From Macrostomum hystrix (lineage: Eukaryota > Animalia > Platyhelminthes): a stretch of 64,000 bases of DNA. Both the position numbers and the translations under genes were made by a program. The stretch is from positions 7,502,001-7,566,000 of the forward strand of contig CATNEN010000002.1 of NCBI GenBank assembly GCA_950097015.1, read 5' to 3'. Positions 1 to 64,000 of the stretch are shown here, one piece after another (within the stretch, counting starts at the first letter, position 1; every line of letters begins with the position of its first letter). The notes under the pieces were generated by a model. That model was not told the DNA's origin and did no database searches. It worked only from the letters and a program-made list of their open reading frames with translations.

Positions 1-9
1 CAATCCTGC

Positions 10-310
10 AATGTCCCGATCCCATTTCTGCAATTTCCCGATCCCCAATCCTACAATGTTCCGATCCCCAGTCATACAATATCCCGATCCCCAGTCATAC
101 AATATCCCGATCCCCAGTCATACAATATCCCGATTCCCAGTCATACAATGTCCCGATCCCCAGTCATACAATGTCCCGATCCCCAGTCATACAATGTCCC
201 GATCCCCAGTCATACAATGTTCCGATCCCCAGTCATACAATGTCCCGATCCCCAGTCATACAATATCCCGATCCCCAGTCATACAATGTTCCGATCCCCA
301 ATCATCCAGG
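10..310. repeat. 23-bp minisatellite (CCGATCCCCAGTCATACAATRTY)n
   Basis: About 13 tandem units visible directly; explains ORFs 11..361 and 148..516. Confidence 0.95.
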
Positions 311-373
311 ATCCTAATCAGCCTAGGTTTAAAACGCCATCCAAATCGTCAGGAATTCTGAAAATTCAAATAC

Positions 374-1149
374 CAATCAGAGCTCCGCTGTGCCGTCTTG
401 GGTTTCTGAGTATGATGAGGCTGCTGAGCAAGCTTCTGCTGCAAAGACAGCAGCTGCAGTATCCGCGGAGACGGTCGAACAACAATTGGCAGCTCAACAT
501 ATCCGAATGGACCTGACTTTGCTGTTTTGTTCAGTTTTTCTGAGGCCGGATGCGGCGGCGGTGGCGGCGTTTGCGGAGCGGTAGGCGTGGAACGGCAATC
601 GATCATGGATTCCGTCAGAGCTGCCACAGCTTCGGGACCTGCCATTAGGGGACAAGTGGGCATTTATGGACCAATGGGATTATAGACATCGCAAGCGGGA
701 AAAACTGGAGAAAATTTCAATCGCCGAAGCCACCATCCACCCACCTTCCTCCTCGCTGTTGCTGCTTTCATCGTCCGTGTCAGCGGCAGATCCGCCAGCT
801 CTGGCCACCCGTTCGATGACCGCAGCCAGGCCGGCTGCAATCTCCATGCCCTTCGTACCCAACTTCACTGGCCTCTTCTTTGTCTTCTTTTTGATTTCTT
901 CTTTTGGCAACAGCTTTTTCTCCATCTGCAGCATCTGCCTGTACATTAGCGCCTCGGTCTTGGTTGGAAATGGGCCCTTGGTATTGCTAGTGTCACAGTT
1001 TATATAAGCTGGCTGTGCATATGGATTGTCTAGACGAAGGTCCACCAAAACATTCAGATCCTGCTCAGAGGCTGAGTGGATGATTTTCTCTATGCGCTTC
1101 AGCATGTCTAAAAAATGTGGCATCTTTGCTTCTAGTCTGTAATGACGAG
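374..1149 (-). CDS. Two internal coding exons of an unidentified minus-strand gene (about 745-1149 and 374-638)
   Basis: Acceptor tttgcag precedes 1149. The frame reads RHYRLEAKMPHFLDMLKRIEK...DTDDESSNSEEE to donor GTGGGT at 744. Acceptor ctaatggcag precedes 638 and the phase-1 join continues GPEAVAALTESM... No family recognised; other exons unresolved. Confidence 0.55.
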
Positions 1150-1393
1150 CTGCAAACAGGAATTATTAGTTTTAGATTTCTTGGCAAATTTATGTCATGC
1201 AACTATTAAGTTGGCTAAATATACTTGTTCTATGATTAGATAGGCATTTATGGACTGAACAGCCACCTGTATTGTGTATTAATTTTGTAATGCTATACAT
1301 ATATAATAAGTGTGTAATATGCCTATTTAAGAACTAATAATCTTAAAAGGTAATTGAAGGTAAACACCAACATGTAGTTGCTTATTTAGTTAT

Positions 1394-1430
1394 GCCAATG
1401 CATTTCGACCTAACAGGTCATCTTCAGGGC
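1394..1430 (-). ncRNA. Minimal type I hammerhead ribozyme (Penelope type)
   Basis: Minus strand reads GCC-CUGAAGA-U-GACC(UGUUA)GGUC-GAA-AUGCAU-U-GGC. This gives the conserved core, helix II, palindromic helix III, an AUU cleavage triplet and helix I GCC/GGC. Confidence 0.75.
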
Positions 1431-1573
1431 TTTAACAAATAGCAGAGAGTCACACACAGCCAAATATATTTAGATGAACAAAACTGTACAATTCTGAGTG
1501 AGCATTTCAATCCAGTCCAGTTTTGTTCATCTAAATATATTTGGCTGTGTGTGACTCTCTGCTATTTGTTAAA

Positions 1574-1610
1574 GCCCTGAAGATGACCTGTTAGGTCGAA
1601 ATGCATCAGC
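1574..1610 (+). ncRNA. Second minimal hammerhead copy (helix I mismatch)
   Basis: Plus strand reads GCC-CUGAAGA-U-GACC(UGUUA)GGUC-GAA-AUGCAU-C-AGC. Cleavage triplet is AUC, with a C-A mismatch at the first pair of helix I. Confidence 0.6.
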
Positions 1611-3689
1611 ATAACTAAATAAACAACTATGTTTTGCTTTTTAAATAATTTCTCAGATAGTAATTTCATTTTTATAGGCTATATACCTTTACAAATAAAT
1701 TATCTGGTAAAGTACATATATATGAGAATAGGTCATTCCAAATAAACAAGATAGATTAGGGAAATGAATAAAGCATCGAGACTACAAATACTATTTACTA
1801 AATGTCTTAATCTTTTCTGTAATAGAGCTATATATGAATAAGAAATATATTGATGCCAACATTTTGTGCTTTCTCAGCCTCTCAACATTTCACTTCTTTT
1901 AGTTATAATTTTTTTTATTTAAATTTGCTTGTCCCTATTAAATATTAAAACAAAATCTGAATTACTCAAATCAAAGTAAAAACACCAAAAATAGCCTAAA
2001 TAAATTTAAACCATCCAACTGACTAAAGGCTATTTAAAATCAATTCCATTTTTTACTATCTGAAGCTATGTCTACTTGTACAAACATATATTAATATAAG
2101 AACATTGTTTTATTGAAACTTCAATTAGGCCTACCTAGACTTTGCATGGTTTTAATTTACCACTTGTCTTTTTCATATTTGCTAAACTTGTATTGCTATC
2201 AGTCAATGCACAACAGCATTTTTGTAGAACCAGACAATTAAGTATCTTGTCCACTACTAGACTAACTTTTTAGTTAGGCTTTTTACCAAAATGGGTGTAC
2301 GGTCATTTCATTTGCCACCTTCTTGTCTGCAGACAGACAAAATGACTATTTTTCCTAGCATTCTAACAAATTATAAATTATAAGACATTTATATAACTTT
2401 TAATATGAAGCTTGATGACATAATTATTTATTCTAACTAATGCCTACATTAGCAGATGAATGGACTATGACATATATTAACAGACAAAATGACAATATTG
2501 AATACTGGCAGATGAAAAGGGGGCAGAAAAAATGACTGTCAACCCTAAAATGTATTATATATATAGGCCTATTTATAACTGTAAGTATGGGTCTAGTAAT
2601 AAGGCCTATATTGCTATAACACATTAAACATTTTAATTGAAATGATTAGGTCTATGTCTACTAGAAATCTAAATACAAAAAATAATTTGAATATAAATAT
2701 GTAAATGTAGCTTTCTAAAGAATCAGAATGTTCAATGCAATGCAGTTTTGTAAGGGAAAAGGCTTCCAAATTACCTTTGTAGGTTTGAAATGAAGGTGAT
2801 TCTTATAAATTCTGTTGCTTTAAAACAATAATTTGCTGTCTTTTTTATAAATATGAATGTGATATTTAAATATTCTCTTGCCTTTAAACTAGACAGAGAA
2901 TTTAGAATTTGCTGTCTGTGTCTTTCTTCTGAAGACAGTTCTAATTGAAATTCAAAAGCACCAGTTATGATTTAATGTGAAAAATAAGGCCCCTAACTGG
3001 AACTTATTCAAATACCCGACAGAATTACTATTAGGCCTTATAATTAGAAAATACTACATGGAAATTTATAGGATATCTCTTGTAAAGCAATCTCCTGGTT
3101 CCGAAGGTCACATGGGTCCCACGTGCCTGTTGAAATTATTTTTTAACCCCTGTGCCCCTCACTGAATGTTTGAAATAGACGAACGACCCACAGCCTTTTA
3201 CCAAGCAAAGTCTTCGAGGTTCGCGAAGCCGCATGGTTTATAATCTTTGTTGAAATAGTTAGATTTTGCTCATGTTTAAATTGGAATAAAGAAAAAATTG
3301 TAAACACAATTAGGCTGCTAAAATAATGGCTAAAAGACCGAGAGTTTCAGGCAATACAATAAAATAAGTGGACGATAAAATAGCTCCATTTGCACAAATT
3401 AAAGATAAAAACCTTAAATATTACATATTGTGCGTTTAGATTGGTGGGCCATTAAAACGTTTCTTCGAAATTAACGTGAAACATCGGAAAATTTGCGAAT
3501 CTTTCGTAGAAGTTCAACTGGGCATTAGCAATTTTTTAATTTTAATTATTACAATGTAAACAGGTTACAGTTTTTTATTTTAAATGTCGATATTGAAATC
3601 GAAATCAAAATACCATACATGAATCAAAATACCATATGTAGCCTAGTAGTTTACTTCGATATTTATTTTTTTATTAATTTACACTCCGG

Positions 3690-4680
3690 TGCAAATATGC
3701 CGCAATCTCCGGGCAATGTTGGTCACCAGGCCAGTGCTCGTCTGGAGGTAAGTACGGTGAGCCGCGCCCTGCTGTTGCCTGTGTGCGTCTGCTAACTGTG
3801 GCAGGACAGGAAGTCGGCGAGGACATCGAAGCCCCAGGCGTCGCATCGGCGTCGTCGGGAACCCAATCGGTGTGGACGACTGAAAGGCCGCCTCCGTCGA
3901 GCTGCTGGCAATGCAGAACTGCCGGCCCATGCCTCTCTCCGGCTCTACCGGGTGGCGCCGGGGACCGTTTGACTCACCAAAAAATCGGGTCCCAGCTGTG
4001 ACAAATCGTGCGTTAAAGCTAGCTACGTTCAACTGCCGAACTCTTAAATCAACCTGACGCAGGGGCATGCTCGCGCAACTGGCCACTGACCTGCAGCTGG
4101 ACCTGGTCATGCTGCAAGAGGTATCAGTCGAGGCGTGGCGAGTCCCGAGGGTCGCCACTGAGGTGGCCCGCGTGATGAACGGCGTCTTGGCAGGAGGTTC
4201 TGCGCCCCCGCGAGTGGACTTTCGCCCACATCGTCGGAATCCCGAAGACGCCGGGAACCACACGGATGGAGGAATGTCGCGGGATTTCGCTTATGTCCTG
4301 TGCCGCGAAGCTGTTCAACCTGATGCTTTTAGTACGGTTACAGCCTGTGCTGGACCCGTACCTGCGGTACGAACAGAACGGGTTCCGGCCCCACCGCAGC
4401 ACAGTGACGCAAATCCTGGCCCTCCACCGCGTCATCGAAGAAGCGCGCATCCACCAGTTAATCCTGGTTGCTCTTTTCGTGGACTTTCGCCTGGCTTTCG
4501 ACTCGGTGGTACGTGACGCGCTGCCCCTGTTGCTCCGGGCCTACAATGTGCCGCAGCAGCTCATTACCGCCATCATGGCGCTGTACATGGACACCATCGC
4601 TGCGGTAGTGACGCCAGACGGCATGTCGGACCAGTTCAGCAAGACCTCCGGAGTTCTGCAGGGAGAAAGGCTCGCGCCAA
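3690..4680 (+). mobile_element. Decayed, internally deleted non-LTR retrotransposon (RTE-like; APE endonuclease start + partial RT)
   Basis: KLATFNCRTL...LDLVMLQE (APE N-terminus, with an in-frame TGA) joins directly to pre-RT sequence EWTFAHIVGIPK..CRGISLMSCAAKLFN..EQNGFRPHRST..FVDFRLAFDSV..SGVLQG. There is a frameshift near 4210, and the RT stops before the YADD motif. Confidence 0.9.
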
Positions 4681-6010
4681 AGGGAGGAGGGGTGGGGGCG
4701 CGTGACACTTAGGAGAGTCATAAATCATGTGGAAGGGACGGAGGTGGGCGCATTCTGGCAGGAAAAAGACACAAAAAGATGGTTTACGATCGAGAAGGGT
4801 TTTGACATCTCAAGGTCACAGACGATGAGTCATCGGGGGGGAGAGAAGGGAAGGGGAAGGGAAGGGACGCAGGGAAAGCAGGGAACGCAGGGAAGCTATC
4901 CTAAAAACTTTTATGCCCCCCCTGCAGTCGCTGTTAAATCATAATAGTTAAATTATTCACTTTCTATACTGTTAAAGTATTGTTATGTTTTACAGGTTGG
5001 ATCTATAGCTCGATCCGCAGCTTTCACGCATGCAGTGCTCACTTTCTGAGCAATGCTATTATTGTACAGCGCCCAGCTGTCTCGAGTGATCGACCGAGTG
5101 CACTTGCATGAAAACTGATTGCTAAGAGACCTGCTGCTGCAACTGCTGCAACGAGGATGCAAGTCAAGGTATAATACACGCAGTTTGTCCTCTCGCTACC
5201 TGTCGCTCAATCCTTAGTCCTCTACAATGCGCCATTATTTGCAAAGAACTAACAACAGCCATCCAGCTTGGCGGGAGTGAAAGAACAGAGAGGAGGGGGT
5301 TGGTGGCGATGGAGTGACTCTGGGACACAGTCCTCGCGGGAGCTGAAAGGACAAATGCCTGAATTTTTTTCTGGGATTTTGTCCGCAATAAGCTTCTCAA
5401 ATGAGGAGTGTTTTCTGGATGCAGCTACTGCATTGGTGGGATCAGCCTCGTTCTGAAAAAATTCCCTCGCTCCCTATTCCCACGATACCAATGCAGCGAA
5501 TGCCAAGCAGACGACCAGCTGGCCGGAGGGCTTCTGGAGACTTTGCAGCTGCGGACTTTGCTCGGGGGACGAGTTTTAGGATACGGGATGAGTTTGAGTT
5601 GGTGGGATCTCGGGAGGTTTGAGGAGGCGACGCTGCGGCTTCCAGCTGTGTTTCTTTTGTCTTCCCGGTCGCCGTGGCAACCAGAAATATTTCCTTCCAA
5701 CAGTCTTCGCTATTTGCCTCGTCTTTAGTCCTCGACCCACCAGCCGCCCCATGCCTCCTGTTAGCAGCTACATTTAGCTTCTCACAAATTTATCGACTGA
5801 TTCCTTCGCCAATTCCTGCTCTTCACTGGCCTAACAGGTTCGCCTGCACCGCAGACACCCTGCAAATCCATCGCTATCCATTGATTACTCACGATCAGCA
5901 GCAGAAGCAGCAAATACAGACGGCTGCCTAAGTGGAGCATCTTCTGGTTGTCTGAGATCTTTTAGCAACAAATCATGGTAGACACTGCTGAAAACACAGC
6001 TCGTGCCGCC

Positions 6011-9000
6011 ATGGCAGTAGCTCTCTGCCTATGTGCACTTCTAGCATGTAAGTTAATATAAACCCTTAAATATCAGACGTCATTGTACTGCTATTAGTAT
6101 CCCCTAGGCAGAAGGGACACGCCAAACAGCGGAAGACAATTTTTTAGAAGAAATGTAAATTATTAAAACCCCATGGTTGGCAACATCGCAGTAGGTAAAG
6201 CCAATAGTGGGAAACGTCGCTATAGAAAACGTCGCTGCGGGAAACGTCGCAGTGGGAAACGTCGCAGTGGGAAATGTTGCTATGGAAAACGTCGCTGCAG
6301 GAAACTTCGCTGTGGAAAACGTCGCTGTGGGAAAGGTTTCTGTGGGAAACATCGCTATAGAAAACGTCGCTGTGGGAAACGTCGCTGTGGGAAACGTCGC
6401 TGTGGGAAACGTCGCTGTGGGAAACATCGCTGCGGAAAACGTCGCAGTGGGAAATGTTGCTATGGAAAACGTCGCTGCAGGAAACTTCGCTGTGGAAAAC
6501 GTCGCTGTGGGAAAGGTTTCTGTGGGAAACATCGCTATGGAAAACGTCGCTGTGGGAAACGTCGCTGTGGGAAACGTCGCTGTGGGAAACGTCGCTGTGG
6601 GAAACGTCGCTGTGGGAAACGTCGCTGTGGGAAACGTCGCTGTGGGAAACGTGGAAAACTTCGCTATGGGAAACGTCGCCGTGCATGAAAAACGTCGCCG
6701 TGCATGGGAAAGGTTTCTGTGGAAAACATCGCTGTGGGAAACGTCGCTGCGGAAAACGTCGCAGTGGGAAACGTTGCTATAGAAAACGTCGCTGCGGGAA
6801 ACTTCGCTGCGGGAAACGTCACTGTGGGAAATGTTTCTGTGGAAATCGCTATAGATATAGATATAAATGTCGCTGTGGGAAACGTCGCTGTGGGAAAGGT
6901 TTCTGTGGAAAACGTCGCTATAGAAAACGTTGCTGTGGGAAACGTCGCTGTGGGAAACGTCGCTGCGGAAAACGTCGCAGTGGGAAACGTTGCTATAGAA
7001 AACGTCGCTGCGGGAAACTTCGCTGCGGGAAACGTCACTGTGGGAAATGTTTCTGTGGAAATCGCTATAGATATAGATATAAATGTCGCTGTGGGAAACG
7101 TCGCTGTGGGAAAGGTTTCTGTGGAAAACGTCGCTATAGAAAACGTTGCTGTGGGAAACGTCGCTGTGGGAAACGTCGCTGCGGAAAACGTCGCAGTGGG
7201 AAACGTTGCTATAGAAAATGTCGCTGCGGGAAACTTCGCTGCGGGAAACTTCGCTGTGGGAAACGTCACTGTGGGAAATGTTTCTGTGGAAATCGCTATA
7301 GATATAGATATAAACGTCGCTGTGGGAAACGTCGCTGTGGGAAAGGTTTCTGTGGAAAACGTCGCTATAGAAAACGTCGCTGTGGGAAACGTCGCTGTGG
7401 GAAACGTCGCTGTGGGAAACGTCGCTGTGGGAAACGTCGCTGTGGGAAACGTCGCTGTGGGAAAGATTTCTGTGGAAAACGTCGCTATGGGAAACGTCGC
7501 CGTGCATGGAAAACGTCGCTGCGGGAAACGTCGCTGTGGGAAACGTCGCTGTGGGAAACGTCGCTGTGGGAAGCGTCACTGTGGGAAACGACGTTGTGGG
7601 AGAGACCGTGTCGGGAAGCGTCTATGTCCGCTAGAATTATGTATATTTTAAACTTCGATATGGGACACCTCGTGAATTTGTTTACCATTTCAAAGAATTA
7701 TTGTCATAAATTATCTCCATAGTTGCGAATTTTAGGACAAAATTAAGTTGTGTTTAAGCTACCTGTTTTACCGAATACGCTTGAAAGAAATTTAGTATAA
7801 ACGACCACGTTGCATTTGAACTAGCTCAGACGCAGTGAAAATTAAGGCAATGCTGTCAGTAGCATGTTAATGACTGACAGGTGTTGCGAGTTCCCATGGG
7901 GTTGTGCCGTGGGCAATCAAATACGATATCAAATCGATCGATAAATCCAAGCTAACTGACAAAGTGAAATTTTTTCAGACGCATTTTTGCCAAGGCACTG
8001 GCGGCTGTGTATTAACTCGTCTAACAATTAAGCTTAGGGGTAGACTTAGGTGCCTGTCAGATGAAATGCTAACTATTTATTTATGAAGGCCCAATTTAAA
8101 ATGATTTCAGGCGGCCCAACACCCATTGCTGGACAGTCTAACGTCCTGAGGCCCAACGTCTCGTGGGCCTGCGGTGACGCCTCCTGGAACTACTACCCGC
8201 TGTCCGGAAAGTGCTACAAGCGCTTCGACACGAACTCGCAACCCGCGAACCGCTCAGTTGCCCTGACGCAGTGCGCCAGCATTGGCGCTCGACTGATCCA
8301 GCTGAGCAGCAGAGCAGAGTCCATGGACTTCTTTCGCTACTGCATCAAGGCCGAGGCTACGGGAAGTAGCATCTGGACTGACGCGATCTACAATGGTTTG
8401 TCAAGCACTTCTGGGTCATTGCTCGTCACTTTAGTTTGACATGGATCCTATCACATGGCCTAGATCCTAGGGGGTTGAGTGGCGGAGTGTTCGTCTCTCT
8501 CATCTCAAGGTAACTGAGCTCAAACACTTAGCAAGGCCACATTAATGTCGGGTGCCGCAACGGAGAGAAGGCTAAGGATTTTGTCGTGCAGTTAAATTTC
8601 TTGGCTTGAAGAGAAGGCTTGAGTTGTGACTTATACTAAAATATGGGGGGTCGGTGGCATAGCGGTTAACGCATTTGGCTCTCGCACCAAGGTCCCTGCA
8701 TGAGCTCGTTTCGGCTGCGAGGCCGCGTTCACTTGGGGCGCAGCCGAGGAGAGAATTGCTTGTCATGAAATTTACACCCTTGAGGGCCAACCTCCAAGGC
8801 ACAGTGAAATTGTACACAGCCTGACGATGAGAAAGTCAGGGCAGATGTACACACCTGTGTGGTGTGTGCCTGCGTACGGTAACTGATTTTGTGTGCTAAG
8901 GAGTCAGCGAAATGAACAGAATTGCCTCCTCGTTTGGCTGCGGGTCTAGTGTCACCATTGCCCGATTGCCCTCCTGCAATAATTGTTACTATTATACTAA

Positions 9001-12000
9001 CCTATGAAACCCTTCTCGTGAATTCGCAGACACATCCGGCAAGTGGCTGTGGCAGAGCAGTGGGCAAGAAGTGTCGAACTCATCTTGGGACTCGAAATCC
9101 CCGCGCGACGGAAACTGCGCCTTCTTCACTGTCACCTTCAGCGCCGCCAACGCCGAGTGGAGCCAGAGCAGCGGCCTGTCCAGGATGGACTGCGGCGCCA
9201 GGCTAGCAGTATTCTGCGAGAAATCTGGTGAGCCGGAGGGGGTTTAACTGGGTCAACCGCAGATAAAGAGTGCCTGCATTTTTTACTGTTTCAACGATTC
9301 CAGCCAGCAAGTGCGACACCAGCACCCTCGGGAGCCGGTACAACAGCCTGAAGATGCGACTGTCCAACATCAGCTACGGCGTTGAGTTCTTAGAAAACAG
9401 CGCCAACTACGGCCAGCTGTTGAACGTGCAGTGCCGACCCGGTTTCTACCGGGCGAGTGATAGCCTCACTTCCAAGGTGACGTATCCGCCAACTCCGGAG
9501 GGCCTGCTGGCCAATCAGCTTTACTGCTTCAGCAACAACACCTTTGCCAGCAACGTCATTGAGGAATGCAATCGTAAGTGATACGTCTTTTTGTTTGTAT
9601 GAGCGTTGCCTTGGATAAGAAGAGAAGTACGAGCGTGCTTCGTAGCATCAGTATGGCTGTTCTCAAATAAGTTTTAGTATGTATGAACTAGCAAAAGTAA
9701 CCCCCCAAAATTATTTTAAAAACATCTGACTGCAAAATAACCTATTCGCTTTTGCTAAAAACGCTCAAGGGTCGGCAAACTCCGGCCTGCGGGCCAGATG
9801 CGGCCCTCGATGCTCCTAAATCCGGCCCGTTGCCCCTTCCGACACCTACAGTATCCTGTTTCCTATTTCACCAGTCTCTTCTCTCCTCGGTCTCGTCTCT
9901 CCCGTTTCTCATTTCTTTCGTGTCTCTTTCGTTAACGCAGAGATCCGCTGCAATGCCACCATGCTGAAGACCGACCTGAAGATACCCCACGTGAAGCCGT
10001 ACGAAAGCAGCCTGGTTTTAGGCTTCTACAACTATACGGACAGCTTCAGCGTTGACTGCACCAGGGGCTACGTGTCCTACACCAACATCTCCAGCGTGAA
10101 GAGCGAGGTCGCCTGCGGCCAGAACTGGATCGACAAGACTCAGGGCGAGTGGCAGCCACCAGATCTTAACACCTGCACAGGTGAGCTAGTGATGAATTTT
10201 GCCATGAAATCACGGTGAAAAATCTATCGAATGGAGCTTCCGTTTCGCTTACTAACATTGGCTGTTAATTTCAGCCGTGCGATGCGAGAACATCCAGAAT
10301 GTGATCAACCAGAACTCCGTGTCCTACAAGGCCTACAACCGGGAGGACACGCGCGAGTACGGCGAGTTCCAGATCTCCAGCTTCCCATTCTACCCCAATC
10401 AGGTCAGCATTAAGTGCAAGCAGGACGGCTACTTCTTCGAGGATCGGCAGTTTGACAAGACCATCAAGTGCGATCTGAGCAATGGAAGCCTCATCGCCGG
10501 AGAGTGGATCGGCATCTACGGCACCGACCTCAAGAACCTCAAGACCATCAACTGCAAGCGTGAGTACTGCTTCACAGCAAAAAGCAACCTGTACAGGGTT
10601 CTAGCAGACACAACTGGCCACCTCCCTCAGTGTTCTAGCAGACACAACACTGGCAACCTCCCACAGGGATTTAGTTTACATATACCAGGAAGGTTTAAAA
10701 AAATCGCAATAGGCGTACTAATAGTTACACTTTACCTATCAAACACCCTCAGCCGTCAGCTGCTTGTCTGACAGCCTGTTACCACGCAGTCTAGACGCGA
10801 CCACGTTGATCACGAGCAAGAACTTCAAGAACAATGTCACTATTCTCTTCGGCAACGGCACGCGGATCACTGTCACCGCCAGCGCCGTCAACGTTCCCGA
10901 CGAGTACCCGTTCGCCTCCATCATCGCATTCCAGTGCACCGACACCTCCGACACGGGCGTTGGCGAGCCTATCGCTTACTGCAAGAGCGACGGCACCTGG
11001 AATGTCAGCCAGCTGCCCAGCTGCATCCGTAAAAACTTTGGCAATCAAAATCAACCTCCTGACTTAAATTCATGCACCAATATTGAAGCAATGCTCACCA
11101 GCCACTCCCTGCAACACCAGCCACTCCCTGCAACACCAGCCACTCCCTGCAACACCAGCCACTCCCTGCAACACCAGCCACTCCCTGCAACACCAGCCAC
11201 TCCCTGCAACACCAGCCACTCCCTGCAACACCAGCCACTCCCTGCAACACCAACCACTCCCTGCAACACCAGCCACTCCCTGCAACACCAGCCACTCCCT
11301 GCAACACCAGCCACTCCCTGCAACACCAGCCACTCCCTGCAACACCAGCCAATCCCTGCAACACCAGCCACTCCCTGCAACACCAGCCACTCCCTGCAAC
11401 ACCAGCCACTCCCTGCAACACCAGCCAATCCCTGCAACACCAGCCAATCCCTGCAACACCAGCCACTCCCTGCAACACCAGCCACTCCCTGCAACACCAG
11501 CCACTCCCTGCAACACCAGCCACTCCCTGCAACACCAGCCACTCCATGCAACACCAGCCACTCCCTGCAACACCAGCCACTCCCTGCAACACCAGCCACT
11601 CCCTGCAACACCAACCACTCCATGCAACACCAGCCACTCCCTGCAACACCAGCCACTCCCTGCAACACCAGCCACTCCCTGCAACACCAACCACTCCCTG
11701 CAACACCAGCCACTCCCTGCAACACCAGCCAATCCCTGCAACACCAGCCAATCCCTGCAACACCAGCCACTCCCTGCAACACCAGCCACTCCCTGCAACA
11801 CCAGCCACTCCCTGCAACACCAGCCAATCCCTGCAACACCAGCCACTCCCTGCAACACCAGCCACTCCCTGCAACACCAGCCAATCCCTGCAACACCAGC
11901 CAACTGAACACCCACAGAGAAGACTGCTAGCTTGGACTTGGCAGGCAAAAAGCACTATGTGCCACCAGCCAAGGAGGCGGACAGCGCCCAGAGCATCGGG

Positions 12001-12132
12001 GCTGTGGTCATCATCATTCTGGTCATGTTCAGCGTGCTGGTCATTGTTCTAGACCTGTCAACATTGTCGCGCGATATTAACCTGCTGAAGACCAACCTGA
12101 AACGTCTAAAATCATTGAAGAAGTTTAAATAG
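6011..12132 (+). CDS. Selectin-like type I membrane protein: signal peptide, C-type lectin domain, four sushi/CCP-like modules, TM, short basic tail (about 601 aa)
   Basis: Exons 6011-6047, 8111-8395, 9030-9227, 9304-9573, 9941-10180, 10275-10559, 10753-11028, 11918-12132; all GT-AG, all phase 1, frame intact. Kozak GCCGCCATGG. CTLD motifs GKCYKRF..C...GARL..IW and WLW..W..P..GNCA..W..C..FCEK. Sushi YPFAS..FQC..G..YCKSDGTWNVSQLPSC. TM IGAVVIIILVMFSVLVIVL. Confidence 0.85.
6198..7610. repeat. 15-bp minisatellite (GGAAACGTCGCTGTG)n with higher-order blocks, intron 1 of lectin gene
   Basis: Direct tandem periodicity; variant blocks containing ATAGATATAGATAT recur about every 240 bp. Confidence 0.95.
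8646..8991 (+). mobile_element. tRNA-headed SINE, copy 1
   Basis: A-box TGGCATAGCGG, degenerate B-box and body shared with the copies at 26415 and 35790. A/T-rich tail. Imperfect TSD TTATACTAAAATATG / TTATACTAACCTATG. Confidence 0.8.
9766..9935 (+). mobile_element. Partial hAT/Charlie-type MITE (left end)
   Basis: AGGGTCGGCAAACTCCGGCCTGCGGGCCAGATG matches the left end of the element at 23042; also holds one copy of its internal repeat seed. Confidence 0.65.
11095..11905. repeat. 19-bp minisatellite (GCAACACCAGCCACTCCCT)n, last intron of lectin gene
   Basis: About 42 units, stop-free in most frames, hence the many ORFs in the track. Confidence 0.95.
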
Positions 12133-12623
12133 CATTGCTGAGAAGCTTTGCACCGAATTTGTTCCGAATCCGAGCTCCATGAAGGACAAAAAATTCGTTA
12201 CATTCGCAACTGGAATGCCGATACAAAGCTTCTAAGAAAACTGTACCATCCTTGCCTCAAGCTTAACAAATTATATATTTTTTAAGACTATCTTCCTACA
12301 CGAAAATATTTAATCACTTTTTTTTGGGTAAAGCATTATTCAATGTTAAATGAATTAGCTAACAATCCAATTTCGTGGACTTGTCAATCGCAGTTTTACG
12401 TGCTCGGTCCTAAAAACAATTTTTTTTCAAATCAAAATAAACTTTTTCTTTTCTTTTAATAATAAAATTATAATTTCTGCTGTCTGGTAGAAAATCTGCA
12501 ATTGTTGCGCCTTTATCGCCTACAAAGGCGGAATAAAAGACTATATTCAGCCTTAGTTTTCAGAAAATTTAATCCCGCAAATGCGGGCTTCGATTGAAAG
12601 ATACACGAATTAGTATATCGATC

Positions 12624-13917
12624 ATGGATGGATGGATGGATGGATGGATGTATGATTGGATGGATAGATGGATTGACAGATAGATGGATGAATGGATGGA
12701 TAGATGGATGGATAAATGGATGGATGGATGAATGGATGGAAAGATGGATGGATGGATGGATGGATGGATGGATGGATGGATGGATGGATAGATGGATGGA
12801 TGGATAGATAGATGGATGGATGGATGGATGGATGGATGGAAAAATGGATGTTATGGAGGGATGGATAGATGGATGGATGGATGGATAGATGGATAGATGA
12901 TAGATGGATGGATAGATAGATGGATGGATGGATAGATGGATGGATGGAGAGATGGATAAATGTATCATGGATGGATGGATAGATGGATGGATAGATAGAT
13001 GGATGGATAGATAGATAAATGTATCATGGATGGATGGATGGATGGATAGATGGATGGATGGATAGATAGATGGATGGATGGATGGATGGATAGATGGATA
13101 GATGTATCATGGATGGATGGATAGATGGACGGATGGATGGATGAATGATTGGATGGATAGATGGATAGATGTATCATGGATGGATGGATGGATAGATGGA
13201 TGGATAGATGGATGGATGGATGGATAGATAGATGGATGGATGGATGGATGGATGGATGGATAGATAGATGGATAGATGGATGGATGGATAATTGATGGAT
13301 GGATGGATGGATGGATGGATGGATGAATGATTGGATGGATAGATGGATAGATGTATCATGGATGGATGGATGGATGGATGGATGAATGGATGGATAGATG
13401 TATGGATTGACGGATGGATGGATGAATAGATGGATAGATGGATGGATTGACGGATGAATGGATGAATGGATGGATAGATGGATGGATGGATGGATGGATA
13501 GATGGATAGATGTATCATGGATGGATGGATTGACAGATAGATGGATGAATGGATGGATAGATGGATGGATGGATGGATGGATGGATGGATGGATGGATGG
13601 ATGGATGGATGGACGGATGGATGAATAGATGCATAGATGGATGGATGAATGGATGGATAGATGGATAGATGGATGGATGGATGAATGGATGGATGGATGG
13701 ATGAATGGATGGATAGATAAATAGATGGATAGATGGATGGATGAATGGATGGATAGATGGATAGATGTATCATGGATGGATGGATTGACGGGTGGATGGA
13801 TGAATGGATGAATGGATGGATTGACGGATGGATAGATGGATGGATAGATGGATGGATGGATGGATGGTTGGATTGACGGATGGATAGATGGATGGATGGA
13901 TGGATGGATGGATGGAT
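12624..13917. repeat. (ATGG)n/(ATAG)n tetranucleotide microsatellite
   Basis: 1.3 kb of GATG/GATA repeats between the convergent lectin and ULK3 genes. Confidence 0.97.
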
Positions 13918-14288
13918 TTTGTATACTCTGATATGAAATAACTGACGCGAACACACAAAGCTAATCGGGCAAATTGAAAAGAGCAATAGTGAAGGAATCA
14001 GAAATAAAGTTAGGCTGCAGCTCATGCAGAAATGGATGAATCACTGTGCAATATCAAGGTGTAATTCTGATGCAAGGTTAATAGAGACAGCAAAGGTGTG
14101 TAGCAAAATGGAACAAACTAGCAGGGAAGCCGCACTAACATCTAATCTGAATAATTAACACCAGGAAGGCTATAAACATCGCATCTGTGGTACTCAAACA
14201 GTCTGTCTGTCGTGCTCAGATTTTCTCAGTCCTCTGATCTGCCGATGTAGGAATGTCTTCTGGTTTATCGATCGAATTGCAGTGCTTA

Positions 14289-17200
14289 TTACATCATCGC
14301 ACAGTTTGATCCTGAAATATGAGGCTAAAATGTTTTCTAAAGCTTTCTAAGAACACCGCTTGTGACTTATTGATTATCAACAGATCGCGTACCCTGCGAT
14401 TTCATCTCCTGATCTTCGCTCTCCAGCGCCCGCTGCAGCTCAGCCTTGGGTCGCTGCGTGTCCTTGGACTGCAGAAACTTTCTAGTGTTCTCCGCTGTGG
14501 ACAGATTGAAGTCCACCTTTGATAGTCGCGGAAAGGAGAAGCTGGCGTTATAAGATGACTGGCACAGCCTGAGGTACAGGAAGAACAATGACTGACACAG
14601 CCTGAGGTACAGGAAGAACAATGACTGACACAGCCTGAGGTACAGGAGGAACAATGACTGACACACAGCCTGAGGTACAGGAGGAACAATGACTGACACA
14701 CAGCCTGAGGCTTAGGAGGAACAATGACTGACACACAGCCTGAGGTTCAGGAGGAACAATGACTGACACACAGCCTGAGGTACAGGAGGAACAATGACTG
14801 ACACACAGCCTGAGGTACAGGAGGAACAATGACTGACACACAGCCTGAGGTACAGGAGGAACAATGACTGACACACAGCCTGAGGTACAGGAGGAACAAT
14901 GACTGACACACAGCCTGAGGTACAGGAGGAACAATGACTGACACACAGCCTGAGGTTCAGGAGGAACAATGACTGACACACAGCCTGAGGTACAGGAGGA
15001 ACAATGACTGACACACAGCCTGAGGTACAGGAGGAACACTGACTGACACAGCCTGAGGCTTAGGAGGAACAATGACTGACCCACAGCCTGAGGTACAGGA
15101 GGAACAATGACTGACACACAGCCTGAGGTACAGGAGGAACAATGACTGACACAGCCTGAGGTTCAGGAGGAACAATGACTGACACACAGCCTGAGGTACA
15201 GGAGGAACAATGACTGACACAGCCTGAGGTACAGGAGGAACACTGACTGACACAGCCTGAGGCTTAGGAGGAACAATGACTGACCCACAGCCTGAGGTAC
15301 AGGAGGAACAATGACTGACACACAGCCTGAGGTTCAGGAGGAACAATGACTGACACACAGCCTGAGGTACAGGAGGAACAATGACTGACAGCCTGAGGTT
15401 CAGGAGGAACAATGACTGACACACAGCCTGAGATTCAGGAGGAACAATGACTGACACACAGCCTGAGGTACAGGAGGAACAATGACTGACACACAGCCTG
15501 AGGTACAGGAGGAACACTGACTGACACACAGCCTGAGGCTTAGGAGGAACAATAACTGACCCACAGCCTGAGGTACAGGAGGAACAATGACTGACAGCCT
15601 GAGGTTCAGGAGGAACAATGACTGACACACAGCCTGAGGTACAGGAGGAACAATGACTGACACAGCCTGAGGTTCAGGAGGAACAATGACTGACACACAG
15701 CCTGAGGTACAGGAGGAACACTGACTGACACAGCCTGAGGCTTAGGAGGAACAATGACTGACACAGCCTGAGGCTTAGGAGGAACAATGACTGACACACA
15801 TCCTGAGGTACAGGAGGAACAATGACTGACACACAGCCTGAGGCTTAGGAGGAACAATGACTGACACACAGCCTGAGGTTCAGGAGGAACAATGACTGAC
15901 ACACAGCCTGAGGTACAGGAGGAACAATGACTGACACACAGCCTGAGGTACAGGAGGAACACTGACTGACACACAGCCTGAGGTACAGGAGGAACAATGA
16001 CTGACCCACAGCCTGAGGTACAGGAGGAACAATGACTGACACACAGCCTGAGGTTCAGGAGGAACAATGACTGACACACAGCCTGAGGTACAGGAGGAAC
16101 AATGACTGACAGCCTGAGGTTCAGGAGGAACAATGACTGACACACAGCCTGAGATTCAGGAGGAACAATGACTGACACAGCCTGAGGTACAGGAGGAACA
16201 ATGACTGACACAGCCTGAGGTACAGGAGGAACAATGACTGACACACATCCTGAGGTACAGGAGGAACAATGACTGACACACAGCCTGAGGCTTAGGAGGA
16301 ACAATGACTGACACACAGCCTGAGGTACAGGAGGAACAATGACTGACACACAGCCTGAGGTACAGGAGGAACAATGACTGACACACAGCCTGAGGTACAG
16401 GAGGAACACTGACTGACACACAGCCTGAGGTACAGGAGGAACACTGACTGACACACAGCCTGAGGCTTAGGAGGAACAATAACTGACCCACAGCCTGAGG
16501 TACAGGAGGAACAATGACTGACACAGCCTGAGGTACAGGAGGAACAATGACTGACACACAGCCTGAGGTACAGGAGGAACAATGACTGACCCACAGCCTG
16601 AGGTACAGGAGGAACACTGACTGACACACAGCCTGAGGCTTAGGAGGAACAATGACTGACCCACAGCCTGAGGTACAGGAGGAACACTGACTGACACAGC
16701 CTGAGGTACAGGAGGAACAATGACTGACACACAGCCTGAGGTACAGGAGGAACAATGACTGACACACATCCTGAGGTACAGGAGGAACAATGACTGACAC
16801 ACAGCCTGAGGCTTAGGAGGAACAATGACTGACACACAGCCTAAGGTTCAGGAGGAACAATGACTGACACACAGCCTGAGGTACAGGAGGAACAATGACT
16901 GACACACAGCCTGAGGTACAGGCGGAACACTGACTGACACACAGCCTGAGGTACAGGAGGAACACTGACTGACACACAGCCTGAGGCTTAGGAGGAACAA
17001 TAACTGACCCACAGCCTGAGGTACAGGAGGAACAATGACTGACACACAGCCTGAGGTACAGGAGGAACAATGACTGACCCACAGCCTGAGGTACAGGAGG
17101 AACACTGACTGACACACAGCCTGAGGCTTAGGAGGAACAATGACTGACCCACAGCCTGAGGTACAGGAGGAACACTGACTGACACAGCCTGAGGTACAGG

Positions 17201-20200
17201 AGGAACAATGACTGACACACAGCCTGAGGTACAGGAGGAACAATGACTGACCCACAGCCTGAGGTACAGGAGGAACAATGACTGACCCACAGCCTGAGGT
17301 ACAGGAGGAACACTGACTGACACACAGCCTGAGGCTTAGGAAGAACAATGACTGACCCACAGCCTGAGGTACAGGAGGAACAATGACTGACACAGCCTGA
17401 GGTACAGGAGGAACAATGACTGACCCACAGCCTGAGGTTCAGGAGGAACAATGACTGACACACATCCTGAGGTACAGGAGGAACAATGACTGACACACAG
17501 CCTGAGGCTTAGGAGGAACAATGACTGACACACAGCCTGAGGTTCAGGAGGAACAATGACTGACCCACAGCCTGAGGTACAGGAGGAACAATGACTGACC
17601 CACAGCCTGAGGTACAGGAGGAACAATGACTGACCCACAGCCTGAGGTACAGGAGGAACAATGACTGACACATTGAGAAACAATAAAGGCAAACTTAGCA
17701 ATCCGAAAGCACTCACGACTTCGCACAAAAGAGTTCTTCGTTCACCCTCCGGTTCCTCTGGAAAAGCAGACAAGAGTAATTGAGTCATTTGTATTTAGCA
17801 GAGAACTTTCTTTGAATACGATATATTCCATCTCTCAGTCACTCACTTCGGATTAGGTCCAGCATTTTGTCGCATGAAGTCTCAAATAGGGTCAGGGCTT
17901 CCGCGTGCGCGCCTTGGCTAAGCTGAATAGAAAAGCAGCATGGTTTTTTAGATCGAATACAACATTCACTACTTGAAGTATTAGATACGAATGTTCAGAG
18001 AAATGAAGTCACCTTATGATTAAAAGCTGAAATGGCCTTCAGGCTGTCCATGATTTCCGGGTCAGGTTCGCACAGTTCCACTGCAAAAAATGGGCAGAAT
18101 TTAAAATTGCCACAGGCAACAAATAGTCGAAATTTTCAAACGAGTAGTTCACCATACTCACAGAGCCGGGTCCAATGAGCCTCAGCCACTGGCGGCTTGG
18201 CGGCCTTCTTCTGCGGCGATGCCTCGGACTGCAGGTACTCCGCTCGGCTCATGTATTCGTAGATCTGGGTGGCAGAACCGATACTCAGTTAGAAAACTGG
18301 CTCCACCTGCCACATCTGCTTATCTACCTGTCTCGTCTGCTTATCTACCTGTCTCGTCTACTTATCTATCTGACTCATCTGGTTATCTATCGATCTCATT
18401 ATTTTATCTACCTGTCTCGTCTGCTTATCTACCTGTCTCGTCTACTTATCTACCTGTCTCGTCTACTTATCTACCTGTCTCGTCTACTTATCTATCTGTC
18501 TCATTTTGTGATTTACTTGTCTCATTTCGTTATATACTTGTCTGGTCTGTTTATTAACATTTCTCATTTATTTATCAAAGCATAGCATTAGAAAACGCGG
18601 TCCAGACAATTCGGAAAAACGAACCCGATCACGCAGTTGTTCCTTTCTTTGCAAACTGTCTTCGTCTGAAAAAAATATTCAGAGGCAAGATGAATTATTT
18701 GCAATGGTTAATTAGCTAATGCTACACAGATGAATTATTTGCAATGGTTAATTAGCTGATGCTACACATATGGAGTCAATCAAGCTCACAGTGCAATGCG
18801 GGCACCAGGTAGGTGAGAGCCAGCCGGTACAGCTTGAAGGCCTCTTCGAGTTCACCGTTTGAGTCCGCGCTGACGGCCCGCAGAGCCAGGGCTTTGCCTT
18901 TCTCCAAGCACTCGGCAGTCGGGGCGTGCTCGAGATCCACAAACGTGTGGCTGAAGAAGGCCGCGTGGTCGGCCCGTTGGCGAGGGTCGCGCTGCAGCAG
19001 GCGGGTCAGCAGGTCGCGGCAGGCCTCGCTAACTGGCGTCTCGCGGCCGGGCGTCGGGCACTGGACAGTTGGCACCGGCACGGGCTCGGGGCTGGCAATC
19101 TTGCGCAGGAGGTCCTCGTGAGTGTCCGAGGCGAACGGCGCTCGGCCGAATAGGCACTCGTATAGGATGATGCCCACCTGGGGATGGGAAGAATGTAAGA
19201 ATATCTTCTAAGAATGTAATGCGGGAAACCCTACAGCAAAACAGAACAAGGAAATCCCATTGTCATTTATTAGCTTAGGGAAATCCTACTTCAAAGAATA
19301 TAATGCGGGAAACCCCACCGCAAAAATGGAACAAGGAATTCCCTTACGTAAGTATTAGGTTAGAGAAAGCCCTTTTGTTAAAATTAAGAGGGAAATTCCA
19401 ACGCTAAAAATAGAACGAGGAAATCCGATAGCTAACGACATGCAAGGGAAATGCGATTTCTAAGACTAGCTACGTAGACGCGGCCCGAGTCTCTCGATAA
19501 CGCGGTAGACAGAAGGCGACCTTAAAAATGCCGTTGCTACGGAAAAGACAAGGGAAATGAAATCTCTGACAATAAGGACTGGGAGAGTCTCCAAACAATG
19601 ATTACAACTGTGGAAATAACAAAGCAGAAGAAAGTAAAGATTATTTAAATGGCAGGGATTAGATTAGCAAATGAAGCACTCACCGACCACAGGTCGCACT
19701 TAGGACTGTACCGCCGTTCCGTCACGATCTCCGGCGCCATGTACAACAGAGAGCCGCGCACCTGATCAGCGTGACTATCAGATTTCAGGTGGTGGGCGAA
19801 TCCGAAATCGGCTATTTTTAGTTTGGGAGTGTCGCCGCCAGTTAGCAGAATGTTCTGCGGCTTCAGGTCCATGTGCACCACATTGCGGCTGTTCAGGTAG
19901 CGCAGAGCCAGCGCCAGCTGCTGTAGGAATCGGCGGACCAGCTGGGGTGGCGGGATCGTCATTATCACATTATCTATCTGTCACGTATCATTAACTCACA
20001 TTTTACTTCACCTGTTTTCCTAATCTATCTTTCTCTGACCTGTTCCTTATCTGTCTCTTACCTGTTTATTATCTGTCTCTTACTCTGTTTATTATCTGTC
20101 TCTCACCTGTTTATTATCTGTCTCTCACATGTTTATTATCTGTCTCTCACATGTTTATTATCTGTCTCTCACCTGTTTATTATCTGTCTTTTAACTTTTT

Positions 20201-20988
20201 ATTATCTGTCTCTCACCTGTTCCCTTTCTGTCTCTCACATGTTTATTATCTGTCTCTCACCTGTTTATTATCTGTCTCTCACCTGTTTACTATCTTTCTC
20301 TCACCTTTCTATTATCTGTCTCTCACCTGTTTATTATCTGTCTATCACCTGTTTATTATCTGTCTCTCACCTGTTTATTATCTGTCTCTCACCTGTTTAT
20401 TATCTGTCTATCACATGTTTCTTAAATATCTATATTTACCCACTGGCATATTTACTTAGTTAATCTCGTATTTTACAACCAGATTCTATCACAACTTGTT
20501 TCCTGGCTCATTCACACTCTGACTGCTTGCGTCGCACTAAGTGGACTCTCACCGACTCTGACAGGCAGCGCCGCAGCTTAATGAAGCGCAGCAGGTCGCC
20601 ACCGGAGCAATACTCTAGTATGAGGTGGATGTGATTGGCGTCCCAAACAAAATCAATCAGGCGAACAATGTGAGGATGATTCAGAGCTTTAAGTAGTTCG
20701 ATCTCTTTAAGCAGATTCTCTTTAGAGGTGTTTGTGAGGCTTTTCTTGTTGACACACTTGATTGCCACAACTTGACGAGAGCCGCTCTGCGGGAGGACAA
20801 AAATCGATAAATCTATCATCCAATCAGAGAAGCGCGAAATCAGCCAGCCAATCAGGGGGAAACTATACCTGTCTGATGGCCTGATAGACGGTGGCATAGG
20901 TTCCAGCACCCAACCGACCCGTGATGGTGTACTGCGGCACGGTGGGCGGCTGACCGTCAGATCCCCAAGTTGAGGCAATCCCAGCCAT
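14289..20988 (-). CDS. ULK3: Serine/threonine kinase ULK3 (kinase + two MIT domains + CaaX), about 491 aa
   Basis: Exons 20869-20988, 20553-20786, 19684-19941, 18790-19177, 18625-18665, 18162-18264, 18013-18080, 17847-17922, 17717-17757, 14393-14516, 14289-14311; phases consistent. Motifs [65 protein letters not shown]. Ends CAMM*. Confidence 0.93.
14562..17672. repeat. 33-35-bp minisatellite (CAGCCTGAGGTACAGGAGGAACAATGACTGACACA)n, ULK3 intron
   Basis: About 90 units filling a 3.2-kb intron. Confidence 0.97.
18318..18540. repeat. 21-bp minisatellite (TATCTACCTGTCTCGTCTACT)n
   Basis: Tandem units in a ULK3 intron. Confidence 0.9.
20045..20420. repeat. 22-bp minisatellite (TCTGTCTCTCACCTGTTTATTA)n
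   Basis: Tandem units in ULK3 intron 2. Confidence 0.92.
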
Positions 20989-21160
20989 CAGGCCTCTTTA
21001 TCTTTTTTAATTTTGTCACTTCCAGTGCCAGTTTGCAGGGGCACACTCTGGGCTGGCCAAATTCTGGAAGCGTCAATCACAGGCTGGAAATTTTAAATCG
21101 AACAACGAAAATCTACTGCGAGTGCCAGGACATAGTGGACTGGGAGTTGGTGTGCTGTAA

Positions 21161-22020
21161 ATGATGGATATTGCGAACTGTGAATGATGGAGATTGTGAA
21201 CTGTGAATGATGGATATTGTGAACTGTGAATGATGGATATTGCGAACTGTGAATGATGGAGATTGTGAACTGTGTATGATGGATATTGTGAACTGTGAAT
21301 GATGGAGATTGTGAACTGTGAATGATGGATATTGTGAACTGTGAATGATGGATATTGTGAACTGTGAATGATGGAGATTGTGAACTGTGAATGATGGATA
21401 TTGTGAACTGTGAATGATGGATATTGTGAACTGTGAATGATGGAGATTGTGAACTGTGAATGATGGAGACTGTGAACTGTGAATGATGGAGACTGTGAAC
21501 TGTGAATGATGGAGACTGTGAACTGTGAATGATGGAGATTGCGAACTGTGAATGATGGAGATTGTGAACTGTGTATGATGGATATTGTGAACTGTGAATG
21601 ATGGATATTGTGAACTGTGAATGATGGATATTGTGAACTGTGAATGATGGAGATTGTGAACTGTGAATGATGGATATTGTGAACTGTGAATGATGGATAT
21701 TGTGAACTGTGAATGATGGAGATTGTGAACTGTGAATGATGGAGACTGTGAACTGTGAATGATGGAGACTGTGAACTGTGAATGATGGAGACTGTGAACT
21801 GTGAATGATGGAGACTGTGAACTGTGAATGATGGAGATTGTGAACTGTGAATGATGGAGATTGTGAACTGTGAATGATGGATATTGTGAACTGTGAATGA
21901 TGGATATTGTGAACTGTGAATGATGGATATTTTGAACTGTGAATGATGGAGATTGTGAACTGTGAATGATGGAGATTGTGAACTGTGAATGATGGAGATT
22001 GTGAACTGTGAATGAACTGT
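21161..22020. repeat. 23-bp minisatellite (GAACTGTGAATGATGGAGATTGT)n
   Basis: About 37 units between DCTD and ULK3. Confidence 0.96.
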
Positions 22021-22507
22021 AATTCTAATGGCAGGAATGTAACATCCGATCATAAAAATTTAGCAAGGAAACAAAAAGTGAAAATAAAAAGCTAAGCAGA
22101 ATTGTATCTTAGCAAAGTTATTCAACAATTCAACAACTTGACGCCTGACGCCACAGGATCGATATAATTTCGATATGTCAAACGAAAAAAGATTTGAAAT
22201 TTATTGAATAAACTGACCAAAATGCGATGCGAACTGAAAGTAGCGAATAATAATATTTTTTAAGTCACTATTGCAGAGAAAATTAATTTTAGGGTAAAAT
22301 TTGGCAGAATTAAAATGTTAATTAAAAGTTCTTAATAATTCATAAATAATGCTAAAACCTTTTAAAATGCAATCGCAAAATTTTTGCAGAAAAAATCAGT
22401 AAATTTTTACCGAAAAGGACCAGTTCAATAAACTTTAAAAGCGATTGACATTGCTGCCTCTAAAAAAGTAGCGTTTCATAGAAAAAAGTAACGATACTGA
22501 CATTCCG

Positions 22508-24016
22508 TTAGTTTTCAATAACAAGCGCAGCGCTAGCCTCCTCCGGTAGCTGATCAAAGTCGATGACAATGGACCGCCTGCTGGGCTGGAACTGCCTGTG
22601 CCTCACGCGGGCCATCTCGAACATCAGCTTGGCTGCCCGGTTCTCCACGGAGCCGCAGTATTTGTCGGACAGGTACACCACCTCGGCTATGCCCGACTGC
22701 ACAATGAGCTTGGCGCACTCATTGCAAGGGAACAGGGCCACGTAGAGGGTGCAGTCGCGCACATCGGCCGAGTTCTTGTTCAGAATGGCGTTCATCTCGG
22801 CGTGGCACACGTACAGATACTTTGAGCCTAGAGGTTCACCCGGCGTGTGGCGTTGCCATGGCAACTTATCGTCCGAGCAGCCGATTGGCATGCCATTGTA
22901 GCCAACGCCAACAATTTTGCGGTCTTTGTTCACAATGCAGCAGCCTACCTGGACAGGTGGAGTTGTGGGTGTCACGAAACTGAGGTCCCTGACGATATTA
23001 ACTCAAGGACACACATGAGAAGCTTAACTATTACTCTAGAGCAGAAGGGGTCAGCAAACTCCGGCCCGCGGGTCAGATGTCCCGTGTCTCATCTCTCCCC
23101 TGTCTCGTCTCTCCCGTATCTCATATCTCCCAGTTGTCTCGTCTCTCCCGTGTCTCATCTCTCCCGTGTCTCATATCTCCCTTGTCCCGTCTCTCCCGTA
23201 TCTCATATCTCCCTTGTCTCGTCTCTCCCGCGTCTCGTCTCTCCCGTATCTCATATCTCCCTTGTCTCGTCTCTCCCTTGTCTCGTCTCTCCCGTATCTC
23301 ATATCTCCTTTGTCTCGTCTCTCCCTTATCTCGTCTCTCCCGTATCTCATATCTCCCTTGTCTCGTCTCTCCCGTGTCTTATCTCTCCATTGTCTCGTCT
23401 CTCCCGTGTCTCATATCTCCCTTATCTCGTCTCTCATCTCTCCCCGTATCTCATATCTCCCTTGTCTCATCTCTCCCGTATCCCATATCTCCCTTGTCTC
23501 GTCTCTCCCGTGTCTCATCTCTCCATTGTCTCGTCTCTCCCGTCTCTCATCTCTCCCGTACCTCTTTGAACGCAGCGACAAAGAGGCCTCACACGACCCC
23601 AGCCAACATAAATAACCAGCCAATGAGCCCACCACCAAACAGCAGGGAGGGTGGGGGGCATGACCGGGTGCGGGGTGCGCACAAACGCTGGTTAGCCGCC
23701 AATCAAACCAGGTGAATCAATGCGACCCGCTGTGGTCTTTTGTCCTGCTAGCTAATAAGTTTGCCGACCCCTGCTCTAGAATCTCTCTGAGATGCAAGAA
23801 GATTTTCAACTACAATTCGGAGTTCTGGCGTTATGTCATTTAACTACAAACCTGGGTCGCAGGATCCTTGCTTCGCTGAGCGGACAGGAAGGCCACAGAC
23901 ATGAAGTATTCCTCCCAGCTAATGTAGTTAGAACGCTTTCCAGTTGTCAAGCCTGTTTTTGCATTTGTTTCTGCTTCTATGGAAGAAGAGCCATTGCAGA
24001 GAAGGTTTTCGGACAT
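22508..24016 (-). CDS. DCTD: dCMP deaminase (201 aa, 2 exons)
   Basis: Exons 23852-24016 and 22508-22948. Reads [29 protein letters not shown]|[37 protein letters not shown], with zinc ligands HAE and PCxxC. Confidence 0.96.
23042..23773 (+). mobile_element. hAT/Charlie-type MITE with internal minisatellite expansion, DCTD intron
   Basis: Ends CAG(AA)GGGGTCAGCAAAC and GTTTGCCGACCCCTG; 8-bp TSD CTCTAGAG/CTCTAGAA (nTCTAGAn is the known Charlie target preference). Pyrimidine-rich repeat of about 32 bp at 23078-23560. Confidence 0.85.
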
Positions 24017-24184
24017 TTTGCTGCTGCTGATTTAAGTTGTTCGATGTGTAGAACGGCACTCGCTCACCAATCTAACTAGGCTGCAAATTGCGTGAATAAC
24101 ACACAAAGCGCCAAAACTTTTATGCGGCTGTGCCAGAAACAGCCAATCGAAAGAACTGTCTAAATCGCTAGACAGACAGAATAG

Positions 24185-24500
24185 CTAAATCAACCAACCA
24201 ATCAGAAAATCGCTAAATCAACCAACCAATCAGAGAATCGCTAAATCAACCAACCAATCAGAGAATCGCTAAGTCAACCAACCAATCAGAGAATCGCTAA
24301 GTCAACCAACCAATCAGAGAATCGCTAAGTCAACCAACCAATCAGAGAATCGCTAAATCAACCAACCAACCAGAGAATCACTAAATCAACCAACCAATCA
24401 GAGAATCGCTAAGTCAACCAATTAATCAAAGAATCGCTAAACCAACCAACCAATCAGAGAATCGCTAAATCAACCAACCAATCAGAGAATCGCTTAAATA
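24185..24500. repeat. 28-bp minisatellite (AAATCAACCAACCAATCAGAGAATCGCT)n containing CCAATCAG, upstream of DCTD
   Basis: About 11 units, 170-480 bp upstream of the DCTD ATG. Confidence 0.93.
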
Positions 24501-24891
24501 ACCAATTTATTTGATGATCGCTTAAGCAAGCAGCGATTATTGCAGCTTTGCTATTTAAATAAATGTAAAAGAGGAAAAGCTAAATACTTCTGTGAAAGAA
24601 AAAACAAATAAGTTGCTTTCGCATTTGCGAAATTAAAATATTTTTATTTGACGCACACGAGGACAAGGTCACAAATATGAGGGCATTCAGATGAAAAACG
24701 AATGAATAAAAAACAAGGCAGAGAAAAATAATTCAAAACAATTTCTTTTTTTCATAGAACATATGCACGGAATCTAGGATTTGAGTCGAAAGTAAATCCT
24801 AAATAGAATTTTTGTAGAAAGCATATAAAATACATATAAATCAACACAGAGCATATCAACTAACAATTCTGCATGAAAAGTACAAAGCTAA

Positions 24892-27800
24892 TCATGAGTA
24901 CCTGGCCAGAATTGTGTCACCGGAGCTGATGTTATAGTAAAGAACCTCGCGAGTCTCCACCTCCATGGGATATTCAATGCCTGGCATCTCATTGCACAGG
25001 TAGAACAGCTCCACTTTGGCACTGGGCGGCAGGCGGAATGCCTTGCGCATGAAAGCGATCAGGTGTTGCACCAGCATGCGGCCTGGCAGCCGCTTCGTCA
25101 GCGACTGCAGCTTGTTCTCCTGGGGACAACGGGTGACAAGTCTGGTATTCACTGACAGTCTGGCATTCACAGACAGTCTGGCATTCACTGACAGTCTAGC
25201 AATCACTGACAGTCTAGCCATCACTGACAGTCTGGCATTCACTGACAGTCTAGCATTCACTGACAGTCTGGCATTCACTGACAGTCTAGCATTCACTGAC
25301 AGTCTGGCATTCACTAACTGCCAGTCCATGAGTGCCAGTCTAGCAATCACTGACAGTCTAGCATTCACTGACAGTCTGGCATTCACTGACAGTCTAGCAA
25401 TCACTGACAGTCTAGCAATCACTGACAGTCTGGCATTCACTGACAGTCTGGGATTCACTGACAGTCTGACATTCACTGTCAGTCTGGCATTCACTGACAG
25501 TCTAGCATTCACTGACAGTCTGGCATACACTGACAGTCTGGCATTCACTGACAGTCTAGCATTCACTGACAGTCTGGCATTCACTGACTGCCAGTCCATG
25601 AGTGCCAGTCTAGCAATCACTGACAGTCTAGCATTCACTGACAGTCTGGCATTCACTGACTGCCAGTCCATGAGTGCCAGTCTAGCATTCACTGACAGTC
25701 TGGCATTCACTGACAGTCTGGCATTTACTGACAGTCTGGCATTCACTGACAGTCTGGCATTCACTGACAGTCTGGCATTCACTGACAGTCTAGCATTCAC
25801 TGACAGTCTGGGATTCACTGACAGTCTAGCATTCACTGACAGTCTGGCATTCACTGACAGTCTGGGATTCACTGACAGTCTGGCATTCACTGACAGTCCG
25901 ACAGCACTCACCTCTCCCGTATCGGCCCGCACGCAACGCAGCCGCACCTCGAGCACGGAGTCCTTGAGGGCACGAGCGGACCTGCTGGCCATCTCCGCCT
26001 CGTCAGGAGCTCCCAGCTTGGCCAGCAGAGCCGGGAAGCTCGGATGCAACCTATTGAACTGCCTGACGGCCGGGTCGGACTGTTCCAGACTGGCCAGGTC
26101 CCTGAACTGGGCATAGTGCCGTTTCAGATAGTCGATTTCAGCGCCAACGCGCTCGTCTCGCTCGATGACGCTGCGGTTCAGCAGACGCAGGCGCGGCAGT
26201 CGGGCAATGGCCAGCTGCCTGGATTCACAGTTGGGCCACATGTTTCAGTCAGCTGTTCAGTCCATGGACTGGGGGGGGGCGCAAACCCTCCCAAATCTCT
26301 ACCCCAGTTGATATTCGTTCCCAGTGATGATTCAAGGTTTTTACTTTGACAGGGTTGTCGAGAGTTCGAATCTCACCAATATTTGTGAAACTATTTAATT
26401 TGCTTGAGCAAGATGATAATAATTATTATTATTATTGAAGGAGGGCTGCGGGCAATGGCACATCATTTGGTGACACTAGACCTGCAGCCAGCGAGGAGGC
26501 AATCGTGCCCATTTCGCTGACTCATAAGCACACACGCAGGCACACACTCACACAGGTGTGTACATCTGCCCTGACTGTCTCATAGTTGTTGGTCCTCAAG
26601 GACGTAAACTGCACGACAAGCCACCAAGCCTTCTCTCCGCGGCCGCATCCCAAATATGAAAGGGATCTTTGGTACTAGAGGCAAACGCGTTAACCGCTCT
26701 GCCACTCACCCTTCGCTTGAGCAAGATACTCACGAGTGTAAGTCTCTAGGGCTAAAGCGGCCTATTCAGTCCACTGACTGGACAGCTGTGCAGAGCCCTT
26801 GGAACCAAGAGCAATAGCCACAACAGGTGCCATTTCTATCTACATTAATTAGTTGCAACCCTAACACAGGAAACTTTCTAAGAAACATAGAGCAAAAACA
26901 AGGACTTGAAAATAAAAAAAAGACCCTAGAAACTATAAACAAGCTGGGAAAGATAAAAACCAATGAAGCCAATCACCTGGACGTGGCCTCGTTCTGCGCG
27001 ACCCACAGCGGATTATCAAGCAGCATTAACAATCGAAGGCTCGGCAGTTGGTGCAGCTGAGCTACGGAGGCCCAGTCAGCCAGCTGGTTGCTGGCCAAAG
27101 CGAGCGACTCCAACGCGGGAAAGACAACCCGGCTGCTGTCTCCGCTATCGCCACAATTACAGGCTCCCATTCCGTCATCGTCATCATCTACGGAGAGCTG
27201 CAGCTGAGTGAGCTGGCAGCCGTTGAGATTGAGCATTCGAAGGCTAGTCAATTGGCGGCCCATACTATGCAGATTGCAACCATCCCGCATGGGATTGTAG
27301 GCCAGGTCCAGCTCCACCAGTTTGCACGCGTGCTGCGGCAGCTCGCCAATTCGGTCGATGGAATTGTAGGACAGGCCCAGCAAGCGCAGGCCGGGCATCA
27401 GGCGCCACAGACTGACAGCTTCGGCCCAATCCAGGCCGGCTTTGTTCAGCACTAATGACTGAATTCGGGCGAATGAGTCCGGTGGGTCAGGTGAGAAACC
27501 TGAGCAAAATTGCAGGTGATTTGATATCGCTTGCAAAATCTCATTATCATAAGAAACGATTCAAGTAATGAGTTTTAATTAAGATATTTTAGTTTCAGAC
27601 TTTAACAACATTTAATATTTTTATATTTACATATGATAAAATTATTTTTCAACAATAATAACTGATTACACCTGCCCCATTGCGCCAAATGTGCAGCCCA
27701 CAGCACAGCAAAGTCGCAGCTATTGTGCGGCGTATTTGAAGGCTGCGTACGGCTGTTCAGTCCATGGACTGGTGGGACTAATGAGTGAACTGAAGCAATG

Positions 27801-30104
27801 CAGAGTTAAGAGTCTCGCTAAAGTGCCCAAATTGTTCCAATGGAGTCGGGAAAAGAACCCCGGACCTTTAAGTCGAGTCAGACTTACTAACCGCTATACT
27901 AGGCTACAACGGCCTCAAAGTCGTTAACTATACCATCGCACCATTATTTCCTTGCCCAATGTTTAAATGACTTCGAACAAGATTGGAATTATCGGCCCGG
28001 GTATCGGCTAACGAGTAAAAGGTGTGTACAGCTATTCAGTCCGTGGACTGGGTAGGCCGGTCCACAGACTTTTTTCCAGCAAGGCGATCGATTTAGCAAC
28101 AAATGAATTGGCATTGATTGTAGGGATTTTCTTTAAATAAGTGTCCAATCTTCCCATGGACTGAGATTCGAACTCACGACCTCTTAAGTCAAAAGTCCGA
28201 AGCTCTAGCCACTAAGCTACAGGCCAAAAAGACGGTCTCTTACTGCGAATACTCAAACAAAACTCACCAGCCGGCGAGGCCAACACATTCTGACTCAAGT
28301 TGATTGCTTTCAGATTTGGCAGGGCATTGGCAATTTTTGCCACTTCCGCCCAGTCGTGAAACAGGGTATGGCTGAGGTCCAGATCTGAGAGGCTGGGCAA
28401 GCGGCTGCTCAGCTGACTCTCATCTTCCTCGCTGCAGAATGCGACAGGAACACCTGGAAACAGGTTGGGCGAAGTGGGCGAATGGCTAATGAAATCACCC
28501 GGCATTTTATTCTTGTTTATAAATATAACTAAGGTCCAACTGATAGCTAAGTCTAACAGGTGACATTCAGGTCTAACAGGTGACATTCAGGTCTAACAGG
28601 TGACATTCAGGTCTAACAGGTGACATTCAGGTCTAACAGTTAACAGTCAGGTCTGACAGGTGATCGGCTGTCAGATCCAACAGGTGACACAGCCAGGTCC
28701 AACAGGTGACACAGTCAGGACTAACAGATGACACAGTCAGGACTAACAGGTGACACAGTCAGGACTAACAGGTGACACAGTCAGGTCCAACAGGTGACAG
28801 TCAGGTTTAACATGTGACACACTCGGGTCTGACAGGTGAGGTGACAGTCAGGTCATACAGGTGAGAGAATTGACAGGTGACAGTCAGGTATAACAAGAAA
28901 CATCAAACAGTTTACACAAGCTGGTCTAACAGGTTAATAATGGGGGCGAGAGGCGAATGAGTTGAGCATACCAGAGAGCATAACGGAATTGAGCGTGGCC
29001 AGCTTGGACATTCTCTGGCCAGCCTTCACCATGCCGTACAGTTTAATGGGCTTCGCATAGATATTTAGATCGCTTTCGAAGGCCAGCTCTGATTGCGTCA
29101 TGCCGCATCGGTCGTCAGTAGGTGCGGAATAGCGCTGAGCAATGCCAGCTAGCAGGCTGATGCCTGTGCTGACCCGGTTGGCCTTCACAAAGGAGGCCGA
29201 TGTCTCTTGAGCGGCCTGGGGTGATGATAGGTGAGAGTGCAGAAGCTGTACATTTTTGCTCCAAAGGCAGGAAGTCTTTAAAGTGAGAAGGTGTTAAGGA
29301 TCAGATAGAGCGGCGGTGCTGAAGAAGTGATAGATCAGGTGGAGCGGCTGTCTTGAAGGAGTGATAGATCAGGTGGAGCGGCTGTCTTGAAGGAGTGATA
29401 GATCAGATGGAGCGGCTGTCTTGAAGGAGTGATAGATCAGGTGGAGCGGCTGTCTTGAAGGAGTGATAGATCAGGTGGAGCCGCTGTGTTGAAGAAGTGA
29501 TGGATCAGGTGGAGCGGGATTGAAGGATCGGATGGAGCGGCGGTCCTGAAGGAGTGAAGGATCGGATGGAGCGGCGGTCCTGAAGGAGTGAAGGATCAGA
29601 TGGAGCGGCGGTCCTGAAGGAGTGAAGGATCGGATGGAGCGGCGGTCCTGAAGGAGTGAAGGATCAGATGGAGCGGCGGTCCTGAAGGAGTGAAGGATCA
29701 GATGGAGCGGCGGTCCTGAAGGAGTGAAGGATCGGATGGAGCGGCGGTCCTGAAGGAGTGAAGGATCAGATGGAGCGGCAAACCATGATGATTTTAGAAA
29801 CATAACTTAGGTTTAAATAATTGCGAATTTATACACAACTTGATAGTTGTATAGCCTCTTGTTAAACTTATTAATGTTAGGCTTCTTACAAAAAATCGTC
29901 ATACTTAGAGAAGTGAGCTCAAAGCACCTTGAAATACTGTACTCCGTTATGCGTCCCATTGTGCCGACCGCGCTCTGGCTCGTCCCAGTCGATGCCCAAC
30001 CAGGTCTCGCGGCTATTGCCAACAGGCCCGATGTACTTTACAACACCAAAATGGCCATCTAGCTCTATCCGACGGCCTAGTAAGTTTTGCGATGCAGCAG
30101 ACAT
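24892..30104 (-). CDS. TBCE: Tubulin-specific chaperone E (CAP-Gly, LRRs, ubiquitin-like), about 554 aa
   Basis: Exons 29928-30104, 28972-29215, 28268-28453, 26977-27499, 25912-26218, 24892-25119; phases consistent. CAP-Gly GVVKYIGPV..WLGIDWD..RGRHNG..GVQYF, LRRs (LSDLDLSHTLFHDW), RQLAIARLPRL..ERVGAEIDYLK, C-terminal UBL. Confidence 0.94.
25138..25898. repeat. 18-bp minisatellite (ACTGACAGTCTGGCATTC)n filling TBCE intron 5
   Basis: About 42 units; encodes (SVNARL)n in the TBCE reading frame. Confidence 0.96.
26415..26714 (-). mobile_element. tRNA-headed SINE, copy 2, with perfect 13-bp TSD
   Basis: Head GGGTGAGTGGCAGAGCGGTTAACGCG (A-box) and (TAA)n tail. GCTTGAGCAAGAT at 26402-26414 and 26715-26727. 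Confidence 0.88.
28153..28225 (-). pseudogene. tRNA-derived sequence (SINE head or tRNA pseudogene)
   Basis: GGCCTGTAGCTTAGTGGCTAGAGC...GTGAGTTCGAATCTCA contains A- and B-boxes and a T-arm, but acceptor and anticodon stems do not pair. Confidence 0.6.
28549..28935. repeat. About 20-22-bp degenerate minisatellite (TCTAACAGGTGACATTCAGG)n
   Basis: Tandem units in TBCE intron 2. Confidence 0.85.
29310..29780. repeat. 34-bp minisatellite (GATCAGATGGAGCGGCGGTCCTGAAGGAGTGAAG)n
   Basis: Tandem units in TBCE intron 1. Confidence 0.93.
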
Positions 30105-31699
30105 AATGCTAAGTTTTTTGCTACTTAGAATGCTGTAAGGAAAAGGATAGTTCTGCACTGTTAAGTTAAGATACTGCCAGACAATGGTCGACCAGGCCTA
30201 GCCGATTGAGCATGAACTAGTACTATTTTATTGCTTATTACTTATATTTAAAGGCTATTATGTGCCTTATCTTGCTCCTGTTTGCAACTAACCCTCTTTC
30301 TCTCTCATTTTTATTTTCTCTCTGAGTCAGTTGCAATTGGCTTGCTGGGCTGCCAAGGTCAGGTAATTAAAAGTGTCTGCCCAGCCTTCTGTCTGAAGAT
30401 GGTCATGCTGCAAACCTCTCCCACTGTATTAATGTGTAGGACTGAAAGTCATGTTCTCTATTATTTTGCTAGCTCTTGCTGACAGCTAATAGTGCAAGAA
30501 TAGACTAGAAGTGTTGAACTGACACTATCATTTGCATGCATCTATACCAAAATAAATTGGCAACATAAAATTTACCAAAAAAATTTAAACTTAATTTTAA
30601 CATTTTAAGTTTACATCAACAATATACATTGGTATTGATAAATGTAAATATTAGTTGGAATTGGAAAAAGTTTACATTGGCAATGCATTTTGGTATAGGT
30701 ATGTGTAAATAAAAGTTAACATTGGGAAAAGTTTATGTTGGGGGATGAGTCACTAGCATAACTAATTGCTTATGGCCAGTTAGGGAATTCCCTGACACAC
30801 CCCCGATTAGAATCTTGTCCCCTGAGCACCCACCCACTCCAGTGAATGCACATTTTAATGTTGGTTTAATATCAATAAAAACCAATTTGCTAAAGTTATA
30901 TAAATCTCATACGTATATTATATAGATAAAATTTAACTAAGTTCTATTTGTTATCCATTGATTAGGCCTATATAAATTCTGATTTTATAATTTTAAGTTT
31001 ATCAAGATTTTTATTCACACAGTTCAACAAATTGCTTCATGAAAATATATATACTTTTAGACACATGTTTATACCAAATAGCAATATTTAATACATATAT
31101 ATATATATAATCAGTTAGCTAAGCATTTTGTTTTTATCAGCTAATCAATTCAATTACAGGTGAATATTAATGAAGGTGACACAACAGGTAAATTTTTTTA
31201 CATTTACAAAATATTGTTATCTTCACTTTTGAGTAAATCTGAGGGTGAATCTCTTTGCTTTTGTATTGTGACAAATTTAAATAAACCGGATGTGTTAATT
31301 AGTTATTAATATGATGTTCAGTGATAAATAAAGTTCTGAAGACAATCTAGGAGAAATAAAAGAACTGAATATTGGATTATACTGCTAGCAATACACTTTT
31401 TGATTCAATTTTTTTGATTTTTGAATAATACATTATTAGAAATGACTTGTAAAAGGCTGTAAAAAGCAAAAGCATAGTAAAATATTTGAGTTAGGCCTAC
31501 ATACATGAGACATAGGCCCCCTACTAAGTAAGAAAGAAGCCAGAAAAAATATCATACCATACTTATATAATGATGCCATTTATTGTCAATTTAATTTCAC
31601 TCCTGTTCTTGCCTGAGAATTGCCAACAATTTTCATTACATGTAGGCCCTATATATACTAATTTATACTTCTAGGCCCTAGCCCCTAGCTAATTAAAAA

Positions 31700-32110
31700 G
31701 GTAGTTGTTATTTGTCCGGTTAACCTGTTAACCACCCAAGGACTTAATTTCTCCCCTTTCAATGAGCAGGAGCAACGATCCTCCCAAAGACCACTCTTGC
31801 CCTGCTAATAGCCATCTTGAGTCTTGACCTCACAAAGACCAAACTATACCCTTGAACTAAGTTAGTCCCTGAAACAACCGAATTTCTGTAAAAGGTTTTA
31901 ATTTTTTTAATTAGCTGATAAGCGAAAATAATTTGAGACACAAACTTCAAATCTGAATGCCTGTCCTTTTGCAGCTTGTTAATTATTTTATCTTACAAAT
32001 GATAGAGGTTCTCGTGGTAGCGCAACAACCCCACAACCTCGGTTAACCGGACAAATAACCAAATGGCTATTTGTCCGGTTAACCGGACAAATAGGGGCCT
32101 AACAACTACC
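31700..32110. mobile_element. Mutator-type MITE (non-autonomous)
   Basis: TIR GGTAGTTGTTATTTGTCCGGTTAACC; the right copy has an 8-nt insertion. Perfect 9-bp TSD AATTAAAAA at 31691-31699 and 32111-32119. Confidence 0.75.
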
Positions 32111-33218
32111 AATTAAAAAACTGAAGAGGAAAAATTAGTTAAAAACAAATAAGAAACTTATTTAAGTAAGAGTCACTCTATAACAACTTTGGTCACAACT
32201 GTATGATCATTAGCATTATGAAAAGAAACTCAGCTTTGGTATAGCTTTGGTATAGATATGCCTATGCCTATACTATACTGGTATATTTGGTAATGGCATG
32301 GAATATTCAACGTTGAGTATTTCATTATAGATTCATTAATTCAGTATATTCTGTATTTGGGACTTCTGTGTTTCCTTTGTAGCAATATGAAAACGGAAGC
32401 GGAACACAAAAACATTAATTCATGTTTTTCTTGCATATATTTGTTTTTTCTGTTCTAAAATTTTTACTGATTTTAGCGCGAATTTAAGTGCCATACCATA
32501 TGCTTTTATAGCTCGTACGGATCATATTAGGCAGTCATTCGTTCCCCTTACTTTGGTCCTCTCCTATTGAACCTAGGCTTTTTTGTTATATGAAGGTATG
32601 GTATGCCACGATTTTTCGCTTAATTAGTGACGTCTCATACTTCTATATTCACTTTTAAATGATGTTATAAATGGAGAAACTTTTATTGAAACGAATCGAG
32701 TAACGGAACCTAATGGTTTCAAATCAATTTCAAAAACCCATGGATGCGCAACACAGATTTTAAAAATTAACCCAAATTTGCAGAACACAAGGCAATTTTA
32801 TTAAGAAGTGCAATGCGACACAAAAAATAAATACTGCGAAACTTCCTAAAATTGAAATATGCCTACAGTACAGTAGGGCCTAGCTTGTTTTAAGATTAAA
32901 ATGTTATCAACAATTTTAACTCTGCTTTGCCTAGGCCATTTATATTGCTCACTTGAAATATACTTTTCTTAATACCCTAAGTTTATGATAAATTGTTTAT
33001 TATAACTATGTAAATAAATAAATAAATAAATGTTTATCATCAACAATCTTTAAAACTAATCTTGGTTTTGCAAATATTTCTGTGCATCAATTATAGTTTG
33101 TTAGAGAGTTGTTAATTTTATGATAATCTTTTTCCATTGATTAACTTTCCAGTGGTGCAGCTTAGCCTGGCTCACCCCGAAGCAAATTGGCCTGTTTGCA
33201 AGTGGCCCCAATGTTACC

Positions 33219-36200
33219 ATGTCTACCAATAGCACCCCTTTGATGTTAGCATCAAACAATTCTACCTCAGCTGTTGGTGTTATTGGCACTGTTGCTGGAC
33301 CCAGCTTTGTGTCACTGAAGCCAGGACTGACATCGCCTGCTGTGGACTGGCAACCAATGCTACCTCCACTGTTGGCTGCTGCCGGCACCTTTGACAGCCA
33401 GCTGGTTGGCCTGGCAGCCACCTCTGAGCAGACCTTGCACCTGATCCCTGCTCCACCATTGCCAGCTGTATCTGTATCTGCAGCCAACTTTGTGAACAGC
33501 CTGATGCTAACTCCTGATGCTGGCAACAACAGCTGTGTTAACAACAATGGCCATGTGTCTCTACCACCATTTAGGTTTGCATCGCAAGATGCTGCAGCAG
33601 CAGCAGCAGCGGCAGCGGCTGCCATGGCTGCAGCTGCAGTGCCATTCGTTTGTCAGCAGCAGCTAGACCAACTGCCGACACTTCTAGCTGACATGTCCGA
33701 TGATATGAGCCTTGCTGTGATGGGTGTCGGCCTCGACAACCAAGGCAACACTGACGCGGCAGTTGGGACTGACAAGTTTCAGTTTAGCCTCTCAGCTGCC
33801 ACTTCGCCAGCCATCAAGCTGAACGAGGAACCACTTACTTATCTGAATCAGGGTAAAAAAATAAGAGCTTTAAACACTTTCTTGTGTTTTTGTTGACAAA
33901 ATACCTTGGCTTTGATTTTTGTGATTTAGCCATCCCAACCCAACGTTTCTGCAGGCAGTCCATATGAAGTCAAAATGTCTTGCTCAGCTACTGGTGACAA
34001 GTCACGGCTGCTCAAGGTGAGTTTGGACTCTGTCAGCCTGACTCTCCATCTGACTGACTCTCCATCTGACTGACTCTCCATCTGACTGACTCTCCATCTG
34101 ACTGACTCTCCGTCTGACTGACTCTCCATCTGACTGACTCTCCATCTGACTGACTCTCCGTCTGACTGACTCTCCGTCTGACTGACTCTCCATCTGACTG
34201 ACTCTCCATCTGACTGACTCTCCGTCTGACTGACTCTCCGTCTGACTGACTCTCCATCTGACTGACTCTCCATCTGACTGACTCTCCATCTGACTGACTC
34301 TCCGTCTGACTGACTCTCCATCTGACTGACTCTCCGTCTGACTGATTCTCCATCTGACTGACTCTCCACCTGACTGACTCTCCATCTGACTGACTCTCCA
34401 TCTGACTGACTCTCATATTATTAGTAGTACATCGGTAACTGTTGGATTTGCAGTGTTAATAATTCACAATCACAATAGCATGTTTTGATGCGCATTGGCT
34501 GAAAGCTCTTTATGCACTTAGCGGACGGTACGGTACACATTCCAGGCCTTTTATTGCCATTAGGAGTCTAAAATTTAGTAGCAAACTCATGCGCAATTCC
34601 TTGCCCTTTGTTGTCTGGCCAGCGTGTTGGGCCGCTACCCACCCCAGCCCAGTGTACGGCTGAGTCAGCTGCCTCATACCATTTTTTCTCTGGCTAACCT
34701 TCAATGCACCGGGGCCAGTCTGTCTGCCTCAACCCTGCCTTATTCCACTGATTGGATTGGCTGAGCTGAATGTCACTTGTGTTTGCACTTTTACCCGGCC
34801 TATGACTGAGCTTTCATTTATGTCAAGGTTACTCGTGGGTTCTTTACAGAATCTACTTCTCTGTAGGCTGCTTGCTGCATTCATTCATTATGCATGCTGA
34901 AATGAAACTTATTTTATTGACTGAGTCTGCTTAAAAGTGATTTTGGTGCACTTTTGCATTCTCTGCTACACCTGACATTTAAGGTTGTCACACTTTTACT
35001 AATTTCTCTTTTCCGATAGTTTGCCATTTCATTTCATTTGTTTGTCCTACAGTGTTTTTCCTACACCCCAGACATTTTCACGGACTTACCACTGTCTCGT
35101 GTTTTATCATACGCTTGTTTTTACAATTTCTCTTCTCATCCGTCCACTTGTTCTCCTGTCCGGTGTCCACCGGTTCACTTGTCCATAAAACACCTTGCCC
35201 CAAATGCAATTGGCAGCGTTTCATCTCTGATATTTTTTATCATAATGAATAAAATTCAATACATTTTGCAAACCGGCCTACTTAAAGTAGCTCACTGCGC
35301 GTATTGCCAACCAAAAAACAAACAAAAAATCCACTGGTTAACGCAGAGCGTATTCCGCGTCAGCTTCCACGATCGACGCATGCAGTTCATGGAAAAGGAG
35401 CACCTGGACTACTGGCGCCAGAGCCGGCCTGGCGAGCGCATTCTAGACTTAGACATCCCGCTGTCCTACAATCTGCGCGGCGTCACGGCCTCGCCCGGCT
35501 GCATCAACTCTGCCGAGGTGCTCTGGGAGCCCGGGCCAGAGTGCGCCGCCTTTGTCAGGCTGAACTGCATCAGCACGGAATTCACGGCCAGGAAGCACGG
35601 CGGCGAGAAGGGCGTCCCGTTCCGGCTGCAGATTGACACCTATGATCAGGTTGATGGTCAGCACCTGTGCAGTGTTGCCGCTCAGGTCAAGGTGAGCATG
35701 TGTAGCTAGCTAGGCATTTTATAATCTTCAATCCCCTTCCCAACCTACTGATCCCCTTCCCAGCCTTTTAATCCCCTTCCCAGTCTACAAATTCCGCGAG
35801 TCCATGAGTACAGAGTCCCTAAGCTCGATTCCGCGGCGAGGCCACATTCATTTGGGTGCAGCCGCCGAGAGAAGGCTTGGGGGCTTGTCGTACAATCTAT
35901 GCCTTTGAGGGCCAACCTTCAAGGCACAGTGAAGTGTACACTGCCTGACGATGAAAATGTCAGGGCAGATGTACACACCTGTGTGCGTGTGTGCTCAGGA
36001 CTCAGCGAATGGGCAGAATTGCCTCCTCGCTGGCTGCGGGTCTAGTGTCACCAGATAAAGTCCCATTGCCCAAAGCCCTCCTGTAATTAATAATAATAAT
36101 ATTATTATTATTATACAGATCCCCTTCCCAGCCAACAGCCTACTTCATGGCTACCCACGCTCTCCCCAATCACTGTCAGGTGTTCAAGCCCAAAGGCGCA

Positions 36201-38795
36201 GATCGCAAGCACAAGACTGACCAGGAGAAGGCCGACAAGCGCACTGACTCGGAGCGGGGGAAATACCAGCCCTCTCTGCCAGCCACGCCGTTCCGCCCGG
36301 CGGTTCTGTCCACTTTCTCCGCGTCAGCCGACCTCCGGGGCAAGCACAACAGCAACAGCAGCTGCTGCAGCAGCGTCTGTGGAGGCACAGCCTCTGTTAC
36401 TAACAGTAGTACTCCGCTCACAAAAGTTTCTTCTGTTGAGCGCGACTTGTAAGCAAATTCTTACAGTTGGCCTTTTTACATAAATTAGTTACATTCTCTA
36501 TATGGCGGTATTTTAGTCCTAGACTACCCATCCCATGGTCATAGACTACCCATCCTATGGTCATAAACTACCCATCCTATGGTCATAGACTACCCATCCT
36601 ATGGTCATAGAATACCCATCCTATGGTCATAGACTGCCTATCCTTCAGTCATAGACTACCCATCCTATGGTCATAGACTACCCATCCTATGGTCATAGAC
36701 TACCCATCCTATGGTCATAGACTACCCATCCTATGGTCATAGACTACCCATCCTATGGTCATAGACTACCCATCCTATGGTCATAGACTACCCATCCTAT
36801 GGTCATAGACTACCCATCCTATGGTCATAGACTGCCCATCCTTCAGTCATAGACTACCCATATTTTAGACTGACCCTCTCCTCACCCAGGAAGCATCTGC
36901 AGCACCAGAAGCACCGGTTGAGCGGAGTCAGCCCTAGCGTGTCCACCGGCAGTCCTGTGTCCTCATATTCGCCACCGCCTCAGCAGCTGCTGCCGCAGTC
37001 GCACTCTTCAATGCCAGCTCTGACAGCCGCTGATAGCTCTGCCGAGATTCTGCAGCAGCTGCCGCCGCCGCCGGCCCAGTCGTCTCCCTCTACCGTTTCG
37101 CCATCGTCTTCGCCTCGCCGCGTAGCCGATTGGTTGGAGCAAAACCGGTTCCAACCGGATCTGATTTGCCGGCTGGCCAATTACAGCGGAGCTGATCTGC
37201 TGCGCCTCAGCCGGTCCGATTTGGCCCAGATCTGCGGCCGGGCCGAGGGCGTCCGCATGGCTAACCGCTTGGCCGACCGGCCCCTCAACAGGCCTCGTCT
37301 GGTATTTTATGTCAGCCAGGAAAGCGAGAGTGGTGAGTTCCCATCTCAACTAGCCCCGAGTACGAATCCCCAACTCGACCTGAGTTCGAATCCATAACTT
37401 GCCTTGAGTTCGAATCCCCATCTAGCCCTGAGTTCGAATCCCCAACTTTCCCTGAGTTCGAATCCCTAACTTGCCCTGAGTTCGAATCCCCATCTAGCCC
37501 TGAGTTCGAATCCCCAACTTTCCCTGAGTTCGAATCGCTAACTAGCCCTGAGTTCGAATCCCTAACTTGCCCTGAGTTCGAATCCCCAACTTTCCGAGTT
37601 CGAATCGCTAACTAGCCCTGAGTTCGAATCCCTAACTAGCCCCGAGTTCGAATCCCCAACTTGCCCTGAGTTCGAATCCCTAGCTAGCCCTGAGTTCGAA
37701 TCCCTAACTAGCCCTGAGTTCGAATCCCTAACTTGCCCTGAGTTCGAATTCCCAACTTGCCTTGAGTTCGAATCCCCAACTAGCCCTGACTTCGAATCCC
37801 TAACTTGCCATGAGTTCGAATCCCCAACTTGCCATGAGTTCGAATCCCTAACTTGCCATGAGTTCGAATCCCCAACTTGCCATGAGTTCGAATCCCTAAC
37901 TTGCCATGAGTTCGAATCCCTAACTTGCCATGAGTTCGAATCCCCAACTTGCCATGAGTTCGAATCCCTAACTGCCCTATGCTCGAATCCTAGATTGATT
38001 CCCCAGATTCTTCAGTGGCTTATTCATTCTCAATTCCGCTCTGATTATTATTCGATGCCAAACCGTGGTTTGCAGTGTTCCACCCAGTCTACCTGAGCCA
38101 GCTGCTGCAGTCTGAACTCTTCACTAAAGTAGCCGGCCTGTTTCAGTCCGATTGGGATAAAATCTCCCAGATCCTGCTGCAAGGCCCAGGCGGTATTCCC
38201 GTGTGCATCACGGATGAGGTCAGTTTTGTTTTGCAATCTAAATTTCTACCACCTCTTTTGCCTGGCTGTAAGCAAACACTTATGGGGGTCATATTTTTCT
38301 CTCAATCTGGCCAATCTGTTTGAGTAGGTATTCGAGTAGCATTAGCCAGGAGAATGGAATGTGAGTCTGAGGCATCTTGAAGCTCACCGGGGAGTCCACC
38401 CAGCGGTAGCCACAAGTTTTAGTTAGTCAGAAATCTGCTTAATTGGATTTCACGCGATGCACTACTGGTAGTAGGACGAGTCAAGTCCCACATTTTTTAG
38501 CGAGTATTCTGGACAAATGTTACACAGCATTGTTGTGAGGTTGCATCGTTTTATTTCCCGACTTTTGGAAGCTTCTAATCACAGGGAGACATTGAAATCA
38601 TGGGTGCTCCCTAAGTGCTGAGACTTTGAAATCATTGAAGCTTAGTGGGGATGAGACTTAGCAAATGAAACAACTTTCCCGCAGATGGTGCGTCAGATGG
38701 AGAGCGAGTCCCGCTTCTGTCTGCACTATTCACCGGATGCGCGAGAGCCCGGCCGCTTCAAAATCTTCATGCGGCCGCTCAGTGAGGCCGCTTAA
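33219..38795 (+). CDS. TFCP2: CP2-family transcription factor, LSF/TFCP2 (Gemini-like) subfamily, about 668 aa
   Basis: Exons 33219-33852, 33955-34016, 35347-35691, 36180-36448, 36890-37332, 38076-38218, 38685-38795; phases consistent. Motifs [59 protein letters not shown], SAM domain (YSGADLLRLSRSDL..CG.AEG), QGPGGI. Start Met uncertain. Confidence 0.92.
34042..34414. repeat. 16-bp minisatellite (TCTGACTGACTCTCCR)n
   Basis: Tandem units in TFCP2 intron 2. Confidence 0.95.
35790..36113 (+). mobile_element. tRNA-headed SINE, copy 3 (5'-truncated)
   Basis: B-box-like AGCTCGATTCC; body matches copies 1 and 2 (GGGCAGATGTACACACCTGTG, TGCCTCCTCGCTGGCTGCGGGTCTAGTGTCACC); (TAA)n tail. Confidence 0.85.
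36521..36862. repeat. 22-bp minisatellite (CATCCTATGGTCATAGACTACC)n
   Basis: Tandem units in TFCP2 intron 4. Confidence 0.95.
37340..37990. repeat. 24-bp minisatellite (TGAGTTCGAATCCCYAACTTGCCM)n, each unit with a Pol III B-box
   Basis: About 26 units in TFCP2 intron 5. Confidence 0.95.
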
Positions 38796-38904
38796 GAAAA
38801 TTCTTGTAGAGGCTGAACAAAGTCAAGCCTTCTCCTCATCTGGAATATCCTTATTATATCCTTTGGCTCTCGTACGGGGTCTGTTGACCTCTTTTAATTG
38901 CTTT

Positions 38905-39140
38905 AGCTGACCTCTAGTGTGGGGATCAGCTGACCTCTAGTGTGGGGCTCAGCTGACCTCTTGTGTTGGGGTCAGCTGACCTCTAGTGTGGGGGTCAGCT
39001 GACCTCTAGTGTGGGGATCAGCTGATCTCTTGTGTGGGGATCAGCTGACCTCTAGTGTGGGGCTCAGCTGACCTCTAGTGTGGGGCTCAGCTGACCTCTT
39101 GTGTGGGGGTCAGCTGACCTCTAGTGTGGGGGTCAGCTGA
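38905..39140. repeat. 23-bp minisatellite (CAGCTGACCTCTAGTGTGGGGNT)n downstream of the TFCP2 stop codon
   Basis: About 10 units between the stop (38795) and AATAAA (39249). Confidence 0.9.
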
Positions 39141-39865
39141 ATTTTGAATCTTACCTTTTTTCCAGATGAGGAGAATTTTTGTGCAAGCATGATTTCGTTT
39201 ATTGAGCTAGTTTTTTATTTCACTAATTTAAGCAGCGATTTGCACTATAATAAAGAGTTCTGTACACAGTTTTGACTGCCTGTTAAAGTGCATCCTGCTC
39301 ATTAGCGCCCCACAGTTGAACAAATTAAAAACTCTTAACATTTTTGGCATGCATTTTTACTAGAGTGGTCAGCTGACCCCCTCAGAACACGAGGTAAGCT
39401 GACCACTCTGAGAAAGTGTGTAGTGCTAAGTGTCGTCTGACATAATCGCACAAGTAACTCGGCGCTTATTATAGCTTAACTGTTTAAGCTGGGCTTTAGT
39501 TAATGCCACTTTATTTAATTTCCACCGTACTTAGTAATGCGACATAATTTTTTGTATTCTACTTTTACATTTATTATGAACACTTAGCTTTATCAATTTA
39601 TTATGTGTATATATTATATTAGACTCCAAGGCGTCCCTCTTTTAGCTCTTTAGTCAGTAATGCGAAAAAAAATTTTTACAGATTTTAAAGATTTTTTCGG
39701 CGTCTTAATAGCGCAGTTTAATTTTGCGTTTATTATTATCTATTGTGTTGTTGCATTACTACTTTTTAGTTTCTTTTGATTTTTTGTGCACTATTAAATC
39801 CTTGACCTGAATCTTGAGCTGGTGGTTCAGCGGGACGAAACGATGCGGCTTGCTCGGCTGCGCAG

Positions 39866-40080
39866 GGAGTGAGGTGGGTGGCTTAATTAGGCAGGGGGTG
39901 AGGTGGGTGGCTCAATTGGGCAGGGAGTGAGGTGGGTGGCTCAGCTGGGCAGGGAGTGAGGTGGGTGGCTCAGCTGGGCAGGGAGTGAGGTGTGAATCAG
40001 CTGGGCAGGGAGTGAGGTGGGTGGCTTAACTGGACAGGGAGTCAGGTGTGAATTTGCTGGGCAGGGAGTGAGGTGGGTGG
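39866..40080. repeat. About 29-bp G-rich degenerate repeat (GGGCAGGGAGTGAGGTGGGTGGCTCAGCT)n
   Basis: About 7 imperfect units. Confidence 0.8.
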
Positions 40081-40694
40081 TTGACAGAAGATCCAGTGCA
40101 GATTTAATTTATAAGATCGTTGGGTCGTTGCTTAAAACTCACAGTAAGCAATTCAAAACAGATCTGTTTCTCTGCAGTCAAAGTTTTTATTCAAATCTAA
40201 TATGTTCTAAGCAACGACCCCGTCAGAAGTTTATAATGCAAAGAAAATTATTTCGAAGAAAACCAAAGACTGAATTTTATTTCTATCGGCTTTGGTTGCC
40301 TCGAATTGGTTGTTAACTCTGTATCACAGTTAAACTTTATTATGTGCGAATAAAACTAATAATTAATTAGATTTGTGCGATACAGTTCTTAGCTTTGACA
40401 CGCTTGCAATATCGTGTGCGCATTCAGTGTCGGTGCAGTCTGCACTCTCGCAGTTGGACCGACTCTGTATTCGCCTTGGTTTTCGGTTTTTTGTTTCTTT
40501 TCGTTGCTTTCTCACTTTTCAATAGTTTTTTTGTGTTTTTTTCGGTGGCCTTTCGCGGCTGATGTGCAACAGCAATAAAAATTATGAATATTGCCGTGCT
40601 GATTTTGACTGCGGCTGTGTATCACGCAACCTTTGTCGGCTCAGTGTGAGGCCATCTTCCATTCTGACACTTCATTGTGAAATAACTAACTAAC

Positions 40695-41368
40695 TAGCTG
40701 GAGTCATGCATACCTAGTGTTGTAGCTGGAGTCATGCATACCTAGTGTTGTAGCTGGAGTCATGCATACCTAGTGTTGTAGCTGGAGTCATGCATACCTA
40801 GTGTTGTAGCTGGAGTCATGCATACCTAGTGTTGTAGCTGGAGTCATGCATACCTAGTGTTGTAGTTGGAGTTATGCATACCTAGTGTTGTATCTGGAGT
40901 CATGCATACCTAGTGTTGTAGCTGGAGTCATGCATACCTAGTGTTGTAGCTGGAGTCATGCATACCTAGTGTTGTAGCTGGGGTCATGCATACCTAGTGT
41001 TGTAGCTGGAGTCATGCCTACCTAGTGTTGTAGCTGGAGTCATGCATACCTAGTGTTGTAGCTGGAGTCATGCATACCTAGTGTTGTAGTTGGAGTCATG
41101 CATACCTAGTGTTGTAGCTGGAGTCATGCATACCTAGTGTTGTAGTTGGAGTCATGCCTACCTAGTGTTGTAGCTGGAGTCATGCATACCTAGTGTTGTA
41201 GCTGGAGTCATGCATACCTAGTGTTGTAGTTGGAGTCATGCATACCTAGTGTTGTAGCTGGAGTCATGCATACCTAGTGTTGTAGCTGGGGTCATGCATA
41301 CCTAGTGTTGTAGCTGGAGTCATGCATACCTAGTGTTGTAGTTGGAGTCATGCATACCTAGTGTTGTA
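40695..41368. repeat. 28-bp minisatellite (CCTAGTGTTGTAGCTGGAGTCATGCATA)n
   Basis: About 24 near-identical units, intergenic. Confidence 0.96.
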
Positions 41369-42382
41369 CCTAGGTTCTTAGCTAGAACTGTTCCTAGGTT
41401 CTTAGCTCTAAAATCGCAGTAAAGTTTATAGCTATTGATTGTACTTTGTGTTGTTATTTGATTATTTTTTAACTCGGTCAAGTGTCCATACTGTCTGAGC
41501 TGATCTAGAAAATGGTCTTGTTTTGAGTTTATATTGTATCCCACAGGGCTGTTGTCATTGTTGGAATGACTCAGTTCAGCTCGTACTCGTTGTGAAGATA
41601 AGATTATTTGGTTTTTCGGATGCTTATAGGGCTGAGCAATGTTAATGAGACATTTAGATCAGCTTCAATTTAACTCCCTGGTCTATTTAGCATAAGCTGT
41701 GTCGGATTTCACTGTTGTCCTCGACAAACCGAAGAACTTTGAATGAGGCTCAGAAACAGGCAGAGCCAGTTGAGTCCGTAAGAGTGCACGCGCTGCTAGT
41801 TAAATGCTCTCACAGGACTCAAAACCCTGTCTTTCTCTCTCAATATCTTAATCGACCATTGGCGTACTAGTCGCGCTAACGCAGCCTGTTTATTTCCTCG
41901 GAGCCTTGGGCGCTGTTCGTGAAGCAATATTTAAGAAGGACCGGGGCACACAAACTAAGACAGCCCTGAGCAGCAGGTAAGAAGAAGAGACACAATCATG
42001 CTGGGGCCTAGAGATAAGCTTTTGTTGGCCTATTGCCAACGTGAGCTCTGTACAGAAACTGAGTTCGCTCAGCCTAGTGCACTTTGCTGCTGCAATGATG
42101 GATGCTCGCGTCACGTGTTTACCTAGGCCTTCTTATTATTTCGCTGTTCTTTACTCGCCCTCGGATATGCAGCTGTTAGCGGAGTTTTGCCCTCTGTTTC
42201 CGTGTAAGACTATTGGCAGGGGGTATTGCTTGAACTAAGGCCAGCTTACAACAGCCTTGGATACCCACCGGTGTAAACACTGCCTACTTTTCTCTGAGTC
42301 TGTGGCCGCCTCGTAGTTACAAGGGGCTTTGCGTGACTGAGGCATACGAACTATTCTCTGTGATACAGTTAGGATTCTACTA

Positions 42383-44575
42383 GTGAGAGTGGTGATTGTG
42401 GTGAGACAGTGGTGATTGTGGTGAGACAGTGCTGATTGTGGTGAGACAGTGGTGATTGTGGTGAGACAGTGGTGATTGAGGTGAGACAGTGGTGATTGTG
42501 GTGAGACAGTGGTGATTGTGGTGAGACAGTGGTGATTGTGGTGAGACAGTGGTGATTGTGGTGAGACAGTGGTGATTGTGGTGAGACAGTGCTGATTGTG
42601 GTGAGACAGTGGTGATTGTGGTGAGACAGTGGTGATTGAGGTGAGACAGTGGTGATTGTGGTGAGACAGTGGTGATTGAGGTGAGACAGTGGTGATTGAG
42701 GTGAGGCTGTGGTGATTGAGGTGAGACAGTGGTGATTGAGGTGAGACAGTGGTGATTGTGGTGAGACAGTGGTGATTGTGGTGAGACAGTGGTGATTGTG
42801 GTGAGGCTGTGGTGATTGTGATTCTTGGGAGAGAGTTGTGATTGTGGTGAAGCAATGGGATATTTGCTTGCCAGTGGGATTCTAGTGAGGCAGGGTGGAT
42901 TCTAGTGAGGCAGGGGGGAATCTAGTGAGGCAGGGTGGATTCTAGTGAGGCAGGGGGGATTCTAGTGAGGCAGTGGTGATTGAGGTGAGACAGTGGTGAT
43001 TGTGGTGAGACAGTGGTGATGGTGGTGAGACAGTGGTGATGGTGGTGAGACAGTGGTGATTGTGGTGAGGCTGTGGTGATTGTGATTCTTGGGAGAGAGT
43101 TGTGATTGTGGTGAAGCGATGGGATATTTGCTTGCCAGTGGATTCTAGTGAGGCAGTGGGGATTCTAGTGAGGCAGTAGGGATTCTAGTGAGGCAGGGGG
43201 GATTCTAGTGAGGCAGTGGGGATTCTAGTTGGTTAGGCAGTGGGGATTCTAGTGAGGCAGTGGGGATGATAGCAAGGCAGGGGGGATTCTAGCAAGGCAG
43301 GGGGGATTCTAGCGAGGCAGTGGGGATGATAGCAAGGCAGGGGGGATTCAAGTGAGGCAGGGGGGATTCTAGCAAGGCAGGGGGGATTCTAGCGAGGCAG
43401 TGGGGATTCTAGTGAGGCAGTGGGGATGATAGCAAGGCAGGGGGATTCTAGCAAGGCAGGGGGGATTCTAGCGAGGCAGTGGGGATGATAGCAAGGCAGG
43501 GGGGATTCAAGTGAGGCAGGGGGGATTCTAGCAAGGCAGGGGGGATTCTAGCGAGGCAGTGGGGATTCTAGTGAGGCAGTGGGGATTCTAGTGAGGCAGT
43601 GGTGATTGAGGTGAGACAGTGGTGATTGTGGTGAGACAGTGGTGATGGTGGTGAGACAGTGGTGATGGTGGTGAGACAGTGGTGATTGTGGTGAGGCTGT
43701 GGTGATTGTGATTCTTGGGAGAGAGTTGTGATTGTGGTGAAGCGATGGGATATTTGCTTGCCAGTGGGATTCTAGTGAGGCAGTGGGGATTCTAGTGAGG
43801 CAGTAGGGATTCTAGTGAGGCAGGGGGGATTCTAGTGAGGCAGTGGGGATTCTAGTTGGTTAGGCAGTGGGGATTCTAGTGAGGCAGTGGGGATGATAGC
43901 AAGGCAGGGGGGATTCTAGCAAGGCAGGGGGGATTCTAGCGAGGCAGTGGGGATGATAGCAAGGCAGGGGGGATTCAAGTGAGGCAGGGGGGATTCTAGC
44001 AAGGCAGGGGGGATTCTAGCGAGGCAGTGGGGATTCTAGTGAGGCAGTGGGGATGATAGCAAGGCAGGGGGATTCTAGCAAGGCAGGGGGGATTCTAGCG
44101 AGGCAGTGGGGATGATAGCAAGGCAGGGGGGATTCAAGTGAGGCAGGGGGATTCTAGCAAGGCAGGGGGGATTCTAGCGAGGCAGTGGGGATTCTAGTGA
44201 GGCAGTGGGGATGATAGCAAGGCAGTGGGGATTCTAGCGAGGCAGTGGGGATTCTAGTGAGGCAGTGGGGATGATAGTAAGGCAGGGGGGATTCTAGCAA
44301 GGCAGTGGGGATGATAGCAAGGCAGGGGGGATTCTAGCAAGGCAGTGGGGATGATAGCAAGGCAGGGGGGATTCAAGTGAGGCAGTGGGGATGATAGCAA
44401 GGCAGTGGGGATTCTAGCGAGGCAGTAGGGATTCTAGTGAGGCAGTGGGGATTCTAGTGAGGCAGTGGGGATTCTAGCGAGGCAGTAGGGATGATAGCAA
44501 GGCAGGGGGGATTCTAGCGAGGCAGTGGGGATTCTAGTGAGGCAGGGGGGATTCTAGTTGGTTAGGCAGTGGGAT
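42383..44575. repeat. Composite higher-order satellite: 20-bp GTGAGACAGTGGTGATTGTG blocks alternating with about 21-bp GATTCTAGTGAGGCAGTGGGG blocks
   Basis: A unique linker (ATTCTTGGGAGAGAGTTGTG...GCTTGCCAGTG) recurs at about 42821, 43085 and 43711. Confidence 0.93.
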
Positions 44576-45242
44576 TATATGAGGCAGTGAAGTGCAATTT
44601 TAATCTCCAAGTGCATCACAGCTTAAAGCTTAACGTGTCGGAATATGCAAGTCATTCATTGCTATATCAGACTCACACAATTTTTTACGTTTTAAAAAGT
44701 GCGATAATCAGGGCTTGTTGTTTTCAGCTTAGGTAAGCAAGTTTCATTTGGCTAGATAAAACATCTACAGCAGCTAAATATAGCTCGCGTTATCGTAATT
44801 CACTCGTTTTAAAACGGGTTGCACATTCAGAGGAGTTCCCTGCTCTGATTGACTCATCCCCAATGTAAATCCGCAATCATTAATCTGTGCACTGAAAATT
44901 TATTTTTCGAGCTTGCATTAATAAAAAATTGAGATCTTAAAAGAAGAAAAAATAACGCTTTTTGCACCTGCTCAAAGGCCTCGACTCTCTTATCTGCTCA
45001 GATGTCAGTCAAATTTCCAAGACTGTGAGCTCTGAAATTGGTCTGGCCACAATGGTAGTGGCTGCTTTTACTCAATATTGGCCTCACAACACGCTCTCTT
45101 CATGTCACTGAGGCCATGGCTGTGGGCTTTGGGTCCACTCGAGCGGAAAATCCAAGGTTTCTGCTGAGTGCAAAGTGCATGTACAACTACAGTCAATCTT
45201 CTGACTGAGTGTTCTCGACTGATTAATGGGTAACCGCTTAAT

Positions 45243-45702
45243 TGGAAGGCTGCCACCCTCGCCCCAGAACTGGCTGTGTGGAAGGCTGCCACCCTCGCCC
45301 CAGAACTGGCTTTGTGGAAGGCTGCCACCCTCGCCCCAGAACTGGCTGTGTGGAAGTCTGCCACCCTCGCCCCAGAACTGGCTGTGTGGAAGGCTGCCAC
45401 CCTCGCCCCAGAACTGGCTGTGTGGAAGGCTGCCACCCTCGCCCCAGAACTGGCTGTGTGGAAGGCTGCCACCCTCACCTCAGAACTGGCTGTGTGGAAG
45501 GCTGCCACCCTCGCCCCAGAACTGGCTGTGTGGAAGGCTGCCACCCTCGCCCCAGAACTGGCTTTGTGGAAGGCTGCCACCCTCGCCCCAGAACTGGCTT
45601 TGTGGAAGGCTGCCACCCTCGCCCCAGAACTGGCTTTGTGGAAGGCTGCCACCCTCGCCCCAGAACTGGCTGTGTGGAAGGCTGCCACCCTCGCCCCAGA
45701 AC
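45243..45702. repeat. 36-bp minisatellite (TGGAAGGCTGCCACCCTCGCCCCAGAACTGGCTGTG)n
   Basis: About 13 units. Confidence 0.95.
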
Positions 45703-46620
45703 TTGTCTTACAAAATTTGTCTTTCACACCTTCGCTGCTACAAGAGAAATGTGCGAACTTCTGTCTGCGCTCATGCTAACATGCAGTCCTACAATCTAAC
45801 AGGTTTGAGTCCCAATTTGAGACTATCAGATTGCCGAGCAGCGCTGTTGCTCGCTGTAGCTTCACGCCCGTTTCCGTGCAATTTTCATTCATTTTTTTGT
45901 GAGAGCAAAGTTTGCGCACAGACACGGTGCGCGCCACTGCTCGGCGTACTTTCCTTCGCCAGCCAACGGCTGAGTCACCAACTCCTCCGCTGCTTAAGAC
46001 ATATCTGGGCACATTTTTAGAAAAACTATCGGCCTAATAAAGGCCTTTAGGCCGGGCAAGAATATATTTTCGACTAACCGAGCCCCAACCTCACTGCCCG
46101 AGTCAGCCAATGGCAGCCTGCCTGCCTGCCTGCCTGCCTGAGGCGCTGTGTTTGCTTCATTCTAAGTCTGTTGCTTCTTCTCTCAACTCAACTCAACAAC
46201 GGGGGGAGACATTGTGCGTGCGGAGGTTGGGGTGGGGCGGGGGCGAGAGAAGAAGTGCCTACGGCAGTTTGATAAAAAACACACGAGCGCTCACAACCTC
46301 AACTCAAGTCCAGCTTTCAGCAGCCCCTCCGTTTTTACGATAGCCCCCCACGCCACAGTGAGTAGGGCAGCTCAGCGATTCACTTTTCCTGCTCAAATCG
46401 GCACTCCAGTTGGATTGGCAACTGAACTGCTCAACTGAGGTCGCACCGGGCTTCAAATATTATCCACAGAGTTTACGATTTATAAATCTACAGTTTAACA
46501 TCTTCGAGTTTTCTCGTACTTTCGTAAGTCGCTGGAATCGATAGTAGATCAACTTGAAGGCACCACCATAGCATTGGGAATTGCCACTACAGTGGATTGG
46601 TGGATTGGTGAAGTGTTCCA

Positions 46621-47555
46621 TGGGGATTTGGGTGCTCCATTAGGGATTTGGGTGCTCCATTAGGGATTTGGGTGCTCCATTAGGGATTTGGGTGCTCCAT
46701 TAGGGATTTGGGTGCTCCATTAGGGATTTGGGTGCTCCATTAGGGATTTGGGTGCTCCATTAGGGATTTGGGTGCTCCATTAAGGATTTGGGTGCTCCAT
46801 TAGGGATTTGGGTGCTCCACTGGGGATTTGGGTGCTCCATTAGGGATTTGGGTGCTCCATTAGGGATTTGGGTGCTCCATTAAGGATTTGGGTGCTCCAT
46901 TAGGGATTTGGGTGCTCCATTAGGGATTTGGGTGCTCCATTAGGGATTTGGGTGCTCCATTAAGGATTTGGGTGCTCCATTAAGGATTTGGGTGCTCCAT
47001 TAGGGATTTGGGTGCTCCACTGGGGATTTGGGTGCTCCATTAGGGATTTGGGTGCTCCATTAGGGATTTGGGTGCTCCATTAAGGATTTGGGTGCTCCAT
47101 TAGGGATTTGGGTGCTCCATTAAGGATTTGGGTGCTCCATTAGGGATTTGGGTGCTCCATTAGGGATTTGGGTGCTCCATTAGGGATTTGGGTGCTCCAT
47201 TAGGGATTTGGGTGCTCCATTAAGGATTTGGGTGCTCCATTAGGGATTTGGGTGCTCCATTAAGGATTTGGGTGCTCCACTGGGGATTTGGGTGCTCCAT
47301 TGAGGATTTGGGTGTGCCACTGGGGATTTGGGTGCTCCATTAGGGATTTGGGTGCTCCGCTGGGGATTTGGGTGTGCCACTGGGGATTTGGGTGTGCCAC
47401 TGGGGATTTGGGTGTGCCACTGGGGATTTGGGTGTGCCACTGGGGATTTGGGTGTGCCACTGGGGATTTGGGTGTGCCATTAGGGATTTGGGTGTGCCAC
47501 TGGGGATTTGGGTGTGCCACTGGGGATTTGGGTGTGCCACTGGGGATTTGGGTGC
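46621..47555. repeat. 20-bp minisatellite (GGATTTGGGTGCTCCATTAG)n
   Basis: About 46 units just upstream of the semaphorin ATG; the variant GTGCCACTGG dominates the right end. Confidence 0.96.
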
Positions 47556-47787
47556 GTCACTTGGTATTGGAAGGGGTCAAAAATGCTCAATTTGAAGAGA
47601 TTTCCAACACTTGCACTTCTCAACCAGTTATTTAAAAGTGGTGCAAAGCCCATCCATTTGAACCCGCATTCCGCAGCCGCTAGCCTGAGTCTGGCAAAGC
47701 GTGGCAGGTCGCTAGATTGAGCGGTCCTGGTGGTAATGCGAATCGCCAACATCGCCAGCTCGGAATGGAAGCTGACACTCAGCGAGG

Positions 47788-61596
<13,809 letters not shown>

Positions 61597-62384
61597 GAGA
61601 CTCGCTGAGGTGCTCCCAGGAAAATTTGTTCTGTCAGCGAGTTCCAGCAGACCTGAGCTGGAGAGCCTGGGTTGGTGATCCAGTATCCAAGGGCTGTCTC
61701 TAAGCATTTAATCCATTCATCTGCGCTGACTCAGGCCATGTCAGCTGCTGCTCAAGCCGCGACGAAACTTTTCTAGTGTCGGGCTGCTCATCGACTCTCG
61801 CTAGCCATATTTTCATATTCGAATTTATAGAAACTGCTTCCCCGGCCTACTAATGTGTCATTTCCTTCGCTAGTTCCACTCAAATTGTGAAAATTGTGTT
61901 TTTTTCTTTTGTTCAGTACTGTACTTTCTCAAGACGCCACATCCTGACTGTACTAGCTGACAGTTAAATGCTAGAAATTTGCCGGTTAGCCAATCATTAT
62001 AGTTGCTAAGTGCACACCTTTGCATTGTACTATTCGCATAGGCGCTCGGGCTGCAGCATTCGCCTCAGCGAAGGTCTCGGCGGACTGAGCCGCAGTAGCT
62101 GCCAGCTTGACCTGAACTGCTGAATCGTTTCGCCTCCTTCCTGAGCTTCGTCTCGGCGTTACTCGGTCCGAGTTGCTGATAGCTGTTTCGTCTCTGTGCC
62201 ATCCTCCTCTGGCCTCCTCTCTGCCAAGTTTCGCGCTGTGAACCTGTAGCTCTCCTCGATCACTAACTGACGACGCAGCGGCGGCGAAGCCACCTGGCCT
62301 TCCAAAGCTGCGGGATTTCACACCTAGCTGCCCCCAACCCATCCTCCGGTCCCGCGCACTCGCACTCATCCTTGCGCCCCCCTC

Positions 62385-62685
62385 CAGAATCCTCGCCTTC
62401 CACCACAACAGAATCCTCGCCTTCCACCACAACAGAATCCTCGCCTTCCACCACAACAGAATCCTCGCCTTCCACCACAACAGAATCCTCGCCTTCCACC
62501 ACAACAGAATCCTCGTCTTCCACCACAACAGAATCCTCGCCTTCCACTACAACAGAATCCTCGCCTTCCACCACAACAGAATCCTCGCCTTCCACCACAA
62601 CAGAATCCTCGCCTTCCACCACAACAGAATCCTCGCCTTCCACCACAACAGAATCCTCGCCTTCCACCACAACAGAATCCTCGCT
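62385..62685. repeat. 24-bp minisatellite (AGAATCCTCGCCTTCCACCACAAC)n
   Basis: About 12 units. Confidence 0.95.
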
Positions 62686-63890
62686 GAAGTTGGCGCAGCG
62701 AGTGCATTTTCATCTAAAATCTTGTTTCTGCGAGAAATCTTTATTTTGCGCTTCGTTTTTTTTCTCTGTCGTTTTGTTTTATAACTTTCGCCTCGCCCGT
62801 ACAGTACAGGCTCGTACAGTATGCCGCTCTCCGTCCTCAGAAAACTGACCTCGGCTCCCTGTCGCTTCAGAGATGGTGTTTCGCTTCTCTCTCTTATGAG
62901 ACACTTGAGAGTTGGACAATTAAAACAAGCCCGACTACAATATACAGGCTTTCCATTCGAATTGCCTTTTTCTACTTGGAGCATTGTTGGAGTCCGAGTT
63001 CTAGCTGTTTACTTCTTTCGGCTCGACAGCTGCAGTTGAACTTTCCCCCTCAGCTCAGGGCGGCCCGCGTTCTGACACCTCCAGAGAGCTCCGAGGCAAC
63101 CAATTATGGAGCAATGAGCTGTTCTGAGCTGTCCCTTCCAAAGCAAACTTTCTCGCAGAGCATGAATGAGCGAGTGGAGTGGTCGCTGCAGCTTCAATGC
63201 AAAGCAGGCAGTGGGGCCACGACCTGTGGTGGGCCCCACTGTAAACACACAATGGCAGCGCTTGGGCAAAGACCGAAATTTGGCTCGGGGCCATCGGGTA
63301 GGGAAAGTGACTGCTCAAGACGAGTTAGTGAACGAAAAACTGAGTTCAGGAGAGGGGCTAGGGCGAAGGCCGTTGAGCCGATGTAGGCGTTTGGGCTACG
63401 TTGCAGCATTTGCTGTCATCTGCTGTACTCGCAGAGCCAGTGAAGGACTCGTAGAGAAATGTCTCCTGCAGTCTGTGCTAATTGTGCGTCAAGCATCTAC
63501 TGCTGCAGGCCTTGCATTGTTTTAAGTCTTCAAGTGGACATTTTTGCACGCACTTGGAGAGAAACAATTTTCTAATTCGCGCATCGGTAATGGCGCAGTT
63601 GTGGAATGCTCAGAGCCGTGTGCTCAAGCCTGAGGCTGCTGGGCTGCACCCAGTCCTGAAGTGTGGGGGCGGCGATCCATCGCGCGACCGTTTTTCCGAT
63701 ACAGCACACAATATGGCGAGACGGCATTGTGGATGAAAATTTCATGCATATGGCATCCATACAAACTGGACTCTCCATTCTCAACTAATGCGGATTCGTC
63801 TAAATAGAGTTAAAACTCGTCAGCGTTAGTAAAAGTACATTGCAATCTATTTTAAGCACGAAAATATATCACTTACACTTTGGCTATATA

Positions 63891-63962
63891 GGCTGAGTCA
63901 AGGAATTCTAAATCTAGCCACTTCTAATCAGTTGCTAGATTTAGAACTCCTTGGCTCAGTCC
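63891..63962. other. Isolated 72-nt hairpin (26-bp stem, 2 mismatches)
   Basis: CTGAGTCAAGGAATTCTAAATCTAGC pairs with GCTAGATTTAGAACTCCTTGGCTCAG around a 15-nt loop. Confidence 0.7.
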
Positions 63963-64000
63963 GATTATGAATGACTATGAACTCGGTCTGAGCCCAATTG

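Follow-up and report, generated by a model that had tools for sequence, protein, structure and literature searches.

A palindrome with a minimal hammerhead motif in each arm as the probable relic of a single Penelope-like retrotransposon insertion

How does a near-perfect palindrome come to carry a hammerhead ribozyme motif on each of its two strands? Such a locus lies near the start of the window, the whole 64-kb stretch of Macrostomum hystrix DNA that was analysed. The original prediction took it for a non-autonomous fold-back derivative of a Penelope-like element (PLE). We consider it very likely that positions 1343-1639 are what remains after one insertion event of a Penelope-like retrotransposon (here family A), which left twin truncated copies.

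Anatomy of the inverted repeat

In a comparison of the sequence with itself the arms of the inverted repeat are 129 nt long, 93% complementary, and 25 nt apart. Within the narrower limits of the original prediction (1375-1486 and 1518-1629), the 112-nt arms have exactly three mismatches, at 1607, 1608, and 1623, and are separated by a spacer of 31 nt, as had been described. The alignment to the family A copies C9, C1, and C33 crosses this spacer and continues to about 1520, and its outward limit is 1343. The following features were assigned:

1343..1520, minus strand: PLE copy, the 5'-truncated 3' end of family A, ~178 nt (alignment with C9, C1, and C33)
1518..1639, plus strand: PLE copy, the 5'-truncated 3' end of family A, ~122 nt (family alignment)
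1394..1430, minus strand: minimal type I hammerhead of the minus copy, core 1397-1427, H17 is U at 1397, site AUU
1574..1610, plus strand: minimal type I hammerhead of the plus copy, core 1577-1607, H17 is C at 1607, site AUC
1518..1520, no strand: junction of both truncated 5' ends (both copies aligned to longer family A copies)
1361..1643, no strand: inverted repeat by self-comparison, arms 1361-1489 and 1515-1643

In the minus copy ~90 nt from the end of the 3' UTR are retained together with the hammerhead, and behind the cleavage site follows a tail of 51 nt, which terminates with ...CCTTTTAA at 1343. The outer end of the plus copy is uncertain (1629 to ~1650) because its last bases diverge from the family sequence. 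At the junction, CAG/CTG can be assigned to either copy, which corresponds to a microhomology of 0-3 nt. The apparent "loop" of 25-31 nt can be read from the alignment as what the minus copy, the longer of the two, has in excess at its 5' end. Each arm has its nearest relative in the other, with 97.2% identity over 109 nt and three common variants that are absent from all other family A copies. The locus contains neither an ORF nor any 5' part of the element. Its target is AT-rich, and a clear target-site duplication was not found; only a loose AATAAT is present on either side (1336-1341 and 1644-1649), which is unconvincing.

The hammerhead motif and its parent elements

Both arms read CUGAAGA-U-GACC-UGUUA-GGUC-GAA-AUGCAU-H, as had been claimed, and thereby contain the conserved core C3 U4 G5 A6 N7 G8 A9 ... 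G12 A13 A14 ... A15.1-U16.1, H17. Helix II is GACC/GGUC with G10.1-C11.1 as closing pair, helix III is the 6-nt palindrome AUGCAU, and an extra U follows A9 in both arms, as in published minimal hammerhead ribozymes of PLEs. The two copies differ in the way that the original prediction had described. In the minus copy AUU is followed by GGC and helix I (GCC/GGC) is intact, and in the plus copy AUC is followed by AGC, where the A at 1608 breaks the pair 2.1-1.1 by a C-A mismatch. The mismatches at H17 and 1.1 can be attributed, from the family sequence, to the decay of one CpG, which is read as TG in one arm and as CA in the second. A functional reading of their placement is not needed, given that the family sequence there is CpG. 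A relaxed hammerhead pattern matched only these two sites in the 64-kb window, with 0.03 matches expected from shuffles.

The search with the Rfam hammerhead models, which had been proposed as a check, did not report either site. There was no match to any Rfam model in the whole window at the gathering threshold and none to the hammerhead models in a stretch of 401 nt at E<=10, and RF00163 gave 31.4 bits solely on a different repeat family of the same genome. The missing Rfam match reflects how far the curated models reach, and a match to them does not define the class. When the isolated motif was folded thermodynamically as a dimer, alternative pairings came out in place of the textbook dimer, and the calculation is therefore uninformative. 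Published minimal PLE hammerheads cleave weakly in vitro, either as dimers or together with the protein of the element (PMC4209133, PMC11167929). By its sequence, the PLE hammerhead would likewise be expected to work as a dimer or assisted by protein.

Is the motif part of the parent elements? In the genome the exact motif was found 34 times against no match in the control. Among these 34 copies H17, which was left free in the search, is C, U, or A. In no fewer than seven PLE families of this genome the motif follows RT/GIY-YIG ORFs at a distance of ~200 nt, which is the linkage that the original prediction had suggested to look for. In 12 of the 18 3' flanks of other PLE ORFs the motif is found 195-263 nt into the fetched flank (~165-235 nt beyond the ORF end), on the sense strand in these 12 and antisense in none. 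The core is the same in family B, and loop 2 is different. There, the motif is located ~155 nt past the stop of an ORF that encodes the YVDD motif of a reverse transcriptase and a GIY-YIG domain, of which Pfam reports GIY-YIG above the cut-off (E=6.8e-6) and RVT_1 below it (E=6e-5). Such a single ORF, with a reverse transcriptase and a GIY-YIG endonuclease C-terminal to it, is what is expected of an EN+ PLE. Family A is related, and its longer copies (L026, L005, and L015) have a GIY-YIG coding region upstream with a protein identity of 63-74%. None of the family A copies seen is full-length and has a reverse-transcriptase domain; those that bear GIY-YIG are truncated. Family C has open frames of 666 and 750 aa, which belong to one head-to-head pair, and the genome contains apparently intact PLEs. 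A whole-genome Pfam search for GIY-YIG, which is too insensitive for PLE endonucleases, gave four weak matches, none of them adjoining the motifs.

The 5' truncation points differ between copies. The 3' ends are also alternative and comprise a short form, a long form, and the long form with an additional tail of ~23-27 nt. Such a 3' "tail", optional in families A and B, is a hallmark of PLEs (PMC11167929). Sequence downstream of the ribozyme cut site is retained, and the uncleaved RNA therefore was the template. Among the exact-pattern matches (~100 listed sites) there is a single same-strand motif pair within 6 kb (C8, 5.8 kb apart), and a direct pLTR-ORF-pLTR arrangement was not seen for families A and B.

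The helices covary between the families. In an alignment of the hammerheads of seven families 90% of the cells are paired compared to 24-34% in slid controls, both sides have changed in six of the eleven pairs, and the covariation score of 0.476 (0.107 for shuffles) was reached by 0 of 500. The other families have GUCC/GGAC, GCAC/GUGC, GGCUAG/UUAGCC, GCACG/CGUGC, or GUCCG/UGGAC as helix II, with changes on both sides in three of the four pairs, and AAGCUU or ACGCGU as helix III, where it has to be considered that the search patterns partly imposed the pairing of helix II, G10.1-C11.1, and the A.GC.U frame, and that the scans demanded at least 4 bp with G...C ends. The features without pattern bias are limited to helix I, the pair 15.2-16.2, the extra U, and the placement with respect to the ORFs. 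Helix I, which no search pattern imposed, is short (3-4 bp) and covaries, with CG, AU, or GC at 2.2-1.2 and GC, UA, or AU at 2.3-1.3. The pair 15.2-16.2 is formed in 15 of 15 sequences by three types of pairs.

The hammerhead-like core could in principle be a chance resemblance within an ordinary repeat. The missing Rfam match would fit this, as would the very short helix I (3 bp and the extension) and helix III, which has a single base pair in the monomer. However, the wider PLE-type pattern gave 125 matches in the genome and none in the reversed-pattern control, and the motif has a fixed position and strand relative to the PLE ORFs in seven families. In addition, there are compensatory changes in helices I, II, and III, position 17 is never G in the 34 copies, and all the extra traits of the published minimal PLE hammerheads are present. 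Chance resemblance is thus hardly conceivable. Judged from the sequences, the parent PLEs possess a genuine hammerhead that is under selection, of the minimal type I with the extra U, G10.1-C11.1, and a palindromic helix III. The class assignment of the original prediction is accordingly well supported by the ORF linkage, the covariation, and the genome-wide matches.

Origin and possible function of the palindrome

Throughout the genome at least 16 pairs of motifs are found within 5 kb of each other, and all of them have the order (-,+) and none the order (+,-). Their arms range from ~120 nt up to near-full-length copies. The idea that inverted arrangements are a feature of PLE insertions, which the original prediction had put forward, agrees with these pairs and with published data (PMC4209133). 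A purified PLE protein cuts and extends both DNA strands in vitro (PMC11167929). At the locus described here two cDNAs would have been made from the 3' end of the element RNA, one primed from each nicked strand of the AT-rich target. Each cDNA would have halted early, after ~178 and ~122 nt, and the 5' ends of both would then have been joined in the middle of the insert at 1518-1520. The outcome would be a head-to-head pair that has the 3' ends of the element outward and reads as a palindrome. Each arm contains a hammerhead simply because the ribozyme of the PLE is situated near the 3' terminus of the element, at a distance of ~35-95 nt. Our analysis shows how the locus is built, how it is linked to PLE families, that the helices covary, and which geometry the pairs have across the genome; we infer from this that dual-strand priming generated the locus, and that it has no function and decays neutrally.

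A non-autonomous, MITE-like fold-back element that derives from a PLE and spreads as a palindromic unit would also have a long near-perfect inverted repeat, and related sequence is indeed present at ~10 places in the genome. However, the palindrome itself is unique and not repeated at any other locus of the genome. Elsewhere, family A is present as single arms, or as pairs whose spacing and truncation points are different. For example, ~370 nt separate the C39 pair, and C7 and C33 are truncated at the ribozyme or close to it. At our locus one arm has 178 nt and the other 122 nt, the "loop" is the extra sequence of the longer arm, and a TIR-plus-TSD signature was not seen. A mobile fold-back element is thus extremely unlikely. 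As both arms are 5'-truncated copies and differ in length, the locus should be a twin insertion that was dead on arrival, rather than a mobile unit. The copies might also have been inserted independently and have become adjacent by chance or by homing of one PLE into an earlier copy. The endonuclease of a PLE can cut within the sequence of the element itself, and copies are often nested or adjacent (PMC11167929). However, the two arms are closest relatives with three private variants in common and abut exactly at their truncated 5' ends. Independent insertions would also not yield the invariant (-,+) order of at least 16 pairs, and we regard them as very improbable.

The locus could furthermore be a functional hairpin RNA locus, which would be either a siRNA- or miRNA-like source or a self-masking conditional ribozyme that regulates the neighbour on the minus strand. 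The hairpin would be highly stable. Folding predictions suggest that read-through RNA from either strand would form a near-perfect hairpin of 130 bp that buries the ribozyme, with -199 and -205 kcal/mol for the two strands and z of about -29, as the original prediction had expected. The ribozyme is always in the later-made arm of the hairpin and should therefore be masked. The original prediction placed the locus probably in an intron of the minus-strand gene. Near the locus there is a single candidate exon (minus strand, ATG at 1123), and the locus is 220-516 nt upstream of its start codon; in the corresponding ORF (683-1123, minus strand) neither Pfam nor Atlas recognised a family. In addition, the 401-nt stretch resembles long miRNA precursor models of Rfam at E<=10. 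These matches are all far below the gathering scores (MIR6140 with 91.4 compared to 140 bits, mir-3149 with 46.1 compared to 100, mir-1277 with 41.3 compared to 81, and mir-649 with 30.5 compared to 100). They stem from the generic shape of a long hairpin, and a miRNA identity was rejected. The structure is fully accounted for as a by-product of insertion, which recurs at no fewer than 16 loci and with arms of arbitrary length, and the differences between the arms, including the lost CpG at the cleavage site, resemble neutral decay. A functional hairpin RNA locus is very unlikely. The same holds for the more elaborate possibility that the element was inserted into the promoter, outron, or 5' intron of the minus-strand gene and is transcribed as a 130-bp hairpin, which would feed RNAi and silence the PLE family or modulate the neighbour, and whose masked ribozyme would be freed only on unwinding. 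In summary, the PLE ribozyme, the inverted insertion, and the burial of the ribozyme were retained from the original interpretation, and the fold-back element was not.

Comparison with known systems

This type of locus has been known since 2014, and it is an ordinary truncated inverted PLE insertion with a standard minimal hammerhead. By itself it is of little importance. The PLE families with cleanly covarying hammerheads, at least seven, allow the minimal PLE ribozyme to be compared within a compact set. The pairs of the same geometry, at least 16, include stubs of 120 nt as well as near-full-length copies with long open frames (666 and 750 aa), and they are genomic support for the dual-strand priming that was seen in vitro in 2024. 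Both are of modest value.

In the flatworm Schistosoma mansoni dual hammerhead motifs 100-700 bp apart on opposite strands have been reported, and most copies of the minimal PLE hammerheads are solitary truncated motifs (PMC4209133). The hammerheads described here share with the metazoan ones (Cervera & De la Pena 2014, PMC4209133) the type I topology, the short helix I, the unpaired nucleotide between A9 and 10.1, the G10.1-C11.1 pair, the palindromic helix III, which points to action as a dimer, and the placement within the terminal repeat region of elements with RT and GIY-YIG. They differ in that helix II has 4-6 bp, compared to 7-8 bp in the main S. mansoni families, and in that helix III is a full 6-nt A-N-G-C-N'-U palindrome. 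The flatworm host is a different one, with ~125 motifs compared to thousands. Retrozymes and Sm-alpha-type repeats are also non-coding, have type I hammerheads, and are tied to the PLE machinery. However, they are direct tandem or SINE-like units able to give circular or unit-length RNAs, whereas the inverted pair at our locus cannot release a unit via two same-strand cuts.

Twin priming of L1 (LINE-1 5' inversion) similarly involves two primings on opposite strands and inverted segments that are joined at microhomology. There, different and consecutive parts of one RNA are copied, which results in an inversion and not in a palindrome, whereas both arms at our locus copy the same 3' end. The outward 3' ends and inward 5' truncations correspond to the dual-strand target-primed integration of PLEs with internal initiation and an optional "tail" (Frangieh et al. 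2024, PMC11167929), where they would be expected if cDNA is primed by both nicked strands. The alternative 3' ends, the AT-rich target, and the retained sequence behind the ribozyme cut site are shared as well. Those data were obtained in vitro with the lizard Poseidon element, whereas our evidence consists of genomic footprints, from which we infer the second-strand joining.

Anatomy of the palindrome

A repeat search of the window returned an inverted repeat with arms at 1361-1489 and 1515-1643 (129 nt, 93% complementary). Compared by script within the narrower limits of the original prediction (1375-1486 and 1518-1629), the arms differ at three positions only (1607, 1608 and 1623) and are separated by the 31-nt spacer. 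The hammerhead sequence CUGAAGA-U-GACC-UGUUA-GGUC-GAA-AUGCAU-H is present in both arms. In the minus copy it ends in AUU and continues with GGC, which closes helix I (GCC/GGC), and in the plus copy it ends in AUC and continues with AGC. The initial observation is confirmed in every detail, and a relaxed hammerhead pattern matched these two sites only in the 64-kb window, against 0.03 matches expected from shuffles. The features are:

1343 to about 1520, minus strand: longer copy of a Penelope-like element (PLE), family A
1394-1430, minus strand: hammerhead motif of the longer copy
About 1518 to 1629-1639, plus strand: shorter family A copy
1574-1610, plus strand: hammerhead motif of the shorter copy

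The window arms were aligned with the other family A copies. The minus-sense copy runs through the spacer of the palindrome and extends outward to 1343, where it terminates in ...CCTTTTAA, the usual long 3' end of family A. The plus-sense copy follows the family sequence except for its last bases, which depart from it and resemble the copy on contig C7. Because the minus-sense copy spans the spacer and the plus-sense copy begins near 1518, the palindrome consists of two 5'-truncated copies, one of about 178 nt and the other of about 122 nt, which abut at 1518-1520. A CAG/CTG there can be assigned to either copy, and the loop is no more than the part by which one copy exceeds the other. The arms are 97.2% identical over 109 nt compared to 86-95% identity to other family A copies, and they share three variants that are absent from all of these. 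Being each other's closest relatives with private variants in common, they point to a single source and a single event. Both H17, the nucleotide 5' of the cleavage site, and position 1.1 indeed differ between the arms, as had been claimed. However, two of the three arm differences fall within one CpG, which is TG in one arm and CA in the other, and H17/1.1 is C-G in four of eight family A copies. This reads as ordinary transition decay of one dinucleotide and not as a designed asymmetry of the ribozymes.

The hammerhead motif and the elements carrying it

In the genome assembly (220 Mb, 42 contigs), the exact motif has 34 matches and a wider, family-wide pattern 125, while the reversed-pattern controls gave none in either case. 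A probe for Alu repeats had no match, and the contig is not regarded as human. The 34 copies split into two repeat families:

Family A: loop 2 UGUUA, about 10 copies, window included
Family B: loop 2 GAUUGU, about 25 copies

PLEs are defined by a reverse transcriptase combined with a C-terminal GIY-YIG endonuclease. In the aligned family B loci the motif is located about 155 nt 3' of the stop codon of an ORF containing ...YVDD... and further on ...SYIGKTKRHLYTRVREH...NILEAMYIKAQKPYLN, in which Pfam recognises GIY-YIG above the cut-off (E=6.8e-6) and RVT_1 below its cut-off (E=6e-5). The proposed linkage of family A to Penelope-like ORFs holds as well, because its longer copies (the genome stretches L026, L005 and L015) contain a GIY-YIG coding region 5' of the motif. 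As the encoded protein is 63-74% identical to that of family B, family A is a PLE lineage sister to it. Many further PLE ORFs, with 41-65% identity, were recovered when the genome was searched at the protein level. One stretch (G000:C8:2490200-2499400) contains near-full-length PLEs in head-to-head orientation, whose open frames (666 and 750 aa) both have a hammerhead motif 3' of them, its helix III being AAGCUU; the two copies may have been active recently. At another locus (L042:17-280), the open frame preceding a family B copy begins with ~89 codons of a different, commoner repeat (~90% identity, some 50 genome places), so that this copy is 5'-truncated and abuts or lies inside the other repeat.

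Counting against a ribozyme, the Rfam hammerhead models reported neither window site at the gathering threshold, nor did they when a 401-nt stretch was searched at E<=10. Across the 3' ends of 18 further PLE ORFs, about 600 nt each were sampled, and in 12 of these flanks a hammerhead-type motif is found at a distance of 195-263 nt from the start of the flank (~165-235 nt beyond the ORF end), always in sense and never in antisense orientation. The helices vary between families:

Helix variants among the PLE hammerhead families
Helix I: GCC/GGC, UGC/GCA, AAC/GUU, others
Helix II: GACC/GGUC, GUCC/GGAC, GCAC/GUGC, GCACG/CGUGC, GUCCG/UGGAC, GGCUAG/UUAGCC
Helix III: AUGCAU, AAGCUU, ACGCGU

In an alignment of 15 sequences, 90.3% of the cells paired in the named structure are complementary compared to 24-34% with the partners slid, both partners have changed in six of the 11 pairs, and the covariation score is 0.476 compared to 0.107 in shuffles, none of 500 reaching this value. 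Helix II, its G...C ends and the A.GC.U frame are partly imposed, because the scans required them (helix II of at least 4 bp). Helix I, pair 15.2-16.2 and the invariant extra U are free of this bias, as are the constant position and orientation of the motif with respect to the ORFs, and all of these support the fold. Position 17 was left free in the search, and in the 34 copies it is U, C or A but never G. A different hammerhead family, found at G000:C25:3259671-3260049 and eight other places, matches Rfam Hammerhead_1 with 31.4 bits (threshold 34 bits); its nine copies score identically, and two are in direct orientation 336 nt apart.

Origin of the head-to-head pairs

The original prediction regarded the palindrome as a non-autonomous fold-back derivative. 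In such a mobile unit the junction should recur, but the window junction is repeated in none of the other family A loci, which are single arms or pairs differing in spacing and truncation points:

C39: pair, about 370 nt apart
C7: copy cut at the ribozyme
C33: copy cut 13 nt before the ribozyme

The fold-back reading is therefore very unlikely. Among the matches listed, together with two pairs found separately, at least 16 motif pairs are not more than 5 kb apart, and all are (-,+) with the 5' ends meeting and the 3' ends outward. There are no (+,-) pairs among them, and only one same-strand pair within 6 kb among the matches listed. Arm lengths range from ~120 nt to ~2.4 kb. This geometry would be generated if each nicked target strand primed cDNA synthesis from the 3' end of the element RNA and the two cDNAs grew toward each other. 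In vitro, a purified PLE protein was shown to cut and extend both DNA strands, to initiate reverse transcription at internal sites, accounting for the optional 30-40-bp tail, to prefer AT-rich targets, and to copy mostly uncleaved RNA (Frangieh et al. 2024, PMC11167929). All these features fit the M. hystrix data. Families A and B both have a shorter end and an optional tail of similar sequence, the sequence 3' of the cleavage site is kept in the copies, and the flanks are AT-rich (GC 0.38). A convincing target-site duplication was not found at the window locus. We infer dual priming as its origin. About 15 nt before the truncated 5' end of a solo family B copy is an inverted stub of that copy's own 3' end (L030:869-911, 43 nt). 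This is the twin geometry in extreme form, with one arm too short to hold the ribozyme.

Transcripts, surroundings and known systems

On either strand, 1343-1643 is predicted to fold into a near-perfect hairpin (-199.2 and -204.6 kcal/mol, z about -29). With the copies arranged head-to-head, a read-through transcript always has the sense ribozyme in its downstream arm, and since the complement of the ribozyme is made before it appears, the motif should be masked within the hairpin on both strands. The claim of a locked ribozyme is thus sound as a structural prediction. A use of it is not indicated. The pair is a recurrent by-product of insertion, is decaying, and matches miRNA models only far below threshold. 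These sub-threshold precursor matches, the only Rfam hits at E<=10 on 401 nt, are caused by the long hairpin, and a miRNA precursor was dismissed.

The nearest candidate first coding exon is at 745-1123 on the minus strand (ATG at 1123, acceptor-like sites at ~1149-1155, donor-like GT at ~745); no Pfam family matches it, and its neighbours in the Atlas are weak. The twin insert is 220-516 nt upstream of this ATG and could be part of a 5' intron, outron or promoter-proximal region of a candidate minus-strand gene. Elsewhere, 4266-4712 (plus strand) is a non-LTR (LINE-type) reverse transcriptase fragment (Pfam RVT_1, E=3.8e-13) beside ORFs at 3679-4516 without family match, and at 6200-62700, through almost the whole window, there is a succession of over 40 different minisatellite arrays (TRF; periods 15-40 nt, 0.2-3 kb each, each with its own unit), with GC skew swinging strongly between arrays.

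By itself the window locus is of low interest. It belongs to a known class, inverted twin PLE insertions that are truncated and carry the PLE minimal hammerhead. Across the genome, the seven PLE families with covarying hammerheads and the uniform (-,+) geometry of the pairs are useful support for published models and do not constitute a new system. Every emergent trait catalogued for metazoan PLE minimal hammerheads (Cervera & De la Pena 2014, PMC4209133) is also found in the M. hystrix motifs, and dual minimal hammerheads on opposite strands, ~100-700 bp apart, are known from Schistosoma mansoni (PMC4209133).
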